Assembly: GCA_029262335.1 (NCBI GenBank)
Contig: JAJCZQ010000026.1
Coordinates: forward strand, 24,443-88,442
Length of the DNA stretch: 64,000 nt
Direction of reading: 5' to 3'
Source of the DNA: Deltaproteobacteria bacterium
GTDB lineage: Bacteria; Desulfobacterota_D; UBA1144; Nemesobacterales; JAJCZQ01
In this document: in pieces, positions 1 through 64,000 of the stretch
Numbering within the stretch: position 1 is the first letter of the stretch
How the letters are laid out: the number at the start of each line of letters is the position of its first letter
The notes under the pieces: generated by a model
The model's input: the letters and a program-made list of their open reading frames with translations, nothing else
Database searches by the model: none
What the model was told of the DNA's origin: nothing
Position numbers and translations under genes: made by a program

Positions 1-514
1 CTTCTTCAAGTGTTGTTCCTTCCTTGGCAGTTACAAGGTCTTTCTTAGGTGTCATTACATTCTCAATCTTAAAATGAAGGTTTTTTTCAAATCTCAAATC
101 ACGGTTGGTAATTATTCCATTCAGTGTGCCGTCATTCTTAATAACCGGAAGTCCTGTTATCCCGAAATTATTCATAATATCGACAGCATCCTTTACCAGC
201 TGATTAGGTTTTACAGTGAGCGGATTGACTATCATACCGCTTTCAAATTTTTTTACTTTTTCTACTTCAGATGCCTGAAAATCAGCAGACATGTTCTTAT
301 GAATAATGCCAATTCCGCCTTCCTGCGCCATTGTTATTGCTGTCCGGGCTTCGGTAACAGTATCCATTGCAGCACTTATAAGCGGAATATTTAATTTGAT
401 TCCGGGAGTTAACTGGGTGGATACATCGACATCAGTGGGCAAAATTTGAGAGTAAGAAGGTACAAGTAGAACATCATCAAATGTTAAGGCTTCTTCAACC
501 TTACCTACACTCAT
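1..514 (-). CDS. guaB: IMP dehydrogenase (5' part, runs off window start)
   Basis: Manual translation from ATG at 514: MSVGKVEEALTFDDVLLVP...LNIPLISAAMDTVTE...AQEGGIGIIHKNM, the classic IMPDH N-terminus. Not in the ORF track because it is truncated. Confidence 0.95.
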   Translation of the reverse strand, partial: MSVGKVEEALTFDDVLLVPSYSQILPTDVDVSTQLTPGIKLNIPLISAAMDTVTEARTAITMAQEGGIGIIHKNMSADFQASEVEKVKKFESGMIVNPLTVKPNQLVKDAVDIMNNFGITGLPVIKNDGTLNGIITNRDLRFEKNLHFKIENVMTPKKDLVTAKEGTTLEE

Positions 515-924
515 TATTTCTTTCCTTTAGGTTTTTTAACAGCAGTTTTTTTCTCCGCTGGTTTTTTTGCTGGTGGGGCCGCCGGGGCCTTTGGAGCAGC
601 AGACTTTGGAGCTCTTGGTTTCTTTTTTGGTTTTTCTACTGGAATCTGCTTTGCAGTACTCGGAGTTAATAATATTTCCAGGACTTTTTTCCTCATTTCG
701 GGAAGCCCTACTCCAAGCTCAACTTCAATTGCCTGTTCTTTATCAGTCAGGTGTACAAAAACGGGCAGCACTCCTACAAATGTCTCAGAATCAACTCTTT
801 CAAATCCAAGTGCTTTAAGAAGTTTTTTCTGGAATACCGGAAAATCAACTGTTGCTATTTCAGCAGTCTCCTGTGGTAATAACCCGTCCTGGCTTACGCT
901 TACTTTTATCTTGGTAGCTTTCAT
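514..924 (-). CDS. Hypothetical protein with Lys/Ala/Pro-rich histone H1-like C-terminal tail
   Basis: 136 aa with tail KKPRAPKSAAPKAPAAPPAKKPAEKKTAVKKPKGKK. Stop overlaps the guaB start (TAATG). Confidence 0.75.
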   Translation of the reverse strand: MKATKIKVSVSQDGLLPQETAEIATVDFPVFQKKLLKALGFERVDSETFVGVLPVFVHLTDKEQAIEVELGVGLPEMRKKVLEILLTPSTAKQIPVEKPKKKPRAPKSAAPKAPAAPPAKKPAEKKTAVKKPKGKK

Positions 925-1028
925 AATATATTATTACACTCCATTTCTATTTCATTAGAATAACTGCTTTTTTTCAAAGTATTAAAAGGGTTATATTACA
1001 AGAACCGGAGTTATTTAGCAAGGAAATA

Positions 1029-2351
1029 TCAAGGATTCTCACCAATATCTGCAGAATCATATCCAACTACTTCAACCCTGTATTTCAAACCCAGGATTTT
1101 TTCTTTCGCCGGAAAAATCGAATAAAAGGGGATTACCTCTCCCGGCTGTATATCAAAATTGAGTCCATCAAGATTGTTGGCATCATCATAGCTGATATCA
1201 CCATTTTTTCTGTTCAGTTTAGCCTGGATACTGTTAAATGTACTGTTTTTGATTTCCCTGTTGGACAGGGTATTTCCCGCAAATAATTCCTGTATAAAAA
1301 TATTTGTGCCCTCGGATATATAGTAGACACGGAGTTTAAGGTAATTTACCGGACTTGTTGATGTATTTACTGCTTCCCCTGAAACAACAAAAACCTGGCC
1401 GTATTTTGAACTTTGCCAGCTGCCATTATCTTCTTTTATCTTTATGTTCTTTTTTAATTCGAGTCCGGCATTTCCGCCATACAAACCTCTGGCATAGTTA
1501 TCAAACCGGTTAAAATAATCATTAGGGTATATTTTAGTTTCATTTAACAAGAACATTGTGACAAGAAAAAGTGCCGCTATCAGTATTATTGCAAAAATCC
1601 AGCCTATTAATTTCTTAAAAAATCCGCTGCTTCCCTTACTCCTGCGGTATCTTCTTACGGGTGCAGTTTTTGCGGATGCTGCATAACGAGGCTCCTGTAC
1701 ATCAGAAGACGATGCCACCGTACCCTTTGTATATGTCTGTTCAAGTACATCCTGGTCAAGGCTAAGGTTAGGACTTTTAAATTCATCCCCGCCTTTTTCG
1801 CCTGCGGAGATCTCCGTCTTTTGTTGAGGTGGTTTAAACTCTTCAGCTGGAATATCATCTTTCTGAACACCCTGATCTTCAGCCATATCATCAAGGTGGT
1901 CAATTTCCAGGTTAAGGAAAGGATCAGGTGCTGTTTCCTGTTCTGTAGGTGCGGTATCTAAATTAACACTTTGATCGGAAGTTTCTAAATTTTCGATATT
2001 CAGATCAGCGCTTAAATCAGGTTTATCTTCAATACCAGGTGTAATTAATTCTTCATCCGATTTTTCTGGTTTATTAAAATCCAAAGTTTCGGTCGGAGTT
2101 TCAGTTAAAGGCTCATCCTGAGTTATGGGTAATTCATTTTCATCTATGGATGGAGTATCAGGTACAAGGTCTTCCTGCTGTTCCTGAGCAAAAGGATCAG
2201 GCGAAGTTTCAGGACTATGTTCATCATGGAGACTGTATTCAAAAAAGAAAACCTCCCCACACTTCGAACATCTCACCTTGATTCCGGGCGGCTTAACTTT
2301 ATCATCCCCTACCCTGAACTTTGTTTTACATGCTTCACATTGAATTATCAT
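1029..2351 (-). CDS. MJ0042-type zinc-ribbon membrane protein (DUF3426-like C-terminus)
   Basis: N-terminal CxxC...CxxC (CEAC/CSKC), long acidic linker, one TM helix, C-terminal periplasmic domain. Confidence 0.8.
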   Translation of the reverse strand: MIIQCEACKTKFRVGDDKVKPPGIKVRCSKCGEVFFFEYSLHDEHSPETSPDPFAQEQQEDLVPDTPSIDENELPITQDEPLTETPTETLDFNKPEKSDEELITPGIEDKPDLSADLNIENLETSDQSVNLDTAPTEQETAPDPFLNLEIDHLDDMAEDQGVQKDDIPAEEFKPPQQKTEISAGEKGGDEFKSPNLSLDQDVLEQTYTKGTVASSSDVQEPRYAASAKTAPVRRYRRSKGSSGFFKKLIGWIFAIILIAALFLVTMFLLNETKIYPNDYFNRFDNYARGLYGGNAGLELKKNIKIKEDNGSWQSSKYGQVFVVSGEAVNTSTSPVNYLKLRVYYISEGTNIFIQELFAGNTLSNREIKNSTFNSIQAKLNRKNGDISYDDANNLDGLNFDIQPGEVIPFYSIFPAKEKILGLKYRVEVVGYDSADIGENP

Positions 2352-2573
2352 AACTTAATAAAAATGTATCATAATCATTTATTAATAGTAATTTTAAGAT
2401 CAAAATTCTATTTAACAAAAATATTTTTTATTTAGATAAAAATAATTTATCTGAAAAAAGATAATGCTTATTATAGTTTATTTTTCATTATAAATGTATC
2501 TTCTAGATTAAATCAACTTAAATACATTGCAAAGGGGATATTACTTATGTAGAATTTCCTATTACAAATTACC

Positions 2574-3545
2574 TTGGAGTTACCTTACATAATGGATAAT
2601 GAAAACCCAATTTTAAAGTTAAAAAATGAGATGGACAAACATGTGGTTGGGCACGACCAGGTAAAGATGGCCCTGCTGCTTGGAATTATATCTAGGGAAC
2701 ATATATATATTGAAGGCCCCCCAGGTACAGCAAAAACAATGCTGTCCGAGATTATATCTTCTGCTGCCCAGTTAAATTTCTTTTTCTACCAGCTTCACAG
2801 GGACACAAGACTGTCCGAACTCATTGGTGACCTTGTAATATCTAAAGAAAAAAGCGATGAAGGCGAAATAATAAAGCAGAAAATTGTTAAAGGTGGTATT
2901 TTAAAATCCGAGATTTGCCTTTTGGATGACATATCCAGGGCACCCGGAGAGTCCCTGAATGTACTTCTTCGTATTCTAAATGAAAGAAAGTTTTTTAATG
3001 AACCAATCCCGCTTATGACAGCAATTGCCACGAGCAACCCTACCGCAGATGAGTATTACAATGAACCTCTTGACCCTGCAAACCTCGACAGGTTTGTACT
3101 TCAGATAAAATCTCTTGGGATTTCATACGGCAAGGGCTGGGACGATGCAAGAAAAGTAATTGAGCTTTATTCCAACAAATCATTTAACGAAGATATTCCG
3201 GTTTCTGTCAGCAAAGAAATTCTGGACGAGTCTTATAATAAATTAGACAAGATGGAAATACCTTCTGAAGTACAGGAAGGGCTTGCCAACTTTGTTACGA
3301 TCTTAGTAGAAGATTACGGATTAAATGAAACAAATTCATTAATATCCGACAGAACTTTCTTTGTAAAATCCCTTAAGATAATTCGTGCTCATGCACTTAT
3401 ATCCGGAAGAGATACCTGCACAATGGAAGACCTCCAGGCATTAAAATACATGACTGCATTCAGGATCCCTGAAGACATTTATGACCAGCTGGACAATATT
3501 CTGCAAAACCTGGATCGTAAAAAAAAAATCCAAATGACGAGCTAA
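2574..3545 (+). CDS. MoxR/RavA-like AAA+ ATPase
   Basis: Walker A GPPGTAKT, Walker B-like LLDD, ATSN sensor and DPANLDRF arginine-finger region. Confidence 0.9.
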   Translation: MELPYIMDNENPILKLKNEMDKHVVGHDQVKMALLLGIISREHIYIEGPPGTAKTMLSEIISSAAQLNFFFYQLHRDTRLSELIGDLVISKEKSDEGEIIKQKIVKGGILKSEICLLDDISRAPGESLNVLLRILNERKFFNEPIPLMTAIATSNPTADEYYNEPLDPANLDRFVLQIKSLGISYGKGWDDARKVIELYSNKSFNEDIPVSVSKEILDESYNKLDKMEIPSEVQEGLANFVTILVEDYGLNETNSLISDRTFFVKSLKIIRAHALISGRDTCTMEDLQALKYMTAFRIPEDIYDQLDNILQNLDRKKKIQMTS

Positions 3546-3565
3546 GAGACGAGGCTGAACAGCCT

Positions 3566-4699
3566 ATGTCCGAGTTTGACCAGGATTTTCCCGACGACCA
3601 GGAACTCAAAGAAAAACCTGACGATGAATCAGAGAAACAATCGGAAGAAGAAGTGTCCGATGCCAGGAAAACTTTTTTCCAGGCCCTGAAAGAATTAAAG
3701 GAAAACATCGACCAGGAAAGTGAAATGAATCCCCCCGATGATTTAAACATTCCTTCAGACCCAACAGGTCAGCCTTTTGATGACGGCAACTCCGAAGAGA
3801 AGGATTCACAAACCGATAAAATATTTGCCAGCAAATCTGAGAACTCAGGCGAAGACGATGATCTTCTGACACCCGGGAAAAGAAACCTCGACACTGCAGA
3901 CAATATCAAGATGATAATGAAAGTCCTTGACGGGAACTTCCAGAGAAACATTGCCAGAAAAGCATTCCATCCGGGCGGCGTTCCGAGGACCTGGAAAAGA
4001 ATGACAACATTTGATGAAGTTGAAGATGTAGACCCAATGGACGCATTTGTATGGGCAGACAACATGTCGCCGCAGCTCCCAAGGGTCCACAGAAGGGAAA
4101 AAGAAAGGCTTGGCGGTGAAATTGCAATACTTAGAGACGTTAGTACATCTATGATGGGTGTTTACAGTGAATGGTCATCCTCGGTGGTAAAAGGGGTACT
4201 TGAGCTTGCCCGATCAAAGAGCATGAGAGTAGGTTATGTAGAGTTTAATCATAAGTCATTTAAGTATAAAAAGAACTCAAGATTTTTTACACGTGATTAC
4301 GAATGGGTGCTAAACCTTTCCACCAACACAGAATGTTCAGGCAATACAAACTATGAAGACGCCCTTAGCGAGTCTCTTTCCGAATTCAGGGGCAGGGGCT
4401 TAAGGAACAAGCACATACTTTTCATTACTGATGGAATCCCAACTTCAGGGGACTGTGATGTTTTTCGCGAAAGGGTCCTTGCCAAAAAACTTGGTGTTTG
4501 CATTCACTCAATCTTTATCGGTTCTAAAAACTATCCCAAAATTCTGCAGCAGGTTTCCCAGGAAACAATCGGCACGCAGTTTGTTGCATTCAAGGGAAAA
4601 GACGGCCTTATTAAGATTGAAAGGAAAGATAAGTTTTTTACCGGCAGGGATGAAGTCAAAACCCAGGTTGACCCGTTTGATAAAGTTTTCTCAAACTAG
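3566..4699 (+). CDS. VWA-domain protein with acidic N-terminal linker (frame is open from 3521; probable frameshift partner of the AAA+ gene)
   Basis: MIDAS DVSTS, GNT and ITDG motifs. Acidic low-complexity N-terminus. Confidence 0.85.
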   Translation: MSEFDQDFPDDQELKEKPDDESEKQSEEEVSDARKTFFQALKELKENIDQESEMNPPDDLNIPSDPTGQPFDDGNSEEKDSQTDKIFASKSENSGEDDDLLTPGKRNLDTADNIKMIMKVLDGNFQRNIARKAFHPGGVPRTWKRMTTFDEVEDVDPMDAFVWADNMSPQLPRVHRREKERLGGEIAILRDVSTSMMGVYSEWSSSVVKGVLELARSKSMRVGYVEFNHKSFKYKKNSRFFTRDYEWVLNLSTNTECSGNTNYEDALSESLSEFRGRGLRNKHILFITDGIPTSGDCDVFRERVLAKKLGVCIHSIFIGSKNYPKILQQVSQETIGTQFVAFKGKDGLIKIERKDKFFTGRDEVKTQVDPFDKVFSN

Positions 4700-5700
4700 T
4701 TTTTATTTCTGTTCCTGATGTACTTATTCACGGCGTTTACATGGCTGCGGTAATCAATAGAAAAGTAATGGCTCCCGTCACCCTTTGAAACAAAAAAAAG
4801 ATATTTTACATCAGAAGGATTAAGGGCTGCATGAAGTGCCTCTTTCCCGGGATTGGCAATTGGCCCCGCGGGAAGCCCGTAGATCTGGTATGTGTTGTAG
4901 GGAGTTTTGGTACTCAGGTCTTTCTTTCTTATGTTTCCATCATAACTTTCGCCCATTCCGTATATAACAGTCGGGTCACACTCCAGCCTCATACCTATTC
5001 TCAGCCTGTTGTGAAAAACAGCCGAAATATTGTCTCTCTCCGAGTCTGTACCCGTCTCTTTTTCGATCATTGATGCGAGGATTACAACCTGGTGGTCTGT
5101 TAATTTTATATTTTTCTCATTGGTTAGATTTTCAAAAACATTGTTAAAATTACCAACCATTGTTTCAATTACTTCTTTAGTTTCAACAGACTTTGGAAAG
5201 GAATAAGTATCAGGAAAGAGATACCCTTCAAGAGAAGATATATTTTTGCCAGTCAGCTCTTTTGCATATTCGGCATCTGATACGAGTTTAAGAAACTCGT
5301 CTCTGTCAGCAAAGCCGCTCCTGTGCATAATGTCAGCAGTTTCTCTTATAGATTTACCTTCCGGGACCGTCACCTGCCTCAGGTATACATCTCCGCTTGC
5401 AAACTTTTTTATGATTGCCTCCATACTGCTTCCCGAAGGTATCTCGTACTCACCAGCCTTTAAGCTGTTTGCCTGGCCGTTTAGATAGGCGGATATTAAA
5501 AAAAGTGTTTTGTTCCTGATCAGTTTATTTTCATCAAGGATTGTGCTGATCTTTCTAAGGCTCGAGCCTTTTGGTATCTCTATAAGTGAAGTTTCCTTTG
5601 AATAACTGTCAAGGAAAATCAGGTAGTAAAAAGTTATGGATAAAACAATCAGGGTAATTACTAATAAGGATGCTGTATATAAAAATAATTTATTTTTCAT
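4696..5700 (-). CDS. mltG: Endolytic murein transglycosylase MltG (YceG)
   Basis: LEGYLFPDTY, ASMIEKE, LECDPT and GLPAGPIANPG motifs. ATG at 5700 precedes the TM anchor. Confidence 0.95.
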   Translation of the reverse strand: MKNKLFLYTASLLVITLIVLSITFYYLIFLDSYSKETSLIEIPKGSSLRKISTILDENKLIRNKTLFLISAYLNGQANSLKAGEYEIPSGSSMEAIIKKFASGDVYLRQVTVPEGKSIRETADIMHRSGFADRDEFLKLVSDAEYAKELTGKNISSLEGYLFPDTYSFPKSVETKEVIETMVGNFNNVFENLTNEKNIKLTDHQVVILASMIEKETGTDSERDNISAVFHNRLRIGMRLECDPTVIYGMGESYDGNIRKKDLSTKTPYNTYQIYGLPAGPIANPGKEALHAALNPSDVKYLFFVSKGDGSHYFSIDYRSHVNAVNKYIRNRNKN

Positions 5701-6841
5701 TCTTTTTTGAAACCACTGCCAGGTCGTCCCTGTGTATGACCTCGTCACTGTATTTGTAACCCAGGATTTTTTCTATTTCGCTGGTCTTTTTCCCGGCAAT
5801 TTTTCGTACTTCCTCGGCGCTGTAAGTTGATATGCCCCTTGCCAGTTCAGTACCGCTTTCATCAAGGCAGATAATACAATCGCCAATACCAAAGCTGCCC
5901 TGCACTTTTAGTATTCCCGAGGGAAGCAGGCTTTTCCCTTTTTTTAGAATAGCGGCTCCGGCGCCTTCATCCAGTGTTATTTTACCCGCTGCTTTTAAGT
6001 TATATGCAATCCAGTGTTTCCTTGCCTTTAATTTGTCCTGGGATGGAAGTACCAGTGTACCGAACTCTTCTCCTTTAAATATTCTGCTAATTGAATCATT
6101 TTTTTCTCCATTAGCAATTACTGAGGGCACGCCAAATAGAGACGCTTTTTTAACAGATTCAATCTTTGTTTTCATTCCGCCTGTAGTGGTTTTACCGGTT
6201 GTCCCACCGTCTATTTTCTCAATTTCATTATTAACTTCGTTTACAAGGGAAATAAACTCCGCATCCGCATTTTTCTTTGGGTCTTCACTGTAAATACCGT
6301 CTATGTTTGTCAGCAATATCATTAAATCTGCTTCTGTAAGTGAAGTTACAAGTGCTGCAAGGTTGTCATTATCTCCTATCATAATCTCTTCTATTGCAAC
6401 TGTATCGTTTTCATTCACAATTGGGATAATTTCCATCTCGAGGAGTCGCTGAATTGTTTTTCTTGAGATTAAAAACCTTTTCCTGTCTGAAAAACCGTTA
6501 TGAGTAAGGAGTATCTGGGCGACGTGAATATTGTATTTGGAAAACGCCTTTTCGTAACTCCATATAAGTGAACATTGGCCGCAGGCCGCAATAGCCTGCT
6601 TTGTATGAATATCAGTTGCCCATTCTTCGGCACCAAGTTTCTTCATTCCCGACGCAATGGCCCCGGACGATACAAGTATTACTTCGATATTTTTTTCTCT
6701 TAGCTTAAATATCTGCGCAGCTATCTCGCCGAATCTTGACTCAAGAAGATTCCCGTCATCATCGGTAAGAACACTGCTTCCGACTTTAATTACTACTTTT
6801 TTTATACCTGAGAAAAACTTTTTCCGGTCAAAACTTTCCAT
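5690..6841 (-). CDS. proB: Glutamate 5-kinase
   Basis: VIKVGSS, NENDTV, GDND and TGGM.TK motifs plus a C-terminal PUA domain. Confidence 0.97.
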   Translation of the reverse strand: MESFDRKKFFSGIKKVVIKVGSSVLTDDDGNLLESRFGEIAAQIFKLREKNIEVILVSSGAIASGMKKLGAEEWATDIHTKQAIAACGQCSLIWSYEKAFSKYNIHVAQILLTHNGFSDRKRFLISRKTIQRLLEMEIIPIVNENDTVAIEEIMIGDNDNLAALVTSLTEADLMILLTNIDGIYSEDPKKNADAEFISLVNEVNNEIEKIDGGTTGKTTTGGMKTKIESVKKASLFGVPSVIANGEKNDSISRIFKGEEFGTLVLPSQDKLKARKHWIAYNLKAAGKITLDEGAGAAILKKGKSLLPSGILKVQGSFGIGDCIICLDESGTELARGISTYSAEEVRKIAGKKTSEIEKILGYKYSDEVIHRDDLAVVSKKNEK

Positions 6842-6881
6842 TTGAGCAATAATATTACCAAAAAAGACTGTTTTGTATCTA

Positions 6882-6910
6882 TTGACATTAAATAAACATC
6901 AAGCTAACTT
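6882..6910 (+). promoter_or_regulatory. sigma70-type promoter for tRNA-Gly
   Basis: TTGACA-17 nt-TAACTT just upstream of the tRNA. Confidence 0.55.
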
Positions 6911-6927
6911 TTTCATCTACCTAAAAT

Positions 6928-7004
6928 GCGGGAATAGCTCAGTTGGCTAGAGCGTCTGCTTGCCAAGCAGAAGGTCGCGGGTTCGAATCCCGTTTCCCGC
7001 TCCA
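6928..7004 (+). tRNA. tRNA-Gly(GCC)
   Basis: GCGGGAA acceptor stem, anticodon arm TCTGC-TTGCCAA-GCAGA, GTTCGAATC T-loop, encoded CCA. Confidence 0.98.
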
Positions 7005-7062
7005 TCTTTTTAAAAAATATTCCCTGTATTACAGTTCATATAATTACTTTTATGAGATTTTT

Positions 7063-8136
7063 ATGTATAATAAAGCCTTACTTTTCACGAGGATTTCTTT
7101 GGAACCACTTAAATTTTTGCTAATAATATGCTTTGCCCTAACGTTTCTAAGCCCTGCTACACTTTACGCAGGTGTCCTAACTTCCAACATCTCTGAGTCC
7201 GAAACAGATACCGGTGAGAATAGACTCTATACTTTTTTTGATCTGCGGGAAAGAGAAACATACCTTCAGCTCACAAATATCGAAGAAATCAGTGCATTAG
7301 TACATATACAGATTTTTAATGTGAATGACAACTGTAATGAGAACAATTTCTTTGATACATATACCGGAAACGACACTCATATTTATAATCTAAGAGACAT
7401 AATTACAAACAATGGAAATCCGTCAGGTGTTGTCCTGCCTGAGAGTGCATATGGAATTGTTGCAATTTCATTGGTTGACCCCGAGGATGGTGGATTTGAA
7501 TTTATTGATCAATTAATTGGGAATACCAGAATAATTGATGAGTCAGGCTACGAATACAGGACAAATACTGCCGGAAGGGGTGGCCTCAACCAGGATTCAA
7601 CAGAAAATGCATTATTGCAGTATCCAAATTACACTTTTAATTTCAATAAGGAAGAGGGAGTAATCTTTTCAGATATAGTAGGATTAACAATTAACGACGA
7701 TGACGATGATTGTAACCCAGATGTAGCGGAAGTATGTGTAGCAGACCCGACAAGGGCTTTTATCGCTTTTGATGTAGACATACTTAACAATAATGAAGAT
7801 ATATTTTCATGCCGTAATGTAATTTTTGCCTGTATTGATGAACAAAACCCACGCCAGGACGAACTGCTGGAACTTGTAGGAGTTGCAAACATTGCCAGGT
7901 TTGAATACGGAATAAATAATGCGATCCCTCACAGTAAGGGGGGAGAGCTGTTATGCCCCGGCAATATTATTGATGAAGGACTTGTTACATTACAGACAGT
8001 AAGACAACCAACAAATTTTAACAATAATGCAACGTTTCTTTACTTTGTTGGATTTGTAGGACTGAATAACGGCAATGAAAGGGGCAGTATGGATATGTTT
8101 TGGAATTTCAATTTACGTTCTATACCGCGATCATAA
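7063..8136 (+). CDS. Secreted hypothetical protein, paralog of 11272..12345
   Basis: Signal-like N-terminus from ATG 7063. Shares FDLRERET, NCNENNFFD, YEYRTN, IPHS.GGELLCPGN and GLNNGN.RGS.D with the paralog. Confidence 0.85.
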   Translation: MYNKALLFTRISLEPLKFLLIICFALTFLSPATLYAGVLTSNISESETDTGENRLYTFFDLRERETYLQLTNIEEISALVHIQIFNVNDNCNENNFFDTYTGNDTHIYNLRDIITNNGNPSGVVLPESAYGIVAISLVDPEDGGFEFIDQLIGNTRIIDESGYEYRTNTAGRGGLNQDSTENALLQYPNYTFNFNKEEGVIFSDIVGLTINDDDDDCNPDVAEVCVADPTRAFIAFDVDILNNNEDIFSCRNVIFACIDEQNPRQDELLELVGVANIARFEYGINNAIPHSKGGELLCPGNIIDEGLVTLQTVRQPTNFNNNATFLYFVGFVGLNNGNERGSMDMFWNFNLRSIPRS

Positions 8137-8168
8137 GTACTTTCAGGGAATTGGCACATCAAAGATTC

Positions 8169-9002
8169 TCAATACCTTTTAGAACGAACATAAACAATAC
8201 AATCCTCTTCGGATCGGCATAAGATATTGTTGCCGGCACTACCTGTTAAATCTAAATAACTGCCGGGGCTGATCCTGTTTTCATTTTTGTCACCTGGCAA
8301 CCTTTTACTAAGTTGTCCCTCTATCACTACAACCTGCAATGAAGAATTTTTATTACCAATATTCCCCTCAAATCCTGGTGGGAGTTTGAGCATTGTTCCG
8401 CTCAGCTGTCCTTTTTGTGGACTACCCCAAAGGTAAGCAGCCTCTGCCCCGCTTGATGTGGGAAGATCCGAACTGTTTAACCATACAAGATTAGATTTAT
8501 CGATATTAACAGGCCTTTCACCATTATCAAAAGCATCTCCGGCAGGATGGACAAGAAAGGGCCCGTCATCAATCTCAATATAAGCAAGGCAGCCGCCCTT
8601 ACAGGAGGTTATATGCACTTCCCCGGCCGGCTGTGTCCAGAATGATCCAACCGGCATCCACATATCCGCCGCCGCAGGGTCATCATTGTGAATAAGCCCC
8701 CTTATCACAACTCCCCGGTATGAGAAATTGTGAATATGTGGAGGAGATGAAAAACCGTCTGTAAATTCAACAAGAAATCCCGAAGGCCCGGGCACTAAAC
8801 GCTCACCCCAAAGGTTTGCGGCTTTTGGACTTTTGTCTCCGCGTTTAGGGTTGAGCTGCTGCCATTTTACTTCTGAGACATAAACAACATTAGTATCCTG
8901 GTCTGACAACTGGTCCTGAACATAGCTGTTTTGATTGATCCCTGTACTGCTGCATGCAATGAATAGTAAGAACACGAAGGTTATTTTTGGAAAGATTCTC
9001 AT
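8169..9002 (-). CDS. DUF4437-like cupin-fold lipoprotein
   Basis: Lipobox [12 protein letters not shown] and WTQPAGEVH cupin-like motifs. Confidence 0.75.
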
Positions 9003-9157
9003 AATTTATTTTTGCTATTATTATACTGGACTTTATACTCCGCAATAAGTTTTAAAATTTAGAAAAGATATTTGACTAAATTAATACAACCCTTATTTCT
9101 TATTAAAAATTCTGAATTATAATTAGGTAAATATTTAATTGTGGGTGGGGATACAAC

Positions 9158-10885
9158 TTGTCTATTAATATTTATAAGAAAAAATTATTTATTTTTACAT
9201 TTCTAATAATTACATCTTTTGCTTATTCTTTGAATACCGCAATCGCATCTCAGAATGATACGCAGGACAAACAGTTAGAAGCAGTTATAAAAAAAGAAAA
9301 CAAGACAGTTAATAAGCAGGAATGTACGACATCAGAAATAGATCTTTCCCAGGGAAAGCTATGCGGGAAAACTGTAAATTTACCTGGTAAAAAAACTGCA
9401 AATACCTACCTTGGCATCCCTTTTGGTGAAACTACAGCCGGAATTAACCGCTGGCGGTCACCTATTGCAGATTCAGGATGGAACGGCACATTAAAGGCCA
9501 CTGAACATGGTCCCGCATGCCCCCAGACAAACAGGTTTGACCCGACTCTGCCATATAATGAAGACTGCCTTACCGTAAATGTCTGGACCCCTTCAGGAAA
9601 ATCAAAGCAGCCAAGAAGCGTGATGGTGTATATATACGGCGGCGCATTTTTATACGGCTACAGCGGTGACCCTGTATATGACGGTGCTTATACAGCCGCT
9701 AATGGAGATGTAGTTGTTGTTAGCATGAACTACCGCGTTGCTTCACTCGGTTTTTTGGCCGGTATAAAAGACAAAAATTCCGGTGAAGAGATTAACGGCA
9801 ACTTTGGTATTATGGACCAGGCACTTGCACTAAAGTGGGTAAAGGACAATATATCTAATTTTGGGGGAGACCCGGATAAAATTACACTCTACGGGCAGAG
9901 CGCTGGTGCATCCAGTGTTGCACTTCATTTAACCGGCCCTTCTAACAGCCTTTTTAACAAGGCAATTATGCAAAGCAACCCCCTCGGCATTCCATATAAA
10001 TCTATAAAAGATTCTAAGCCAATCGCGGAAGATTTTGCAAAAAATATTGGCTGTAATGTTGATGATCTTGAATGCTTACGCTCAAAAACGGCAGAGGAAG
10101 TTATTAAAGCAGAAATTCTTAAAGGCAGGGTTTTAGAAGCTGCACTACACGGCATTAAAGACTTCCTGGTCTGGGCACCTGTGATTGATGGGAAAATAGT
10201 CAAAGCTCACCCTTTAAAACTTATAAAAGAAACCGGGATAAGGAAACCTCTTATTATCGGCACAAACAAAAACGAAGGGCTTACATTTGTAGGGTTTGCT
10301 ATGAACAAAATTGGCCTGAAAAAACTAAGTGATATTGAATACTCTCTGGCACTTGATGTTGTGTTCAGGAACAATAAACTGAAAAATAAAGTATTAAAAA
10401 AATATCCGCACCAAAACAATGACAATGAAAAAATGCTTGGAAATGTTCTTACAGATTATCTTTTTACCTGCCCTTCCCTCTTTCTCGCCGATAATTCTTC
10501 AAAAAAAACGTGGGTCTATTTATTTGACGAGGTCCCTTCATTTAACCCGTTAAAAATAATAAACCTTACAGTATGCGGAGATGCAGTATGTCATGGATTT
10601 GAACTGCCCTTTGTTTTCCATTCTGCCGGGAATATTGGTTACTCATTTACTCCTGAGGAGAAAATGCTTTCGGTTCTTATGGTTGACTACTGGACTAATT
10701 TTGCCAGGAACACCGATCCGGATGGTAAGGATGAAATATGGCCAACATATAAATCAAGAACATCTAATGTAATTTTTGTTACACCGATTAATGAAATTGA
10801 AAGTAAAAAAGACCTTAAAGCAAGATGCGATTTCTGGGACGGTATTGGCTACGATTTACATACATCATTCTGGGATATTTTTTAA
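9158..10885 (+). CDS. Type B carboxylesterase (secreted)
   Basis: EDCL.VNVW, YGGAF, GQSAG nucleophile elbow and CHGFEL. Confidence 0.93.
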   Translation: MSINIYKKKLFIFTFLIITSFAYSLNTAIASQNDTQDKQLEAVIKKENKTVNKQECTTSEIDLSQGKLCGKTVNLPGKKTANTYLGIPFGETTAGINRWRSPIADSGWNGTLKATEHGPACPQTNRFDPTLPYNEDCLTVNVWTPSGKSKQPRSVMVYIYGGAFLYGYSGDPVYDGAYTAANGDVVVVSMNYRVASLGFLAGIKDKNSGEEINGNFGIMDQALALKWVKDNISNFGGDPDKITLYGQSAGASSVALHLTGPSNSLFNKAIMQSNPLGIPYKSIKDSKPIAEDFAKNIGCNVDDLECLRSKTAEEVIKAEILKGRVLEAALHGIKDFLVWAPVIDGKIVKAHPLKLIKETGIRKPLIIGTNKNEGLTFVGFAMNKIGLKKLSDIEYSLALDVVFRNNKLKNKVLKKYPHQNNDNEKMLGNVLTDYLFTCPSLFLADNSSKKTWVYLFDEVPSFNPLKIINLTVCGDAVCHGFELPFVFHSAGNIGYSFTPEEKMLSVLMVDYWTNFARNTDPDGKDEIWPTYKSRTSNVIFVTPINEIESKKDLKARCDFWDGIGYDLHTSFWDIF

Positions 10886-10894
10886 TATAAAAGA

Positions 10895-10977
10895 AGGAGA
10901 CCATCTTTAGTGAAATCTCGGTTTCACCTTATCATACCTACAAGCCAAATATATATAGATATAACTGACAGTCTCCT
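10895..10977 (-). other. Predicted three-way-junction RNA structure in the 3' region of the small basic ORF, followed by a U-rich tract
   Basis: P1 AGGAGACUGUC/GAUGGUCUCCU, P2 GUUAUAUCUAUA/UGUAGGUAUGAU, P3 GUGAAA/UUUCAC. The G-U pairs in P1 and P2 form only on the minus strand. Confidence 0.5.
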
Positions 10978-10992
10978 GAGCGCGGCCCTCAA

Positions 10993-11142
10993 CTAGTGTT
11001 TAAGCGGGGCCTTTCGCTGTTTTTTCCATTTTCGTTCGCCTGCATACCTCAGGTAACTCTTCCCGGCTACAACCGGGGCATTTTTAACCTTCTTCCATTT
11101 CCTGTTACCAAGGTATTCAAGGAAAGCTTTCTTTACAGACAT
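10993..11142 (-). CDS. Unannotated 49-aa highly basic protein with two 23-aa repeats
   Basis: MSVKKAFLEYLGNRKWKKVKNAPVVAGKSYLRYAGERKWKKQRKAPLKH. SD-like AAGGGG upstream. The repeat is conserved at the amino-acid level. Confidence 0.75.
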   Translation of the reverse strand: MSVKKAFLEYLGNRKWKKVKNAPVVAGKSYLRYAGERKWKKQRKAPLKH

Positions 11143-11271
11143 TTAATTTCCCCTTTTTAATTTCCTTATAGTAAAAGTATATGATAAAAAGCGTTTAAAA
11201 ACAGTCTATTTTTGGGCCATTAAATATGATATATTTATTTGATAACTGATTTTTTTGTGGAGGAGTGAGGC

Positions 11272-12345
11272 ATGAAACTTAGACAATTCTTTTTAACTTT
11301 ATTTGTACTATCTGTATTTTTAATTCCTGGCATTTCCAAAGCGGGTGTGGGACCACCTTTTATTTCATTTACACTTCCCGAAAGTGACGGAATAAATAAT
11401 TTTGATGCATTTAATCTCACACTTTTTTATGTATTCGATTTAAGAGAAAGGGAAACTTTCATCCAGGTTACATACCCTGACCAGGGTGTAAATGCTTCTG
11501 TACATGTGCAGATCTTTGATGTGAGCAATAACTGCAATGAAAATAATTTCTTTGATCTTTTTACTCCAAACGACACACATGTTTATAACTTAAGAGACAT
11601 TCAAACCAACAATGGAACTCCATCAGGTGTAGTACTCCCCGATAACTCTTATGGTATAGTTGCCGTGGATATTCAGGGGATATTTAATGGCATGGCTATC
11701 TCTACAGGCGGTGGGTTAGGAAATGTAAGAATTGTAGACAATAATGGCTATGAATACAGGACCAATGCTGTACAGTTTGTAGATACAAGATTAACAGATG
11801 CTATAGATGAAAATACCTTCTATTCATTTAATTTTAATTCTGAAAACGGCGTATCACTTTCAGATATCTACGGAATAACACTTCAGAGAATACCTTTAAA
11901 TTTTCAAGGCTCTAACCCGTTATTATTTCAGGAATGGGCTGCTACAAATGTACAGGACGTATTTTCTCCTTTCGATATAGATATATATGACCTTAACGAA
12001 GTGCCCTTCTCATGCAGGGACATTGTATTTTCCTGTGTAAACGACACTAATCCTTTGCTTGAAGAGTTGCTCGAAATTTCCGGAAAAAGTGTTGCAAGCT
12101 TTGATTACGGTATTAATAACTCAATCCCGCACAGCAGGGGTGGTGAACTTTTATGTCCTGGCAATATTGTTAGTGATGGGATTGTTAAATTAACTCCTGA
12201 GATAAGGCCCGGTCTTGATATCGGCCTAAATGATTTTGCCTTTTTTGGTTTTGCCGGTTTAAACAATGGTAACGGTAGGGGTAGCTTTGACTCGTTCTGG
12301 TTATTTAATTACCCCAGTATTGGTTTAGAATTTAATAATTTATAA
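11272..12345 (+). CDS. Secreted hypothetical protein, paralog of 7063..8136
   Basis: SD GGAGG, signal peptide and shared Cys-containing motifs. Confidence 0.85.
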   Translation: MKLRQFFLTLFVLSVFLIPGISKAGVGPPFISFTLPESDGINNFDAFNLTLFYVFDLRERETFIQVTYPDQGVNASVHVQIFDVSNNCNENNFFDLFTPNDTHVYNLRDIQTNNGTPSGVVLPDNSYGIVAVDIQGIFNGMAISTGGGLGNVRIVDNNGYEYRTNAVQFVDTRLTDAIDENTFYSFNFNSENGVSLSDIYGITLQRIPLNFQGSNPLLFQEWAATNVQDVFSPFDIDIYDLNEVPFSCRDIVFSCVNDTNPLLEELLEISGKSVASFDYGINNSIPHSRGGELLCPGNIVSDGIVKLTPEIRPGLDIGLNDFAFFGFAGLNNGNGRGSFDSFWLFNYPSIGLEFNNL

Positions 12346-12366
12346 TGGTTTAATAAGAAAAACTTT

Positions 12367-12406
12367 AAAAAAAGGGGCATTGAATTAAATCAGTGCTCCT
12401 TTTTTT
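12367..12406. terminator. Bidirectional intrinsic terminator
   Basis: A-tract, GGGGCATTGA..TCAGTGCTCC hairpin, T-tract between convergent genes. Confidence 0.75.
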
Positions 12407-12408
12407 AT

Positions 12409-13767
12409 TTATACTATCCCGTAAGCAAGCATAGATTCTGCTACTTTTACAAACCCCGCAAGGTTTGCCCCTTTGACATAGTCCACGTGGTTTTTGCCTT
12501 CTTTTCCATATTCGACGCACTGCTGATGGATATTTATCATAATCTCTTTTAGCTTCGCATCCACTTCTTCTCTGCCCCATGACAGTCTGAGTGAGTTTTG
12601 GCTCTGCTCAAGGCCTGATACTGCCACCCCGCCGGCATTTGCCGCCTTTGCGGGGCCGAAAAGTATTCTGGCTTTTCTGAACTCGTGTACTCCTTCAAGT
12701 TCTGTAGGCATATTTGCCCCTTCAGAAACTGCTATAATCCCGTTTTTCAGAAGAGTTTTCGCTTCCTGGTGATTTATTTCATTCTGAGTTGCACAGGGAA
12801 AAGCCACATCTGCCGGGACTGACCATGGCCTTTTCCCATTAAAAAATTTTGCATTTTTGTATCTGTCTGCATATTCAGATATCCTTCCTCGCCTTACTTC
12901 CTTTAGGTCTTTTATAAATTCGAGTTTTTCATGGTCTATTCCGTCCTTATCATAAATAAATCCGGACGAGTCCGACATGGTAACGACTCTTGCCCCCATT
13001 TGGGTTGCTTTTTCAACCGTATAGATCGCAACATTACCTGAACCCGAAACGAGGCATGTTTTGCCCTCGAGGCTGTCACCCTTATTTTTGAGCATATCCT
13101 CGCAGAAATATACACATCCGTAACCAGTTGCTTCTGTCCTTACGAGGCTTCCGCCAAAAGAAAGTCCTTTTCCCGTTAATATCCCTGTAAATTCATTGGC
13201 AAGTCTCTTATACTGGCCAAACAGATAACTTATCTCCCTGCCCCCTACCCCTATGTCACCCGCCGGCACGTCCGTATCTTCACCAACATGCCTGTGAAGC
13301 TCTATCATAAGTGAGTGGCAAAACCTCATAATCTCTCGGTCTGATTTACCTTTGGGATTAAAATTTGACCCTCCCTTACCGCCTCCCATAGGGAGTCCTG
13401 TAAGGCTGTTTTTAAATACCTGTTCAAATCCAAGAAATTTTAAGATACTAAGATTTACTGAAGGATGAAACCTCATTCCGCCCTTATAAGGCCCGATAGA
13501 GTTATTAAACTGCACCCGCCAGGCCCTGTTTACCCTGACATTACCGGCATCATCTTCCCAGGAAACACGAAATATTACGATCCTGTCCGGCTCTGTCATT
13601 CTTTCAAGTATTCTGGCATGGAGGTAGTCCTCGTTATTAAGTACATAGGGCATTAAATCTTCCACAACTTCCCTAACGGCCTGGTGAAATTCAGGCTCAC
13701 CCGGGTTTCTTTTTACAAGGCCATTCATGAATTTTTCAACTTCAGCTCTTGATTTCGCAGTTGACAT
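12409..13767 (-). CDS. gdhA: NADP-specific glutamate dehydrogenase
   Basis: GPYKGG.RFHP, GGGKGG, DVPAGDIG, EATGYG and GSGNV motifs. Confidence 0.97.
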   Translation of the reverse strand: MSTAKSRAEVEKFMNGLVKRNPGEPEFHQAVREVVEDLMPYVLNNEDYLHARILERMTEPDRIVIFRVSWEDDAGNVRVNRAWRVQFNNSIGPYKGGMRFHPSVNLSILKFLGFEQVFKNSLTGLPMGGGKGGSNFNPKGKSDREIMRFCHSLMIELHRHVGEDTDVPAGDIGVGGREISYLFGQYKRLANEFTGILTGKGLSFGGSLVRTEATGYGCVYFCEDMLKNKGDSLEGKTCLVSGSGNVAIYTVEKATQMGARVVTMSDSSGFIYDKDGIDHEKLEFIKDLKEVRRGRISEYADRYKNAKFFNGKRPWSVPADVAFPCATQNEINHQEAKTLLKNGIIAVSEGANMPTELEGVHEFRKARILFGPAKAANAGGVAVSGLEQSQNSLRLSWGREEVDAKLKEIMINIHQQCVEYGKEGKNHVDYVKGANLAGFVKVAESMLAYGIV

Positions 13768-13883
13768 AAATACTCCTCAAAAAGTTTAATTTGTTTATAA
13801 ATCAACTTACGAGGAAGATTGAAAATATAGTTTTAAGAATTTTTTACAGGGGATTGCAATAAGGGAGAAAAACTTTTAAAATA

Positions 13884-14090
13884 TTACTTATTAAACACTG
13901 ATTTGAATTTATTTTTTGTTTGATTATCAAGGTTCTTATTCAGGTAATCGTGAATAGATTTTCTTATAATTTCGGAAACATCCATTTCAAGTTTCCATTT
14001 TGCTTTTGCAATAACCTCGTAAAGATCATCATCGATGAAAAAAGTCATTTTTCTGTTCATTGCTTTCTTACCAATCGGTTTCCTGGCCAT
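13884..14090 (-). CDS. Ribbon-helix-helix (CopG/Arc-like) small DNA-binding protein
   Basis: RKMTFFIDDDLY...SEIIRKSIHDYL strand-helix-helix pattern. Confidence 0.65.
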   Translation of the reverse strand: MARKPIGKKAMNRKMTFFIDDDLYEVIAKAKWKLEMDVSEIIRKSIHDYLNKNLDNQTKNKFKSVFNK

Positions 14091-14207
14091 GGCCGGAAAT
14101 ATACCATATTATATGAATAATGCATAATATACATTTTATACATATAATATTTACATTACAGCTACAATAATTTATAATATCTTTCATCCAGAGAGAGGAG
14201 GTACAAA

Positions 14208-14561
14208 ATGGGCTTAGAGTTAATAAAAAACCCGGAGAGTTGGAAAGAAGAGTGGGGATTAAACAGTGGGCACTATACTGTTGAGGGCCTTATGTACAGG
14301 GCTGTAGAGGAATGCGTCGCAAATATGGAAAACCAGAAGATGCATCCCATTATGGTTATTGCCGAATACATTGTGGAGATGAAGAAATACTATCCCGATG
14401 AATTTGTCAGCGATAATTTAATGAAGGCTGCTGCCCAGCTTTTAACAGAAAACTACAACAAGGTGGAGGCTGATGAAATTTACTATTTCATGCTAAAGAC
14501 CGAAATTGATCATAATTTTGGTTTAGACACAATAAAAAACCTTGTTAAAGAGTTCAGCTGA
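14208..14561 (+). CDS. Hypothetical protein
   Basis: 117 aa with a strong SD (GGAGG). Confidence 0.75.
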   Translation: MGLELIKNPESWKEEWGLNSGHYTVEGLMYRAVEECVANMENQKMHPIMVIAEYIVEMKKYYPDEFVSDNLMKAAAQLLTENYNKVEADEIYYFMLKTEIDHNFGLDTIKNLVKEFS

Positions 14562-14697
14562 CCTTCGGTGAAATCCAGGTGTAAATATTAAATTTATTTA
14601 CACTTTAAATTTTGCAATATATTATATTGAATAATTGAATTTCTATTCAATTATGATTTTTTTGCAAATTAATACTGGGCGAGAAGGTTAATTTACT

Positions 14698-14928
14698 TTG
14701 GAAAAGAAAAATCTTGAAGACAAGATGAGCGCAATTGGGCTTAAGCGTAACAAGATTGAAAAACTCAAGGTCTTTATTGACCAAAAGAACTCTTCAAAAA
14801 ACGTCAGGTTTAATTTTGGCGCAAATACCGTTGATTTCAAAGACGAAGAATTTGAAAACGGTTTGCTAAATGAAATTGCTGAAAAATTAATAAACCAGCT
14901 GGAAAATGAAATAAAATCCTTAGATTAA
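14698..14928 (+). CDS. Hypothetical protein
   Basis: 76-aa ORF with coding-like composition. Confidence 0.55.
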   Translation: MEKKNLEDKMSAIGLKRNKIEKLKVFIDQKNSSKNVRFNFGANTVDFKDEEFENGLLNEIAEKLINQLENEIKSLD

Positions 14929-14951
14929 ATTTTTATTCACCTTTGTAGAAA

Positions 14952-15263
14952 TTAATTTACTATAATAGTTTTTTTAATGATTACAGTAGGTTTGGCCTCA
15001 ACCGGCACACCTATTACTTCAATTGCAACCAGCTTCCCATCCTTTTCTGATGCCTGGACCCTGTAGCCGGTGGATATGTCTTTGAGTTTGCTTTGTACCG
15101 CCTGAAGATTATAAATCTGGCCTGCATTATCCTGAATCCTGACTACATTGTCACCTACCAGGGTAACTTCTCCGGTAATCTCCTGCATTGATGATGCATT
15201 TAGTCCTGAACTAAGAAAAAGAGTAATAACAAATACAAATAAAATAGAAGTAAATCTTTTCAT
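14952..15263 (-). CDS. Small secreted beta-rich (OB-fold-like) protein
   Basis: Signal peptide, ITGEVT...GYRVQA pattern, SD GGAGG. Confidence 0.7.
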   Translation of the reverse strand: MKRFTSILFVFVITLFLSSGLNASSMQEITGEVTLVGDNVVRIQDNAGQIYNLQAVQSKLKDISTGYRVQASEKDGKLVAIEVIGVPVEAKPTVIIKKTIIVN

Positions 15264-15365
15264 AACAATACCTCCGGGTATTAATTTTGATCAGATTCAC
15301 CCTCGCCTCTAGTTATAAGTATGGGGAAAGAGAATTGAACTTCAAGGATTTTATTTATTAAAAAT

Positions 15366-15968
15366 CTAAGCGTCTATGTTTATATAACCGGGCTGGTTTT
15401 CTATCCGTCTGCACCACTTTTCAACATTAGAAAATTCCGAAATGTCTATACCGCCCTCATTTGCAAGCAGTATATATGGATAACAGCACATATCAGCTAC
15501 TGAGTAACGCCCGGCAAGAAAATCGTTATTGGCTAAATGATCTTCCATAATTGAAAGGGACTGTTTTCCCTGCTGCTGATGCGATTCAAGCTGGGTCTGG
15601 TCAAAATTTCCTTCACCTAGAAATTTAAGATAATATCTCGATACTGCAAGGTACGGATCAATTGAAGTCTTACCAAAAATTGACCACTGCATAATCCTGC
15701 CAAATTCTTCGGGTGTGTCTGAAAAAAATGCATTTGGCGAATATTTCTTGGCAATATAAATGGCTACAGCATTAGATTCCCAGATTGTAAACTCCCCGTC
15801 TATAAGTACTGGTATTTTCTGGTTTGGATTCAGGCTGGTAAAACTTTCGGTCTTATGCTCCCCTTCAAACAGCTCTACCCTTACTTTTTCATAATCAAGG
15901 CCGAGGTGAGACAAAAGAAGCCTTGCCTTGTAGCAGTTACCCGATAGGGGATGGTCATATAATTTCAT
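15366..15968 (-). CDS. Glutathione S-transferase family protein
   Basis: SGNCYK, LNPNQKIPVL and WESNA motifs. Confidence 0.93.
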   Translation of the reverse strand: MKLYDHPLSGNCYKARLLLSHLGLDYEKVRVELFEGEHKTESFTSLNPNQKIPVLIDGEFTIWESNAVAIYIAKKYSPNAFFSDTPEEFGRIMQWSIFGKTSIDPYLAVSRYYLKFLGEGNFDQTQLESHQQQGKQSLSIMEDHLANNDFLAGRYSVADMCCYPYILLANEGGIDISEFSNVEKWCRRIENQPGYINIDA

Positions 15969-16005
15969 ATTCTAATCCTGATATTCTGTAATTTTAATTA
16001 ACTGT

Positions 16006-16497
16006 TTAATCCATAATAAAGCTAAGGAATTTTTCATTAAAATTTTCCTCGCCAAACACCTTGAATAGTGCTTTCCTGTTCGGAAGAAAATAAAGTACAT
16101 TGGCCTTAGTGAGTATATCTTTGCCCGCCTTTATCACAGTCTCAACTTCTACCCTTCGTTTTTCATGGTTTGATATTTTGCCTGAAACAACGAGTTCGGT
16201 ATCCATTGGTACCGGTTTTAAATAGCTAAGATCAATTTTTGCAGTAAGTCCAATCTTTTTTATACAGTCAAACATTGCCCAGTATGCTACTTCATCTATC
16301 AGTGCACACTGTACACCACCATGAAGTATTCCGGGAAAACCATTAAAGTGCAGCTCGGGTTTGATCTTTGAAAAGACTTCTTTCCTTTCATCATCAGCAT
16401 AAAATTTTAACCTGAGCCCGTGGCTGTTATTCGGGTGACAGGCAAAACAGTTATTGCCGGGAAAATCCAGGAATGAATTTTCTACTTCTCTTATCAT
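16006..16497 (-). CDS. PaaI-family thioesterase
   Basis: CFAC.P.N..GL and HGG...LIDE hot-dog motifs. Confidence 0.88.
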   Translation of the reverse strand: MIREVENSFLDFPGNNCFACHPNNSHGLRLKFYADDERKEVFSKIKPELHFNGFPGILHGGVQCALIDEVAYWAMFDCIKKIGLTAKIDLSYLKPVPMDTELVVSGKISNHEKRRVEVETVIKAGKDILTKANVLYFLPNRKALFKVFGEENFNEKFLSFIMD

Positions 16498-16504
16498 GCA
16501 GTAA

Positions 16505-18937
16505 TTAATCTCTCTCTACTACTTTAGCAACAGCAGCCACTCTTTCATCATCTGCAAGTCCAATGAGCCTTAACCCCTGTGCTCCTCTTCCGTATACGCT
16601 GATCTCGGATACTTTCATCCTAATCACCTTGCCGCCATGTGTTGTTATTATCATGATTTCCATATCATTTGTGACCTGGAATGCGCATACAACCTTTCCG
16701 TTTTTACCGGTTGTTTTAATTGTCATAACGCCTTTTCCGCCACGGCCCGTAATCCTGTAGGCATCCACAATGGTCCTCTTTCCGTATCCCATCTCGGTTA
16801 CGGTCAGCACCTGTGCTTCGGGCGTCTCAAGCACCTCAAGGCTAACTACATGGTCACCTTTACCCAGCCTTATGCCTCTTACCCCTGTTGCACTCCTTCC
16901 CATGTCCCTAACATCATGTTCATCAAACCTTATTGCCTGGCCGTCTCTTGATGTTATAAGAATTTCGTTGGTACCATCTGTGATTCTAGCACCAATAAGT
17001 TCGTCTTTATCTTTAATGTTTATGGCAATAATTCCTCCAACCCTTGGCCTTGAGTATGCCATCAGTTTTGTCTTCTTAATAACACCGTTTTTAGTTCCCA
17101 TGATAATAAATTTATCTTCTTCAAACTTGGTTACGGGAAGTACAGCCGCAACAGTCTCGGTGTCAGCAAGATTAAGAAGGTTTACCATGGCTTTACCCCT
17201 GGTGTTTACACCCGACTCGGGTATTTCGTGTACTTTAAGCCAGTAACATTTTCCAAGATTTGAGAAAAACAGTACGTAATTATGCCTTGAGGCAACAAAC
17301 AGGTCTTCAACAAAATCAGTATCTTTGGTATTAATCCCTGTTCTTCCTTTTCCGCCTCTTTTCTGGCTTCTGTATACACTGAGAGGGGTTGTTTTTATAT
17401 AGCCTTCATGAGTGATTGTAACCACCATGTCTTCATCAGCTATCAGGTCTTCTATGGAAAGCTCTTCAGCGCTGTCCATAATCTCAGTCCTTCTTTTATT
17501 TGCAAACTGGTCTCTTATCTGAAGCAGTTCATCCTTGGCTATGTTTAAAATCAACGCTTCGCTTGCCAGTATTCCAAGAAGGCGTTCTACTGTTTTAATT
17601 AGTTCTTTTCTTTCTTCAAGTATCTTATCGGTTTCAAGTGCAGTAAGCCTTTGCAGCCTCATATCCAAAATTGCCTGGGCCTGAATATCGCTAAGGGAAA
17701 GCTTGCTGATCAGCCCCTCTTTTGCTATCTGCGGGCTTTGTGACTTCCTGATCAGTTTTATTACTTCATCAATGTTATCAAGTGCGATCTTTAGCCCTTC
17801 CAGTATATGGAGCCTTGCTTCTGCCTTTGCCAGCTCAAACTGTGTACGCCTTGTGATAACTTCTTTTCTGTGGTCAATAAACTGTGCTATTGTTTCTTTG
17901 AGCGTAAGCACTTTCGGCTGGTTTCTTACAAGCGCAAGCATTATCACGCCAAATGAAGAATCCATAGGGGTGTGCTTATATAGCTGGTTGAGAATCACTG
18001 CTGCATGCTCTCCGCGTTTAATCTCTATCACGAGCCTTATTCCGTCGCGGTCCGATTCGTCGCGGATATCTGATATGCCTTTTATTTTTTCATCCCTTAC
18101 AAGCTCGGCTATTCTTTCTGCAAGTTTTGCCTTGTTTACCTGATAGGGGAGTTCTTCTACTATAATTATTTCCCTGTCGCCTTTCTTTTGCTTTTCTATC
18201 CTGGCTTTTGCCCTTAGTTTGAGAATACCCCTTCCGGTCTCATAAGCTGATTTGATAGGTTCTCTGCCAAGTATAAATCCACCGGTTGGGAAATCCGGCC
18301 CCGGCATATGTGTCATTAGTTCACTTATTGTAATATTCGGATTTTCGATCTGTGCAGTGACGGCATCTACAAGCTCTCCCAGATTATGGGGTGGTATGTT
18401 GGTAGACATTCCGACCGCTATACCGGAGGTACCGTTTAAAAGAAGATTAGGTACTTTTGTCGGCAGTACCATTGGCTCAGATTCACTGCCGTCATAGTTA
18501 GGTAAAAAATCAACAGTTTCTTTATCAAGGTCATCAAGCATCTGGGAAGCTACCCTGGCAAGCCTTACCTCGGTATACCTCATCGCTGCAGGTGAGTCTC
18601 CGTCAACAGAGCCAAAGTTACCCTGTCCGTCTACAAGCGGGGTCCTCATTGAAAAGTCCTGCGCCATCCTCACAAGTGTGTCGTATATGGCGCTGTCCCC
18701 ATGGGGATGGTATTTACCCATAACGTCCCCTACAATCCTTGCTGATTTCTTATATGGCCTGTTCCAAGCATTTCCCACTTCATGCATTCCATAGAGAATT
18801 CTTCTATGGACAGGTTTAAGCCCGTCTCTTACATCCGGAAGGGCCCTCCCTACTATCACACTCATGGAATAACTTAGATAAGATTCCTTCATCTCATCTT
18901 CAATATTTACAGGAAGAATCATTGGGTCCGTGGACAT
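16505..18937 (-). CDS. gyrA: DNA gyrase subunit A
   Basis: [14 protein letters not shown] and the GyrA-box QKRGGKG. Confidence 0.99.
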
Positions 18938-19127
18938 TTAGTTTTAAGCCTCCGAAAAATTAGAAAAATAGAAATTATTAATACTGGTAAACTTTCTTGG
19001 TTGTTGGAATATTCTAACCGTTTTTTTTATTAGTTTTAATAGTAAATTCAATTAATTTTAACAAATACCAATATCTTCATAAGTGCCCCAGATTGCTATA
19101 TATTTGCACTATGGTAGTATATGCGAA

Positions 19128-19673
19128 ATGCAGGTTTTAACCGGAAAGGTAAAAGGGAGAAAACTAAAGGTCCCGAGTTCCAAAAAAGTAAGGCCTACTA
19201 CAAGCAGGGTTAAGAAATCAATATTTGATATCCTTGGTGATTTAGAAGGGTTAAATGTACTAGATCTCTTTGCAGGTTCAGGCAATCTTGGTATTGAAGC
19301 GTTGAGTAAAAATGCCTCAAATGTTACTTTTGTGGAAAAAGACAGGGCCGCATTCAGGCTGATTAATGAGAACATAGATAACTGCGGATTCGGCGACTTA
19401 ACCAAAGTGATAAATAGTGACTTTGAGAAAGCCCTCAAACACCTTGAAAGAAAGGAAGAAAAGTTTGACCTGATTTTTATTGACCCGCCATATGAAATAT
19501 ATGATAAGGTAAGTTTTATTGATATGCTGCAATTATCAGTCACTGTTTTAAACAGTTTTGGTACAGTGGTAATGGAACATAATAAAGAACTATTTTTAGA
19601 AAATTTGGATTTTGACCTTGAAACTAGGAAATATGGCAGTACTAATATTACTTTTTTCTGGAGCAAAAATTAA
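19128..19673 (+). CDS. rsmD: 16S rRNA m2G966 methyltransferase
   Basis: VRPT, LDLFAGSG and DPPY motifs. Upstream of coaD. Likely start is ATG 19128. Confidence 0.93.
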   Translation: MQVLTGKVKGRKLKVPSSKKVRPTTSRVKKSIFDILGDLEGLNVLDLFAGSGNLGIEALSKNASNVTFVEKDRAAFRLINENIDNCGFGDLTKVINSDFEKALKHLERKEEKFDLIFIDPPYEIYDKVSFIDMLQLSVTVLNSFGTVVMEHNKELFLENLDFDLETRKYGSTNITFFWSKN

Positions 19674-20156
19674 ATGAGCAGAGTTGCAATTTACCCGGGT
19701 TCCTTTGACCCCTTTACATTCGGACACCTCGATATTATTGAACGCGGTTCAAAAGTGTTTGATAAGATGGTTGTGGCAGTTGCTTATAATGTTTCCAAGA
19801 ATACTACATTCTCAATCGAGGAGCGTGTAGAAATTATTGATGAAGTATTTAAAGACAACGACAGGGTGGAGGTAGACAGTTTTAAGGGACTCCTTGTCGA
19901 CTATGCAAAATCAAAAGGTACTAACATTGTTCTAAGAGGTATGAGGTCCGTTTCGGACTTTGAATATGAAATGCAAATGGCGCATGCAAACAAATCACTT
20001 GACCCCGGACTTGAAACAGTATTTATGGTTACTAGCAGGAAGTATTCTCACATAAGCTCTTCCCTCATAAGGGAGATTGTTTCACTTGGCGGTTCAGCAG
20101 GGGATTTAGTGCCTGAAGTCGTAGAAAAAAAACTAAAACAGAAGCTCCAGAATTAG
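19674..20156 (+). CDS. coaD: Phosphopantetheine adenylyltransferase
   Basis: YPGSFDP.T.GH and ISSS motifs. Confidence 0.98.
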   Translation: MSRVAIYPGSFDPFTFGHLDIIERGSKVFDKMVVAVAYNVSKNTTFSIEERVEIIDEVFKDNDRVEVDSFKGLLVDYAKSKGTNIVLRGMRSVSDFEYEMQMAHANKSLDPGLETVFMVTSRKYSHISSSLIREIVSLGGSAGDLVPEVVEKKLKQKLQN

Positions 20157-20166
20157 GAGGAATAAA

Positions 20167-21360
20167 TTGAAACTAGCAAACAGAGTGCAGAATCTGAAGC
20201 CATCTGCTACGCTCGCAATTACGGCGAAAGCCAAGGCACTAAAGGCTGAAGGAATAGATGTCATAGGTTTTGGTGCAGGAGAGCCGGACTTTGATACGCC
20301 CGATAATGTAAAAGATGAGGCAATTAATGCCATCAATGAAGGTTTCACAAAATACACAGTGGTTGGTGGCACCGACGAACTAAAAGACGCCATAATAGCC
20401 ACCCTTAAACGTGATCATAATTTAAGTTATGAAAGAAGTGAAATTCTTGTTTCCTGCGGCGCAAAGCACACGATATACAACATCACCCAGGCCCTTTTTG
20501 AAGCCGGTGATGAAGTAATAATACCAGCACCATACTGGGTCTCTTACCCCGACCAGATAATGTTAACTGGAGCAACTCCCGTGATATTACAGACGGAGGA
20601 ATCAAACAAATTTAAGATTGACCCAGAAGAGCTCAGAAAGTGTATCAATTCAAATACAAGCGCCATTATACTTAACTACCCGTCAAACCCCACCGGGACC
20701 ACTTATTCCGAGGATGAACTGCGCGTTATTGTAGATATCTGCCTCGAAAACGGAATGACCATAATCTCAGACGAGATATACGAAAAGATCCTTTATGGCG
20801 ACAACGTACATGTTCCGGTAGCTGCGCTGAGTAAAGAAGCGCGGGAATCAACAATACTTGTTAACGGTGTTTCAAAATCATATTCAATGACTGGGTGGAG
20901 AATAGGCTATGCAGCAGGAGACAAAGAAGTTATTTCTGCTATGTCCAAGCTTCAGGGACAGTCCACATCCAACCCAACTTCCATATCCCAGATGGCCACA
21001 ATAGAAGCATTAAACGGCCCCCAGGGATTTATAAATGAAAGGGCGCAGGAATTTCACAGGCGCAAAAACTATATTGTCACAAGGTTAAACAGTATAGACG
21101 GGTTCAGCTGTTTTGATCCGCTTGGGGCATTTTATGTTTTCCCGAGTATATCAGGATTTATAGGCAAAGAGTTTAACGGCAAAAAAATCAGCGGCTCCAT
21201 AGATTTTACAGAGTTTTTACTTGAAGAAGCCAAAGTAGCAGTAGTTCCGGGAATAGCTTTTGGCAAGGAAGACTATCTAAGAATTTCATATGCAACTTCA
21301 ATGAAAAATATTGAAGAAGGTATGGACCGGATAGAAAGAGCAGTTAAACAACTAACGTAA
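20167..21360 (+). CDS. aspC: Aspartate aminotransferase (class I PLP-dependent)
   Basis: GEPDF, NPTG, DEIY and SKSYSMTGWRIG motifs. Confidence 0.9.
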   Translation: MKLANRVQNLKPSATLAITAKAKALKAEGIDVIGFGAGEPDFDTPDNVKDEAINAINEGFTKYTVVGGTDELKDAIIATLKRDHNLSYERSEILVSCGAKHTIYNITQALFEAGDEVIIPAPYWVSYPDQIMLTGATPVILQTEESNKFKIDPEELRKCINSNTSAIILNYPSNPTGTTYSEDELRVIVDICLENGMTIISDEIYEKILYGDNVHVPVAALSKEARESTILVNGVSKSYSMTGWRIGYAAGDKEVISAMSKLQGQSTSNPTSISQMATIEALNGPQGFINERAQEFHRRKNYIVTRLNSIDGFSCFDPLGAFYVFPSISGFIGKEFNGKKISGSIDFTEFLLEEAKVAVVPGIAFGKEDYLRISYATSMKNIEEGMDRIERAVKQLT

Positions 21361-21363
21361 ACA

Positions 21364-22470
21364 ATGGATAAAATAAGGCTTGGATTATCTGCAACACTAT
21401 CAGGTATCTACAGCCTTCAGGGTATTGATTCACTAAATGGATTAATACTCTGGTCCGAATATCAAAACAGCCTTGGCGGAATAGAAGTAAAAGAGTTTGG
21501 GGGAAATCTTCCTGTTGAACTGGTCTTTTTTAACGACGAGAGTAAAGCTGAAAAAACTGCCAAAATTACTTCACGGTTAATTAACGAAGAAAATATTGAT
21601 CTGCTTCTGGGGCCGTATTCAAGCAGCCTGAGCCTTGCCTGTGCCAAAGTGGCTGAAGAATCCGGAAGAATTCTCTGGAATTACGGTGGTTCCACGGATG
21701 AAATATTAAGCGATGAATATAAAAACACGGTTACATTTATTACGCCGGCAAGCCGTTACTTTGACCCCTATCTCAATTTTTTAAAAGATATTAGTCCCAA
21801 TGATCTTCGTATTGGGGTTGTATATGCCGAAGACAGCGGGTTTTCACGCCAGGTATCCGGTGGGGCCGTTCGTTTCTGCAAAGAAAACTCTATATTTCAC
21901 AAAACATACAAATATAAAAGCGGCACCGATGATTTTTCAGCCATCGCTGACCAGATAAGAAAAGACTCCATTAAGACCGTAATTGGAGTTGGCAGGTTTC
22001 ATGACGATCTAAGGTTTGCTTCTTACCTTAAGGGGTTAAACGTATGCCTTCCCGGCGCCAGCATAGAGGAGTTTAAAATTAAACTGGGAAAAGACAGCGA
22101 AGGTTTCTGTTCCATATCCCAGTGGGAGCCCAGGATAAATATAATTCCTGATTTTGGTATAGATTCTGCTTCTTTCACAGAGCTTTATTCAGCCCGTTTT
22201 GGCAAAATTCCGGACTACGTTTCGGCCCAGTCATTTAACATTGGGAATATTCTTACACATTTTATAGAAACCCTTGGTACTGTTGATGAACACAGGTTAA
22301 GAGATGAGATAGTAAATTCCGGATTTAATACATTTTATGGTGAATTTTCAGTTGGATTAACCAATAAATTTCAGACCGGCCATAAGACCGTTGCTACCCA
22401 ATGGCAAAATGGGAAAAAGGAGATCATCTATCCCCCCGAGCATTCAACAGCTGAATATGTTGAACCCTGA
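21364..22470 (+). CDS. Branched-chain amino-acid-binding (LivK/AmiC-fold) protein with no evident signal peptide
   Basis: Begins directly at the fold (KIRLGLSATLSG). LLGPYSS and QWQNG motifs. Confidence 0.8.
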   Translation: MDKIRLGLSATLSGIYSLQGIDSLNGLILWSEYQNSLGGIEVKEFGGNLPVELVFFNDESKAEKTAKITSRLINEENIDLLLGPYSSSLSLACAKVAEESGRILWNYGGSTDEILSDEYKNTVTFITPASRYFDPYLNFLKDISPNDLRIGVVYAEDSGFSRQVSGGAVRFCKENSIFHKTYKYKSGTDDFSAIADQIRKDSIKTVIGVGRFHDDLRFASYLKGLNVCLPGASIEEFKIKLGKDSEGFCSISQWEPRINIIPDFGIDSASFTELYSARFGKIPDYVSAQSFNIGNILTHFIETLGTVDEHRLRDEIVNSGFNTFYGEFSVGLTNKFQTGHKTVATQWQNGKKEIIYPPEHSTAEYVEP

Positions 22471-22553
22471 TAAAAACAAGGGCAAGTCAATGCGTGCACT
22501 GACTCGCCCTATGGAGGATGGGGAATGAAAGCTTATAGATATATCTTCGTTAA
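22471..22553 (-). ncRNA. Candidate sigma54/NtrC-dependent small RNA with anti-SD seed
   Basis: sigma54 site upstream, seed UUUCAUUCCCCAUCCUCCAU, then a 14-bp terminator hairpin and U-tract. Confidence 0.55.
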
Positions 22554-22562
22554 TATATTAAT

Positions 22563-22579
22563 TGGCAATAATCATGCCA
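22563..22579 (-). promoter_or_regulatory. sigma54 -24/-12 promoter
   Basis: Minus strand TGGCATGATTATTGCC (GG-N10-GC). Confidence 0.7.
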
Positions 22580-22762
22580 TTAGACCATTTTTTAAGAAGA
22601 AATCCCCACCACAAAATAATTTATTAATCATCCCAACCAGTTACTAGTGATACATAAAATTTATTATAAATATATTCTAAACTAACTAAGAATAATTAGC
22701 TAGTCATAATTTGTATTATTTTAAACAATTTTTGCGCATGTTTACCCAACAACAATATTATA

Positions 22763-22779
22763 TGCCCTTTTTTTGGGAA
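22763..22779. promoter_or_regulatory. NtrC-like upstream activator site
   Basis: TTCCCAAAAAAAGGGCA (minus) resembles TGCCCAAAAAAGAGGCA upstream of glnB and lies 185 bp from the -24 GG. Confidence 0.5.
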
Positions 22780-22925
22780 TAAATCATTTATTTTAAATAT
22801 TCAGGCTAATTTTTAACTATAAAAACATTACAAATTCGTATTTCTGTAAAAAAATAACCCCATTCACCTTCAACTGTTAGAACAGGTTAAGTAAATGGAG
22901 CTATCACAAAGAAGGCTACATAGTA

Positions 22926-23771
22926 TTATTCAATTTCAAAGCATGTTTCGTTTGCCGTCTGGTTTCCACTCACTTCTCTTGCCAGCACCTCAAGCTTCAC
23001 CTCGTCTTCCGATGAAAACAGCCCTGATGGCAGCTCGACCATTGTTTCATTAGGGGCAAGATCATAAGTCAGTTTAAGCGGTGTGGGCTCTTCTCTCTCA
23101 ACCACGACCTGATAACCAATTATTGTAATATCTGTTGAATTCTGGGGTGATCCAAGTTCTGGGTGTGAAGTTGTAACCGGGTCCCATGAAATAACGGGAG
23201 GATCACTTACTGCCGGAGCCTCTTCCTCATCACAATCATCTGGAGTCGCCACTCCTGACACAGAAAGCACAGGAGGTGCTGGTATTAAATGCGTAACCTC
23301 TGCTTCTCCGCTAAGTTCCTGTCCGTCTAAAGTCAGTCCCTCAACTTCATAGATACCCTCTGGAAATCTTTTAAAGAAATCGTCCGGATCCAGTTCATCA
23401 AATGTGGGCTCGGCACTTTCAAAAAACAGTTCGGTAAGGCCCTGCCTCGCAAGACGGCCCCTGTTTCTGATAACAAGAATACGCCTTTCTTTGGTGTCCT
23501 CTATAACAAGTTTCCTCCAGGGTTCCCCGTCAATAAGGGCGTGAATTCCGAGGTCACCGTCAGTGTTGTTAAGCTCAAAAAAGATATTTACAACATCAAA
23601 CGGTATCTCATTACCGTCATCATCATCTTCTTCTGCCATGGCAAATGGAGTACCAAGAGTGAGAAGAAAAACTAATACTGAAAAAAGCAGTACCGAAAAG
23701 GTAAATCCGATCCTTTCCCTGTTACTGATAAAACTTCTGAAATGCAACGAAAATAATCTTAAAGAATTCAT
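22926..23771 (-). CDS. Acidic exported hypothetical protein
   Basis: Signal/TM segment, then LFFESAEP...FPEG.Y and a C-terminal Ig/FN3-like region. Confidence 0.8.
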   Translation of the reverse strand: MNSLRLFSLHFRSFISNRERIGFTFSVLLFSVLVFLLTLGTPFAMAEEDDDDGNEIPFDVVNIFFELNNTDGDLGIHALIDGEPWRKLVIEDTKERRILVIRNRGRLARQGLTELFFESAEPTFDELDPDDFFKRFPEGIYEVEGLTLDGQELSGEAEVTHLIPAPPVLSVSGVATPDDCDEEEAPAVSDPPVISWDPVTTSHPELGSPQNSTDITIIGYQVVVEREEPTPLKLTYDLAPNETMVELPSGLFSSEDEVKLEVLAREVSGNQTANETCFEIE

Positions 23772-23896
23772 AATAAAACCTCCTGAATTTGATTTTAATA
23801 AAAAGATAGCAAATCAAAATTACGGGAAGTTTTCCAAATAATTACAGTTTTGAAATGATTTTGAAATGAAGTTTTAAGATAATAAAACCGCTTGAA

Positions 23897-25279
23897 TTAA
23901 GCTGGAAGGTAAATAGAGAATATAGAACCTGAACCTGGTTCGCTTGTAACTTCCACATATCCGCGGTGCGCACCTACTATTGCTTTTACAAGACTGAGTC
24001 CAAGGCCAAGGCCCCTTTGTGTACGGCTTTCATCGCCCCTGTAGAGACGTTCCCATATATTTTCGAGTTCCTCTTTGGGTATACCAATACCGGTATCTTT
24101 TATTTTTATAACTGCCTTTGTTCCCTTGTGAACTACTTCAATATCAATTTTTCCACCCGGAGGAGTGTACTTAATGGCATTATCAAGCAGATTGGCAAGG
24201 ACCTGCCTCATCCAGTTACTATCTATTGTAAGAAAAAATTCCGCAGGATAAATCTTGTTAAGTGACACTTTTTTTTCTTCGGCAACATAGCCATAAAGAT
24301 CTACCACTCCATCTATTAGTTCGGCAATATTGTTTCTTTCCGGATTAAGCTTCAGTGCACCTGTCTCGGCTTCTGATACGTCCATCAGAGTGTTCAATGT
24401 CAGAAGGATTCTTTCTGATTCCTCTATACAGTCACTAATGGCTTCACGCAGTTCATGCTCATTGTTTTCCGACTGGAGTGCCATTTCGGCTGTTCCCCTC
24501 AGCCTGGTCATAGGTGTGCGAAGGTCATGTGCAACGTTGTCCAGAATATTCTTCATGCCGTTTATTAAGGACTCTATTTTATCCAGCATGCTGTTAAAAA
24601 GTGTTATAAGTTCTTTGCTAAATTTGTCTGCAGCCGGAGCAACTGGTGCCCTTTCCTTAATTCTCGCACTGGATACAATGGAGTTTAGTGTATTGATCAA
24701 CTGTCTTATTGGGCTAAGTGCACGGTCAGCAATGAATACGCCTCCTATGTATGCAAAAAGAACTATGGGAATTATTGCAAAAATAAAAACTTTCCGGATT
24801 TTGGCAAGGAGGTTTTCTCTCTTGTCCATACTTTGCCCAAGCTGCAGGACAGTACCATCAAAGAGCACCTTGGATTTAAACTCATAATCCTGCTCATCAC
24901 CTTCAACAGATATCCATTCTTTATTATTAAGGCTATTAGCAACATCAAGTTTATTAACATTAAATTCATCCCAGTCTTCAGGTATTCTCAGAATTATAGT
25001 TTGACCCTCGTTTCCGATAAGGCGGTGAAAGATTGATTCATAATCATCCTCAAAGACATCTTCCTTTAGAGTTTCCAGCCCTTCTTCTTCGTATAAAACT
25101 CCCATCTCATCAAGGTCTTCGTAGATTTCATCCCTGCTCTGTTCATAAATAAATGAAGAAATTACCGAATAAGTATAGATATTTATTATGAGGGAACTGA
25201 TTATGAATATCACCGTGTACCAGGTGATTAGCCTGAAACTGCTGGACTTAAAGAGAAGTTTAGGATTCTTTAAGAACAT
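23897..25279 (-). CDS. Sensor histidine kinase (CusS/CzcS-like architecture)
   Basis: Two TM helices, HAMP, AHDLRTP H-box, NLLDNAIKY and GLGLGL. Confidence 0.93.
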   Translation of the reverse strand: MFLKNPKLLFKSSSFRLITWYTVIFIISSLIINIYTYSVISSFIYEQSRDEIYEDLDEMGVLYEEEGLETLKEDVFEDDYESIFHRLIGNEGQTIILRIPEDWDEFNVNKLDVANSLNNKEWISVEGDEQDYEFKSKVLFDGTVLQLGQSMDKRENLLAKIRKVFIFAIIPIVLFAYIGGVFIADRALSPIRQLINTLNSIVSSARIKERAPVAPAADKFSKELITLFNSMLDKIESLINGMKNILDNVAHDLRTPMTRLRGTAEMALQSENNEHELREAISDCIEESERILLTLNTLMDVSEAETGALKLNPERNNIAELIDGVVDLYGYVAEEKKVSLNKIYPAEFFLTIDSNWMRQVLANLLDNAIKYTPPGGKIDIEVVHKGTKAVIKIKDTGIGIPKEELENIWERLYRGDESRTQRGLGLGLSLVKAIVGAHRGYVEVTSEPGSGSIFSIYLPA

Positions 25280-25934
25280 ATCCTACACCTCTTATGGTAT
25301 GAATCATTTTATTTTCTGATTCCCGGTCAATTTTATCCCGCAAACGGCACACGAGGACATCCACTACATTGGTCTGCGGATCAAAATTATAATCATACAC
25401 ATGTTCCAGAATAATGGTTTTTGAAAGCACCCTCTCCGGGTTCCTCATAAAATATTCAAGAAGCGAAAATTCCTTTGGCTGTAAATTTATATTTTTTTTA
25501 CCTCTTTTCACTTCTCGTGAGAGTAGATTAAAAGTTATATCTGCATATTCCAGGTGCGTTGGTTCCGCTGTGTTACTTGACCTCCTGATAAGGGCCATAA
25601 TACGAGCAAGTAGTTCTGAAAAGGCAAAGGGTTTTGTCAGGTAGTCGTCCCCTCCGGTCTGAAGGCCTTTTACCCTGTCATCAACTGACCTTTTGGCACT
25701 GAGAATTAATACCGGAATCGTAATCTCTTGGTTTCTAAGTTCCTCAATTACACTAAGCCCGTCCATCTTCGGCAGCATTATATCTACAATTGCCGCATCA
25801 TATGGATCGACCAGCGCCATATCAAGTCCCTCTTCGCCGTCATATGCACAGTCGACAACAAAGCCGGATTCCCTGAGTCCCTTTTTAATAAAGGAAGCTA
25901 TCTTTTTATCATCTTCGATAATTAAAATTCTCAT
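25260..25934 (-). CDS. OmpR-family response regulator (CusR/CzcR-like)
   Basis: Receiver EDD, D51 and KPF, winged helix with NVVDV and IRGVGY. Confidence 0.95.
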   Translation of the reverse strand: MRILIIEDDKKIASFIKKGLRESGFVVDCAYDGEEGLDMALVDPYDAAIVDIMLPKMDGLSVIEELRNQEITIPVLILSAKRSVDDRVKGLQTGGDDYLTKPFAFSELLARIMALIRRSSNTAEPTHLEYADITFNLLSREVKRGKKNINLQPKEFSLLEYFMRNPERVLSKTIILEHVYDYNFDPQTNVVDVLVCRLRDKIDRESENKMIHTIRGVGYVLKES

Positions 25935-26000
25935 TTTAAGTATTTAAAAATTCTTCCTGTTTAATCTAATAATAACCCAAATCCACAGTTTTATTCAAAG

Positions 26001-26016
26001 ATTACGAAATTGTAAT
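26001..26016. promoter_or_regulatory. Palindromic response-regulator box (CusR/CzcR-like)
   Basis: ATTAC-N6-GTAAT between the divergent genes. Related ATTACAGTTTTGAAAT at 23841-23856. Confidence 0.55.
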
Positions 26017-26056
26017 AATTCAGCAATATTGGGGCAATCATAGGGCCCTATAATCC

Positions 26057-26824
26057 TTGTATATGAAAGTTATTGAGAAAATAAAAATGAAGAGAAAAAA
26101 TAATAAAAACTTTTATGGAGGCGCATTCTTATTCGGGCTTGTTTTCCTGTTCCTGACATCCTGTAATGATTCTAAAAATATGTTCAGTCCGGACGAAAAT
26201 TCCAACAACAATACCGATTTTAAAAATATTGAGGTAATACTCGAATATTTTGCTGATTCAGAAACTGTGAAAGGCCACTTTGTTGTTAATCCCGGTTTTG
26301 AACTCGGTGACCTTGTTATTGAGAACCCGGACAACAATGTAATTCTGGATTTTTTCAGTGATGAAATAAAGATCCATCCAAACTATCTGGAATTTTCCAC
26401 ATCACAGACAACACTGTCTGAGTTTAAAGAATCTTTTCCAAAAGGTGAATATAAATTTTCATCGTGGAGGGCTGTAAATTCCCGGACAAAATCTATCTAC
26501 AATCTCTCTTTTGAATTTAGCGACCCCCCTGAAATTCTGCATCCGCCTTCGAGATACCTGCTTAGCAACAATGAAGATTTGATTCTTAAGTGGAGAGGTT
26601 TTGAGAATACAAAGTCATATATAGTACGGATTTTTGAAAATGGGATGCTCATATATTTTTCAAGATTAAAAAACACCAAAAATGAAATTTTGCTGTCAAG
26701 TTCCTACTTTAAAAATAACAAGGAATACCGCGTAAGGCTTTCGGCCGTAAACAATTTTGGAAATATGGTAACAAGAAGCCTGAGCTTTAATACAGAAAAA
26801 GAAAAATTAATAAAAATCAATTAA
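26057..26824 (+). CDS. Lipoprotein, distant homolog of 22926..23771
   Basis: Lipobox LTSC. LVIENP...FPKGEY...PPEIL aligns with LVIEDT...FPEGIY...PPVL. Confidence 0.7.
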   Translation: MYMKVIEKIKMKRKNNKNFYGGAFLFGLVFLFLTSCNDSKNMFSPDENSNNNTDFKNIEVILEYFADSETVKGHFVVNPGFELGDLVIENPDNNVILDFFSDEIKIHPNYLEFSTSQTTLSEFKESFPKGEYKFSSWRAVNSRTKSIYNLSFEFSDPPEILHPPSRYLLSNNEDLILKWRGFENTKSYIVRIFENGMLIYFSRLKNTKNEILLSSSYFKNNKEYRVRLSAVNNFGNMVTRSLSFNTEKEKLIKIN

Positions 26825-26841
26825 TCAAAGGAGGTACAGTC

Positions 26842-27621
26842 ATGAAGTATCAAAGAAATTATTTAGTTTTGTTGATGATGTTGTTAACAATCCCGTTCTT
26901 AACAATTGGTGGTTGCGATAGTACGAACAACAATAACAGTAACGGTGGTGATTCAGGAGACAACGGGGACAGCGGGCCAATCGTAAACCTTGCCTGCCCT
27001 GAAACAAACCTGAGTTTAACAGTATGTGACCCGGAAAACGGGCCGTTTACAGTAGTAATTGATAACGGTTTTTTTCCTCTAGTAGTTGGGAGCAGCAGTG
27101 TGCTTGAGGGTGTTGATGATGAAGGAGCATTAATCAGGGTTGAGATAGATGTACTCGACGAGACCGAAGAGGTTGCAGGGGTAACAACCAGGGTAGTAAC
27201 CGAAACGGAATTTGAAGACGAAGAACTTGTTGAGATATCAAGAAACTTCTTTGCACAGGCACCAGACGGGACTGTTTGTTACTTCGGTGAAGATGTTGAT
27301 GATTTTGAAGACGGTGAGATAGTAGGTAACGACGGAGAGTGGCGTGCCGGAGAAAACGGCAACCTTCCCGGGATATTTATGCCTGCAAATCCGCAAATAG
27401 GTGATGTGTTCAGCCAGGAATTTGCCCCCGGAATAGCACTTGATCAGACAGAGATAACAGATCTTGGTGCAACTTTTAATTCACCGTTTGGCACCTTTAC
27501 CGATACTCTTTCCGCAACAGATTGTGACCCGCTCGATGACGGATCGAGTGATGACAAGATTTATGTTGATGGAATTGGCCTTGCACTTGATGCAACTGCC
27601 GAGTTAATTTCATTTGAATAA
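26842..27621 (+). CDS. Acidic lipoprotein of unknown function
   Basis: Lipobox IGGC, AQAPDG.V.YFGE and WRAG motifs, SD GGAGG. Confidence 0.85.
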   Translation: MKYQRNYLVLLMMLLTIPFLTIGGCDSTNNNNSNGGDSGDNGDSGPIVNLACPETNLSLTVCDPENGPFTVVIDNGFFPLVVGSSSVLEGVDDEGALIRVEIDVLDETEEVAGVTTRVVTETEFEDEELVEISRNFFAQAPDGTVCYFGEDVDDFEDGEIVGNDGEWRAGENGNLPGIFMPANPQIGDVFSQEFAPGIALDQTEITDLGATFNSPFGTFTDTLSATDCDPLDDGSSDDKIYVDGIGLALDATAELISFE

Positions 27622-27641
27622 CTAGTTCGAAAAATTATATA

Positions 27642-27677
27642 ATAAAAAAGGGATAATAAATGTTATCCCTTTTTTAT
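27642..27677 (+). terminator. Intrinsic terminator
   Basis: AAAAAAGGGATAA...TTATCCCTTTTTT inverted repeat. Confidence 0.7.
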
Positions 27678-27696
27678 ATATTCTGGATGTTAATAA

Positions 27697-29049
27697 CAGA
27701 TAAAGAGTCTTAAATATTTAATTCGGGACATTAAAATAAAAACTTTAATCTTAATTCTATTAATTATATTTATTCCTATAAATTCTCTTTTAGGGCAGTC
27801 TATAACTTCTAAGTTCAGATCAACTTCCACAAGGGAAAGCTTTAATCCAAATGACCCTCCCGAGACAAGAATCCCGATTGCCCCTTACCTCACATTTGGT
27901 GCACAGATAGAACTCGAAGTAATATTTGAGCATAACTTTGACCTTGATGATAATGAAAAGGACGACATTTACACCCTCGTACCTGAACTGTCTCTTGCCC
28001 TGTCTTATGATCCAAACAGGCATATACAGATTTTTGCCAACCTTGTCGGAAATGCGGAATTCATATGGGAAAACGGCGTAAATAATAATGAATACACTCT
28101 CGAATTTGAACAGCTTTATATACTGTTTAAAAATCTTTTAAATGATAGGTTTGCACTTCAGATCGGCAGGCAAAGGTTTGAGGATGAAAGGCAATGGCTC
28201 TACGAAGCTGAGCTTGACGGTGTTAGGGGATTTTTTCTTTACGATGATTTTTTTACTGAATTTTCTGTTACAAGGGGCGGCCTTGTGGACAGGGACCTGC
28301 TAAATAATGATGTAGCGGATAAAACTAATAACTATATATTCAGCAGTTCATACGAATTTGCTGAAGACACTCTTGCGGGTATTTACCTTGTTTACCGTAA
28401 TGACACCACAAGTGAAAACGACAGCCCCTTTTTTATTGGGTTTCACTCCGAAGCCGAACTCACAGACGAACTTGAGTTTTGGGCTGATGCTGCATACGTA
28501 ACCGGTAACGATGGTGACAATGAAATAAGCGGATTCGGTTTTGATGTGGGAGCTGTTTATTCATTTGATACTTTTTTTGAGCCCTATATAACACTGGCTT
28601 ATGCATTTGGAAGCGGAGACGGTAATGCCGAAGATGGTAAAGACAAGAATTTCCGCCAGACCGGACTCCAGGGAAATGAAGGTGATTTTAACGGTGTGGT
28701 AGATTTCCTGTATTACGGCGAGGTATTTGATCCTGAGCTAAGCAATATGTCGATTATTACAGCAGGACTGGGTATCAATCCTACGGAAGAAAGCTCAATT
28801 GATATTATTTATCACCACTACAGACAAACAAAAGCATCAGCCGAACTTAGGGAATCAGCTATTGAGGCAGAACCAGACGGAGTAAATAAAAGCCTTGGAA
28901 ATGAGATTGACCTGATACTTGGTTATGAAGGTTTTGGTGAGAGAATTGCCGTAGGAATATTCTTTGGCTATTTCATCCCGGGTGATGCATTCCCCGAAGC
29001 TAATGGCAATGCTTTTTTAAGTAGAATAATAATGGAATATGAGTTTTAA
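27697..29049 (+). CDS. AlgE/alginate-export-like outer-membrane beta-barrel (start uncertain)
   Basis: Frame open from 27697 with signal-like KIKTLILILLIIFIPINSLLG. GRQRF.DERQW, YAFGSGD and ELSN motifs, C-terminal YEF. Confidence 0.8.
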   Translation, partial: QIKSLKYLIRDIKIKTLILILLIIFIPINSLLGQSITSKFRSTSTRESFNPNDPPETRIPIAPYLTFGAQIELEVIFEHNFDLDDNEKDDIYTLVPELSLALSYDPNRHIQIFANLVGNAEFIWENGVNNNEYTLEFEQLYILFKNLLNDRFALQIGRQRFEDERQWLYEAELDGVRGFFLYDDFFTEFSVTRGGLVDRDLLNNDVADKTNNYIFSSSYEFAEDTLAGIYLVYRNDTTSENDSPFFIGFHSEAELTDELEFWADAAYVTGNDGDNEISGFGFDVGAVYSFDTFFEPYITLAYAFGSGDGNAEDGKDKNFRQTGLQGNEGDFNGVVDFLYYGEVFDPELSNMSIITAGLGINPTEESSIDIIYHHYRQTKASAELRESAIEAEPDGVNKSLGNEIDLILGYEGFGERIAVGIFFGYFIPGDAFPEANGNAFLSRIIMEYEF

Positions 29050-31697
29050 TCTGTAAAAATATTTTCTTTATTTTTTTGAAATATTTCCTTCCAAAGTTCA
29101 TAACCTTTTCTGCTCATATGGAGCTGGTCCGGGGTAAATAGTTCATCCCTGACATTACCATTTGAATCCAGCATTTCACTAAATACATCCAGATAACAGG
29201 TATACGGTTCATTTGAAAGGAACTGTCTTATAAGACTATTGGATGCTTCTATTCTGTCAATAAATGAATATCTTGCGGGACTGGGTTTAATCGATACAAA
29301 TGTAAATTTAGCTGTCGGGTATTTTTCTCTGAATTTATAATAAAAAGCCACAAACGAATTTAGTATCTGCTTTGGGACTTTGCCGTCACCAATGTCATTG
29401 TCACCTGCATAAAAGACAAGTGACTCTAAACTCTTTTGTCTGAAAAGCCTGTCAAAATAGTGCCTGCAGTAATCAATTCTTGACCCGCCAAATCCAAGAT
29501 TTAAAATATCATAATCTTCAAGGTCTTTTTTTAGCCCGTTCCATAACCTTATTGTAGAACTGCCGTAAAAAATATACTTCCTTTCCGGACTTCTTTTTAT
29601 TTGTCTTTCAAGGATCCTGATATCTTTTTCAAAAAGGTTTTTGTCTATTACAAAAGGGGCCGTTTTTACTTTTTCAAAAAAACTTAAATTAATTTTAGAA
29701 TTCTGTATCTCCGAGGCCTGTTCCACAGCTTCACTGATATAAGACCTGTATTTTTCTCTATAACCGGATAAAAATTCAAAAAGCATTTCCCGGCTGTCCT
29801 TATTACCATTGAGTATTTCAGAGATCCTGAAAGGTTTTTTTATAACAACTGATAACACACTCTGGTTTATCCTTTTATCAAAATTGGCTATCGCAATGGG
29901 AACAATTAAAGGTTCCGGTTCGATGGAAAGGGCGAGCGAAAAAGCACCCGGTTTAAATTCTCCGGGAGAAAGGTCCGTACTATGGCTTGTGCCTTCAGGG
30001 CTGAGTGCCAGGCTGACTCCATTTTTGATATAACTCCCGGCGGTTTTATAAAAGTTTTTCCTTCTTTCTATTTTATCACTCTTTGATTCTTCAATAAGCT
30101 CTGACTCTTTTGTATATACGTTTATATGCCCAAGCCTTTCATAATAGTTTTCATGCCCATACTCCTCGGCCTTTGGCACCCTGACCACCCTGATTGAAGG
30201 AGAGCCGTATTTCTTATAGAGGATCATCGAACTGATAAAATGAGAATCAAGTGTAATCTGGAAATTGTTTGGAAGGGTATTGTAGGGATGATTTACAAGA
30301 TGGTTATAAATAAAAATATTACCGGGACTGTCCGGCAAATTATCCCAGCCTGTAATTATATGGGGGACATTTTCAAATATTCCAATAAACTGCTTATCTG
30401 CAGACTCCCTTATTTCTTCCTCGCCAAGTTCCGAAGGTGCCTCTGTAACAGACTGGTAAACATGTTTAAGGCCCGCAAAGAAAGAGTATTCTTTATAGAC
30501 TTTTCCGAGGATATTCAAAATTAACCGTGCAATCCCCTTTTCGAGGGCTTCACCATTTTTTTCGAGTTTAAAAAGCAGGTTAAATGCGTCATCAAGTGTT
30601 AGCGGACTGTTCAGTAAGTGCGGCACCTTGTGAAGACCGGAATTAACACTGAGCTGGGTTGAGTTCTGCTCAATAATGTTTCTTACCGCTATAATTTCTC
30701 TCTCATAACTGTTTGATATAAGCCCGGCCCTTGCATTTCGGAGCCTAATTGACACTATCCACAACAGTCTCTTGGCAAGTGAAAGGGAAAGTTCGGGAGT
30801 ATTGTTAATAACCTTATCAATATCTGCTTTACTAATATGATAAATCACAGAATCCCTTGTAGCGGCCAGGGTAATATCATTTGTCATACCCGATGCCCCG
30901 CCTGCCCAGCCGACAACATAGCCTGGTGTGTCGATAAAACTGATTACTGATGATTCTTCTATAGTTAACTCCCTGTTCTCTTTATCCTTATGAAAACAGA
31001 TCGCGGTATTTCCGTACGCAAGCAGATATAGGCCATCAGCCTCTTCCTCCTGCTTATAAATAATATCACCCTTTATATACCACCTCTTCTGGGCGACCTT
31101 TGAGAGTTTTCTAATTATGGCTTCCGGGAATACTTCAAAAAAGGGTGAACTTCGAAAAAGTGCCAGTGCCTGCGGAACAACAATATTATCTACCGGATTC
31201 AGAAACCTGTATTTGCTGCCAATTTCGTGTTCCCAGTCCGCATTGTTAAGACCGGCGAGCTGGTCACGTACATGAGAAAGCAGATCCAGGCTCTTGTTTA
31301 AAATAAAGAACACAAATTCACAGCCCAGGGACGGCTCCTGTTCAAAGAACTGTTCAAGGTTGTCGTGGGACCATTTTATAAAAACACTTTTTTCCTCGCA
31401 CCTGACAGTTGTTGCATAACGCCTCGGGTGCCTGAATCCTGACCAGCCTATTGGGGTAAATTTTTTAGTGCTTTTTCCCACTGAAAACTCATCTGACTTG
31501 TCCTCAACACTGATACTGAAATTAACGTGGCCTTCCAGGAGGAAAAAAAGAGAGTGGCTGTTTTCATACTGCCTGGAAATTACATGGCCTTTTGATACTT
31601 CGGTAATTTCGGCAATCCTTGCCAGGAATTCAATTTTATTTTTATCAAAATTATTTGCGAATGGAAGTGATTTTATTATCTCTATTTTGTTATACAT
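29046..31697 (-). CDS. Fusion of two cNMP-binding-like domains, a PlsC-like acyltransferase and an SGNH/GDSL hydrolase
   Basis: Two CAP-ED repeats, NH...D and SPEGTS acyltransferase motifs, SGNH blocks GSST, GFGG, GDND and D.LH. Confidence 0.8.
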   Translation of the reverse strand: MYNKIEIIKSLPFANNFDKNKIEFLARIAEITEVSKGHVISRQYENSHSLFFLLEGHVNFSISVEDKSDEFSVGKSTKKFTPIGWSGFRHPRRYATTVRCEEKSVFIKWSHDNLEQFFEQEPSLGCEFVFFILNKSLDLLSHVRDQLAGLNNADWEHEIGSKYRFLNPVDNIVVPQALALFRSSPFFEVFPEAIIRKLSKVAQKRWYIKGDIIYKQEEEADGLYLLAYGNTAICFHKDKENRELTIEESSVISFIDTPGYVVGWAGGASGMTNDITLAATRDSVIYHISKADIDKVINNTPELSLSLAKRLLWIVSIRLRNARAGLISNSYEREIIAVRNIIEQNSTQLSVNSGLHKVPHLLNSPLTLDDAFNLLFKLEKNGEALEKGIARLILNILGKVYKEYSFFAGLKHVYQSVTEAPSELGEEEIRESADKQFIGIFENVPHIITGWDNLPDSPGNIFIYNHLVNHPYNTLPNNFQITLDSHFISSMILYKKYGSPSIRVVRVPKAEEYGHENYYERLGHINVYTKESELIEESKSDKIERRKNFYKTAGSYIKNGVSLALSPEGTSHSTDLSPGEFKPGAFSLALSIEPEPLIVPIAIANFDKRINQSVLSVVIKKPFRISEILNGNKDSREMLFEFLSGYREKYRSYISEAVEQASEIQNSKINLSFFEKVKTAPFVIDKNLFEKDIRILERQIKRSPERKYIFYGSSTIRLWNGLKKDLEDYDILNLGFGGSRIDYCRHYFDRLFRQKSLESLVFYAGDNDIGDGKVPKQILNSFVAFYYKFREKYPTAKFTFVSIKPSPARYSFIDRIEASNSLIRQFLSNEPYTCYLDVFSEMLDSNGNVRDELFTPDQLHMSRKGYELWKEIFQKNKENIFTD

Positions 31698-31732
31698 TTC
31701 AGATTTACCGGTTTGCTTTGTCCCAATATATA

Positions 31733-31747
31733 ACAAAGTTCATGCCA
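31733..31747 (-). promoter_or_regulatory. Possible sigma54 promoter with upstream palindrome at 31804-31830
   Basis: Minus strand TGGCATGAACTTTGT (-12 variant). Perfect inverted repeat AAATATGCTTAA-TTT-TTAAGCATATTT. Confidence 0.4.
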
Positions 31748-31891
31748 TATAAAATATTGTGTGATTGATGACAGTTACATAAAGCACTGAAGAACATTCA
31801 TCTAAATATGCTTAATTTTTAAGCATATTTACACCCTCTATTTTTAAAAACCTGCTATAAAATATTTATGGGTTCTGTAAAAAATAAAAAG

Positions 31892-31967
31892 TGGTGGAGC
31901 CGATCGGGATCGAACCGACGACCTCATGAATGCCATTCATGCGCTCTCCCAACTGAGCTACGGCCCC
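31892..31967 (-). tRNA. tRNA-Ala(GGC)
   Basis: GGGGCCGTAGCTCAG..., anticodon arm CATGA-ATGGCAT-TCATG, G3-U70 pair, encoded CCA. Confidence 0.98.
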
Positions 31968-32019
31968 TTATAGAAGTATTAATTTTAGAAACATTATTTT
32001 TACTGTAAAAGCGTTTTTT

Positions 32020-33168
32020 TCAACCGGTAAAACGTTTTTTTAAAAATAAATAAAAACCCGGTAAAAAAGAGATAATAAAAGTTAACGGCATAAGTGAAGT
32101 TATTCCATAAATAAAATCCATACCACTCCCGGGCTTGTTACCCATTGCGGCAAATCTGAGTTTATTATTTTCTTCAATACCTAAAGTACCCGGAGTGTTC
32201 TCAACCCATTTGATTCTCTGAAACCAGTCCAGAAGTTTTCCGATTGAAACAACTACTCGGTGAAACATATTTTTATAGTCATAATAAACTGTATTCATTT
32301 TTGATTCGGGATATATAAAGACTATATAAAGCACCATCATTTGAAGGGAGAATGTGGCAACTCCTATTGTCAGGTCAATTCCAAGATGCAGGATAATTCC
32401 CATCAAAATTGTAAACCTTCTCAGTCTTGGTATCCATAAGCCAAAAGCCAGCAGGCCTTCTGCAAACAATGTAAACGGGCCGAGTGACCTCCAGAAATAT
32501 TCAAGGTATTCACCACTTAGAGCTGAGTTTATAAAGTCCGGGAAATCACCCCTGATTGTTCTTTCACTCAGGAACAACAGTATGATATCGCCGGAAAGCC
32601 AGGAGTAATTTAGTTTCTGAATAAAACTAAAACTGTAAACAATACTAATCAGCACCTGTAAAAGTCTTATTGGTAGGATTTTACCCTTTTTATTTTTATT
32701 CTTATAAATTAAGGAATCAATGCTGTAATGGTCATTGCATCTGCTGAACCCAAGTATCAGCATTACAATGACAAATAAAAAAGTGTGGTGATGGTAGTTG
32801 AACTGGCTAAGAAAAAAAAGGTATGCAAAGGTAACAGAAATGAAAATACCTATATACCTTGTAAAAATCCCGAGTATAAAAAACACTGAGGCAATAAGTA
32901 AAAGTTCTTCTAAAAATTGGTAATGAAACAGATCAGGTACCGGGAGCCATTCAAATCCGGGCACAGGATTTACAAAACCATCAAAATGATAATTCTTTAA
33001 TGAGGGAAAACTGTACTTAGGAAAACGAAACCACATCTCACCTGGTCTTTGCAGATTATGAAACCCTGTAAGTTTAAAGAAAAAAACAGTTCCAAAAAAT
33101 ATTCTAAGGAGGCAAAGACTTTGACGCGACCTCTCATCAAACCAGAATTTGTTCCATTTATTTATCAA
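32020..33168 (-). CDS. HTTM-domain (vitamin K-dependent carboxylase-like/SdpB-like) membrane protein with degenerate DCC1-like tail
   Basis: L.LLRI..G, YHHH, SIDS, Q....Y....QKL...WL.G and LH..I motifs. Confidence 0.8.
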   Translation of the reverse strand: MINKWNKFWFDERSRQSLCLLRIFFGTVFFFKLTGFHNLQRPGEMWFRFPKYSFPSLKNYHFDGFVNPVPGFEWLPVPDLFHYQFLEELLLIASVFFILGIFTRYIGIFISVTFAYLFFLSQFNYHHHTFLFVIVMLILGFSRCNDHYSIDSLIYKNKNKKGKILPIRLLQVLISIVYSFSFIQKLNYSWLSGDIILLFLSERTIRGDFPDFINSALSGEYLEYFWRSLGPFTLFAEGLLAFGLWIPRLRRFTILMGIILHLGIDLTIGVATFSLQMMVLYIVFIYPESKMNTVYYDYKNMFHRVVVSIGKLLDWFQRIKWVENTPGTLGIEENNKLRFAAMGNKPGSGMDFIYGITSLMPLTFIISFLPGFYLFLKKRFTG

Positions 33169-33175
33169 TATAAAT

Positions 33176-33625
33176 TTAGTCCCCTGGTTGTTCAGGATAT
33201 TCTATTACAACAAAAGTAGTTCCTTCATTGTTCTTTGAAAAATTGAGCCTGCTGTTAATCCTGTATAATAATTCGGCCCTGAAGGTATTAAAGTCCTCAT
33301 CTATTTTTTTATTGTTATACATATAGCGCGTATAATTTCTTATCCACGACCGAAGGGCCCCATCGGAATACCTTGTCTTTCCGCTTCTCTTTAATTTTTT
33401 TCTTACTTTACCGCTTAGTTCCTTACCGGGTTTATATCTTACTTTTTCACCGTTCTCTTTGACCCAGTAATAGTTGACCTTAAATGCGACCTGTTTTGAG
33501 AATGTACCCCAGCCGTACCTGTTATCATCGGTTACAACCGACCTTACTCCGAGGGGTATTAATATGACTATCAGGAGTATTATTGGAATATTCCACCACC
33601 ACCTGATTTTCTGTTTTTCTTCCAT
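33176..33625 (-). CDS. Membrane-anchored basic protein, probable HTTM partner
   Basis: One TM helix, RYGWGTFS motif, 7 nt from the HTTM gene. Confidence 0.7.
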   Translation of the reverse strand: MEEKQKIRWWWNIPIILLIVILIPLGVRSVVTDDNRYGWGTFSKQVAFKVNYYWVKENGEKVRYKPGKELSGKVRKKLKRSGKTRYSDGALRSWIRNYTRYMYNNKKIDEDFNTFRAELLYRINSRLNFSKNNEGTTFVVIEYPEQPGD

Positions 33626-33711
33626 TATTAACTAAAATTATAACCAGCAATTCAATGTAGTATTAAATTATGTATAATTTTCTTTTTTTATAATTCGCAA
33701 GGAGCTTTTTA

Positions 33712-35007
33712 ATGAAATCAATAAACGTAGGACTAATAGGTGCAGGTACCGTTGGAACAGGTGTCTACAAAATATTAAAAGACAATATCAGTCTTATCAG
33801 AAAAAGAAGACAGTTTGATGTTAAGGTGAAAAAAATTGCCGATATTGCACCCACCAGAAAAAGGGCGGTAAAAATTCCCGCATCTTTATTTACAAAAGAT
33901 GCTTACGATCTTATTAACGATCCGGAAATTGATGTAATTATTGAGCTGGTCGGCGGGACTAAAATTGCCAAAAAATTTGTTATAGATGCCCTTAAAGCAG
34001 GCAAACACGTTGTTACTGCCAACAAAGCACTCCTGGCCCATCATGGCAAAGAGATATTCGGGCTTGCAGCAAAAAAAGGACTTGGCGTGGGTTTTGAAGC
34101 AAGTGTCGGCGGGGGAATCCCGATAATACAATCTGCCATGGAAGGTTATGTTGGAAACAATATTGTTTCTATCCATGGAATTATGAACGGCACCTCCAAT
34201 TATATTCTTTACAAAATGACTGAAGAAGGACTCGATTTTAATACAGTATTAAAGCAGGCACAGGACGAAGGATATGCAGAGGCTGACCCTGGATTTGATA
34301 TAGACGGCGTAGACGCTGCCCACAAGCTTTCAATCCTTGTTATGCTCAGTTGGGGTAAATTTTATAAATTTTCAAGTTACCATGTGGAAGGTATTAGAAA
34401 CATAAACCCGCTTGATATCTCCCTTGCCGATGAGCTTGGTTATAAAATAAAACTCCTCGCAATTGCCAAGCAGACAAAGGCCGGAATCGAAGCCGGTGTA
34501 TATCCTGCACTTGTAAAAAAAGGGACCCAGCTTGCAGATGTAAAAGAAGCATTTAATGCAATCTATGTTGTAGGAGATGCCGTAGGCCCAACAATGCTAT
34601 ACGGACAGGGTGCAGGAATGATGCCAACTGCAAGTGCTGTAGTAAGTGATATTGTTGAAATTTGCGGCAATCATTGCAACTCTGATTCTCCGCTTGTACC
34701 AAACCTTTATGCTGAAAAAGAAAAATTAAACCTTGTAGACCTAAAAGATACTTCAAACAAGTACTACCTTAGATTTGAAGTAATAGACAAACCGGGAGTC
34801 CTTGGTTCAATTACCGGCATACTTGGCAAACACAACATAAGTATTGCGTCCATGATACAAAAAGGGAAAAAGGGCAGGTCCGTACCTATTGTGCTGATGA
34901 CACATGAGGCAGTGGAAAATAACCTTTTAAGGGCCATAAAAGAAATTGAACGCAGAAAAAACCTGACAAAAGCCAAAACACTTTTTATAAGGGTTGAAGA
35001 AATTTAA
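33712..35007 (+). CDS. hom: Homoserine dehydrogenase with ACT domain
   Basis: GAGTVG, TANK, EASVGGGIP and GYAEADP motifs. Confidence 0.97.
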   Translation: MKSINVGLIGAGTVGTGVYKILKDNISLIRKRRQFDVKVKKIADIAPTRKRAVKIPASLFTKDAYDLINDPEIDVIIELVGGTKIAKKFVIDALKAGKHVVTANKALLAHHGKEIFGLAAKKGLGVGFEASVGGGIPIIQSAMEGYVGNNIVSIHGIMNGTSNYILYKMTEEGLDFNTVLKQAQDEGYAEADPGFDIDGVDAAHKLSILVMLSWGKFYKFSSYHVEGIRNINPLDISLADELGYKIKLLAIAKQTKAGIEAGVYPALVKKGTQLADVKEAFNAIYVVGDAVGPTMLYGQGAGMMPTASAVVSDIVEICGNHCNSDSPLVPNLYAEKEKLNLVDLKDTSNKYYLRFEVIDKPGVLGSITGILGKHNISIASMIQKGKKGRSVPIVLMTHEAVENNLLRAIKEIERRKNLTKAKTLFIRVEEI

Positions 35008-35014
35008 TATAGAT

Positions 35015-36073
35015 ATGAGTCAAAATAATATTGATTCTAATATTCACAGGAAAATTTTTGAATCGTTTAAAGACGGCCTCATAATCACAGATGAGGATCT
35101 GAATATTATTGACCTCAACGATGCCGGCGAGATTCTTATAAATACTTCAAAAAAAAAGATAACAGGGACCTGCTGCTCAAAAATTCTTCCTGAAGAACAA
35201 TTTTTACAGGCAGAAAAATCACTTTCAGAAGAAAGGGACATAACTGAAGATGAAGTTGAACTAAGAATTTATCCGCATGAACCCGTGCTTCTCCAGATCA
35301 CTTTTTCACCTTATTATTCTAATACAGGAAAGACCGAAGGCGTGATAATTCAGCTTAAGGATATTGAAGGTATAAAATTCCTGAGCGGTTACAACACCCA
35401 GCAGTCTATTACATCCAATTTTGAAAATCTTTTACTCGGCATGGCCCACGAACTTAAGAACCCGCTTAGCGGAATCAAAGGGGCAGCCCAGCTTCTTAAA
35501 AACAAGCCTTCAGGCAAAGAGTTAACAAAATGTTCTGAGATAATTACAAAGGAAGCAGACCGCTTAATAGATCTCCTTGAAAGAATGAAGAGGATCGATG
35601 ATTTTGCAGAAGAGCAGTTTGAAGAGTTTGATATTCACGAAATTTTATTTGATATAATTTACCTCGAATCAAAAACCGGGGAGAAAAACATAAATTTTGA
35701 AAAAAACTTTGATGTGGCACTCCCTCCTATCCGCGGCGATGAAAACTCTGTAAAACAGGTATTCATTAATATAATAAAAAATGCCGTACAGGCTGTTGAA
35801 GCTGATGGAGAGATCAACATAGTCTCAAGGTGGGTAAGTGATTACAAAATAAAATCCAACTCGGCAATCATGGTCTCTATTTCGGATAACGGCCCCGGAA
35901 TACCGGCTGATGAACTTGCACATGTATTTACACCTTTCTTTAGTACAAAGAGTGGAGGCACAGGCCTTGGGCTTTTTATTTCAAACCAGATAATATCAAA
36001 ACACGGTGGTGCAATATTTTTGGAAAGTGAAGTTGGGATCGGTTCGGAATTCAAAATTTATCTTCCCGCCTAG
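35015..36073 (+). CDS. ntrB: Nitrogen regulation sensor kinase NtrB
   Basis: PAS domain, AHELKNPL H-box, GTGLGL. Upstream of an NtrC-type regulator and near glnB-glnA. Confidence 0.85.
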   Translation: MSQNNIDSNIHRKIFESFKDGLIITDEDLNIIDLNDAGEILINTSKKKITGTCCSKILPEEQFLQAEKSLSEERDITEDEVELRIYPHEPVLLQITFSPYYSNTGKTEGVIIQLKDIEGIKFLSGYNTQQSITSNFENLLLGMAHELKNPLSGIKGAAQLLKNKPSGKELTKCSEIITKEADRLIDLLERMKRIDDFAEEQFEEFDIHEILFDIIYLESKTGEKNINFEKNFDVALPPIRGDENSVKQVFINIIKNAVQAVEADGEINIVSRWVSDYKIKSNSAIMVSISDNGPGIPADELAHVFTPFFSTKSGGTGLGLFISNQIISKHGGAIFLESEVGIGSEFKIYLPA

Positions 36074-36122
36074 TAAGATTATATATTTGTGTATAGTCTA
36101 AACATCTGAACCAGGACGTATT

Positions 36123-37544
36123 ATGAAAAAAAGAATTTTAGTAGCAGACGATGAAGAGAGTATTAGGTGGGTACTAAGTACATCACTCGAAAAACAGGGT
36201 TATGAAGTCGACCTTGGAGTAAACGGTACTGAAGCACTCGAAAAAGCCTTAACCAATAATTATTCTCTTATTATTCTGGATATAAATATGCCGGACATAA
36301 GCGGTTTGTCTGTCCTTAAAGAGCTCAAGGAAAACAACTATGAACGGCCGATTGTACTGATTACAGCACAGAACACTGTAAACAATGCAATCACCGGGAT
36401 TAAGCTCGGCGCATATGACTATATTGCAAAACCTTTTGATCTTGATGAAGTAAACACTCTTGTTGCAAAAATCATTGCCAACTTTACTCAAAACGAAAAA
36501 GCCCGGAAGAAGAAAACCGTTGAAGTTACCGAAAGCGAACTTAACCTTGGAATTATTGTAGGAAAATCCCCCGAGATGCTCGACATATATAAAACCGTTG
36601 GAAGAATAGCGGACAAGGATATTACAGTCTTAATTACGGGCGAAAGCGGTACTGGAAAAGAACTAATAACACGTGCACTGCACTCAAACAGCGGACGTAG
36701 TGATGAAAAACTCGTCTCGGTAAATATTTCTGCTATCCCAAAAGATTTGATTGAAAGTGAACTTTTTGGCCATGAGAAAGGCGCTTTTACAGGGGCACAA
36801 AATGCAAAGAAAGGAAGGTTCGAGGAAGCTGACAAAGGTACTCTTCACATTGACGAAATAGGGGAAATGTCGGCCGACCTCCAGTCAAAGCTGCTTAGGG
36901 TTTTGGAAGAAAACAAGTTTTACAGACTTGGAAGTGAAACACCTCTGGAAGTTGACGTCAGGATTGTGGCATCAACAAACCGTGATCTGAATGCAGAGAT
37001 TGAAAACGGAAATTTCAGGGAAGACCTGTTTTACAGGTTAAATGCAATTAGCATTAAACTCCCTCCTCTCAGAAACAGGAAAGAAGATATACCGATACTG
37101 CTTGAGTTTTTTAACAATAAATATTCCGAAACCTTTAAAATTGAAAAGAAGGTCTTTTCAAAAGATACACTTAAAACACTTATCGACTATTCATGGCCCG
37201 GAAATGTCAGGGAACTGGAAAACACAATTAAGAGGGTCATTTTACTTACTCCCGATAAAGTTATTAACCCCGACCATCTATTGGAACAGGCACCTCATAT
37301 AATAAAAGGGGCAACTGCAAGGGGAGGAAGCAATCAGGCAATAAGCGACATTGTAAACAACCTTGTTTCTAATCTTGAGGAATCATCGGGAAATGTCTAC
37401 ACGGATATAATCAACAAATTTGAGAAGCAGCTTCTTGAAATAATTCTTGATCAGACTAATGGGAATAAGAAGAAAGCTGCGGAGATACTTGGTATAAACC
37501 GTAATACCCTTGCAAAGAAACTTACAGAGTTTGACCTGAACTAG
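36123..37544 (+). CDS. ntrC: sigma54-dependent response regulator NtrC
   Basis: Receiver, GESGTGKE, GAFTGA and Fis-type HTH (LGINRNTL). Confidence 0.88.
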   Translation: MKKRILVADDEESIRWVLSTSLEKQGYEVDLGVNGTEALEKALTNNYSLIILDINMPDISGLSVLKELKENNYERPIVLITAQNTVNNAITGIKLGAYDYIAKPFDLDEVNTLVAKIIANFTQNEKARKKKTVEVTESELNLGIIVGKSPEMLDIYKTVGRIADKDITVLITGESGTGKELITRALHSNSGRSDEKLVSVNISAIPKDLIESELFGHEKGAFTGAQNAKKGRFEEADKGTLHIDEIGEMSADLQSKLLRVLEENKFYRLGSETPLEVDVRIVASTNRDLNAEIENGNFREDLFYRLNAISIKLPPLRNRKEDIPILLEFFNNKYSETFKIEKKVFSKDTLKTLIDYSWPGNVRELENTIKRVILLTPDKVINPDHLLEQAPHIIKGATARGGSNQAISDIVNNLVSNLEESSGNVYTDIINKFEKQLLEIILDQTNGNKKKAAEILGINRNTLAKKLTEFDLN

Positions 37545-38205
37545 TCAATTTCTTTTTCAATTCAGATAATGCAATTTTTGCGGCGGCCTGTTCTGCCTGT
37601 TTTTTGTTTTTCCCCTTACCTTCACCCATAAACTTTGAATTTATTTCAACTTTTATCTCAAAGCTTTTATTGTGCGGCGGGCCCTCTTCCTTAATTACAG
37701 AGTACCTTGGTATCTGGCGAAATTTCTTTTGTGCAACTTCCTGTAGCTTGGTCTTAAAATCGAGGAATATTTCCTCATTTGTTATGCAGTCTTTAATGAT
37801 TTTTTTGATAATATTAAAAGATTTCCTATAACCGCCATCAATATATACCGCACCAATTACCGCTTCGAATGTACCGGCAAGGTTAGACACCCTTTCTCTG
37901 CCCCCTGTATTTTCTTCTCCCTTTCCAAGCAGTACCTGCTTATCTATTCTCAGTTTAGCAGCATATTTTGCAAAATTAGCCCGGCTTACAATGGAACTTC
38001 TGATTTTGGAAAGCTCACCCTCTGTATGGTGGGGATACATATCAAACAGTACCCTGGCAACAACACAGCCGAGTATGGCATCACCCAGGTATTCAAGCCT
38101 TTCATTACTTTCTACCGAGGTTTCATTGGCAAATGAGCTATGGGTTAAAGCAGTTTTTAGCAGGGATCTATCTTTGAACTTATAATCTAATTTCTTTTCA
38201 ATCAT
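37522..38205 (-). CDS. rnc: Ribonuclease III
   Basis: NERLEYLGDA signature plus dsRBD. Confidence 0.97.
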   Translation of the reverse strand: MIEKKLDYKFKDRSLLKTALTHSSFANETSVESNERLEYLGDAILGCVVARVLFDMYPHHTEGELSKIRSSIVSRANFAKYAAKLRIDKQVLLGKGEENTGGRERVSNLAGTFEAVIGAVYIDGGYRKSFNIIKKIIKDCITNEEIFLDFKTKLQEVAQKKFRQIPRYSVIKEEGPPHNKSFEIKVEINSKFMGEGKGKNKKQAEQAAAKIALSELKKKLTSSGQTL

Positions 38206-38321
38206 TAGTAGAAAAAGCTAACATAACTCAAATCAAAATCAATCTGGAGCTGTATAATAAATTTCTCTAAATCTCAGCAATAATATTTAATGCCTTATAT
38301 GACTAAAAAATAACAACTTTA

Positions 38322-38338
38322 TGCCCAAAAAAGAGGCA
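38322..38338. promoter_or_regulatory. NtrC-like binding site upstream of glnB
   Basis: TGCCCAAAAAAGAGGCA (TGC-N11-GCA), 184 bp upstream of the -24 GG. Confidence 0.6.
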
Positions 38339-38520
38339 CAAACATGTTCTTTGTTTCAGTAAAAAAAAAGGCAAAATTGTAGTAAAATTTATATTATTTT
38401 TTTTTAGGATTTTAAAACAAGCAAATATTCAATAATTATAGACTTTTATATTGTTTTTAAATGAGTTTTATAATAAGATATTAACAGAGTTGGGGTTTTA
38501 TAGAATAATTTTTGCAAAAG

Positions 38521-38536
38521 TGGTATGTTGTTTGCA
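38521..38536 (+). promoter_or_regulatory. sigma54 promoter of glnB-glnA
   Basis: TGGTATGTTGTTTGCA, GG-N10-GC. Confidence 0.75.
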
Positions 38537-38571
38537 ATTAACTGTATTCAATATCACTAATTATGATATAA

Positions 38572-38937
<366 letters not shown>

Positions 38938-39011
38938 TAACAATAGAAGATACTTCTATCTTTACTTAAAGGAGAAAAGTAATGCCCACACAAAAAAAAG
39001 GAGGTGAAACT

Positions 39012-40436
39012 GTGTCTACACCAAAGAATGGAACAGATGTCCTCAAAATCATAAAAGACAAAAAAATCGAATTTGTTGATTTCAGGTTTTTAGATTTTGT
39101 AGGAATGTGGCAACATTTTACAATCACATCAAAAGAGGTCGACAAAGACACTTTTGATTCAGGTTTAGGATTTGATGGATCAAGTATCAGGGGATGGCAG
39201 TCAATCCACGCAAGCGATATGCTTGTGGTACCAGACCCGACTTCAGCTAAAATTGACCCATTTATGGTAAGGCCAACTATAGCTATTATTTGTGATATTG
39301 AAGACCCAATTACAAGGGAAGCATATTCACGTGACCCGAGAAATATTTCAAAGAAAGCTCTGGCTTATCTTAAAAGGACAGGAATCGCTGATTCAGCATT
39401 CTTTGGCCCTGAACTTGAGTTTTTTATATTTGACGATGTAAGATATGACCAGACTTCAAACTCAGGCTACTACTTTGTAGATTCAACTGAAGGTATCTGG
39501 AACTCCGGCAGGGAAGAATATCCAAACCTTGCTTACAAACCAAGACATAAAGAAGGATATTTCCCAACTCCACCTGCTGACAGCATGCACGACATAAGGT
39601 CAGAGATGGTAAGCATACTCGAAACACTTGGAATATCCTGTGAAGCACATCACCACGAAGTAGCAACAGGTGGACAGCAGGAAATTGACATGCGTTTTGC
39701 CCCGATGCTCGAAATGGGTGACAACATGATGTGGTATAAATACGTTGTAAAAAATGTAGCACGCAAAAACGGAAAAACTGTTACTTTCATGCCTAAACCA
39801 CTTTATGAAGACAACGGTTCGGGTATGCATATTCACCAGTCACTCTGGAAAAAAGGTAAGCCCTTATTTGCCGGAAAAGGTTATGCCGGAATGAGCGACA
39901 TGGCTATGCACTATATTGCGGGAATTCTAAAACACGCAAGAGCCATCTGTGCATTCAGCAACCCTTCAACAAATTCATACAGAAGGCTTGTCCCCGGATT
40001 TGAAGCACCTGTAAACCTTGCATACTCTGCAAGAAACAGAAGTGCTGCGGTAAGGATCCCGATGTATTCCCCAAGCCCTAAAGCAAAAAGACTGGAAACA
40101 AGGTTCCCTGACCCATCATGTAACGGTTACCTTACTTTCTCTGCAATGCTTATGGCAGGACTCGACGGTATTGAAAACAAGCTAAACCCAGGAGACCCTC
40201 TTGATAAAGACATCTATTCATTAGGCCCCGAGGAACTGGCTGGTATTCCAAATGTGCCTGCATCTCTTGAAGAAGCACTTACGGCACTAAAAGATGATCA
40301 TGACTTCCTTCTTAAAGGAGATGTATTTACGGAAGATGTGATATCAACATGGATAGAGTATAAGATGGACGAGGAAGTTAACCCAATGAGGTTAAGGCCC
40401 GTACCACATGAGTTCATGCTCTATTTTGATGTATAA
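39012..40436 (+). CDS. glnA: Glutamine synthetase type I
   Basis: FDGSSI, HHHEVA, FMPKP and DNGSGMH motifs. GTG 39012 has SD GGAGGTG; an in-frame ATG at 38982 is an alternative start. Confidence 0.98.
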
Positions 40437-40464
40437 TCAGAAAACAAAATAAGCATAAAATTAG

Positions 40465-40497
40465 AAACGGCAGGCTTTTAAACCTGCCGTTTTTTTA
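40465..40497. terminator. Intrinsic terminator between glnA and nuoL
   Basis: AAACGGCAGG...CCTGCCGTTT followed by a T-tract. Confidence 0.8.
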
Positions 40498-40513
40498 TGT
40501 CCGGAATTTAATT

Positions 40514-42481
40514 TTAGATAAAGACTATAAGTATTATTACTACGGCACCAACTGCCATCGCGGTTGCATAGTATCTTAGAAGTCCGTTCTGTGTGGAAAC
40601 AACCCTGCGGCCCGTATTTACCACCAGTGAACTTACACCGTTCACAAGTCCGTCTATCCCGTACCTGTCAAAAGTGCTAAGCTGTGAAGAGAAATGATTA
40701 AAAGGTTTAACAATCAGAGTATTGTATAGTTCGTCTACATAAAACTTAGCGTACGACCAGCCGTAAAGAGTATTTAGAGCCGGGCTTTTTGCCAGGCTGT
40801 TTAATACGGAAGGCCTTACCATGTATATATAAAATGCTGTTAATATTCCAAGCCCCGCAGCAACTATCGAAAGCAGTGCCAGCGTCCAGTGTCCAAGGAA
40901 CCTGTGTTCAAGTATTTTAAATTCGTGCTGATATATTGAAGACTGCAGGAACCTCTCTATAAGGTTACTGTCATCAATCCCGATTGTGTCTCCCATAAAC
41001 TCCGGGAAACCCAGATACCCGCCGAGCACCGACAGGAACGCAAGTATAACAAGCGGTATGGTCATTGACATTGGTGACTCATGGACATGGCTTTCTACCT
41101 TTGGCGCCATCCTGCTTTTACCTTCAAAGGTAAGGAAATACAGCCTCATCATATAAAAAGCCGTAAGGCCTGCGGTAATTAAGCCTATAAGCCAGAAAAC
41201 CGTATATCCCTCGTCATAAACTATTGCGAGAATGCTGTCTTTACTGAAAAACCCTGAGAGTAACGGCACACCTGCTATTGCCAGCGTACCAACAAGAAAT
41301 GTAAGTGCTGTAAGTGGTATATATTTTCTAAGCCCGCCCATGTTGCGAATATCCTGCTCACCCGAAAGGGAATGAATAACGCTTCCTGATCCAAGAAACA
41401 GCAGTGCTTTAAAAAATGCATGAGTAACTACGTGAAATATTGCTACGGCATAAGCTCCAACGCCAATTGCCATAAACATATAACCGAGCTGGCTGACTGT
41501 AGAATATGCCAGGACTTTTTTTATGTCGTTTTGTGTAATAGCGATAGCCGCTGCAAAAAATGCAGTGAATGCAGCTACTACCAGTACTACAAACTGTGCA
41601 GTGGGTGACATTGTGAATATCAGGTTGCACCTTGCACCAAGATAAACACCGGCCGTTACCATTGTAGCAGCGTGTATTAATGCACTTACCGCAGTAGGGC
41701 CTGCCATTGCGTCCGGAAGCCATACAAACAGCGGAAACTGGGCCGATTTACCTACAGCTCCCACAAAAAGAAGTAGCGCAATTGCTGTTATGGATGCCAT
41801 TGATATGGACTGCACAAAATTAGCATCGGCAAGTTTTCCGAACACTTCCTGGTAATTTAAAGTCCCAAAAACCATGAATATTAAAAATATTGCCAGTATA
41901 AAGCCAAAGTCCCCAATCCTGTTTACAATAAATGCCTTTCTTCCGGCGTATGCCTTTTCGTTATCTTCAAACCAAAAACCAATTAGCAGGTAAGAAGCCA
42001 GTCCTACGCCTTCCCACCCTACAAACATCATTGCAAAGTTATCACCAAGCACCAGGATCATCATGAAAAATACGAATAGATTGAGGTATGTAAAATAACG
42101 CGCATAAGATTTGTCATGCTTCATATAACCAACAGAGTAGACATGTATTAAAAAACCTACCCATGTGATCACAAGTGACATTACAGCTGCAAGGGAATCA
42201 AAAAGGAATGAAAATTTTACATCGAGTTCGCCCGAAGGGATCCACGTATATACGTCCTGGATAAACAACCTGTCCGCCGGCGCAAGCCCAAGCAGTCTGA
42301 AAAATAGAATTGTGGATACAATCGCAGAAAGTAAAACTGCAAAGCAGCCAATAAAACCTACGGCTTTCTTTTCCCAGCTTTCTGTATTGTTTCCAAAAAT
42401 AATCTTTTTTAACGGGGTGGCAAATAAAAGCCCGTTTATTATGGCGCCTATTAATGGAAAGAGTACGATGTAAGAAATCAT
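40514..42481 (-). CDS. nuoL: NADH-quinone oxidoreductase subunit L
   Basis: GWEGVG, NRIGD, KSAQ.PL..WLPDAM.GPT and HAFFK motifs. Confidence 0.96.
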   Translation of the reverse strand: MISYIVLFPLIGAIINGLLFATPLKKIIFGNNTESWEKKAVGFIGCFAVLLSAIVSTILFFRLLGLAPADRLFIQDVYTWIPSGELDVKFSFLFDSLAAVMSLVITWVGFLIHVYSVGYMKHDKSYARYFTYLNLFVFFMMILVLGDNFAMMFVGWEGVGLASYLLIGFWFEDNEKAYAGRKAFIVNRIGDFGFILAIFLIFMVFGTLNYQEVFGKLADANFVQSISMASITAIALLLFVGAVGKSAQFPLFVWLPDAMAGPTAVSALIHAATMVTAGVYLGARCNLIFTMSPTAQFVVLVVAAFTAFFAAAIAITQNDIKKVLAYSTVSQLGYMFMAIGVGAYAVAIFHVVTHAFFKALLFLGSGSVIHSLSGEQDIRNMGGLRKYIPLTALTFLVGTLAIAGVPLLSGFFSKDSILAIVYDEGYTVFWLIGLITAGLTAFYMMRLYFLTFEGKSRMAPKVESHVHESPMSMTIPLVILAFLSVLGGYLGFPEFMGDTIGIDDSNLIERFLQSSIYQHEFKILEHRFLGHWTLALLSIVAAGLGILTAFYIYMVRPSVLNSLAKSPALNTLYGWSYAKFYVDELYNTLIVKPFNHFSSQLSTFDRYGIDGLVNGVSSLVVNTGRRVVSTQNGLLRYYATAMAVGAVVIILIVFI

Positions 42482-42496
42482 TTTATTCTAAAAAAC

Positions 42497-42802
42497 CTAA
42501 CCCCTGAGAAGTTTTAATATATCAATATCGAGACTGTTATTGTGGTTATAAATCAGTACAACAAAAGCAAGGCCCACAGCCACTTCCGCGGCCGCTACGG
42601 TAATAGCCATTATCATAAAAATCTGACCGGTAAGATCACCCAGAAAATAAGCAAAGGAAATAAAAGCAAGGTTACAGGAATTAAGCATAAGCTCGAGCGA
42701 CATCAGCACAACAATAAGGTTGCGCCTTGTAAGCACACCATATGTACCAATCACAAAAAGTATCACACTTAAGACAATGTAATGGTTTAATGTAACTTCC
42801 AT
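42497..42802 (-). CDS. nuoK: NADH-quinone oxidoreductase subunit K
   Basis: RRN, ELML and AAAEVAVG motifs. Confidence 0.96.
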   Translation of the reverse strand: MEVTLNHYIVLSVILFVIGTYGVLTRRNLIVVLMSLELMLNSCNLAFISFAYFLGDLTGQIFMIMAITVAAAEVAVGLAFVVLIYNHNNSLDIDILKLLRG

Positions 42803-43305
42803 TATGAGCTTTTACTCCTTTTAGCTATCGTCACAACACCAATTATGGCAACTATTATCAACACAGATGTAAGTTCAAAAGGCAGCAGGAATTCTGTAAA
42901 CAGTTCTCTTCCCACACTCTCCACTGAACCAAAATTTTCTATTTCCGGAGCTTTTTGTCCTGAGTTAACTATCAGCTTGGATCCAAAAAAACCTGCTACT
43001 GCAATTATAACGAAGAGGAAGGTCACTTTTTTCGCAATGTTTCTGCCGTCAAACTGCATTGCATCTTCTTTAATATTCAAAAACATAACTGTGAAAAGAA
43101 ACAGGACAATTATTGCGCCGGCATATACAAGTACCTGGATAACGGCTATAAACTGGGCCCTCAGCAGAATAAACAGCACTGCGGTAAAAAAGAAGGTAAG
43201 TACCATCGATATTGCACTTGCAACAGGGTTCTTATGTGTAACAACAATAATCGAACCAAATATACAAAGTGCCGCAAATATGTAGAAAACCAGGGCTTCA
43301 GCCAA
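42802..43305 (-). CDS. nuoJ: NADH-quinone oxidoreductase subunit J
   Basis: QVLVYAGAI and PFELTS motifs. Confidence 0.95.
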   Translation of the reverse strand: MAEALVFYIFAALCIFGSIIVVTHKNPVASAISMVLTFFFTAVLFILLRAQFIAVIQVLVYAGAIIVLFLFTVMFLNIKEDAMQFDGRNIAKKVTFLFVIIAVAGFFGSKLIVNSGQKAPEIENFGSVESVGRELFTEFLLPFELTSVLIIVAIIGVVTIAKRSKSS

Positions 43306-43338
43306 AACTCACTCCAAAATTTTTTGTTTCCTTATTAA

Positions 43339-43987
43339 TGTCATTCCCGGCTACGATCGGGAATCCAGAAAGGTTAATTAATATAACTGTCTGCAATAGA
43401 AATGTTATACATTTCAGTGCGATACTTTCGAAATAAAACTGCCATTATTATTTATAAATCTGCAATATTTTGCAGGCAAAAAAATCAGTCCTGAAAATTA
43501 TATTTATTATGAAAATATAGTCAAACTATTGTTCTCACTTTATATACATATACAAATTTATTACAAAATTTCTATGCTAATTACTAATGTACTAATCTTT
43601 TATGTTTTCACGACATTACAGAAATTTCGTAAAGAAAATAGATTATTAAGGCGTTAATAATCTTATTCGGGATGGGGCGGAATAATAAGATTTAGCCGTA
43701 ATGATTTATTTTTAGATTATTTCTGTTCAGTCGTGTGATTTTTGCTTCTTTTCATCAAGGAAAAGAAGGAGGAAATATTTTTAAAACTGATTCGAATTTG
43801 AGACTCGGTTTTTTACCCCGGATTATATGGTTTAAATGTGAGAGATTTAAAACACAGATTCTCACGGTCGTTTCACTCCCTCAGAATGACAAACGTTTTC
43901 CTACCCCCTGAGGGATAACTATGATTTAAAAGATATATCACAAATATTTTTATCCCCCTCGAGGGGGGAGGACTAAGGTGGGGGTGA
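43339..43987. repeat. Cluster of REP-like palindromic elements
   Basis: TGTCATTCCCG..CGGGAATCCAG (43339-68), GATTC..CAGAATGACA (43857-91), TCCCCCTCGAGGGGGGA..GGTGGGGGT (43953-87), CTTCTTTTC..GAAAAGAAG (about 43746-69). Confidence 0.5.
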
Positions 43988-44012
43988 TACGGTTTATACT
44001 ACTTCTATTCTT

Positions 44013-44678
44013 TTACCTATTCCTCTCCACCCCTAACTTATTACAGTATTTCTCAATTGGACACCTGCTGCAAAATGGCGACACCGGACGGCAAAGATGC
44101 TGCCCAAATGATACAAGTATATAGTTGTAATCTATCCAGAATTTCTTTGGCAGTTTGTCCCTTAAGACCATCTCGGTCTGATCAGGGGATTTTGTATTGA
44201 TATATCCAAGCCTGTTTGAAATCCGGTGTACATGTATGTCCACACATATTCCGGGTTTATTAAATCCCACTGTAATTACAAGATTTGCAGTCTTACGCCC
44301 TACCCCTTCAAATTTAAGCAGTTCATCAAGGTCATCCGGCACTTTTGAATTGTAGTCAGATATAAGTGTTTTACACAGATTTATAATATTTTTTGCTTTT
44401 ACATTATAGAACCCCACCGGGTAGATAAGCTTTGCTACCTTTTTCTGTCCCAGTTTTACAATCTCTTCCGGAGTTGAAGCTTTAGCAAATAACCTTTTTG
44501 AAGCATCTGCAGTTGTATCGTCTTTTGTCCTGAGACTAAGAATAGTTGAAACCAATACTTTAAAGGGGTCCCCGGTAGAAACTGCCATAAAGTTTATTAT
44601 AGGAACGTCCCATTTCTTTACTTCTTTTCCAAGGATTTTTATTACTTTACTTATATCTTTATCTTCAAACTCTGGCAT
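44013..44678 (-). CDS. nth: Endonuclease III
   Basis: HhH GVGRKTAN, VD.HV and the FeS motif C-x6-C-x2-C-x5-C. Confidence 0.95.
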   Translation of the reverse strand: MPEFEDKDISKVIKILGKEVKKWDVPIINFMAVSTGDPFKVLVSTILSLRTKDDTTADASKRLFAKASTPEEIVKLGQKKVAKLIYPVGFYNVKAKNIINLCKTLISDYNSKVPDDLDELLKFEGVGRKTANLVITVGFNKPGICVDIHVHRISNRLGYINTKSPDQTEMVLRDKLPKKFWIDYNYILVSFGQHLCRPVSPFCSRCPIEKYCNKLGVERNR

Positions 44679-44723
44679 AAGGGAATAAATATATCCGGCT
44701 TAGAAGGAAGTAATAAGATTGAA

Positions 44724-44800
44724 AGAAAAAAGGGACCGACGCAGGGTCAGTGGCCGGCCCCTGTCCTTAATGGTAAACATTAAGGAGGTTTTAACATTTC
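44724..44800 (-). ncRNA. Candidate sRNA (3' part) with anti-SD complementary to the pilin RBS
   Basis: UGUUAAAACCUCC, a hairpin, then a GC-rich terminator GGGGCCGGC/GUCGGUCCC with U6. G-U pairs favour the minus strand. Confidence 0.45.
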
Positions 44801-44883
44801 TAATTATAAACTTACTTAATAAATATTACAATATATTATATTTTAAATTTTCAATATTTCATATATTTCTATACATCTAATTA

Positions 44884-44899
44884 TGGCATGTTAATTGCC
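44884..44899 (+). promoter_or_regulatory. Second (distal) sigma54-like site, near-palindromic
   Basis: TGGCATGTTAATTGCC. GG-N10-GC is readable on both strands. Confidence 0.5.
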
Positions 44900-45039
44900 C
44901 TCACCAGGAATCCATACAAAAATTGTCACGAGACTGCAACTGTTTGCAAACACCCCTGTAAATAAAATACTTATTAGTTATTTAATATATTGTGTATATA
45001 CTATTATCATTATTAGATAATTAGGCAATACTTTATATA

Positions 45040-45055
45040 TGGCACGCACATTGCA
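45040..45055 (+). promoter_or_regulatory. sigma54 promoter of the pilin gene
   Basis: TGGCACGCACATTGCA, a near-perfect consensus match. Confidence 0.85.
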
Positions 45056-45095
45056 ATAACTAATTATCAAATTTAATTTCATGGAGGTTTAAACA

Positions 45096-45725
45096 ATGTT
45101 TAAACAAATGAGAAATAGTAAGGGTGAAAAAGGTTTTACCCTGATCGAGCTTTTGGTTGTAGCGGCTATCATCGGAATCCTGCTTGCTTTAGCAATTCCA
45201 AACCTTCTTAAGGCAAGAATATCTGCGAATGAAGCAAATGCAGCAAAAATGATGCAGACATTAAGAGATGCTGAAGGAGAGTATTTTGAGCAGGATTTAA
45301 ATGATCTTAATGGTAGAGATTATACAGATCAGATTGGCCCTGTTGCATTAGGTACGGCAAATACACTTCGTGATCCTGACGGCCTTGCAACTAATGAACT
45401 GGACTCCTTAATCGATTCATCTTTTGTAGGTGCAGATGAAGCAGCTGGTGGTCCAACGGGCCAGGGCACCGCAGGTAATGCCTGCCTAACACCTAAAGCC
45501 GGGTACTGCATTGCTTATGATACTGCAAACGCACCTGCTGTAAACAATATATTTCAGGGTTATGGATGGACTGCTTCTATGGTGTCATTTAATAGGACAG
45601 GCAGGAATAATTATGCTGTTTATACAGACGGCGTAATCAGATGCGACTTAGAAGATGCTGGAACAACTGCAAGCGGGCAACCGGGTACTTATACTGCTGA
45701 TGTAACTTCACCTGGATGTAATTAA
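45096..45725 (+). CDS. pilA: Type IV pilin
   Basis: Prepilin site KG|FTLIELL with E5 and C-terminal Cys pairs. Confidence 0.88.
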   Translation: MFKQMRNSKGEKGFTLIELLVVAAIIGILLALAIPNLLKARISANEANAAKMMQTLRDAEGEYFEQDLNDLNGRDYTDQIGPVALGTANTLRDPDGLATNELDSLIDSSFVGADEAAGGPTGQGTAGNACLTPKAGYCIAYDTANAPAVNNIFQGYGWTASMVSFNRTGRNNYAVYTDGVIRCDLEDAGTTASGQPGTYTADVTSPGCN

Positions 45726-45772
45726 AACTAATATTATAGGGGGCAGAGATAATAAACTGCTCCCTTTTAATT

Positions 45773-46684
45773 ATGATTAATAAAATTTTTAATAACAGTT
45801 ATTTATGCCTTTTATTTATTTTATTATTATTGGCACTTTCAATCCCATTCCAAAAAAAAATTGATAATGAAAGAAGCAATTTTCGATCAATAGAAAATAT
45901 AGTTTTATTATCCCCTAAAACTTTAAAAATAATGTCATTAGGTTTTGACAATTTAGTTGCTGATATCTATTGGCTGAGAGCTGTACAATATTTTGGTAAC
46001 CCGGAAATACCAAAGAATTTAAAAGACCCTGAATTAGTATATAAATACTTTGATATTATTACCGAGCTCGATCCTAAGTTTGTAAACGCATATAGATATG
46101 GTGGGACTTTCATTTCGGACCCTTTGCCTTTTGGCTTAAATCGACTTGATATAGGTACAAATTTATTTGATAAAGGCCAAATAAATAATCCAGATAATTT
46201 CAGAATTCCTTTGGAACATGGTTTTCAATACTTTTTTTATTCTGATAATAAAGAAAAAGCTTCAGAATTGTTTAAAGAAGCGTCAGAAAAACCTAACTTA
46301 AAAGAAAAAAGAAGGGCTTCAATAAAGGGAATGGCGGCATCAGCATTAGATAAAGGCGGTAACCGGGAGCTTTCAAAGAAAATCTGGCAGGAAATCCATG
46401 ATTCAACCCAGAATGAAGGAAGGAGAAACTTTGCTTTACTCAATCTTAAAGAGTTAAACACAAAGGACCTTGAAGACAAGCTCACAGGATTTGCAAATAA
46501 ATACGAAGAAACTTATGGCTCATTTCCAAAAAATGTAGAAGAACTTTTAATTCTTAAAGAAGTTAAAAAGATACCAAAAGACCATGAAGGACTGGTTTTT
46601 TATATTGATCCGGAAACTAAAACAGTAAAAAGCACTGCACTCAACAAGCACCTTATTTCAACAAAAGCAGAAGATTCAAAATAA
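45773..46684 (+). CDS. Pilin-associated TPR-like membrane-anchored protein
   Basis: One TM helix, LGF.NLVAD.YWLR..QY motif typical of genes following pilA in deltaproteobacteria. Confidence 0.7.
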   Translation: MINKIFNNSYLCLLFILLLLALSIPFQKKIDNERSNFRSIENIVLLSPKTLKIMSLGFDNLVADIYWLRAVQYFGNPEIPKNLKDPELVYKYFDIITELDPKFVNAYRYGGTFISDPLPFGLNRLDIGTNLFDKGQINNPDNFRIPLEHGFQYFFYSDNKEKASELFKEASEKPNLKEKRRASIKGMAASALDKGGNRELSKKIWQEIHDSTQNEGRRNFALLNLKELNTKDLEDKLTGFANKYEETYGSFPKNVEELLILKEVKKIPKDHEGLVFYIDPETKTVKSTALNKHLISTKAEDSK

Positions 46685-46748
46685 CATTAGAATTTTTTGT
46701 TTAATTGTTCTATACTGGATATTAACAATAAACCTTATGGAGGGAATT

Positions 46749-46967
46749 ATGTTAGCCAGAATTCTTACTATTACCATTGCATTAACTTTCGTTACAGCAT
46801 TTTATTCATTCGCACAGGATGAAGTTGTAGTTGAAGAAGAAGTAGCAGTAGAAGCTGTTGTAGAAGACGGTGAAGTAGTAGCTGCTGAGGTTGAAGAAGA
46901 AGTTGTTGTTGAAGAAAAAGGTAGTTCCGGCCTGCTTGGCGGAGTGATCCTAAACGGTTTTATCTAA
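46749..46967 (+). CDS. Small secreted Glu/Val-rich protein
   Basis: SD GGAGG, signal peptide ending SFA, mature part VVVEEEVAVEAVVE.... Confidence 0.7.
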   Translation: MLARILTITIALTFVTAFYSFAQDEVVVEEEVAVEAVVEDGEVVAAEVEEEVVVEEKGSSGLLGGVILNGFI

Positions 46968-46987
46968 ATCCCGAATATTATACCAAA

Positions 46988-47018
46988 AACAAACCCGGGA
47001 TATTAATTCCGGGTTTGT
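46988..47018. terminator. Intrinsic terminator
   Basis: ACAAACCCGG...CCGGGTTTGT hairpin between convergent genes. Confidence 0.7.
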
Positions 47019-47033
47019 CCTAATATCATTAAT

Positions 47034-47432
47034 CTAATCTGTAGTGTGAGAATCTATTACATTTAATTTTTTGTGAGAAATTGGCTCTCTCAAAAGTGTT
47101 TTTAATCTGTCCAGTACTTCATCCCTGGCTTCAGTACTGTGCCATTCGTGGACAGTATTTCCCTTTTTAAAAAAAGAGACTGCTATTACTTCGTTATTTT
47201 CTTTGTCTTCCAGAAAATATGTGATCCTGTCCTGCCCCGATTCTTCCATTGCTTTACCAAAACCTTCTGCATGAATTATTTTGGCTTTTTCAAACTCACC
47301 TGGTTTATATTTTGCGCTGTATATTGCTACCTCATCACCATCTTCAGGCAGACAGTCATAATCATTACACCCAAGTATTCCCGCGGAAATAAATAAAATA
47401 AAAATAAAGAATAAACCGGAATTAATTTTCAT
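47034..47432 (-). CDS. Lipoprotein with ABM/dimeric alpha-beta barrel-like domain
   Basis: Lipobox ILGC and K.KPGEF...W..S pattern. Confidence 0.55.
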   Translation of the reverse strand: MKINSGLFFIFILFISAGILGCNDYDCLPEDGDEVAIYSAKYKPGEFEKAKIIHAEGFGKAMEESGQDRITYFLEDKENNEVIAVSFFKKGNTVHEWHSTEARDEVLDRLKTLLREPISHKKLNVIDSHTTD

Positions 47433-47504
47433 TTATAAGTCCTCCTTTTCATTTTTTAATATAATATCAGTATAATTGTCTGAAAAAAATTCCATTGTTC
47501 ATAA

Positions 47505-48833
47505 ATGTTAGAAAAACTATTCCATCTAAAACAGTCCGGCACTGATATCAAAACCGAATCTATTGCCGGGATTACAACATTTCTCACACTCTCTTATATT
47601 ATCTTTGTACAGCCGGCAGTTCTTGGCGCCGCGGGTATGGACCAGGGTTCGGTTTTTGTAGCCACATGTGTATCTGCGGCAATTGGATGTCTGCTAATGG
47701 CATTCCTGGCAAATTATCCGATCGCATTAGCACCGGCGATGGGCCATAACTTCTACTTTTCTTATATTGTTGTATTAACACTCGGATATACGTGGCAAGT
47801 TGCCCTTGGTGCAGTGTTTGTTGCAGGGGTTCTTTTTATCCTGCTTTCCGCAGTAGGCCTGCGGGAAGCACTGGTAAACAACATCCCCGGGTGTATGAAT
47901 AACGGTATTCCCGTAGGTATCGGACTTCTTATTGCCCTGGTTGGCCTTGAATGGTCTGGGATTGTTATAAATCACCCCGTAACTTATGTCACACTTGGTG
48001 ATCTAACATCAACTCCTACTGCACTCTCATTATTCGGTCTGATGGTGATCTCATGCTTAATTGCACTAAGGTTCAGGGGAGCAATACTTGCCGGCTTTAT
48101 TCTTACAACAATACTTGGACTGTATTTTGGTATCGTTGAATACAAGGGGATATTCAGCACGCCCCCATCTCTTGACCCTACCCTGTTTAAACTCGAAATC
48201 CCTAATATCTTCGCATATCCAAACCTTATAACTGTAATTATCATCTTCTTTTTTCTCGACCTGTTTGATTCTATAGGAACATTGATCGGCGTTACCCAGC
48301 AGGCAGGTATCATGAAAGACGACAAACTTCCAAAAGCAAAGGAATGCCTGCTCTCTGATGCTGTTGCCACAAGTGCGGGAGCAGCACTCGGGACTTCATC
48401 TGTTACAGCATATATTGAAAGTGCCGCCGGAATATCAGTAGGTGGAAAAACGGGTTTAACTGCTGTAGTAGTTGCACTCTTAATGATTCTGGCACTATTT
48501 TTCAGCCCTCTTGTTGAAATGGTCGGATCGGGTTATAAGATAAGCGACCAGGTCACTCTTTACCCGGTAATAGCCCCTGCCCTTATAATTGTAGGTGCTT
48601 TTATGTTTAAGAGCATTACAAGGATTGACTGGAACGATTACACTGAAGCAATCCCGGCATTCCTGACAATTATCATGATGCCGCTTTCATTCAGCATTAC
48701 TGAAGGCATCTCATTTGGATTGATTTCATATGTTTTTTTAAAACTAATCACGGGAAAAGGAAAAACAGTCCACTGGCTAATCTACACCTTTGCCCTGCTT
48801 TTTATTTTGAGATATATCTTTATTTCAAATTAA
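47505..48833 (+). CDS. NCS2/AzgA-family purine permease
   Basis: AGITTFLT..YI, APAMG, FD..GT and YIES.AG...GG.TG motifs. Confidence 0.92.
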   Translation: MLEKLFHLKQSGTDIKTESIAGITTFLTLSYIIFVQPAVLGAAGMDQGSVFVATCVSAAIGCLLMAFLANYPIALAPAMGHNFYFSYIVVLTLGYTWQVALGAVFVAGVLFILLSAVGLREALVNNIPGCMNNGIPVGIGLLIALVGLEWSGIVINHPVTYVTLGDLTSTPTALSLFGLMVISCLIALRFRGAILAGFILTTILGLYFGIVEYKGIFSTPPSLDPTLFKLEIPNIFAYPNLITVIIIFFFLDLFDSIGTLIGVTQQAGIMKDDKLPKAKECLLSDAVATSAGAALGTSSVTAYIESAAGISVGGKTGLTAVVVALLMILALFFSPLVEMVGSGYKISDQVTLYPVIAPALIIVGAFMFKSITRIDWNDYTEAIPAFLTIIMMPLSFSITEGISFGLISYVFLKLITGKGKTVHWLIYTFALLFILRYIFISN

Positions 48834-49108
48834 TAGTGGTACCTAAGCTGGGCAATGAATAAGATATCACCTTCAACCTTATAAACTATTCTATGTTCCT
48901 GGGTAATTCTTCTCGACCAGTATCCTTTTAATGCATGCTTTAATGGTTCCGGTTTTCCTAACCCGGTAAAAGGATTGCGCATAATATCTTTGATTAACTC
49001 ATTGATTCTTTTTAAATTTTTAATATCATGAGATAACCAGTATTGATAATCTTCCCATGCATTCTCATCAAAAAGAATTCTGGAAAGTTTTATTTTAGTT
49101 TTACTCAA
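48830..49108 (-). CDS. yoeB: YoeB/Txe toxin
   Basis: AWEDY.YW, GKPEPLK, WSRRI..EHR and C-terminal RYHY. Confidence 0.96.
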
Positions 49109-49359
49109 GGCTCAATCAGTTCTTTTTCCTTACCTTTACCTGATTCCAGTCTGTTTATTGACTCAAGTAGTCTCTTCATGTTCTTCGGGCTTCTAAGCAA
49201 ATAAGCAGTTTCTTCAAGTGAATCGTATTCTTCCTGCGACATCATAACCACTGATTTACCATTTTTTCTAGTAATAGTAATAGAGGTTTTATCATTGCTG
49301 ATATTATCCATTGTCTCTGCTAAATTTTGCCTTGCATAGCTGTATGTTATAGCTTTCAT
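49105..49359 (-). CDS. yefM: YefM antitoxin
   Basis: YS.ARQNLA, ITR and [12 protein letters not shown] motifs. Confidence 0.96.
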
Positions 49360-49397
49360 TGTACAATATACTGTACAACTATTAGATTAATTGTCAA
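49360..49397 (-). promoter_or_regulatory. yefM promoter/operator
   Basis: Two TGTACA cores 12 bp apart (49360, 49372). TTGACA-16 nt-TACAGT. Confidence 0.75.
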
Positions 49398-49918
49398 AGT
49401 TGAAAATGTGTCTATCCCCTTTTATCCCACGAAACAACTTTTTTACATTAAACTTTTTATATATTCCATAGCTTCTAATAAATAAAACCCTTTGGGTTTA
49501 GCGGGGGATAGAAGAACATATATGCTATAAATTAGGAATAAAGAAGTAAAAGAATATACAAAATATTTTAAAAATTTTTGAAAATGATAATTCTTATTTC
49601 TTTTGCTTCATAAAAATTGTAAAAATTTGCAATTAAGATCCAAATACAAAATGTGGCAACAAAATAACCTTTAATAATAAACATAAGCAGACTAAGAAGT
49701 CCGAAAAGGATAAAAATAATAAATAAGTAGTTTTAGATACTCTAAATTCTTTTAGTTTATTCATTTTTTTCATTTCTTAAGATTAAAAATTACATGAGGG
49801 CTGAACGGGACGTTACCCTTCGTACATTTTTCTATAATAATATTCAATTATATGTTCATTAAGATCTATTTTTCAAATTAAGTTACTACAGATTTAATAT
49901 TGACTATATAATTACTCC

Positions 49919-50380
49919 ATGGGTGATGGGCTATTAATTCTAAACACAGTTGTATCTTTTATTACTTTGGCACTGGTCATTGCTTTACTGTATTTACAGA
50001 TTAGGCCATTAAAGAAAAAAGAAAAAGAGGAGAAAGCACAGCTTTATAATGAAGAGGTACTGCCTTCTTTTAATTTCTTTAACGGCAAGATACACAGCAA
50101 CGGACTTGTTTCAATAAAACTCCAGAACAACGGTGCAAAGATTAAAGAATTAAGTTTAAATTCTGAAAATGAAAATATAGAGTTCAGGTGCGGGTCGGAC
50201 AAACTGGAAACTCGGGATGAAACATCTCTTAGCATAGTGCCCAGGAAGTTCAATTTTTCTGAAAACTATTTCGAGGAAAATGATGTACTCTTCAATATTA
50301 AATACATTTCCCTGCTAAACGATCAGATGGAAGAAAAATTCAAAATGGAAAACATCAACTCCATAGTAAAAATCAGCTAA
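49919..50380 (+). CDS. Membrane-anchored hypothetical protein
   Basis: N-terminal TM helix, 153 aa. Confidence 0.65.
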   Translation: MGDGLLILNTVVSFITLALVIALLYLQIRPLKKKEKEEKAQLYNEEVLPSFNFFNGKIHSNGLVSIKLQNNGAKIKELSLNSENENIEFRCGSDKLETRDETSLSIVPRKFNFSENYFEENDVLFNIKYISLLNDQMEEKFKMENINSIVKIS

Positions 50381-50414
50381 AAAAAAGGGCCAGATCCTTT
50401 TGAGACCTGGCCCC
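50379..50414 (-). terminator. Intrinsic terminator of the sigma factor gene
   Basis: Minus strand GGGGCCAGGTC..GATCTGGCCC followed by a U-tract. Confidence 0.75.
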
Positions 50415-50468
50415 TAAACACTAGTGCAATATTAATTATATTAAGTGCATTAACTTTATTTATTTATA

Positions 50469-51623
50469 TTAACAAGCTTCCATAAGGCTCTTTAAAGCCG
50501 GTGCATATTTAGATTTTCTAAGCCTTGTAAGGGCTTTCTTTTCGATCTGCCTTATTCTCTCACGGGTAAGCTGAAACTTTTTACCAATTTCATCAAGAGT
50601 AAAACAGTCATCGTATCCAATACCAAACCTCATCTGAATTACTTCCCTCTCCCTGCTCTCAAGCTTATGAAGGGCCTGGAGTAAATTATCAGGAAGTGAA
50701 AAACCCGCGATGATATCATCAGCTGAATTTTTATTATCAGCTATATAATCAAGGTAGGTAGTGTTTTCACCGTCCCATACAGGGGAATCAAGTGTAAGTG
50801 TTTTCTTTTCTGCTTCGAGTATCCTGCTGACACTCTTTGCGGAAATATTACCCAGCTTTGCAATATCTGCAGCATCGGGTTCAACACCTGTCTGTTCGTA
50901 GAGTTTTGTCCTGGCTTCCCTGACCTTACCGGCCTGCTCAAGGATATAGGCAGGGACCTTTACAGTCCTTGTCTGATTAAAAATTCCCCTTGTCATAGCC
51001 TGGTTGATCCACCAGCATGCATATGTGGAAAATCTGAACCCCTTGGTGTGGTCAAATTTTTCCACGGCTTTAATAAGACCAATGTTTCCTTCCTGGATCA
51101 GATCCATAAAAGGAACCCCACGGCCAAGATACCTTTTGGCCATGCTTGCAACTAATCTCAGGTTTGATTTAACAAACCTGTTTCTTATGGCCTGCTCCTT
51201 GTTGTAGTAGACCTCTAAGAGTTTTGTATAGTAAACCAGTTTCTTATGTTTGTTTTTTGGTAGGACTAAATTATTACTATCTAATATATTATTAAGTGTT
51301 TTTATTAATATTGCATTGTTATGCCTTATACGTTTCTTTAAAATTATCTCTATAATTTCTTTAATATTCGCTATTTTCTTCTCGCAGTTACAAATCCCCG
51401 CGGAAACGGATAGCTCCTCTTTAGGTGTTAACAATGTCTCATGAGCTACTTCCTTGAAGTAGTCATTGATAAGTCTTAAATCAGGATTTTCAAAACCTTT
51501 ATTATCCTTTTTTTCGCTTTTACTGCTTGTGTTACCTCCTTTTGGTGTAGTTTTTACTTCACTATGATTGTCATCCTTTACGGATTCATCATAAAATTCC
51601 TCCATATCGAGATATTTAACCAT
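50469..51623 (-). CDS. sigma70-family factor (RpoD/RpoS-like, lacking region 1.1)
   Basis: Region 1.2, NLRLV, DLIQEG, FSTYA.WWI and TRERIRQIE motifs. Confidence 0.93.
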   Translation of the reverse strand: MVKYLDMEEFYDESVKDDNHSEVKTTPKGGNTSSKSEKKDNKGFENPDLRLINDYFKEVAHETLLTPKEELSVSAGICNCEKKIANIKEIIEIILKKRIRHNNAILIKTLNNILDSNNLVLPKNKHKKLVYYTKLLEVYYNKEQAIRNRFVKSNLRLVASMAKRYLGRGVPFMDLIQEGNIGLIKAVEKFDHTKGFRFSTYACWWINQAMTRGIFNQTRTVKVPAYILEQAGKVREARTKLYEQTGVEPDAADIAKLGNISAKSVSRILEAEKKTLTLDSPVWDGENTTYLDYIADNKNSADDIIAGFSLPDNLLQALHKLESREREVIQMRFGIGYDDCFTLDEIGKKFQLTRERIRQIEKKALTRLRKSKYAPALKSLMEAC

Positions 51624-51768
51624 GTAGTACTCCTTATAAAAAATAAATTAAACATAAACATAAGAAAAATATAATATTAAGTAATGCACTTAATTTATTA
51701 AACTAATAGAAAAAAAGAATGTTTCAAGCATTTTTTTCTATTTTGTTAAAATTTATAATTATTTTTGT

Positions 51769-52515
51769 TTACTGAATAAACTCTTTTTCCGCCTCACCCA
51801 GGCAGTTTTGCCTTATTTCTTCCCATTTCTGGCCAAATATTCTTATTTTTTTTTCTGCTTCAGAAAATTCTTTTTGTTCTACAAAATTAATAAAATCCCT
51901 GATCTCAACTACACTTTTTTCATTACTAAGAGTAAGAAGGTGTATATAAGTACATATGTCCCCGTAGTTGAGAATGATAAAACCCCCGTTTTTAAATGAA
52001 TCCATCCAGACACTGAGATTGTCCACACCTTCTCTCAGGTAGTTCAGGTAGCCTGAAATCTCTGCGGCACTGTTTTCACCAATAGATCCTGAAATAATTT
52101 TATTAGTATTAATTGCCCTCTGGACACAGTCCTCAAGTACAGCATCGTAACTTATGGTATTAAATCCCCAGTGCGTATAGAAGTTTTTTCTCTCGGATTC
52201 GTCAAAAAGAACGAACCACTCAGGGGGTATGGAATTTTCAAAGGAAAAAACATTGGTTGAATCTTTAAGGGGGGCTACAAAATAGTCTTCGCCTTTTTTA
52301 AGAAAAAAGCAGTCCTGGATATTTTCGTCATCCATCCCCAGGTGTTCTGAAAGGGCAGTACGGTAGTTTTCATACTCATTACCAAACCATACTCCAAATG
52401 GAGAAGTTGGTCCTCCCCAGTACTTCTCATAGAAAGCTGAATATTCCTTCCAGTATTCCCCGTTCTCACCAAAAGAAATCAAAGGCTCGTATACTACTAA
52501 AGTACTTGTAGCCAT
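51769..52515 (-). CDS. Hypothetical protein
   Basis: 248-aa ORF with coding-like composition. Confidence 0.75.
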   Translation of the reverse strand: MATSTLVVYEPLISFGENGEYWKEYSAFYEKYWGGPTSPFGVWFGNEYENYRTALSEHLGMDDENIQDCFFLKKGEDYFVAPLKDSTNVFSFENSIPPEWFVLFDESERKNFYTHWGFNTISYDAVLEDCVQRAINTNKIISGSIGENSAAEISGYLNYLREGVDNLSVWMDSFKNGGFIILNYGDICTYIHLLTLSNEKSVVEIRDFINFVEQKEFSEAEKKIRIFGQKWEEIRQNCLGEAEKEFIQ

Positions 52516-52596
52516 ACTCTAATTATTAAAGCAAATTGACAAAGAAATCAATCAATAAATTGAAATATTTTTTTAAGAAGCGTAATATTTCCTTAT

Positions 52597-53304
52597 ATGG
52601 AAGACCTCACATTAGAAGAATTAATTCAGGAAGCAAAAAAAAGGGAGATCCACCTCGGTGAAGATCCTGTAAAAACTGTAAAGACCTGCACAAAACTTGG
52701 GCTCATACCAAAACCCAAGCGAAGGAAAGCCAAGTCAGGCAAAAAAGCGACTGCCCTTTATTATCCGCCCAGGACTCTTGATAAGCTCGCATACGTAAAA
52801 GCTCTGAAATCCGAAGGGCACAGCCTGAGTGAAATAAGAGACAGCTTTGCCCTAATGTATGTACAGAATGCACTACAGGACCTTCTTGCAGATGCAGAGG
52901 ACGACAAAATCAAACAACTTGCCGAGATATTATCTGGAAGTGAAAAAGAACTCGAATCAATAGTAGAAGCCCCACTCGTGTACCTGATTGAGGGCATGTC
53001 GAACAAAGAAGCAAAGAAACTGCTTACACTTTTTTGCGGCGTTGGATTCTACGCAATGCTCGATGCACAAAAAGAACTTGAAAAATTTAATTTCAACGAA
53101 GCACGCAAGGAACTGTTCAAAGCAATATTTTATAACTCAATAGCGGTACTCAGGCTGGCAAGGACAAGCGGTGACAAGGAACTCGAGAAAACAGCCCTCG
53201 AAGTATATGAGAACGCAGTACTTAAACCCCTAAACAAGGCAAGTGCCATAGTCAGGAAACAGTTTATAAGTACTCTTGAAAGTTACGTGGAAGAGAAGAA
53301 ATAG
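52597..53304 (+). CDS. MerR-like HTH protein
   Basis: LGLIPKP.R...LYY...L...G.SL.EI winged-helix pattern. Confidence 0.65.
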   Translation: MEDLTLEELIQEAKKREIHLGEDPVKTVKTCTKLGLIPKPKRRKAKSGKKATALYYPPRTLDKLAYVKALKSEGHSLSEIRDSFALMYVQNALQDLLADAEDDKIKQLAEILSGSEKELESIVEAPLVYLIEGMSNKEAKKLLTLFCGVGFYAMLDAQKELEKFNFNEARKELFKAIFYNSIAVLRLARTSGDKELEKTALEVYENAVLKPLNKASAIVRKQFISTLESYVEEKK

Positions 53305-53306
53305 GG

Positions 53307-53552
53307 CTAAAGCCTGCTTACAATATATTGCGTTACGGAATTGATGTCCTGTAAAATATCCGGGGTAATTTCCGATTCATCAATCTCAACTTTGAACTCC
53401 TTCTCAAGAGCCACTACAAATTCGAGGCTGGATACAGAATCCACACCAAGTCCAAAATCAATCAGGTAGGTCGTATCACCAACTTCCCCTGTTATTTCAA
53501 ACTTGTCATTTATTAAAATTCTTATTCTCTTCTTTATATCTTCTTCATTCAT
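53307..53552 (-). CDS. Acyl carrier protein
   Basis: GVDS phosphopantetheine site and LE.EF. Confidence 0.9.
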   Translation of the reverse strand: MNEEDIKKRIRILINDKFEITGEVGDTTYLIDFGLGVDSVSSLEFVVALEKEFKVEIDESEITPDILQDINSVTQYIVSRL

Positions 53553-53556
53553 AACA

Positions 53557-55020
53557 TCAGTTTAATTTATCACGGAGAATTTTACCTGTGGGGCTTTTTG
53601 GTATTTCATCGACAAACTTTATGGAAGTCGGGATTTTTATATCTGAAATTTTATCCCTGCAGAATTTTACAATATCAGAAGCATTCAAATTTTTGTCTGA
53701 GACAATGAAAGCTGCCACATATTCTGCCCCGCTGCTGTCTTTTCTCCCCACTACAGCAACTTCCATGACATCCTCATTTAACAAAATTATATTTTCAACT
53801 TCTCCCGGGTCCACCTTCTGACCGCTAATATTAATAAACAGTTTTTTTCTGCCTGTAATATAAATATATCCTTTCTCATCAATTCTGCCGATGTCCCCGG
53901 TGTAATAATATCCCTTCCTAAATGCCAATACGGATTCCTCAGGAAGGTTTTCGTACCTGTCTGTCATAGATGGGCTTTTCACAATTATTTCACCCTGCTG
54001 GCCCTGTTCGAGACTGTTGTTATCTTCGTCTACAATCCTTACCTCGACATTATTTACGGACTTTCCAACTGATTCAAGCCTGTGATGAATATCATCAGCA
54101 AGGTTAATGGAAATTACTCCTGTTTCAGAAGAGCCGTAAAGCTGCATTGGATATATGCCGAAATTATTATAAAAACCGGCCGAAATATTTTTATTAAGAG
54201 CAGCACCTGCAGAAATCACGTGCTTTAGAAAGCTAAAATCCCGGCCCTTTGCCGGACCGTATCCGGACAGGATATCAAGCATAAACGGTACTGCCGGAAA
54301 AATTGAAATCCTGTTTTCCAAAATACAGTCAACAACATTTCTCCTGTTAAAATCTTCGATCATATAAACCGCGGCACCAATCTTCAGGGCGCTTATAAGG
54401 TTGCCAAAAGCATATGTATGAGAGATGGGAATCACAAACAGGATCCTGTCACTGCTGTCCCATCCTACAGTAGAGGTATGGTTCTCAGCCAGTGCAAGCA
54501 GTTTTGCATGGCTCCTCGCAACACATTTTGGCACACCTGTTGACCCGGTCGAAAAAAGATAAATTGCTTTATCATCTTCCGTTATATCGCACGCTAATTC
54601 GTATGTACTTTCATCACTGTTATCAATTTTCCAGTCGGCATTCTCACCTTTTACTACAACAGTTTTAATATCCCGGGTTATTTGCCTTACAGGTTCAAGG
54701 AGGTCCCCGGAAGTTAGTACAAACCCGGCACCGGAGCTTGAAATGTACTGCTCCAGTTCAGATGTTTTATACTTTGCATTTACCGGGACACAGATTGCAC
54801 CGATATTTGCTATCGCAAAAAAACCTATAACAAATTCGGCAGAGTTTGGAAGGTAAAGGCAGACCCTGTCTCCCTTTTTTATTCCCTCATTCGAAAGATA
54901 ACAGGACAACGAATCAACCAGCCGGCAAAGTTCTGCATATGTAGCTTTATACTCCCCTTCTACAATTGCAGTCCGGTCCTCTTTACTCTTAAAATTTTCC
55001 CGAAGTATGCTGTTTATCAT
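53557..55020 (-). CDS. AMP-dependent acyl-CoA/acyl-ACP ligase
   Basis: STGSTG.PK, YGSSE, TGD, GRKK and TGKI motifs. Likely start is ATG 55020. Confidence 0.92.
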   Translation of the reverse strand: MINSILRENFKSKEDRTAIVEGEYKATYAELCRLVDSLSCYLSNEGIKKGDRVCLYLPNSAEFVIGFFAIANIGAICVPVNAKYKTSELEQYISSSGAGFVLTSGDLLEPVRQITRDIKTVVVKGENADWKIDNSDESTYELACDITEDDKAIYLFSTGSTGVPKCVARSHAKLLALAENHTSTVGWDSSDRILFVIPISHTYAFGNLISALKIGAAVYMIEDFNRRNVVDCILENRISIFPAVPFMLDILSGYGPAKGRDFSFLKHVISAGAALNKNISAGFYNNFGIYPMQLYGSSETGVISINLADDIHHRLESVGKSVNNVEVRIVDEDNNSLEQGQQGEIIVKSPSMTDRYENLPEESVLAFRKGYYYTGDIGRIDEKGYIYITGRKKLFINISGQKVDPGEVENIILLNEDVMEVAVVGRKDSSGAEYVAAFIVSDKNLNASDIVKFCRDKISDIKIPTSIKFVDEIPKSPTGKILRDKLN

Positions 55021-55021
55021 A

Positions 55022-56056
55022 TCAGGGATAAACGGGCACAGCACCCAGGCCCGTATCTTCTTTAATATCAAACATAATATTCATGTTCTGAACCGCCTGG
55101 CCTGATGCCCCTTTAACTGCATTGTCCAGAACCGACTCAATAACCAGAAAACCGTCCTGGATATCAAAACAGATATCACAGTAATTTGAATTTAATATAT
55201 TCTTAAGCTGAATTACTTCCTGTTTTTCACGAATTCTTACAAACTTTTCATCCCTGTAAAATTCTTCAAAATAATTAAGCAGTTCCTCATAAGATCTCTT
55301 TTCTTTCAGCTCATAATAAACCGTGGTCAGTATCCCTCTGTTTACAGGTACCCTGTGAGTTCTGAAAACAATATTTTCTTTAATTTTGTTGTTGCCGTGA
55401 AAAAATTCTTCAACTTCAATCTTCTGAATATGCATTTCAAACCCATCGCCTGTAATGTTCTGATTGGTTTCGGGAAAATGATATTCCAGCCGCGGCGCCC
55501 TACCTGCACCAGAAATTGGGGCCTTAACATCAGCAACAATACTGCCTGCTTTGATACCGTTTTTTAATAAAGGGGCCAAAGACAACAATACCGTAGTTGC
55601 AAAACAGCCGGGATTTGCAACAAGCCGGGCTGTCTTAATCTGGGCCCTGTTTAATTCGGGCATTCCATATACCGACTCCCCTGCCAGTCCGGGAGCAGGG
55701 TGTTCCCTGTTAAAATAGTTCTTAAACAGCTCAAGGTCCTTAAGCCTTAGATCAGAACTCAGGTCAATAATTTTAATACCCCTGTCATAAAGTTTTTTAA
55801 CAAAGTGAATTGAAGTAAGATTTGGGAGGCAGGAAAAAACAAGATCTACATCTTCCTGCTCATCAAGTTTTGAAACGGATACGCATTCTGTATCTATCCG
55901 GCCGGCAAAGCCGGGAAACACCTCGGAATACTTCATTCCCCTGAATTTTTCAGATGTAAGCCACCTGATATCAACTGAATTATGATTAAGAAGAAGGCTT
56001 ACGAGCTGGCATCCCGTGTACCCTGTTGAACCCAGTATCCCTATATTTATTGACAT
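55022..56056 (-). CDS. argC: N-acetyl-gamma-glutamyl-phosphate reductase (divergent)
   Basis: G.TGYTG, YG.PEL, NPGC, SGAG and DN..KGA.GQAVQN motifs. Confidence 0.85.
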   Translation of the reverse strand: MSINIGILGSTGYTGCQLVSLLLNHNSVDIRWLTSEKFRGMKYSEVFPGFAGRIDTECVSVSKLDEQEDVDLVFSCLPNLTSIHFVKKLYDRGIKIIDLSSDLRLKDLELFKNYFNREHPAPGLAGESVYGMPELNRAQIKTARLVANPGCFATTVLLSLAPLLKNGIKAGSIVADVKAPISGAGRAPRLEYHFPETNQNITGDGFEMHIQKIEVEEFFHGNNKIKENIVFRTHRVPVNRGILTTVYYELKEKRSYEELLNYFEEFYRDEKFVRIREKQEVIQLKNILNSNYCDICFDIQDGFLVIESVLDNAVKGASGQAVQNMNIMFDIKEDTGLGAVPVYP

Positions 56057-56109
56057 GAAATTTGCCTGTAATTACTATATATGTTTAATACTATAAGAAT
56101 CTCGAAATT

Positions 56110-56481
56110 ATGAAAAGAATACAAATCATATTTCTGCTGTTAATTACACTCACTGTGCTTTCGGTGTTATCCGGCCGTGAGGACTCCGGCTATTATTCGG
56201 AATACGATACTAGATTTACATGCAGCCTTCTAAAGTATGATTTTGAACTACTTGATATAACCCAGGAGCTGAAACCTGAAAACAGCCAGAAAGAACTTTC
56301 ACAATATACTTTCCAAAATGTTTTAAATACCAATGACCATCAAAAAACTCTTAAAAAAGTTGCCGGAATTAAGCATGGACTATTTCCCGTAAAACTTTTT
56401 TACTCTGATACACAAAACCAATTTACAGATTTAAACCAAAACGTATTATTTCCTTCCAGAGCACCACCCTGCTACTCCTGA
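56110..56481 (+). CDS. Exported leader protein ending in RAPP (candidate translation-arrest peptide)
   Basis: Signal-like N-terminus and C-terminal FPSRAPPCYS. Its stop lies in a hairpin covering the next SD. Confidence 0.75.
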   Translation: MKRIQIIFLLLITLTVLSVLSGREDSGYYSEYDTRFTCSLLKYDFELLDITQELKPENSQKELSQYTFQNVLNTNDHQKTLKKVAGIKHGLFPVKLFYSDTQNQFTDLNQNVLFPSRAPPCYS

Positions 56482-56508
56482 TTCTTTAATTTTCATTTAA
56501 ATTAGGAG
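56475..56508 (+). promoter_or_regulatory. SD-sequestering hairpin
   Basis: CTCCTGATT (56475-83) pairs with AATTAGGAG (56500-08), which contains the AGGAG SD of the 56517 gene. Confidence 0.65.
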
Positions 56509-56516
56509 GACAGAAC

Positions 56517-57545
56517 ATGTTTTTATTTAAAATAAGGACTACTTTCTTTTTTATAGCTTTATTAATAGCAGGCCCTTCATTTTCAAACGCTATGGAATAC
56601 AGTTTCCGGGCCGATGACCATGCACCCATTGGTGTAATGGGAGAACACACACACCAGAAAGGAGAGCTTATGCTCTCATACAGGTACATGTACATGCAGA
56701 TGAAAGGCATGAGGAATGGTACCAACGGCATAAGCAACCAGGAAGTGCTGGAGCAGTTTTTGGTAACACCGACTGATATGGACATGCAGATGCATATGTT
56801 CGGGGCCATGTACGCAGTGACCAACAGGCTCACACTAATGGGAATGATCCCTTACGTAAAAAAATCAATGAACCACCTTACAAGAAGCGGCGGAAGATTT
56901 AAAACCACTTCTGAAGGGCTGGGTGACATTAAGCTCTCCGGTCTATTTAAAGTCCTTAACTGGGGAAATAACAACAACGTTATCCTTAATTTCGGGCTTA
57001 GTTTCCCAACCGGCTCTATAGATAAAAAAGACGATACCCCTATGGGCCCTAATCAGCCGCTTCCCTATCCAATGCAGCTGGGCTCAGGTACATGGGACCT
57101 TCTTCCCGGTGTGACTTATAACGGCAGGCAGGGCAACATCGACTGGGGCGGCCAGGTACTGGGTGTTGTGAGGCTTGGTGAAAATGACCGTAATTACACA
57201 CTAGGCAACAGGCTCAATGTTACAACATGGACAGCTTATAATATAAACTACTGGCTGAGCGGATCATTCAGGCTTGACTGGGGGTTTTGGGGGAATATTG
57301 ATGGTGCAGACCCTGCACTTAACCCGGAGGTTGTTCCTACTGCTGACCCAGATCTTCAGGGCGGCAACCGCCTTGACGCATTGGTCGGGCTTAACTTTGT
57401 AAACCAGGTCGGCCCTAAATGGCTCCAGGGTCAAAGGCTGGCATTTGAATTTGGTGTTCCGGTATACCAGGACCTAAACGGCCCGCAGCTTGAAACTGAC
57501 TGGATTATACTTTTTGGATGGCAATACACTCTAATCGACAGATAA
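56517..57545 (+). CDS. His/Met-rich outer-membrane beta-barrel (metal-uptake-type transporter candidate)
   Basis: Signal peptide, DHAPIGVMGEHTH, M.M.MHM, G.GD and PY.MQLGSGT.D motifs, terminal aromatic strand. Confidence 0.8.
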   Translation: MFLFKIRTTFFFIALLIAGPSFSNAMEYSFRADDHAPIGVMGEHTHQKGELMLSYRYMYMQMKGMRNGTNGISNQEVLEQFLVTPTDMDMQMHMFGAMYAVTNRLTLMGMIPYVKKSMNHLTRSGGRFKTTSEGLGDIKLSGLFKVLNWGNNNNVILNFGLSFPTGSIDKKDDTPMGPNQPLPYPMQLGSGTWDLLPGVTYNGRQGNIDWGGQVLGVVRLGENDRNYTLGNRLNVTTWTAYNINYWLSGSFRLDWGFWGNIDGADPALNPEVVPTADPDLQGGNRLDALVGLNFVNQVGPKWLQGQRLAFEFGVPVYQDLNGPQLETDWIILFGWQYTLIDR

Positions 57546-57585
57546 ATAATGATACTGCAATAGAGGGAGGAAACTCCCTTTGTTG

Positions 57586-58911
57586 TTAGTTTTCGTTACC
57601 GTTCTTTTCTACTACTGCTACTGAAATTACTTTGGTCAACCATTTTTTGATCTTATCCTGGGAACCGCTGCCAACGATTTTCCTTACCTGGGAAAGTGGA
57701 ATTACGGCTTTACCAGCTGACCTGTGGCCTCCGGCGCTGCCAATTTCATTGAATAACTCTCGCATAAGCCTTCCGGCACTTTTAACATAACCTACATTTC
57801 TTATTGAGATTACAAGATGGGTTTTACTCAGTATTCCAAAAGCAACAGACCACTCTATGCCTTTTACCTGGATGCCAAAATCGGCCATTTTTGGTATCAG
57901 ATATTCTCTTTTTACCCTTCCTACATTTACAAAGAAAATATTTTTTTCAATCCAGTGGTCAGCAAGGGCCTGCCCGAAACATTTTATCTCGGTTGATGGG
58001 ATTTCAGCCCTTTCAATTCTTCTGAGAAGTCCAAGGTTTGCATTAGGATAAAGGAAAGTAAAAGCTTCAATATCGTCCGCATTTGCGTCCCTGTTAAGAA
58101 CTACCGTGTCAGTCCTGATACCATAAAGAAGTGCAGTTGAAAGCCTTTCGGATATCTCCACCTGCGCCGACCTCAGGTAGCTGGTCATTATTGTGGAAGT
58201 TGCACCTTCTTCCGAACTTATATCCTGAAAATCTGCTTCGTATTTGCTAACCTGCGGATGGTGGTCAATCACCGAGTCAACTCTTTCTATCAGGTCACCA
58301 AAATACGGCGGCTGCACATCCACCATTGATATTGAATCATATTCTTTTAAATCTTCGGGAACGAGTTCATGCAGGTCGATATCCAGTATCTCTATCATCG
58401 CCACATTTTCGGGCCTCGAGATTTTCTCGCCAAGGTGGCCTATTACAGCTGTCTGTTTGTTTCTTTTTAATAAAGTCCTTAATGCCAGTGCACTGGCAAT
58501 TGAATCGGGGTCAGGATGGTCATGGAGAAGAATAAGAAGCTTCTTTGACTTTTCATGAGTCTTACGTAGTTCTTCAACCTTTAGCTCCGTGCGTGCAAGC
58601 TTCTCTTCTTTCATTATTTGTGTATCTATGATTTCTTCGAATTTGACAAACCTTACGTATGGCGGCGGGTCAGTGTGTTTATCGCCGTTTGATACAAGTA
58701 TTGGGGTTTGCGGATAGTGTGTTCTCAAATTACTTGAGAGTTTTGTTTTGAAAATGTTTGAATCAACAATAATGAGTGTAAAATTTCCGGTCTGGTTAAG
58801 TGCTTCATCGAGTGAGCTTACCCAAATCACTTCGCCCCTCTTTGAGAAGAAGCCAAGCAGAATTGAATCAAATTCACCAAGGAACAGATATCTTTTTAGA
58901 TTAGCTTCCAT
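57586..58911 (-). CDS. DHH/DHHA1 phosphoesterase with N-terminal receiver-like extension
   Basis: H..PDPD, D, IDHH, TDT and GGH motifs. Confidence 0.88.
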   Translation of the reverse strand: MEANLKRYLFLGEFDSILLGFFSKRGEVIWVSSLDEALNQTGNFTLIIVDSNIFKTKLSSNLRTHYPQTPILVSNGDKHTDPPPYVRFVKFEEIIDTQIMKEEKLARTELKVEELRKTHEKSKKLLILLHDHPDPDSIASALALRTLLKRNKQTAVIGHLGEKISRPENVAMIEILDIDLHELVPEDLKEYDSISMVDVQPPYFGDLIERVDSVIDHHPQVSKYEADFQDISSEEGATSTIMTSYLRSAQVEISERLSTALLYGIRTDTVVLNRDANADDIEAFTFLYPNANLGLLRRIERAEIPSTEIKCFGQALADHWIEKNIFFVNVGRVKREYLIPKMADFGIQVKGIEWSVAFGILSKTHLVISIRNVGYVKSAGRLMRELFNEIGSAGGHRSAGKAVIPLSQVRKIVGSGSQDKIKKWLTKVISVAVVEKNGNEN

Positions 58912-58915
58912 AAAA

Positions 58916-59719
58916 TTAACTTTTTACACATGAACTGCTTAATGAATTTGTAAATTCCCCGATCTCTTTGAGTAGTATATCCCTTTTATTACCGTTTTTT
59001 TCTATAATTCTTACAAATGCACTTCCCACAATTACCGCATCGGCGTAATTTGAAATGTCTTTTGCCTGTTCGGGTGTGGAAACACCAAAGCCAATCCCTA
59101 CAGGGAGGCCGGATTTTTCCTTTATATCTTTAGTTAGGGAAGACAGTGAATATTCCATACCAGGCCTCGATCCTGTTACACCTGTTATGGAAACAAGGTA
59201 GATAAATCCCCCGGCATTATCAGCCACAAGGTCTATCCTTTTTTCTGTGCTTGTAGGAGCAAGCAGGAAAATAAGATTTAAATCATTATTGTCGAGGTGT
59301 TTTTTAAATTCCCCGGACTCTTCCGGCGGAAGGTCAACTACGAGTATCCCGTCAACTCCTGCTTCTTTTGCATCCCTTGCAAACTTTTCAAGTCCGTATG
59401 TAAAAAACGGATTATAGTAACCAAACAAAATTATAGGAATTTCAGTATGTTCTCTTAACTCTTTGGAAAGGTTTATTACATCATGAATGGTAGTGCCGTT
59501 TGCAAGCGCCCTTTCGGATGCAAGCTGGATTGTAGGGCCGTCTGCCATAGGATCAGAAAAAGGTATACCCAGCTCAATAATATCAGCCCCGTTTTTCTCA
59601 AGTTCAAGGACAATATCCCTTGTAACATCAATCGAAGGGTCACCGGCTGTAAGATAACAGACAAGTGCACTTCGACCTCCATCCCCCGCAACGCTGAATT
59701 TTTCTTCTATTCTGTTCAT
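58916..59719 (-). CDS. trpA: Tryptophan synthase alpha
   Basis: ELGIPFSDP.ADGP.IQ and GVTG motifs. Confidence 0.98.
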   Translation of the reverse strand: MNRIEEKFSVAGDGGRSALVCYLTAGDPSIDVTRDIVLELEKNGADIIELGIPFSDPMADGPTIQLASERALANGTTIHDVINLSKELREHTEIPIILFGYYNPFFTYGLEKFARDAKEAGVDGILVVDLPPEESGEFKKHLDNNDLNLIFLLAPTSTEKRIDLVADNAGGFIYLVSITGVTGSRPGMEYSLSSLTKDIKEKSGLPVGIGFGVSTPEQAKDISNYADAVIVGSAFVRIIEKNGNKRDILLKEIGEFTNSLSSSCVKS

Positions 59720-59930
59720 ATATGTAATGGATTAATTTTTGGTATTTGTTATATAGGATTAATAGCCAAATGACTATATTGATAAACTCGTTAGTAAACT
59801 AGACCGGTCACTGTTCAAAATACCGCCCACCACCACTAAAACTTATGAAAAGCAAAATATACACCTTAAGATGACTTGTCAAGTCAGGTAATCACGCTAA
59901 ATGATGAGGATTATTATTTATTTTGGGACT

Positions 59931-61121
59931 TTACTCTAAATCCGTGACTGTGTGTATATCTTTGTCACCTCTTCCGGAGAGGCATATTATAACAATCTCG
60001 TCTTTTGACATTTTAGGGGCTGCTTTCATGACCTGTGCAATTGCATGTGAAGTCTCAAGCGCCGGGATAATACCCTCGGTCTTTGAAAGAAATGAAAAAC
60101 CCTCCAGTGCTTCTTTATCAGTAACAGCTGTGTAATCAACAGCGCCCATATCATTAAAATATGAGTGCTCAGGGCCTACGCCCGGATAATCAAGCCCCGC
60201 GGCAATTGAATGGGCACCTTTGACCTGGCCGTTTTCATCCTGAAGCAGGTATGTCTTACTTCCATGGAGCACACCTACCGACCCAACCGAGATTGTGGCT
60301 GAATGATGTTCTGTATCAATTCCAAGCCCTGCTGCCTCTACCCCAAGTTTTTTTACTTCTTCATCTTCAACAAAAGGATAAAAAAGCCCCATTGCATTGG
60401 AGCCGCCGCCTACACATGCTACAAGCAGGTCTGGAAGCCTTCCTTCAGCCTCAAGGATCTGCTTCTTTGTTTCTCTTCCTATAACTGACTGAAAATCCCT
60501 CACCATCATGGGATAAGGATGAGGCCCGGCCACACTTCCTATAATATAAAAAGTGTCTCTCACATTTGTGACCCAATCCCTCATAGCTTCATTCATTGCA
60601 TCTTTAAGCGTTTTGGTACCGGATGTTACGGGAAAGACTTTGGTCCCGAGCAGTTCCATTCTGAATACATTTATAGCCTGCCTCCTGGTATCTTCCTCGC
60701 CCATATAGACAGTACAGTCTTTATTAAAAAGTGCAGATACTGTTGCTGTTGCCACACCATGCTGCCCTGCCCCCGTCTCAGCAATGATCCTGTTTTTCTT
60801 CATTCTTTCGGCAAGGAGTGCCTGGCCGATTGTGTTATTTATCTTGTGTGCGCCTGTGTGACATACATCTTCCCTCTTGAGATATATCTTTGCACCGCCA
60901 AGTTCCCTTGTCATTCGCTCTGCAAAATAAAGAGGAGTGGGCCTGCCAACATAATTTTTGAGATAATAATCTATCTCTTTTTGAAAATTAGGGTCTTTTT
61001 TAGCTTCTTCATATGCATTTTGAAGTTCGGTAAGCGCGGGTATTAATGTTTCAGAAACATACCTGCCTCCAAATTCGCCAAAATGCCCCTTTTCGTCCGG
61101 AAGATTTATATCAATTGCCAT
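59931..61121 (-). CDS. trpB: Tryptophan synthase beta
   Basis: [22 protein letters not shown] and SGRGDKD motifs. Confidence 0.99.
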
Positions 61122-61728
61122 TTTTTACAGCCTCAACAAATTTATTTATTTTATCAATATCCTTTTTACCCGGATTCTCCTCAACACCTGAGGACACGTC
61201 TACTGCATAAGGATTTAATAGTGTGACCGCCTCTCCAACGTTGCCGGGATTTAAACCACCTGAAAGGATAACATATTTATTTTCAAACGCCTTGTCCTTA
61301 ATAATTCCCCAGTCAAAGGCCTTACCGGTCCCGCCGTATTCGTCCTTCGAATATGTATCAAAAAGTATATAATTCGTATTATATTCCTTAACTTCGTTAA
61401 GTGAAGTGACATCTTTTATTCTGAAAGCTTTTATATAAGGTATTTCAAGTTTATCGCAGTATTCAGGTGTCTCATCTCCGTGGATCTGGAGCAGATCAAG
61501 TTTTACTTCACCGGCTATATCCCTGATAACAGCAGGGTCTTCATTTGTGAAAACACCTACTTTTATGACAAAAGGAGGCAGTTGCCTTGTAATTTCTGCT
61601 GCTAAGGCGGGTTCAATATAACGTTTACTCTTTTTTACAAAAATAAATCCAAGTGCATCTGCCCCCAATCTGACAGCAGAAAGTGCATCTTCTGTATTTG
61701 TAATTCCGCAAATTTTTATTTTTGTCAT
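61111..61728 (-). CDS. trpF: Phosphoribosylanthranilate isomerase
   Basis: KICG, Q.HG.E, GGTG..FDW and DVSSGVE motifs. Confidence 0.97.
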
Positions 61729-61785
61729 AATTCAATATTCGAATGAATAATATGTATAATATTAAAAACGATTTTTACCGCTGAT

Positions 61786-63000
61786 ATGAATATTTTCAAC
61801 TCATTAAGTATCTCCCTAAATGCTTTAAAAGCAAACAAGATGAGGTCATTTCTAACTGCCCTTGGTATCATAATAGGTGTGGCAGCCGTAATCTCTCTTG
61901 TTACGATTACGGATGGTGCGAAAAGAATGATTGAGAACCAGCTCACTGCCCTCGGCGGGAAATCTCTGATAGTAAACAGCGGCCCGCAAACCAAAACCGG
62001 CAGGTCCAATGACAATGCGCTTATAAAACCCCTTACAAGTAAAGACTCCGCGGAGATAAGAAAACTCGATACCGTGCAGTATGTGTCAGAAATACTGGAT
62101 ACAACAGCAACCGTGGTCGCCGGTAATAAGAACTGGTTTACCAAGATTGTGGGAGTGTCTCCTGAATTTACCTATATTAACGACTGGTTTCCCTCAAGGG
62201 GCACGTTTTTTAATAACTATGACGTCGAAAATGCAGGGCTTGTAGCTGTTATTGGCTCATCAGTTCAATCTACTCTTTTTGGAAACGGCAACCCCATAGG
62301 CCAGAAGGTCCGTATTGGTAACTTTACTTATGAGGTTATAGGGGTGATGGACTCGATCGGCCAGACGCCAAGCGGAAAAGACCAGGATGACCTAATAATA
62401 GTCCCATTCACTTCTGTTCAAAAAAGACTCTTAAACGACAATACACTCGACAACATCTCAGTCTCTGTTTTCAGCAAAGATGATTTAAAACCGGCTAAAG
62501 ACCAGATAACAGGAGTTTTGCAGAGGACCCACAACATTTCTCCCACCGGGGAAAATGATTTTCATATCAGGTCACAGGAAAACCAGATTAATACTATTAA
62601 TAATGTACTAAAAATTATGACAGTGCTTCTTGGGAGCATTGCGTCTATTTCACTGATAGTGGGCGGTATCGGGATCATGAACATCATGCTCGTATCCGTA
62701 AGTGAAAGGACCCGCGAGATTGGCATAAGGATGGCAGTAGGTGCGAGGGGGCTTGATATTCTTAAACAGTTCCTGGCCGAAGCAGTTATTTTATCACTAT
62801 TTGGAGGCCTGATAGGAATTCTTATAGGAATGATTGTTTCGCAGGTTGCTTCAGTTATTACAAAATGGCCGGTATCGGTATCAATATTTGCTATCCTGGT
62901 TTCATTTTTCTTTGCTGCTTTAGTTGGAATAATTTTTGGTATATACCCTGCAAGAAAAGCTTCAAAACTTAACCCAATAGAAGCCTTAAGGTATGAGTAA
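61786..63000 (+). CDS. MacB/FtsX-family ABC permease
   Basis: RS.LT.LGIIIGV, VGGIGIMNIM and ERTREIG.R.A.GA motifs. Confidence 0.95.
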   Translation: MNIFNSLSISLNALKANKMRSFLTALGIIIGVAAVISLVTITDGAKRMIENQLTALGGKSLIVNSGPQTKTGRSNDNALIKPLTSKDSAEIRKLDTVQYVSEILDTTATVVAGNKNWFTKIVGVSPEFTYINDWFPSRGTFFNNYDVENAGLVAVIGSSVQSTLFGNGNPIGQKVRIGNFTYEVIGVMDSIGQTPSGKDQDDLIIVPFTSVQKRLLNDNTLDNISVSVFSKDDLKPAKDQITGVLQRTHNISPTGENDFHIRSQENQINTINNVLKIMTVLLGSIASISLIVGGIGIMNIMLVSVSERTREIGIRMAVGARGLDILKQFLAEAVILSLFGGLIGILIGMIVSQVASVITKWPVSVSIFAILVSFFFAALVGIIFGIYPARKASKLNPIEALRYE

Positions 63001-63004
63001 AAAT

Positions 63005-64000
63005 CTATCCACTCTTTTTTAAAATATATCTTTTAAAATTGACAATATTAAGCAGTGCCAGGACCAAAGAAAATGCCAGCAGTGACAGTGCGGCACCAAT
63101 CTGGGCAAAATAAGGTACAAGAATAAATAGAAGAGTTATATAAACCACAAGTGCTATTGTCTCAATCTTGGTCCTGAGACCAGGATTTCCGATGGCAAGA
63201 AATGAAGTACTCGTAAAAGAAGCCAGGTCAGAAATTATCACGGCAAATACAAGTATTCTTACAACGTTTGTTGCAAGCCCGAATTCGCTTCCGTAAATCA
63301 GGCTCAGTATCTGGTCAGCAAATATAAAAACTACTATACCCATTGGAACAATAATTTTTGCCATACCGGTAGTGGCCCTTTTAATCAGGTTTACAAAATT
63401 ATCGATGTTGTCGCTTTCGTAAACTTTTACCAGCTCAGGATAAATCGCCTCGTAAAGCGGGTCGGCAATTTTGGAAATAATTTTCAAAAATGAACGGGCA
63501 AGCTTATAAAGCCCGGCGGCTTCCTTCCCAGCAAAATAACCAAGTATAAGAATACCAAGGTACTTGTCCTTTAAAGCTTTAAGGCTTCCATAGAAACTGG
63601 TATGAAGAAGAAACCTAAAGATCTCCCTGAATCTAAAATCCGGGAAAAAGATCTTTTTCTTCCACCAGCCGTTTAACCCGTGTTCGTTCAGCGTCAGGTG
63701 CACATAGTAAAAGTTTATTAAAAAACCAATAAAGTTGCCTGCAACAAAGGCAACCAGAATACCGTATATACCTTTATCCAGAACTATCGCAATTATTACA
63801 AAAACAATTTTAATAAAATTCTGGATGGAACCTATAAATGCTATTGCCTTGAATTTATCAAATACCCTTAGTATCGCTTTCGAAGTTGTGTTAGGAGAGG
63901 TAATAAAAAGACTGAAAGCATAAACATAAATAAATACTTCCGATCCCGGTGTCTTTAGCAGATACTTTGTAGCAAGCTCTGCGGTAATGGTTGCAACTAT
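63005..64000 (-). CDS. Wzx/MOP-family polysaccharide flippase (5' end beyond window)
   Basis: Frame is open to the window edge. Multiple TM helices, G.Y..A and GAA motifs. Confidence 0.8.
   Translation of the reverse strand: MVATITAELATKYLLKTPGSEVFIYVYAFSLFITSPNTTSKAILRVFDKFKAIAFIGSIQNFIKIVFVIIAIVLDKGIYGILVAFVAGNFIGFLINFYYVHLTLNEHGLNGWWKKKIFFPDFRFREIFRFLLHTSFYGSLKALKDKYLGILILGYFAGKEAAGLYKLARSFLKIISKIADPLYEAIYPELVKVYESDNIDNFVNLIKRATTGMAKIIVPMGIVVFIFADQILSLIYGSEFGLATNVVRILVFAVIISDLASFTSTSFLAIGNPGLRTKIETIALVVYITLLFILVPYFAQIGAALSLLAFSLVLALLNIVNFKRYILKKSG

What the first reader, a model, noticed from the sequence alone, without database searches (positions are those of the whole stretch)
2574..4699. 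MoxR AAA+ and VWA genes joined by an A10 slippery run: candidate programmed -1 frameshift
Seen: the AAA frame reads CGT AAA AAA AAA ATC CAA ATG ACG AGC TAA, with A10 at 3519-3528. The VWA frame is -1. It is closed by TAA at 3518-3520, opens inside the A-run, and runs KKNPNDELRDEAEQP into the acidic linker with no stop. The only possible crossover window (3521-3542) therefore contains the homopolymer. A -1 ribosomal shift, or +1 A transcriptional slippage, would give a roughly 700-aa AAA-linker-VWA protein alongside the 323-aa AAA. Known: frameshifted chlD-like chelatase genes make short and long subunits at poly-A sites, and dnaX does likewise. Inference: the same stoichiometry device in a RavA/ViaA-like chaperone pair, which I do not know to be described.
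Basis: partly seen in the sequence, partly recalled or inferred. Interest (0 to 1): 0.85.

Follow-up and report, generated by a model that had tools for sequence, protein, structure and literature searches.

The report
Conserved poly-A slip site, MoxR-VWA
What looks like two neighbouring genes (an ATPase and its VWA adaptor) is one old gene interrupted at a run of ten A's that is kept in every relative examined, so the cell most likely makes a short and a long protein from it by slipping one base at the run.

Summary
A10 lies at 3519-3528, and the VWA frame is -1, closed by TAA 3518-3520 and open from 3521. Contigs of four runs from four studies carry the run without indels, so it is not an assembly error.

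The organism is a Candidatus Dadabacteria MAG (titles). All 93 distinct orthologous junctions carry A9-A12. Of these, 76 are -1, 15 are in-frame 690-800 aa fusions and 2 are +1. A second clade from metagenome contigs also has the run in 10 of 10 loci.

- Lys codons elsewhere in the same genes are only 54% AAA.
- The frame state changed at least 7 times on the tree while the run stayed.
- In 45 of 76 -1 loci no ATG follows for 30 codons or more.
- No conserved downstream RNA structure was found.

Best reading: a conserved recoding site, by RNA-polymerase slippage and/or a -1 ribosomal slip. It would give a 317-aa MoxR ATPase and a ~702-aa ATPase-linker-VWA protein. No RNA or protein evidence was available.

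The trick is published for chlD, tssM and dnaX. I found no report for this family. Earlier notes of this scan describe the same site in other Dadabacteria genomes.

The parts
2527..2555 (+). Promoter-like site (TTGCAA-17-TAGAAT) upstream of the ATPase start
   Evidence: Consensus scan, 9 of 12 matches. This is weak evidence. No terminator-like site on the + strand lies between the two frames.
2592..3545 (+). Zero-frame ORF: MoxR-class AAA+ ATPase, 317 aa from ATG 2592 (323 aa from TTG 2574), ending ..DRKKKIQMTS*
   Evidence: Scores against cut-offs: bpMoxR 77 bits (27), AAA_5 70.7 (22), AAA_3 45 (27). Best solved relatives are 2r44 (3.4e-21) and RavA (2e-16). The start is inferred from homologues.
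2715..2738 (+). Walker A motif GPPGTAKT
   Evidence: Read. G42, P44, G45 and K48 are invariant in 20 natural fusions.
3518..3520 (+). TAA that closes the -1 (VWA) frame; its two A's are the first two of the run
   Evidence: The same T+run arrangement occurs in many orthologues.
3519..3528 (+). A10 run: the slip site (A_AAA_AAA in the zero frame). It encodes KKK at the end of the AAA lid domain.
   Evidence: Contigs of four runs show no indel. In the model of a natural fusion the KKK residues (310-312) are the first residues of the disordered linker.
3521..3542 (+). The 22-nt window in which both frames are open; the only place where a frame change can join them
3543..3545 (+). TAA stop of the short product, lying over a conserved Leu codon of the VWA frame
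   Evidence: A stop in this frame lies 7-25 nt after the run in 92 of 93 junctions, in-frame loci included; L029, at 75 nt, is the exception.
3521..4699 (+). -1 frame: acidic linker plus VWA domain, 392 codons open. Joined to the ATPase it gives about 702 aa.
   Evidence: Natural in-frame fusions are 689-776 aa.
3538..3578 (+). Predicted RNA hairpin 10 nt after the run; not conserved
   Evidence: -24 kcal/mol for the 100-nt stretch, z -2.96. RNAalifold found 0 pairs in the window's own family and 0 pairs across the phylum.
3566..3568 (+). ATG that gene callers would take as the VWA start; GAGG lies 11 nt upstream
   Evidence: The Met is not conserved.
4118..4576 (+). VWA domain (Pfam VWA_3, residues 200-352 of P0002)
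4136..4150 (+). MIDAS motif D-V-S-T-S (DxSxS)
   Evidence: Read. D519, S521, S523, T589 and D617 are invariant in 20 of 20 aligned fusions.

Best explanation
The locus is one ancestral AAA+-linker-VWA gene, and the A10 run at the domain boundary is a conserved recoding site.

Standard reading ends at TAA 3543 and gives a 317-aa MoxR-class ATPase (..DRKKKIQMTS). A fraction of expression events move to the -1 frame within the run. This can happen in two ways: RNA polymerase adds one untemplated A (A11 mRNA), or the ribosome slips back one base on A_AAA_AAA. Both give the same ~702-aa ATPase / acidic linker / VWA(MIDAS) protein (..DRKKKNPNDELR..).

I think polymerase slippage is the main route (about 55:45), because the run is the only conserved cis-element.

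By analogy with other MoxR/VWA systems, short and long subunits would share one hexameric ring. The ring would then carry only a few tethered VWA adaptor arms, and the ratio would be set by run length and frame.

Shown here: the anatomy, the reality of the run, and its conservation at the nucleotide level through repeated frame changes. Inferred: the slip itself, both products, their ratio and their co-assembly.
For: Conservation of the run:
- 93 of 93 distinct orthologous junctions carry A9-A12. These come from 118 loci holding both halves; 25 duplicates were dropped and L097, which lacks the ATPase half, was left out. Locus GC ranges from 0.29 to 0.62.
- The gene is found in 117 of 120 genomes of the phylum.
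- Elsewhere in the same two ORFs Lys is AAA in 2713 of 4978 codons (54.5%), and 40% in the 30 loci with GC of 0.5 or more. On that basis 19.3 of 93 loci would be expected to have three AAA codons in a row; 93 do.

Frame states:
- 76 junctions are -1, 15 are in frame and 2 are +1.
- There are at least 7 state changes on the tree, 6 of them forced by starred branches, and the run is kept through all of them.
- Close relatives differ by a single A: L059 (A11, -1) against L060 (A12, in frame), and L032 (A10, -1) against L101 (A11, in frame).

Translation of the VWA frame from the run onward:
- The VWA-frame peptide is conserved from the run onward.
- In 45 of 76 -1 loci the first ATG lies 30 or more codons after the run, or none is found.

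Relatives outside the phylum:
- Distant relatives are single 560-1000-aa proteins with the VWA match at the C-terminal end. All 10 that I fetched have the ATPase half.
- A second clade from metagenome contigs (GC 0.55-0.57) has A9-A12 at the same junction in 10 of 10 loci.

Other points:
- A10 is present without indels in contigs of 4 runs from 4 studies.
- The run encodes the first residues of the disordered linker in the model of a natural fusion.

Published precedent (passages read):
- Poly-A runs of 11, 9 and 7 A gave 63, 40 and 10% frameshifting in E. coli reporters for 'magnesium chelatase' genes (PMC3711429).
- The A11 run of tssM1 gives about 20% by transcriptional slippage, with mRNAs carrying 10-15 A. 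An in-frame tssM3 makes its short form the same way (PMC4256274).
Against: - There is no direct evidence of slipped mRNA or of a fusion protein. The only RNA-library contig over the site carries A10, and contigs hide minor variants.
- In this window an ATG (3566) with GAGG 11 nt upstream could start the VWA protein independently.
- Published slippage rates come from E. coli, Citrobacter and Yersinia, not from Dadabacteria.
- The 15 in-frame and 2 +1 junctions show that the -1 state is not obligatory. The two +1 cases need a different slip (-1 A or +2 A), or they are errors.
- Related genomes are not independent, so 93 of 93 overstates the number of independent tests.
Confidence: 0.8

Rival explanations
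1. Classical programmed -1 ribosomal frameshifting of the dnaX type is the sole or main route. The ribosome slips on A_AAA_AAA, helped by a downstream hairpin or an upstream Shine-Dalgarno-like element.
For: - The heptamer is in the right phase.
- The window has a predicted hairpin starting 10 nt after the run, z -2.96.
- Frameshifting in chlD is described as ribosomal (PMC9227772, introduction read).
- One genus has a weak 6-bp hairpin 26 nt after the run.
Against: - RNAalifold finds 0 conserved pairs in 36 diverse loci, 0 in the window's own family and 0 in the A11 family.
- The hairpin has no compensatory change.
- No SD-like sequence precedes the run in the window.
- The +1-state junctions (L037, L112, L128) cannot be rescued by a -1 slip.
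- A_AAA_AAA is reported as less shift-prone than A_AAA_AAG in E. coli (PMC5009743, passage).
Confidence: 0.3
2. These are two ordinary genes. The VWA protein starts at its own ATG (3566 here), and the A run merely encodes a KKK tail.
For: - ATG 3566 with GAGG 11 nt upstream.
- 25 of 76 -1 loci have an ATG at about this place.
- MoxR and VWA partners are separate genes in NorQ/NorD and RavA/ViaA (abstracts in the listing).
Against: - The Met is replaced by T or I in close relatives (L016, L017, L067).
- 45 of 76 -1 loci have no ATG for 30 or more codons, and only 1 of the 25 ATGs has an SD-like sequence.
- The VWA-frame peptide is conserved upstream of that Met.
- 15 orthologues and most distant relatives are in-frame fusions.
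- The exclusive use of AAA codons at the junction is not explained.
Confidence: 0.07
3. This is DNA-level phase variation. The run is a mutational hot spot, cells switch between split and fused genes by replication slippage, and only in-frame cells make the VWA part.
For: - At least 7 frame-state changes on the tree.
- Near-identical contigs differ by one or two A's (L059 against L060; L128 against L121; L129 against L125).
- Poly-A/T tracts are listed as possible phase-variation sites (PMC3711429, passage).
Against: - Whole clades keep one out-of-frame state: 27 species with A10 -1 and 16 species with A11 -1.
- The VWA frame stays intact in all 76 -1 loci. That would not hold if it were silent in most cells.
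- Contigs of 4 runs all show A10.
Confidence: 0.08
4. The split is a sequencing or assembly error, or a recent pseudogene.
For: Homopolymers are error-prone. All records are MAGs.
Against: - A10 appears without indels in contigs of four independent runs.
- The same state is found in short-read MAGs (MEGAHIT- and SPAdes-style contig names) and in single-chromosome assemblies of one genus.
- There are no further stops in either half in 93 junctions.
Confidence: 0.02

Closest known systems
Frameshifted chlD ('magnesium chelatase') genes: Antonov et al. 2013, PMC3711429 (passages read); Kuznetsov et al. 2022, PMC9227772 (abstract and introduction read)
   Same: - An AAA+ ATPase frame and a downstream frame are joined by a -1 shift on a poly-A run.
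- They are annotated as two genes.
- In-frame fusions exist in other species.
- A short and a long subunit come from one gene.
- Efficiency rises with run length.
   Different: It is a different AAA+ clade.
- The ATPase here is MoxR-class (bpMoxR, AAA_5, AAA_3; best solved relatives 2r44 and RavA).
- The cobaltochelatase model TIGR02442 scores 15 bits against a cut-off of 779.
- No ChlI, BchI or BchD chain appears in the sequence searches: one search listed all 42 matches; one search listed the best 60 of 64.
- The genome has no CobN/ChlH gene.
- No substrate is known.
tssM1 of Citrobacter rodentium and tssM3 of Yersinia pseudotuberculosis: Gueguen et al. 2014, PMC4256274 (abstract and passages read)
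   Same: - A run of 11 A before a premature stop.
- No SD or hairpin nearby.
- RNA-polymerase slippage makes a truncated and a full-length variant (about 20%).
- One species has the out-of-frame arrangement and another the in-frame one.
   Different: - It is a membrane protein of a secretion system and is unrelated in sequence.
- It is reported in two species only. Here the site is kept across a whole phylum.
dnaX tau/gamma: E. coli -1 PRF on A_AAA_AAG; Thermus thermophilus slippage on A9 (passages of PMC3711429 and PMC5009743)
   Same: - Two AAA+ subunits that share an N-terminal ATPase module and differ by a C-terminal extension come from one gene and sit in one complex.
- Both frame arrangements occur in nature.
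- Stops lie nearby in the alternative frames.
   Different: - It is a clamp-loader family.
- The E. coli site has SD and hairpin stimulators, which were not found here.
MoxR/VWA chaperone pairs: NorQ/NorD (PMC13036017, passages read), RavA/ViaA and CbbQ/CbbO (listing abstracts only)
   Same: A MoxR-class hexameric ATPase works with a VWA/MIDAS partner. In NorQD a finger of the VWA domain enters the pore of one NorQ hexamer.
   Different: In those systems the partner is a separate gene with its own start. Here the VWA part is the C-terminal half of the same ancestral polypeptide and is reached by recoding. RavA membership fails (72 bits against 681).

Membership tests
Poly-A recoding genes that make a short and a long product (fs-chlD, tssM1, Thermus dnaX) | A homopolymer of about 7 or more A lies exactly where the two frames overlap | tested here: met
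   A10 at 3519-3528 lies inside the only 22-nt overlap
Poly-A recoding genes that make a short and a long product (fs-chlD, tssM1, Thermus dnaX) | The slippery run is conserved among orthologues beyond what the protein requires | tested here: met
   93 of 93 junctions have A9-A12. The AAA share of Lys codons elsewhere is 54.5%, which predicts 19.3 of 93. A second clade has the run in 10 of 10 loci.
Poly-A recoding genes that make a short and a long product (fs-chlD, tssM1, Thermus dnaX) | In-frame fused orthologues exist | tested here: met
   15 of 93 junctions. 17 genomes of the phylum have an open frame of 690 aa or more. Distant relatives are 574-727 aa.
Poly-A recoding genes that make a short and a long product (fs-chlD, tssM1, Thermus dnaX) | The downstream frame lacks a conserved start of its own | tested here: met
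   45 of 76 -1 loci have no ATG within 30 codons. Only 1 of 25 nearby ATGs has an SD-like sequence. The window itself does have such an ATG.
Poly-A recoding genes that make a short and a long product (fs-chlD, tssM1, Thermus dnaX) | Two protein products, or mRNAs with a heterogeneous run length, are demonstrated | not testable with these tools
   Only assembled contigs of public runs were available
dnaX-type stimulated -1 PRF | A conserved downstream structure or an upstream SD-like stimulator | tested here: not met
   0 conserved pairs. There is one weak hairpin without covariation in one genus.
MoxR class of AAA+ ATPases | Match to MoxR-type profiles above the curated cut-offs, and nearest solved structures are MoxR proteins | tested here: met
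   bpMoxR 77.1 bits (cut-off 27), AAA_5 70.7 (22), AAA_3 45.2 (27). 2r44 and RavA come first by sequence and by fold.
RavA (NF010054 equivalog) | Score above the equivalog cut-off, and the RavA C-terminal domains | tested here: not met
   72 bits against 681. The match covers only positions 11-283 of 498.
ChlD/BchD or CobT chelatase subunit | A ChlI-type ATPase module, a match to the chelatase models, and a ChlH/CobN partner in the genome | tested here: not met
   TIGR02442 scores 15 bits against 779. The Pfam Mg_chelatase match covers only 40 residues. No PF02514 match was found in the own genome, which is 92.6% complete.
VWA domain with MIDAS | DxSxS, a Thr and an Asp of the metal site | tested here: met
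   DVSTS at 4136-4150. D519, S521, S523, T589 and D617 are invariant in 20 of 20 sequences. Pfam VWA_3, VWA_2 and VWA score above their cut-offs.

The most novel reading that the evidence does not exclude
The run is an evolutionary rheostat for ring composition. Slippage at about 1 in 5 on A10-A11 would give roughly one VWA-bearing subunit per MoxR hexamer. That matches the one-adaptor-per-ring geometry seen in NorQD.

Lineages would retune the short:long ratio by adding or dropping a single A. This flips the gene between 'long by slippage' and 'short by slippage' without ever losing either product.

If so, this would be the first MoxR system in which the adaptor is covalently tethered to the ring, with its dose set by polymerase infidelity, and it would be kept across a whole phylum and a sister clade.
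Probability: 0.3. Interest if true: 0.7.

Novelty: new member of a known kind. Interest (0 to 1): 0.55.

Why it matters
- **Annotation.** Pipelines call this locus two genes. In at least 76 species-level genomes the second 'gene' probably has no start of its own. The true products would be an ATPase and an ATPase-VWA fusion.
- **How widespread the device is.** It adds a second, unrelated AAA+/VWA family to the chlD case. This suggests that poly-A recoding is a recurrent way to dose an adaptor-bearing subunit in AAA+ rings.
- **A natural experiment.** The repeated switches between the -1, 0 and +1 states with the run retained show how much frame matters when the slip rate is high.
- **A testable handle.** The gene is close to universal in Dadabacteria, an uncultured phylum. 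It therefore gives an experimentally testable entry to a core function whose substrate is unknown.

Tried and rejected
- **Direct evidence for slipped mRNA.** Only Logan contigs were available, with no raw reads. The one RNA-library contig (151 nt, depth 2.5) shows A10, which says nothing about minor species.
- **A conserved frameshift stimulator.** RNAalifold on 36 diverse loci and on three clades gave no pairs, or one weak hairpin without covariation. The window's own hairpin is therefore not counted as part of the mechanism.
- **Chelatase identity.** Rejected.
- **Solved relative of the VWA half by sequence.** None at E of 0.01 or better.
- **Fold search with the whole fusion model.** It returned only ATPase-module matches, so it did not place the VWA half.
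- **A first genome-wide script for junction-like runs.** It missed this very site, because the TAA overlaps the run. It was corrected.
- **Earlier notes near this place.** The look-up returned nothing.
- **Literature.** 'MoxR + frameshifting + von Willebrand' gave 3 irrelevant papers. 'transcriptional slippage + AAA+ + VWA' gave no paper with all three terms among the 15 listed of 135 holding at least two. 'Dadabacteria + frameshift' gave 0. 'MoxR' and 'von Willebrand' occur 0 times in the main texts of PMC3711429 and PMC5009743; only the first 300,000 characters of the latter are held.
- **Not run.** Complex prediction was not used, because ring formation by a MoxR ATPase is textbook and a pass would not have changed the verdict.
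Full report
**1. The observation**

- An A10 run lies at 3519-3528.
- The upstream frame reads CGT AAA AAA AAA ATC CAA ATG ACG AGC TAA and stops at 3543-3545.
- The downstream frame is -1. It is closed by TAA 3518-3520, opens at 3521 and runs without a stop to TAG 4697-4699.
- The two frames overlap by 22 nt, and the overlap contains the run.

The upstream ORF is a MoxR-class AAA+ ATPase. It matches bpMoxR, AAA_5, AAA_3 and AAA_lid_8, all above their cut-offs. The downstream ORF has an acidic linker and a VWA domain. Homologues begin M-x-x-x-N-P-F, so the likely start is ATG 2592 and not TTG 2574. The short product would then be 317 aa and the joined product about 702 aa.

**2. Is the run real?**

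All public runs that hold the stretch are kept as assembled contigs. I laid four of them, from four studies.
- A coral-metagenome contig (depth 18) spans 3200-3684 with no difference.
- A marine-metagenome contig spans 3261-3900 with 10 substitutions and no gap.
- A biofilm contig spans 3200-3545.
- A 151-nt contig of an RNA library spans 3504-3654.

None shows an indel. Contigs cannot show minor variants, so this confirms the DNA state but says nothing about slipped transcripts.

An A9 run is not rare in this AT-rich window: 7 matches against 12.8 expected. In the whole 2.09-Mb genome, however, only 5 A/T runs reach 10 and none is longer. Of 422 sense-strand A runs of 8 or more, only three lie at a junction of two long same-strand frames, and this is the only one of 9 or more.

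**3. Relatives**

Record titles name the relatives Candidatus Dadabacteria, or Thermodesulfobacteriota. All are MAGs. The gene is found in 117 of the 120 genomes held for the phylum at E of 1e-20 or better. The three without a match are 97, 90 and 83% complete.

I collected 119 loci.
- 118 hold both halves. L097 lacks the ATPase half.
- After dropping 25 duplicates, which were the same genomes reached through two tools, 93 distinct junctions remain.
- One of them, L062, has masked letters just after the run.

All 93 carry a run of 9 to 12 A at the junction. The frame states are:

| VWA frame relative to ATPase frame | Junctions | Run lengths |
|---|---|---|
| -1 | 76 | A9 x4, A10 x46, A11 x26 |
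| in frame (open frames of 691-800 aa) | 15 | A9 x8, A10 x4, A11 x2, A12 x1 |
| +1 | 2 | A9, A9 |

Locus GC ranges from 0.29 to 0.62.

Beyond the phylum, a search of 1.84 billion representatives found only 244 relatives of the VWA half at E of 1e-3 or better. By my count from that list, about 55 of the 150 shown are 550 aa or longer with the match at their C-terminal end. The 10 that I fetched all have the ATPase half in front. One of them comes from the eukaryote Hondaea fermentalgiana and is named 'ATPase ravA' by its source.

One such relative, P0006, is 48% identical over the matched VWA stretch and has KKK at the junction. It led to 11 metagenome loci with GC 0.54-0.57. The 10 that cover the junction all have A9-A12. 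Eight are in frame, one (A12) is +1 and one (A12) is -1. More distant fusions (P0008, P0009, P0011) have no KKK at that place.

**4. Is the run selected at the nucleotide level?**

- Elsewhere in the same two ORFs Lys is AAA in 2713 of 4978 codons (54.5%). In the 30 loci with GC of 0.5 or more the share is 40%.
- KK pairs elsewhere are all-AAA in 146 of 382 cases.
- With such usage, 19.3 of 93 loci would be expected to show three AAA codons in a row. All 93 do.
- In an alignment of 36 diverse junctions, the only invariant block is the run.

Relatives are not independent, so these counts overstate the number of independent trials. Even so, the run persists over protein divergence down to about 50% identity.

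**5. Frame changes**

On a maximum-likelihood tree of the 93 rows, with the junction left out, the frame state changes at least 7 times. Six of these changes are forced by well-supported branches. The run length changes at least 11 times.

Close relatives differ by a single A:
- L059 (A11, -1) against L060 (A12, in frame).
- L032 (A10, -1) against L101 (A11, in frame).

Large clades nevertheless hold one out-of-frame state: 27 species with A10 and 16 species with A11. In all of them both halves stay free of stops.

A stop in the ATPase-tail frame lies 7-25 nt after the run in 92 of 93 junctions, the in-frame ones included. L029, at 75 nt, is the exception. In the in-frame loci the other alternative frame also closes within 1-44 nt. 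A slip in an in-frame gene would therefore give an ATPase-only product of about the same length. This is the Thermus dnaX and Yersinia tssM3 arrangement.

**6. Does the VWA part start on its own?**

The peptide in the VWA frame is conserved from the run onward, up to an S-E-F-D motif about 15 residues later.
- Only 25 of the 76 -1 loci have an ATG between the run and that motif. Of these, 23 share one offset (12 codons after the run) and 2 lie at 13 codons, the offset of the window and its genus mate L002.
- Only one of the 25 has an SD-like sequence.
- Close relatives replace the Met by Thr or Ile.
- In 45 of 76 the first ATG lies 30 or more codons after the run, or none is found within 100 codons.

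The window itself does have ATG 3566 with GAGG 11 nt upstream. Independent initiation cannot be excluded for this one species, but it is not the conserved solution.

**7. Which machine slips?**

Both routes give the same protein (..DRKKKNPNDELR..). I looked for the stimulators of classical -1 frameshifting.
- No SD-like sequence precedes the run.
- A hairpin is predicted 10 nt after the run in the window, z -2.96. It is not kept in the window's own family: 0 consensus pairs in 6 sequences.
- There are 0 consensus pairs across 36 loci and 0 in the A11 family.
- One genus has a weak 6-bp hairpin 26 nt downstream with no compensatory change.

The +1-state loci cannot be rescued by a -1 ribosomal slip.

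Published work shows that such runs suffice.
- Runs of 11, 9 and 7 A gave 63, 40 and 10% frameshifting in E. coli reporters (PMC3711429, passage).
- The A11 run of tssM1 gives about 20% through RNA-polymerase slippage. The mRNAs carry 10-15 A, and no SD or hairpin lies nearby (PMC4256274, passages).

I therefore lean toward transcriptional slippage, with about 55% of the weight inside the recoding reading, but I cannot decide the point.

**8. What the products are likely to do**

The ATPase half is nearest to the MoxR protein 2r44 and to RavA, both by sequence and by fold. It is not RavA itself: 72 bits against a cut-off of 681.

It is not a chelatase D or I subunit either.
- TIGR02442 scores 15 bits against 779.
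- No chelatase chain appears among the solved relatives listed.
- No CobN/ChlH was found in the genome, which is 92.6% complete.

An AlphaFold model of a natural fusion (from L014, 705 aa, mean pLDDT 74) gives the following picture.
- A confident ATPase module, residues 1-305.
- A disordered acidic linker, 310-440, with one helix.
- A confident VWA fold, 459-681.

The KKK of the run are residues 310-312, so the slip site sits exactly at the domain boundary.

The MIDAS residues are invariant in 20 of 20 aligned fusions. The Walker B pair is D-D in at least 90% of them.

In NorQ/NorD, a finger of the VWA domain enters the pore of one NorQ hexamer (PMC13036017, passages). By analogy, short and long subunits here would share one ring that carries few VWA arms. 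This is inference. The substrate is unknown, and the neighbouring genes give no hint: a zinc-ribbon membrane protein on the opposite strand, YceG/MltG and ProB.

**9. Novelty**

The mechanism is of a known kind (fs-chlD, tssM1, dnaX). For this MoxR-VWA family I found no report (searches; in-paper finds).

That study used 1106 complete genomes.

Earlier AI notes of this scan describe the same site in other Dadabacteria genomes and look-alike sites in other lineages. I read them after my own analysis. They agree with it and are not independent evidence.

**10. Verdict**

- The locus is a conserved poly-A recoding site in a single ancestral ATPase-VWA gene: a new member of a known kind.
- Confidence in recoding is 0.8. 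The route, the ratio of products and their co-assembly remain to be shown.

Noticed in passing
L120-L129 (metagenome contigs): A second, GC-rich (0.55-0.57) clade of the same family carries A9-A12 at the same junction in 10 of 10 loci. Two contigs with A12 are out of frame (L128 is +1, L129 is -1) beside near-identical in-frame relatives. Its taxon was not determined.
   Followed up: partly
P0025: A 727-aa fused homologue is on record from the eukaryote Hondaea fermentalgiana (a thraustochytrid), named 'ATPase ravA' by its source. The family therefore reaches beyond bacteria, or the record is a contaminant or a transfer.
   Followed up: no
window 2574-2592: The ORF list starts the ATPase at TTG 2574. 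Homologues start M-x-x-x-N-P-F, which fits ATG 2592 (MDNENP..).
   Followed up: partly
window 2900-2935 (LLDDISRAPGE): The Walker B acidic pair is D-D, not D-E. It is at least 90% conserved in 20 aligned fusions (D112, D113). This may mean slow ATP hydrolysis. That D-E is the usual pair is recalled, not tested.
   Followed up: no
G009, G015, G019, G023, G031 (L035-L039): In one genus the match to the VWA half is split in two: residues 1-313 and about 316-390, roughly 130 nt apart in one open frame of 440-447 aa. This points to an insertion inside the VWA domain.
   Followed up: no
G060:C6:831-1971: The orthologue in this genome matches only with several internal stops (TGA, TAA, TAG). It may be a decayed copy or a poor assembly. 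That genome also has withheld bases.
   Followed up: no
G000 contigs C3:13848 and C17:97344 (outside the window): These are the only two other A runs (A8) in the genome that lie where one long frame ends and another long same-strand frame begins. They may be ordinary overlapping genes.
   Followed up: no
window 3504-3654: A 151-nt contig from an oligo-dT sediment RNA library (X19) matches with 3 substitutions and carries A10. This shows that a close relative is present in that library, but it does not prove transcription.
   Followed up: no
L006-L012, L043-L056 (A11 family): The nine bases after the run (GACAGGGAC) are almost invariant at the nucleotide level in this family, and a G-rich stretch follows. 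This could reflect a dual-coding constraint or a local signal. No structure was predicted.
   Followed up: partly

Follow-up and report, generated by a model that had tools for sequence, protein, structure and literature searches.

Organization of the Locus

The window, a stretch of 64,000 nucleotides, belongs to the genome of an uncultured, Dadabacteria-like bacterium (2.09 Mb, 38.5% GC, 51 contigs, 92.6% complete). Within it, a 455-bp spacer separates two convergent genes, and the elements of a putative small RNA (sRNA) gene are ordered along the minus strand. A plus-strand gene (21364..22470), whose Peripla_BP_6 product (Pfam and NCBIfam) lacks a signal peptide, is the last of an rsmD–coaD–aminotransferase–PBP operon, and its stop codon abuts the sRNA terminator; the other flank of the spacer is formed by a 281-aa open reading frame (ORF) on the minus strand (22926..23771). 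The window also codes for NtrB-like and NtrC-like proteins, glnB, glnA, gdhA, a type IV pilin and RNase III. Hfq was not found in the 92.6%-complete source genome. Below, G000 denotes the window's own genome, other G numbers the genomes of relatives, L numbers loci, and f1 to f8 the families of the order.

The original prediction placed a sigma-54 promoter on the minus strand, and the sequence TGGCATGATTATTGCC is found there at 22579..22564. Its GG (−24; 22578/22577) and GC (−12; 22566/22565) elements are exactly 10 bp apart, as in the TGGCAC-N5-TTGCW type. The −12 element reads TTGCC, with C instead of A or T at the last position. Matches to TGGYAY-N5-TTGC occurred five times in the window against 0.52 expected, a count reached by none of 100 shuffles, and genome-wide 27 of the 54 matches lay outside ORFs of at least 80 aa, a fraction that covers 12% of the sequence (binomial p ~9e-12). 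The promoter was present at all six loci of the window lineage, being identical in L004, L005, L006 and L010 and differing by one spacer change in L009. The source genome carries one rpoN (one Sigma54_DBD match) and seven clear enhancer-binding proteins (Sigma54_activat matches, 210–251 bits). From consensus and conservation, we infer that sigma-54 is used for the sRNA in vivo; transcription from such a promoter would need an enhancer-binding activator.

Promoter geometry puts the predicted start near 22553 and gives a transcript of ~82 nt (22553..22472, minus strand). For the 82-nt sequence, the predicted fold has an energy of −23.4 kcal/mol (z −4.0) and leaves the first 40 nt unpaired; no AUG occurs in this sequence. 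The unstructured ~40-nt leader contains the predicted single-stranded seed UUUCAUUCCCCAUCCUCCAUA (22530..22510), which includes the anti-Shine–Dalgarno (anti-SD) core CAUCCUCCA (22520..22512). In the short transcript, the predicted unpaired probability was 0.46–1.0 at 20 of the 21 seed positions, reaching 0.8–1.0 over the UUCCCCAUCCUC stretch and dropping to 0.11 only at the last position, where the hairpin starts. The exposed anti-SD seed described earlier is thus borne out by the predicted fold.

The transcript would end at an intrinsic terminator (22510..22472) made of a 14-bp hairpin (22510..22479, loop CACG) and the U-tract UGUUUUU (22478..22472). A gene-free stretch of about 85 nt closed by such an element, with G–U pairs that fit the minus strand only, had been proposed from the sequence; all of this is present, and a terminator scan agrees. 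Two G–U pairs of the minus-strand hairpin become A–C on the plus strand. Among nine distinct close sequences, 126 of 126 pair cells were standard on the minus strand, two compensatory changes among them; the figure for the plus strand was 83.3%, because every one-sided change is a G–U pair on the minus strand. The seed was invariant in 10 close loci, and seed and hairpin were conserved far better than the adjacent coding sequence.

A scan against Rfam 15 gave no family match for the sRNA region, the best matches within 22300..23000 falling far short of the gathering score (E values 0.29 and 3.3); over the whole window it returned two tRNAs only. Relatives keep the promoter, the seed and a covarying hairpin, and the minus strand very probably holds a real, previously undescribed sRNA gene with a sigma-54-type promoter.

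A Probable Family of sRNAs Within One Order

The exact 24-mer of the seed was found at eight metagenome and two genome loci, all at the equivalent convergent position. Convergence with the binding-protein operon was seen at all 11 loci holding the 24-mer (two of the 11 cut by contig ends); the genes upstream of the sRNA differ among these loci. A DNA search with a 491-nt spacer query in 41 relatives returned G001 and one weak match only; seeing the family required a covariance model. Our model, R1, comprises the seed and the hairpin and scores 102.4 bits on 22469..22542 of the window. It matched 38 of the 101 genomes of the order and 38 of the 120 of the phylum, all in a single order. Matches were frequent in family f2 (30/33) and also found in f7 (3/15), f8 (1/37), f3 (1/1), f5 (1/2) and f1 (1/4, the window's own genome left out), with none in f4 (0/2), f6 (0/6) or the 19 genomes of the phylum's only other family examined. 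Many of the genomes with matches contain two copies.

Across 54 distinct full-length members, 98.4% of 743 pair cells were standard and 10 of the 14 pairs had changed on both sides, in an alignment that was fitted to the model and so favors the pairing counts; none of 500 shuffles reached the family values. The order of elements, with the core CAUCCUCCA followed by a short linker and then the hairpin, is nearly invariant, and the core is kept across 56 members, some of which read CAUCCUCU.

The seeds fall into types. Type B, to which the window's sRNA belongs, carries UUCCCCAUCCUC; type A, comprising most f2 copies, carries CCAUCAUCCUCC; and type C carries the tandem CAUCCUCCAUCCUCC. Two further copies in the window's genome are of type C (L109:467-549, minus strand, and L110:479-566, plus strand) and have TTGACA-type promoters. 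We surveyed the 220 nt upstream of 56 distinct members for the pattern TGG[CT]A[CT]-N5-TTGC and found it in 18 of 23 type B members (UUCCCCAUCCUC), none of 27 type A members (CAUCAUCCUC) and one of six others. The boxes lie 60–150 nt from the seed and have at least nine different spacers, which argues that they are kept by selection and do not descend from one inherited copy or a recent common ancestor. Five of the 23 type B members lack the box, so sigma-54 control is not universal; in L007 and L012 its place is taken by TTGATA or TTGCTT, a 17-nt spacer and TATAAT, and these sigma-70-type boxes suggest that the input of the sRNA has been rewired more than once. Taken by sequence and predicted structure, the members form a family of sRNAs not described before, with at least three seed and promoter types and detected in a single order only.

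Predicted Mode of Action and Candidate Targets

We consider it likely that the window encodes an independent sRNA of ~80 nt with a sigma-54 promoter, its own terminator and a C-rich anti-SD seed, most likely acting in trans. An enhancer-binding activator and sigma-54 would start transcription near 22553, and transcription would end at the sRNA's own intrinsic terminator. The unstructured 5′ half would expose the C-rich seed with its core CAUCCUCCA, which could pair in trans with ribosome-binding regions rich in G, or with other RNA strands of that kind, and the pairing would block translation or alter RNA folding. Pairing at G-rich start regions is suggested by analogy with the sRNAs CJnc230 and NfeR1 (see Discussion).

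Duplex energies computed over the 2016 start regions of the genome had a mean of −7.9 and a standard deviation of 4.0. The original prediction had named as a candidate target the ribosome-binding site of the gene at 11272. That site reads as quoted and, at −22.2 kcal/mol, ranks third of the 2016 start regions; the pairing is not conserved, however, since the homologues in four relatives (G001, G028, G046 and G100) pair at the generic Shine–Dalgarno sequence only (−12 to −20 kcal/mol), and we set the gene aside. The best energy of the genome, −27.7, belongs to an outer-membrane-channel-like gene (Phenol_MetA_deg, G000:C9:98014), which was set aside as well, no homologue being found by this query in five relatives. 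An exact 12-mer, AGGATGGGGAAT, gave seven matches in five f2 genomes, five of them the sRNA gene itself, and the start regions of the co-regulated f2 pilin, ABC and TPR genes reached −5.5 to −15.5; both were rejected. No target candidate was conserved across the order.

The best target lead is a match at an orphan c-di-GMP-I riboswitch. Outside the sRNA locus, the genome contains a single perfect complement of the seed of at least 14 nt, the 15-nt AGGATGGGGAATGAA at G000:C39:64190-64204, against a chance expectation of 0.027 15-mer matches per genome. Of the four c-di-GMP-I aptamers in the genome, one (70 bits) is found 94 nt upstream of this site, which is predicted to serve as the 5′ arm of that riboswitch's terminator. 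The riboswitch is not followed by a conserved ORF, and a gene with a GGACT domain converges on the locus. The arrangement of an MqnA-like gene, the riboswitch and the GGACT gene recurs in G001 and G048. G001 has an identical AGGATGGGGAATGAA site; in G048, which belongs to another family and has an identical sRNA seed, the platform has diverged, yet TGGGGAATGAAA is found at equal distance, with a duplex energy of −29.1 that none of 1321 background chunks matched. The match appears, then, to be kept in a second family.

By matching the terminator's 5′ arm, the seed mimics the C-rich strand of the platform, so the sRNA might act as a trans antiterminator or be sponged by the riboswitch RNA. Expanded into a full model, the sRNA would pair with the orphan riboswitch platform and couple a sigma-54 (pilus-type) signal to c-di-GMP sensing, in a family of anti-SD RNAs with swaps between sigma-54 and sigma-70 promoters; we offer this tentatively and think it unlikely to be correct as a whole. 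The riboswitch loci are orthologous, and switching by the riboswitch itself may therefore be the reason why the strand is kept. In G048, TGGGGAATGAAA overlaps the end of the convergent ORF. The c-di-GMP riboswitches of f2 and f7 gave no significant signal. Those of G084, G100, G028 and G046 were set aside as targets: with ~50 tests made, their best uncorrected background fractions, 0.0038 and 0.017, are not significant.

Related arrangements are described elsewhere. In the cited sections on Clostridioides difficile, SrsA pairs with leaders that also carry a type I c-di-GMP riboswitch (PMC13753753); the likeness is an sRNA pairing at such a leader, which in our case is a prediction. SrsA differs, as presented there (PMC13753753), in being sigma-B dependent and in having targets that code for conserved small proteins, unlike the riboswitch here with no conserved ORF behind it. 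In this last respect the locus resembles merRNA of Bdellovibrio, characterized in the cited part of its report as a c-di-GMP riboswitch RNA without a conserved downstream ORF (PMC3627812).

Possible Alternative Transcripts

Upstream of the promoter, the minus strand carries two G-rich boxes complementary to the seed, CTGGTTGGGATGATTA (22640..22625) and GGTGGGGA (22610..22603), which are conserved in the six window-lineage loci. Either a longer transcript that masks its own seed or binding by a protein might account for them. On the former interpretation there would be two nested transcripts, a longer RNA from an upstream sigma-70-type promoter (e.g., TATAAT at 22668..22663) in which the boxes silence the seed, and an inner, short sigma-54 form in which the seed is free. 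The predicted fold of a transcript from 22640 agrees with such masking: GGUGGGGA pairs with UCCCCAUC and buries the seed, the unpaired probability of the C-run falling to 0.03–0.17. In the second seed type (f2), a TTTATAyT box precedes GGGUGAU(GG), a stretch complementary to the seed of the same RNA; in L007, a consensus sigma-70 promoter precedes GGGUUGGGAG. The helix between box and seed in the second seed type shows no covariation, however, because the partners are invariant or change without compensation, and RNAalifold does not predict it. A promoter scan called no sigma-70 site at 22668, and binding by a protein, or bending of the DNA that separates enhancer and promoter, would explain the boxes just as well. 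We rate nested transcripts as rather improbable. Type A RNAs carry a similar G-rich box at the 5′ end.

The sRNA might also work in cis. The operon would read through the sRNA gene for want of a terminator, and perfect pairing between the two RNAs would lead to cleavage or mutual titration. The layout invites such a reading: at all 11 loci with the 24-mer, the genes converge and the sRNA terminator abuts the stop codon, the hairpin is not followed by a T-tract on the plus strand, and the window contains an RNase III gene. In f2, however, the neighbors of the orthologous sRNA are different (inositol monophosphatase, DUF3298); conservation of the seed goes well past what an antisense overlap would require, and the linkage may be simply inherited gene order. 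Cis-antisense action is, in our view, improbable, and an sRNA acting in trans remains the reading that we prefer.

Candidate Activators of the sRNA Promoter

The original prediction was of an undescribed nitrogen-starvation sRNA activated by NtrC. An undescribed minus-strand sRNA, with sigma-54 promoter, terminator and anti-SD seed, is supported by our analysis; the nitrogen part did not hold up. According to this proposal, NtrC would activate the sRNA under nitrogen starvation within an Ntr regulon that includes glnB–glnA and amtB. The window's NtrB-like, NtrC-like, glnB, glnA and gdhA genes speak for it, as does an NtrC-like A-tract site, TTCCCAAAAAAAGGGCA (22779..22763, minus strand), that is identical in 13 of 15 core positions to the site TGCCCAAAAAAGAGGCA at glnB (38322..38338). 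The distances to the −24 GG, 185 nt at the sRNA and 184 nt at glnB, measured as claimed. In addition, a perfect 12-nt complement of the seed lies inside amtB, and among the 2016 start regions that of amtB comes 51st and that of glnB 78th.

Other observations speak against NtrC. The left half of TTCCCAAAAAAAGGGCA is TTC instead of TGC, and its GCA half is replaced in all five window-lineage relatives (L004, L005, L006, L009 and L010), so that it is probably no NtrC site. Among the 27 intergenic sigma-54 candidates of the genome, TGC-N11-GCA occurs upstream of amtB (−113) and glnB (−199) only, and upstream of the sRNA at none of the six window-lineage loci; the Ntr signature is thus recognizable in this genome and absent at the sRNA. 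The equal spacing is not a conserved feature, the glnB site of family f2 being ~90 nt upstream instead of 184. The complement inside amtB tracks the codons for VGGWGA, and synonymous changes break it in G048, which has an identical seed (−18.0 vs. −27.1); we rejected it as a target. NtrC is quite improbable as the activator, and the nitrogen label, not being supported, should be dropped.

A different class of regulator is suggested by the conserved, AT-rich block at 22703..22737, a candidate UAS consisting of GCGCAAAAATTGTTT (22737..22723) and ATACAAATTATGAC (22716..22703) on the minus strand. A 15-mer of the form CAA-N3-TTG occurs in this block at −158 from the promoter in five of the six window-lineage loci, and GCGCAAAAATTGTTT resembles the site ATACAAAAATTGTCA (−126) at the pilin promoter of the window's genome. 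The evidence is richest in f2. There, the type B sRNA is preceded, ~120–135 nt upstream of its promoter, by a tandem enhancer of TGACAAnTTTTGTCA and TGCAAAAyATTTGyC, which was present in 12 of 13 loci outside the window lineage. The 14-bp palindrome GACAANTTTTGTCA has 11 copies in five f2 genomes against none for a reversed control: five precede the sRNA, four precede sigma-54-driven pilin genes (N_methyl) and two the gene for a 1571-aa TPR protein; a variant is found in f2 at a sigma-54-driven gene with an MshEN domain that adjoins glnB. Pilin genes under sigma-54 activators are described, in the sections cited, for Geobacter, Myxococcus, Pseudomonas and Desulfovibrio (PMC3333781, PMC2725144).

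In the window's genome the link to pili is weaker than in f2, as judged from the sites. GCGCAAAAATTGTTT matches the pilus-type palindrome in the CAA-N3-TTG core only, a core that is common to the pilin site and the sites of two response-regulator genes, and at −158 it lies further out than other such sites (−113 to −126). Bare CAA-N3-TTG is not enriched in this genome (six sites vs. ~3.9 expected), and two pilus-related promoters, of a pilB-like and a pilin-like gene, lack the motif. NCBIfam singled out none of the seven enhancer-binding proteins as being of the PilR type. We put a pilus-type regulator a little short of an even chance and regard it as a better lead than NtrC, to which we assign a small share; the remainder goes to another of the seven enhancer-binding proteins.

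The Plus Strand

The plus strand carries an ORF of 40 aa (22525..22647) without a Pfam match, behind a GGAGG-N7-ATG that is an ideal ribosome-binding site and exists because this strand mirrors the seed. From the same ATG, the ORF measures 40 aa in the window, 23 in L004, 24 in L005, 8 in L006, 3 in L007, L008, L010 and L011, 26 in L009 and 7 in L012. Conservation of this ORF, which would have spoken against the sRNA, is not seen across these 10 loci, and no conserved ORF was found on either strand of the sRNA locus. That the conserved element is a plus-strand feature, either a 40-aa protein gene or the 3′ UTR and terminator of an operon that it always follows at the 24-mer loci, is highly improbable given the ORF's range of 3–40 aa, the mismatch of 16.7% of the hairpin cells on a strand where no T-tract follows the hairpin, one-sided changes that are all tolerated on the minus strand only, and family members elsewhere that keep seed and terminator without the binding-protein operon.

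Discussion

Other sRNAs with a gene of their own, a sigma-54 promoter and an enhancer upstream of it include Qrr1–5 (LuxO), NrsZ (NtrC), CrcZ (CbrB) and GlmY (GlrR). These belong to other phyla and have other sequences and structures, and CrcZ and GlmY titrate proteins; none of them matched in the Rfam scan of the sRNA region. A literature search on Dadabacteria small RNA, together with the Rfam scans, turned up no regulatory RNA described for the phylum. The window's sRNA would be the founding example of an order-wide family, although sigma-54-driven anti-SD sRNAs are themselves already known as a kind.

Comparative genomics alone defines the strand, structure, seed and promoter class of the family, and metatranscriptome studies gain a concrete RNA to look for. 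The occurrence of the same anti-SD core behind sigma-54 or sigma-70 promoters appears to be a clear natural case in which the input of an sRNA is rewired and its output kept. If the links to pili and c-di-GMP are true, the sRNA would join an enhancer-binding protein and a second messenger riboswitch to make three layers in the control of surface behavior. The nitrogen reading, attractive as it was, is corrected here as unsupported.

CJnc230 (FlmE) of Campylobacter jejuni is described, in the cited sections, as an RpoN-dependent RNA of ~90–100 nt with a single-stranded anti-SD stretch that represses translation at ribosome-binding sites (PMC11187230). It thus shares with the window's sRNA a link to sigma-54 and an anti-SD stretch, within what that account presents as a surface-appendage regulon (PMC11187230); the appendage link in our case is to type IV pili, indirect and in the sister family f2. 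By the same account (PMC11187230), CJnc230 is mainly processed from the flgE mRNA, whereas the window's sRNA has its own predicted sigma-54 promoter. The two have no sequence likeness, the window's sRNA having no Rfam match.

NfeR1/alpha-r14 of rhizobia acts in trans and silences mRNA start regions through the ultraconserved C-rich anti-SD motifs CCUCCUCCC, as reported in the part cited (PMC10746234). The same text ties it to nitrogen status and NtrC, its sigma-70 promoter being activated by LsrB and repressed by NtrC (PMC10746234); the window's sRNA differs in having a sigma-54 promoter and no conserved NtrC site. In the structure given there (PMC10746234), NfeR1/alpha-r14 has three hairpins with CCUCCUCCC unpaired in each, whereas a single hairpin and the linear seed CAUCCUCCA are predicted for the window's sRNA. 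The likeness lies in the C-rich anti-SD motif, and on the published features cited NfeR1 is the closest match to the idea of a nitrogen-responsive, NtrC-linked sRNA.

Additional Family Members and Type A RNAs

The genome that carries the window (G000) contains two further members of the sRNA family, both outside the window: one on the minus strand of contig C6 (locus L109:467-549), scoring 28.6 bits with R1, the covariance model of the sRNA seed and hairpin, and one on the plus strand of contig C24 (L110:479-566; 21.6 bits). Both share the tandem CAUCCUCCAUCCUCC seed and each has its own hairpin and U-tract, and their promoters are sigma-70-like, with TTGACA/TTGACT. In the sister family f2 (loci L017-L043), the RNAs with the type A seed have an apparent length of about 150 nt; a conserved TTTATAyT box lies upstream of their apparent start, and GGGUGAU(GG) near the 5' end is the complement of the seed AUCAUCC of the same RNA.

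Directly beside the window sRNA, the Peripla_BP_6 protein gene (21364-22470) may encode a cytoplasmic ligand sensor and not part of a transporter, because the domain begins at the first residues of the protein and a signal peptide is absent.

Sigma-54 Promoters and Riboswitches

The glnB-glnA sigma-54 promoter TGGTATGTTGTTTGCA (window 38521-38536) is identical in its box to that of the f2 relatives, and a TGC-N11-GCA palindrome (38322-38338) lies 184 nt upstream of it. At amtB (contig C25), TGCTTAATAAATGTGCA is found 113 nt upstream of the sigma-54 promoter. These two were the only ones among the 27 intergenic sigma-54 candidates to have such sites.

Two sigma-54 boxes (44884-44899 and 45040-45055), with ATACAAAAATTGTCA between them, lie upstream of the type IV pilin gene (window 45096-45725); the distal box, TGGCATGTTAATTGCC, matches the sRNA promoter at 14 of 16 positions. 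At the f2 glnB loci (L089-L093), the sigma-54 promoter adjoining glnB is divergently oriented and serves a gene with an MshEN domain, a c-di-GMP-binding domain of PilB type; its enhancer consists of TGACAAAAAnCGTCA and ATGCGCA.

Four more intergenic sigma-54 consensus boxes in G000 (C2:5763, C17:67368, C19:66000 and C50:17676), with no ORF of at least 80 aa within 400 nt downstream, could each belong to a further sRNA or a small gene.

Four c-di-GMP-I aptamers were found in G000. The one at C31:5255-5359 is followed by a sigma-54 box as well as a Peptidase_C25 gene. An orphan riboswitch (C39:64012-64246; L187:1501-1735) consists of the aptamer and, after it, a terminator that carries U8. Behind this riboswitch there is no conserved ORF; a GGACT-domain gene converges on it, and the surrounding gene order is the same in G048, a genome of another family.

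What the first reader, a model, noticed from the sequence alone, without database searches (positions are those of the whole stretch)
56110..57545. RAPP arrest-peptide leader controlling a His/Met-rich outer-membrane transporter through an SD-hiding hairpin
Seen: a 123-aa ORF with an N-terminal export signal ends ...FPSRAPPCYS (RAPP at 56458-69). Six nt later CTCCTGATT pairs with AATTAGGAG, burying the SD of the next gene. A ribosome stalled on RAPP would cover the 5' arm and free the SD. Known: RAPP-like motifs stall ribosomes (ApdA, ApdP), SecM and MifM use this hairpin logic, and the CruR/CutF leaders use CxxC plus RAPP for copper control. This leader has no CxxC, only single Cys and scattered His, and the target is a small barrel rather than a TonB receptor or Sec/YidC gene. 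Inference: a new variant of a metal- or secretion-sensing arrest switch.
Basis: partly seen in the sequence, partly recalled or inferred. Interest (0 to 1): 0.85.

Follow-up and report, generated by a model that had tools for sequence, protein, structure and literature searches.

The report
Ribosome-stalling leader gating a metal pore
A small exported leader peptide that ends in the ribosome-stalling motif Arg-Ala-Pro-Pro sits just upstream of a methionine/histidine-lined outer-membrane pore gene whose ribosome-binding site is hidden in a hairpin, so it looks like a cysteine-free relative of the known copper-sensing leader peptides.

Summary
ORF 56110-56481 (123 aa) ends PSRAPPCYS*. A 9-bp hairpin (56475-56483 with 56500-56508) buries the AGGAGG of the next gene.

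The leader is a real, conserved family:
- 21 of 22 close homologs keep RAPP and one has RASP, always three residues before the stop.
- dN/dS is 0.15-0.36.
- RAPP occurs in only two open frames of the 2.09-Mb genome, both small exported leaders in front of outer-membrane proteins.
- The hairpin and the 35-36 nt spacer are kept in 6 of 6 loci with DNA.

The target is a 12-stranded COG4313/FapF-like barrel with about 15 near-invariant Met/His residues. In this phylum, 20 of the 30 barrel loci retrieved carry an upstream R[AS]PP leader, most of them with a CxCxxC motif.

This is most likely a CutF/CruR-type arrest switch: stalling uncovers the ribosome-binding site. The hairpin logic is already published for CutF, and RAPP leaders before diverse genes were described in 2025. 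What is new is a leader family with no Pfam match that has a Y..RF.C motif at a fixed distance from RAPP in place of CxxC, and the pore as target. Stalling, its polarity and the cue are untested.

The parts
56050..56078 (+). Promoter-like site TTGACA-17 nt-TACTAT in the 53-nt gap between divergent argC and the leader
   Evidence: 10 of 12 consensus matches; the number of such sites in the region equals the shuffle expectation, so it is weak alone. Both hexamers are kept in 5 of the 6 aligned loci printed; L025 has an altered -10 and an 18-nt spacer.
56099..56135 (+). 37-nt stretch invariant at the nucleotide level (11 nt before the ATG plus the first 26 nt of the leader ORF); no Shine-Dalgarno in front of the leader
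   Evidence: identical in 6 of 6 loci, synonymous sites included, while dS over the ORF is 0.7-1.9. Unexplained; see Noticed in passing.
56110..56481 (+). Leader ORF, 123 aa, exported regulatory (arrest) peptide
   Evidence: 21 close homologs plus more distant ones down to 22% identity, length 122-123 aa, dN/dS 0.15-0.36, no Pfam or NCBIfam match.
56110..56172 (+). Signal peptide or signal anchor (residues 1-21), with MKRIQIIFL invariant in the close family
   Evidence: invariant M1-L9; helix 2-21, pLDDT about 80, the only confident part of the model.
56191..56244 (+). Conserved mature-part motif YYSEYDTRFTCSLLKYDF (residues 28-45); candidate sensor, 78 residues upstream of R117
   Evidence: Y32, F36 and C38 are invariant; S30, R35, L41 and D44 are at least 90% conserved down to 22% identity. 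This segment has the lowest dN (0.00-0.14).
56458..56469 (+). [quoted passage not shown]
   Evidence: Its codons vary synonymously among loci. Stall geometry is taken from PMC10951233 and PMC12992588 (passages read).
56475..56483 (+). 5' arm of the hairpin (anti-SD CUCCUGAUU): last base of Tyr122, the Ser123 codon, the stop codon and two more bases
56500..56508 (+). 3' arm of the hairpin (AAUUAGGAG), overlapping the barrel's Shine-Dalgarno AGGAGG (56504-56509)
56517..57545 (+). Outer-membrane barrel, 342 aa, PF13557 (COG4313-type), with a Met/His-rich N-terminal third
   Evidence: 27.7 bits against a cut-off of 22; over 4,800 homologs; conserved Met/His; pLDDT 86.7; best folds FapF 5o67 and the COG4313 channel 4rl8.
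57557..57596 (+). Intrinsic-terminator-like hairpin plus T-rich tail closing the two-gene unit
   Evidence: the next gene (a DHH-family protein, 57586-58911) is on the opposite strand.

Best explanation
The 123-codon ORF is a cis-acting regulatory leader of the CutF/CruR kind, not a conventional protein gene. Its product is inserted into, or exported through, the Sec translocon by its N-terminal signal.

When the ribosome reaches R117-A118-P119 with the P120 codon in the A site, peptide-bond formation is blocked, as in the RAPP arrests of ApdA, ApdP and CruR. The P-site codon starts at 56464, so the stalled ribosome covers mRNA to about 56478-56479. That is the first four to five bases of the anti-SD arm and includes all three G-C pairs of the 9-bp helix. 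The remaining A-U and G.U pairs cannot hold, the AGGAGG at 56504-56509 is freed, and the barrel gene is translated.

When the stall is short or is released, the ribosome terminates three codons later, the hairpin re-forms and the barrel is not made. Release could come from pulling by translocation, or from folding or ligand binding of the conserved Y..RF.C segment. That segment lies a fixed 78 residues from the stall site, far enough to have emerged from the ribosome tunnel.

The barrel is probably a TonB-independent channel for a soft metal, copper being the best guess. The switch would then tune outer-membrane metal permeability.

Shown: the ORF, motif, hairpin, spacing, synteny and selection. 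Inferred: stalling, SD unmasking, the direction of regulation and the identity of the cue.
For: (1) Motif. RAPP is present in 21 of 22 close homologs and RASP in one, always followed by 3 residues and the stop. R[AS]PP is kept in relatives down to 22% identity: R117, P119 and P120 are invariant in 22 of 22 aligned sequences, and the motif is followed by 3 residues and the stop in 21 of those 22.
(2) The RAPP codons differ synonymously between loci (AGA/AGG, GCA/GCT, CCA/CCC/CCT/CCG). Leader dN/dS is 0.15-0.36. Selection therefore acts on the peptide.
(3) RAPP occurs once among all six-frame ORFs of at least 100 aa in the genome (718,636 aa). The only other RAPP found near the C-terminus of an ORF of at least 40 aa is a 99-aa exported leader with CPAC on contig C17.
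(4) Hairpin. It is in the MFE fold in 6 of 6 loci, at -9.0 to -12.2 kcal/mol, with a spacer of 35-36 nt and a variable loop. 96.7% of cells are paired, against 37-67% when the partner is slid by 1-3 columns. It is the third most stable of 30 fully SD-sequestering folds among 239 AGGAG-led genes.
(5) Independent parallels. In L037 and in C17 the Ala-Pro-Pro codons themselves pair with the next gene's SD.
(6) Module conservation. 20 of the 30 barrel loci retrieved (the search matched 41 of 120 phylum genomes) have an upstream same-strand ORF ending in R[AS]PP. The seven aligned have an invariant C..CxCxxC, with 43 residues between the last Cys and the Arg, close to the 45 in CruR (PMC9426467, passages).
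(7) Published mechanisms. [quoted passage not shown] CruR stalls in vitro (PMC12992588). CutF melts an SD-shielding stem-loop during Sec-dependent export (PMC9973294). RSPP is partially arrest-competent (PMC12992588).
(8) The mature leader is modelled as disordered (pLDDT below 50 for 82 of 123 residues). This fits a nascent-chain sensor better than a folded protein.
(9) Barrel. M41, H44, H46, M52, M58, M60, M62, M88, M92, H93, M94, M98, M110, M118, H120 and M186 are conserved at 90-100% in 121 sequences. One homolog carries a NosL domain (P0129). The genome encodes two heme-copper oxidase subunit I genes.
Against: No experiment or RNA data exist for this locus.

Covariation is thin. 7 of 10 helix pairs never vary, only one pair shows a change on both sides, and 161 of 500 shuffles reach the observed score. 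The 3' arm would be conserved anyway as an SD, and the 5' arm is partly coding.

SD-sequestering folds are not rare in this genome (30 of 239).

A terminating ribosome at the stop codon inside the 5' arm also opens the hairpin, so some coupling would occur without any arrest.

The leader has no recognisable metal-binding motif. It has no detectable homology to the Cys-rich sister leaders beyond the last 12 residues (hhalign probability 1.6%), and none to DUF2946.

10 of 30 barrel loci have no such leader, including the closest other genus in the same family (L004).

RAPP alone is reported to be insufficient for arrest without a suitable upstream sequence (PMC12992588, discussion passage).

The metal assignment rests on residue chemistry and analogy only.
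Confidence: 0.7

Rival explanations
1. Plain translational coupling. The hairpin is opened by any ribosome that finishes the leader, so the barrel is simply co-translated with it. There is no regulated arrest, and RAPP only slows termination or is kept for another reason.
For: The stop codon lies inside the 5' arm, so terminating ribosomes must melt the helix. The spacer is short, 35-36 nt. SD-sequestering folds are fairly common in this genome (30 of 239).
Against: It does not explain several observations. The most strongly avoided tetrapeptide class is invariant here and unique in the genome (avoidance from PMC12992588). Its distance to the stop is fixed. The distance to the conserved N-terminal motif is also fixed, with length 122-123 aa in 20 of 22 aligned sequences. 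Unrelated leaders before the same barrel also end in R[AS]PP.
Confidence: 0.12
2. CruR-type control. The stalled ribosome mainly protects the transcript from Rho-dependent termination (or from decay) between the two genes, rather than unmasking the SD.
For: CruR works this way (PMC9426467, passages). The genome encodes Rho. The Cys-rich sister leaders have long spacers of 124-219 nt, as CruR does.
Against: In this family the spacer is only 35-36 nt and is almost filled by the hairpin, which leaves little room for a Rho loading site. The anti-SD/SD pairing is the conserved feature. CutF, with a short spacer, uses SD unmasking (PMC9973294).
Confidence: 0.1
3. The 123-aa product is a stable periplasmic or membrane-anchored partner of the barrel, for example a metal-handling or plug protein. 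RAPP would then be a structural or binding motif.
For: The peptide is under purifying selection. It has a conserved mature segment with Tyr, Asp, Glu and one Cys. The gene pair is syntenic.
Against: The model is disordered outside the signal helix. The middle 60 residues evolve fast (dN/dS about 0.23-0.70 where computable) while the length is fixed. The conserved C-terminal piece is exactly an arrest motif, and it is shared with unrelated leaders. CutF is degraded after export and CruR peptides were not detected by proteomics (PMC9973294 and PMC9426467, passages).
Confidence: 0.08

Closest known systems
CutF of Rhodobacter capsulatus (cutFOG; DUF2946-related 'CutF-like' proteins), PMC9973294 and bioRxiv 10.1101/2025.02.05.636593
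   Same: A small ORF with a Sec signal, a proline-containing stalling motif at the C-terminus and a short spacer. A stem-loop shields the SD of the next gene and is melted when the co-translationally exported nascent chain stalls. It acts in cis only.
   Different: CutF has a CxxxC copper site and a PPP-type motif that needs EF-P, and it controls a periplasmic multicopper oxidase. This leader has RAPP and no Cys pair or His cluster. It shows no match to Pfam PF11162, and it controls an outer-membrane barrel.
CruR (Bp2923) of Bordetella pertussis, Pfam DUF2946/PF11162, PMC9426467; arrest shown in vitro in PMC12992588
   Same: [quoted passage not shown] It has a conserved spacing between a sensor motif and RAPP, is the first gene of an operon, and has an outer-membrane transporter as its target.
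   Different: CruR senses copper through CXXC 45 residues from RAPP. It acts through Rho-dependent termination in a 162-bp spacer, independently of its signal peptide, and it controls a TonB-dependent transporter. Here there is a single invariant Cys within Y..RF.C, 78 residues from RAPP. The spacer is 35 nt with an anti-SD hairpin, and the target is a 12-stranded TonB-independent barrel.
RAPP/RGPP arrest peptides ApdA, ApdP and the Streptomyces lividans set (PMC10951233, PMC10987492, PMC12992588); SecM and MifM
   Same: A C-terminal R-A-P-P, an N-terminal localisation signal, a small size, a position directly upstream of the regulated gene, and proteome-wide avoidance of the motif.
   Different: Those peptides monitor Sec/YidC or precede other genes. 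None of the passages I read names a COG4313/PF13557 barrel as the downstream gene. The figures and supplements that list downstream classes could not be seen.
COG4313 outer-membrane channels (Pput2725, PDB 4RL8; PMC4493636, abstract in search listing only) and FapF
   Same: A Pfam PF13557 match and a 12-stranded barrel fold (TM-score normalised to target 0.72-0.73).
   Different: Sequence identity to those structures is 12-15%, and no PDB sequence hit was found. COG4313 channels are linked to hydrophobic substrates. This subfamily has a near-invariant Met/His set, which points to a metal.

Membership tests
DUF2946 / CruR-CutF family (Pfam PF11162) | Significant match to the PF11162 profile | tested here: not met
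   No Pfam hit for the leader at E up to 10. PF11162 was not found anywhere in the genome at E up to 1. The ESM Atlas gives a DUF2946/CzcI cluster only as the nearest named cluster (score 0.93, 107 shared features), which is a lead and nothing more.
DUF2946 / CruR-CutF family (Pfam PF11162) | Cys-pair metal-binding motif (CXXC or CxxxC) in the mature part | tested here: not met
   The only invariant Cys is C38; there is no second conserved Cys and no His cluster.
DUF2946 / CruR-CutF family (Pfam PF11162) | C-terminal RAPP or proline-rich stalling motif a few residues before the stop | tested here: met
   RAPP + 3 residues + stop in 21 of 22 close homologs, and RASP in one. R[AS]PP is kept in distant relatives. 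This is the same position as in CruR (PMC9426467).
DUF2946 / CruR-CutF family (Pfam PF11162) | N-terminal Sec signal and first position in an operon with a metal-homeostasis gene | tested here: inconclusive
   A signal-like N-terminus is present and the ORF is the first gene of a two-gene unit. That the barrel handles a metal is inferred from its conserved Met/His residues only.
DUF2946 / CruR-CutF family (Pfam PF11162) | Conserved spacing between the sensor motif and the arrest motif | tested here: met
   C38 to R117 is 78 residues, and family length is 122-123 aa in 20 of 22 aligned members although the linker sequence is not conserved. The value differs from the 45 residues in CruR.
RAPP-type regulatory arrest peptides (ApdA/ApdP class) | Ribosome arrest at R-A-P | P demonstrated (toeprint, peptidyl-tRNA) | not testable with these tools
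   No RNA run is listed for this stretch. It needs in vitro translation.
RAPP-type regulatory arrest peptides (ApdA/ApdP class) | Conserved R-A-P-P near the C-terminus of a small protein with a localisation signal, directly upstream of the regulated gene | tested here: met
RAPP-type regulatory arrest peptides (ApdA/ApdP class) | mRNA structure that hides the downstream SD and lies within reach of the stalled ribosome | tested here: met
   The helix 56475-56483/56500-56508 starts 11 nt after the first base of the P-site codon. It is kept in 6 of 6 loci.
COG4313 / Phenol_MetA_deg outer-membrane channels (PF13557) | Profile match above the gathering score and a 12-stranded barrel fold | tested here: met
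   27.7 bits against a cut-off of 22. AlphaFold2 pLDDT is 86.7. Foldseek finds 4rl8_C at E = 1e-12 and FapF at E = 3.7e-16.

The most novel reading that the evidence does not exclude
The leader is a new kind of sensor module for RAPP arrest switches. It has no Cys pair or His cluster. Instead, an invariant Tyr..Arg-Phe.Cys segment is held exactly 78 residues from the stall site, so that it has already emerged from the ribosome tunnel, possibly through the translocon, when the ribosome stalls. It would report a cue other than the classical thiol-bound copper, such as a harder metal, the redox state of the single Cys, or the state of export or the outer membrane.

Its target would define a very widespread (over 4,800 homologs, 52-60% identical among the listed hits named from several phyla), uncharacterised family of TonB-independent, Met/His-lined outer-membrane metal channels.
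Probability: 0.3. Interest if true: 0.75.

Novelty: new variant of a known kind. Interest (0 to 1): 0.55.

Why it matters
How Gram-negative bacteria let ionic copper and similar metals across the outer membrane is still poorly known. The described routes are mostly TonB-dependent receptors and general porins.

This locus ties a highly conserved barrel family to metal homeostasis. The family has more than 4,800 homologs and a near-invariant set of about 15 Met/His residues. The barrel sits under the same class of nascent-chain switch that controls known copper genes.

The locus also shows that the RAPP arrest module can be combined with a sensor segment that has none of the Cys/His motifs used so far to recognise such leaders. 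Motif-based surveys would therefore miss it.

The fixed 78-residue ruler, the 35-nt spacer and a hairpin that starts 11 nt from the P site make a compact system. It could be tested directly in a cell-free translation assay.

Tried and rejected
- Homology of the leader to the Cys-rich sister leaders: hhalign aligns only the last 12 residues, at probability 1.6%. I therefore do not claim common descent.
- Pfam and NCBIfam on the leader and on seven other leaders gave nothing meaningful.
- Rfam on 55900-57700 at E up to 1 gave no match.
- PDB sequence search with the barrel gave no hit at E up to 1.
- RNA evidence: no RNA holder is listed for this stretch.
- The genome-contig scan with the leader profile found only one truncated copy. 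The phylum-wide genome search found the family only in the window's own genus, in 2 of 120 genomes. DNA for hairpin analysis is therefore limited to 6 loci, of which 5 are distinct and L023 and L024 are nearly identical.
- Plasmid contexts of barrel homologs (Ruegeria, next to ccm/DsbD genes; a distant Methylosinus barrel next to feoB) gave no leader and no decisive metal assignment.
- A second promoter-like site inside the leader (56422-56449) was not pursued, because the number of such sites equals the shuffle expectation.
- Literature searches returned no paper that links a PF13557/COG4313 barrel to RAPP leaders or to copper. These are word searches of an open-access library. The figures and supplements of PMC9973294 (Fig. 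6B, File S1) and PMC12992588 (Fig. 4, Appendix) list downstream gene classes and could not be seen.
Full report
**What is in the sequence.**
On the + strand, ORF 56110-56481 encodes 123 aa ending FPSRAPPCYS*. The N-terminus (MKR followed by 17 hydrophobic residues) looks like a Sec signal. In an AlphaFold2 model built on 22 sequences, helix 2-21 is the only confident element and 82 of 123 residues have pLDDT below 50.

The next gene starts at 56517 and is preceded by AGGAGG at 56504-56509. RNA folding of 56440-56540 puts CUCCUGAUU (56475-56483) in a 9-bp helix with AAUUAGGAG (56500-56508), in both the MFE and the centroid structures. The 5' arm therefore begins five bases after RAPP, not six. 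It consists of the last base of Tyr122, the Ser123 codon, the stop codon and two further bases.

A promoter-like site lies at 56050-56078, in the 53-nt gap to the divergent argC gene. A terminator-like hairpin at 57557-57586 follows the second gene. The unit is therefore a two-gene operon. It is flanked by an acyl-CoA ligase-like ORF and argC on one side and by a DHH-family gene on the other.

**Is it more than chance?**
The hairpin by itself is only moderately unusual. The 101-nt fold has z = -1.6. In this genome, 30 of 239 genes led by AGGAG have all five SD bases paired with upstream sequence in a 52-nt MFE fold, and this locus is the third most stable of those 30.

The motif is a different matter. 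Among all six-frame ORFs of at least 100 aa in the 2.09-Mb genome (718,636 aa, GC 38.5%), RAPP occurs once, in this leader. The only other RAPP found near the C-terminus of an ORF of at least 40 aa is a 99-aa exported leader on contig C17.

**The leader is a conserved, translated family.**
- A search of 5.8 billion proteins found 21 homologs, 44-96% identical and 122-123 aa long.
- In their alignment the N-terminus MKRIQIIFL, a segment YSEY.TRF.C..YD and the C-terminus P.R-A-P-P-x-x-S are invariant or nearly so. 21 of 22 sequences have RAPP and one has RASP. In all 22 the motif is followed by three residues and the stop.
- A profile search of 1.84 billion representatives gave 15 hits. I fetched ten of them. 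Nine keep R[AS]PP; P0150 (89 aa) lacks the C-terminal part. Eight of the nine end three residues after the motif, and P0144 carries eight residues after it.
- In an alignment reaching down to 22% identity, M1, Y32, F36, C38, R117, P119 and P120 are invariant, and 20 of 22 sequences are 122-123 aa long.
- The distance from the Y..RF.C segment to the arrest motif is thus fixed at 78 residues, while the linker between them is not conserved.
- RSPP is reported as partially arrest-competent and as avoided in proteomes (PMC12992588, passages read).
- For the five distinct loci with DNA, pairwise dN/dS of the leader is 0.15-0.36 with dS of 0.7-1.9. dN is lowest in residues 25-48.
- The RAPP codons vary synonymously between loci.

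**Hairpin conservation.**
DNA was obtainable for six loci: the window's own and five metagenome contigs with leaders 57-60% identical. Two of the five are nearly identical to each other. All six show the same gene order and a spacer of 35-36 nt. All six also have an MFE hairpin of -9.0 to -12.2 kcal/mol that joins the last codon plus the stop to the SD, with a variable loop.

On the alignment, 96.7% of cells are paired, against 37-67% when the 3' partner is slid by 1-3 columns. Against this, 7 of 10 pairs never vary, only one pair shows a change on both sides, and 161 of 500 column shuffles reach the observed score. Covariation support is therefore weak, and the case rests on retention at saturated synonymous divergence. 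In one locus the stop codon is UAA instead of UGA, which turns a G.U pair into A-U.

**Geometry.**
[quoted passage not shown] The same was found for CruR in PMC12992588 (passages). Here the P-site codon starts at 56464.

A ribosome covers about 15-16 nt from that base, the usual toeprint distance, which I state from general knowledge. That reaches 56478-56479. It covers the first four to five bases of the 5' arm and all three G-C pairs (C56475, C56477 and C56478 with G56508, G56506 and G56505). The remaining pairs are A-U or G.U. The SD begins about 25 nt beyond the leading edge, which leaves room for an initiating subunit.

A terminating ribosome also covers the arm, so some arrest-independent coupling is expected.

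**The target.**
- The 342-aa product matches Pfam PF13557 (27.7 bits against a cut-off of 22).
- It has its own signal peptide.
- It models confidently (pLDDT 86.7) as a barrel whose best structural matches are FapF (5o67) and the COG4313 channel Pput2725 (4rl8), at 12-15% identity.
- There are more than 4,800 homologs. The listed hits that carry organism names, 52-60% identical, come from Gammaproteobacteria, Cyanobacteria, Planctomycetes-type and Opitutales records. Most are named only 'transporter'.
- Across 121 sequences, M41, H44, H46, M52, M58, M60, M62, M88, M92, H93, M94, M98, M110, M118, H120 and M186 are 90-100% conserved.
- One homolog carries a NosL domain (P0129).
- A distant (30%) barrel on a Methylosinus plasmid is followed by feoB.
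- The genome has two heme-copper oxidase subunit I genes.

I read this barrel as a TonB-independent channel for a soft metal, with copper the best guess. This is an inference.

**The module in relatives.**
A search of the 120 genomes of the phylum found the barrel in 41 of them at E up to 1e-40 and returned 30 loci. In 20 of the 30 an upstream ORF on the same strand ends in R[AS]PP within 15 residues of its stop. Ten have none: L004, L008, L011, L012 and L043-L048.

The seven of these leaders that I aligned form a different family, with an invariant C..CxCxxC. They have 43 residues between the last Cys and the Arg, close to the 45 residues between CXXC and RAPP in CruR (PMC9426467). The 17 loci other than the window, L009 and L037 have long spacers of 124-219 nt. 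The other twelve were only listed with their Cys counts and C-terminal tails.

A third type (L037) has a 47-nt spacer, and its Ala-Pro-Pro codons pair directly with the barrel's SD. Profile-profile comparison of the window's family with the Cys-rich family aligns only the last 12 residues, at probability 1.6%. None of the leaders matches Pfam DUF2946.

The window's family was found in only 2 of the 120 genomes, both in its own genus. The one named record that holds a copy, and a truncated one, is titled a Candidatus Dadabacteria MAG.

Leader-tail to SD complementarity reaches z of -2 or lower in 9 of 20 loci. This is partly an automatic consequence of Pro and Ser codons being anti-SD-like.

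**Comparison with what is known.**
- CutF of Rhodobacter capsulatus is a Sec-exported leader whose stalling melts a stem-loop that shields the SD of cutO. CutF-like proteins are numerous: 5,334 in 29 clusters, some with only His motifs, and most have spacers under 100 nt (PMC9973294; abstract, passages and sections 10-12 read). I read only the abstract of the 2025 preprint 10.1101/2025.02.05.636593.
- CruR has RAPP three residues from its end and controls a TonB-dependent transporter through Rho (PMC9426467, passages).
- Fujiwara et al. 2025 showed that RAPP and RGPP are excluded from proteomes. They are enriched at the C-termini of small exported proteins that lie upstream of diverse genes, many of them metal-related (PMC12992588; abstract, section 13 and passages).

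The principle is therefore known. Three things differ here: the sensor part, the target and the lineage. The sensor has no Cys pair or His cluster, a Y..RF.C segment at a fixed 78 residues, and no Pfam match.

My four literature searches found nothing that links PF13557/COG4313 barrels to RAPP leaders or to copper. The figures and supplements that list downstream gene classes were not visible to me.

That is an unchecked lead, but it suggests the pairing occurs outside this phylum.

**Verdict.**

The rivals are plain translational coupling (0.12), Rho or decay protection as the main output (0.10), and a stable partner protein (0.08). Rho is present in the genome.

The direction of control and the cue remain open. 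For an uptake channel, CruR-like polarity would make sense: stall and expression when the metal is scarce, release when it is plentiful. Nothing here tests that.

I class the finding as a new variant of a known kind, with interest 0.55.

Noticed in passing
Own genome, contig C17:82680-82979 (locus L049:1381-1680), outside the window: This is a second RAPP leader in the same genome: 99 aa, with a signal peptide, a CPAC motif (C46, C49) 44 residues before RAPP, and an ending of SSRAPPKA*. It lies in a cluster of FUR-family regulator, ZIP transporter, leader, 460-aa outer-membrane barrel, ZnuA, ABC ATPase and ABC-3 permease. Its Ala-Pro-Pro codons pair with the SD of the barrel gene in a -26.7 kcal/mol fold. 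It looks like a zinc-type counterpart of CruR/CutF. Earlier scan notes e1-5136013 and e1-5112549 describe similar loci elsewhere.
   Followed up: partly
window 56099-56135: Eleven bases before the leader ATG and its first 26 coding bases are identical in all six loci, synonymous sites included, although dS over the ORF is 0.7-1.9. The leader has no Shine-Dalgarno. The first nine residues are invariant in 22 of 22 close homologs. This points to a nucleotide-level element, such as an operator, an SD-independent initiation signal or an RNA pairing site. No Rfam match was found and no clear palindrome was seen.
   Followed up: partly
L020/L021 (452-523 onward) and L027 (3001-3072 onward): Three records carry a deletion allele. 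They are a same-genus genome (L020), what looks like the same contig in the named collection (L021), and one metagenome contig (L027). In all three the leader reads normally for 23 codons and then runs out of frame. In the same-genus genome it runs into the last 59 codons of the barrel, so most of both genes is missing.
   Followed up: partly
L002, L003, L005-L007, L009, L010, L031-L042 (upstream of barrel homologs): Sister genera carry 115-148 aa leaders ending in (L/I)P(I/T)RSPP.. or QRAPPISS. The seven aligned have an invariant C..CxCxxC motif 43 residues before the Arg; the others have 3-7 Cys and were only listed. None matches Pfam DUF2946. Except for L009 (59 nt), spacers are 124-219 nt. 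In L040 and L041 the leader tail shows extended complementarity to the distant SD region (duplex -19.1 and -17.8 kcal/mol, z of -3.35 and -3.0).
   Followed up: partly
L037:1007-1443: This is a third leader type in front of a 63%-identical barrel. It is 129 aa, has three Cys and ends SNRAPPAFC*. The spacer is 47 nt, and the codons GCU CCU CCG of Ala-Pro-Pro form the anti-SD for CGGAGGA.
   Followed up: partly
Barrel homologs P0022-P0141; plasmid loci L028-L030: The barrel family is very large and strongly conserved across phyla, yet it is annotated only as 'transporter'. One member carries a NosL domain (P0129). Several have His-rich N- or C-terminal tails (L008, L002, L010). On Ruegeria plasmids the gene sits beside cytochrome c maturation and DsbD genes, with no leader. 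A distant Methylosinus relative is followed by feoB.
   Followed up: partly
window 56422-56449: A promoter-like site (TTTACA-16 nt-TATTAT, 10 of 12 matches) lies inside the 3' part of the leader, just upstream of RAPP. If active, it would give a transcript carrying the hairpin and the barrel without leader translation. The number of such sites in the region equals the shuffle expectation.
   Followed up: no
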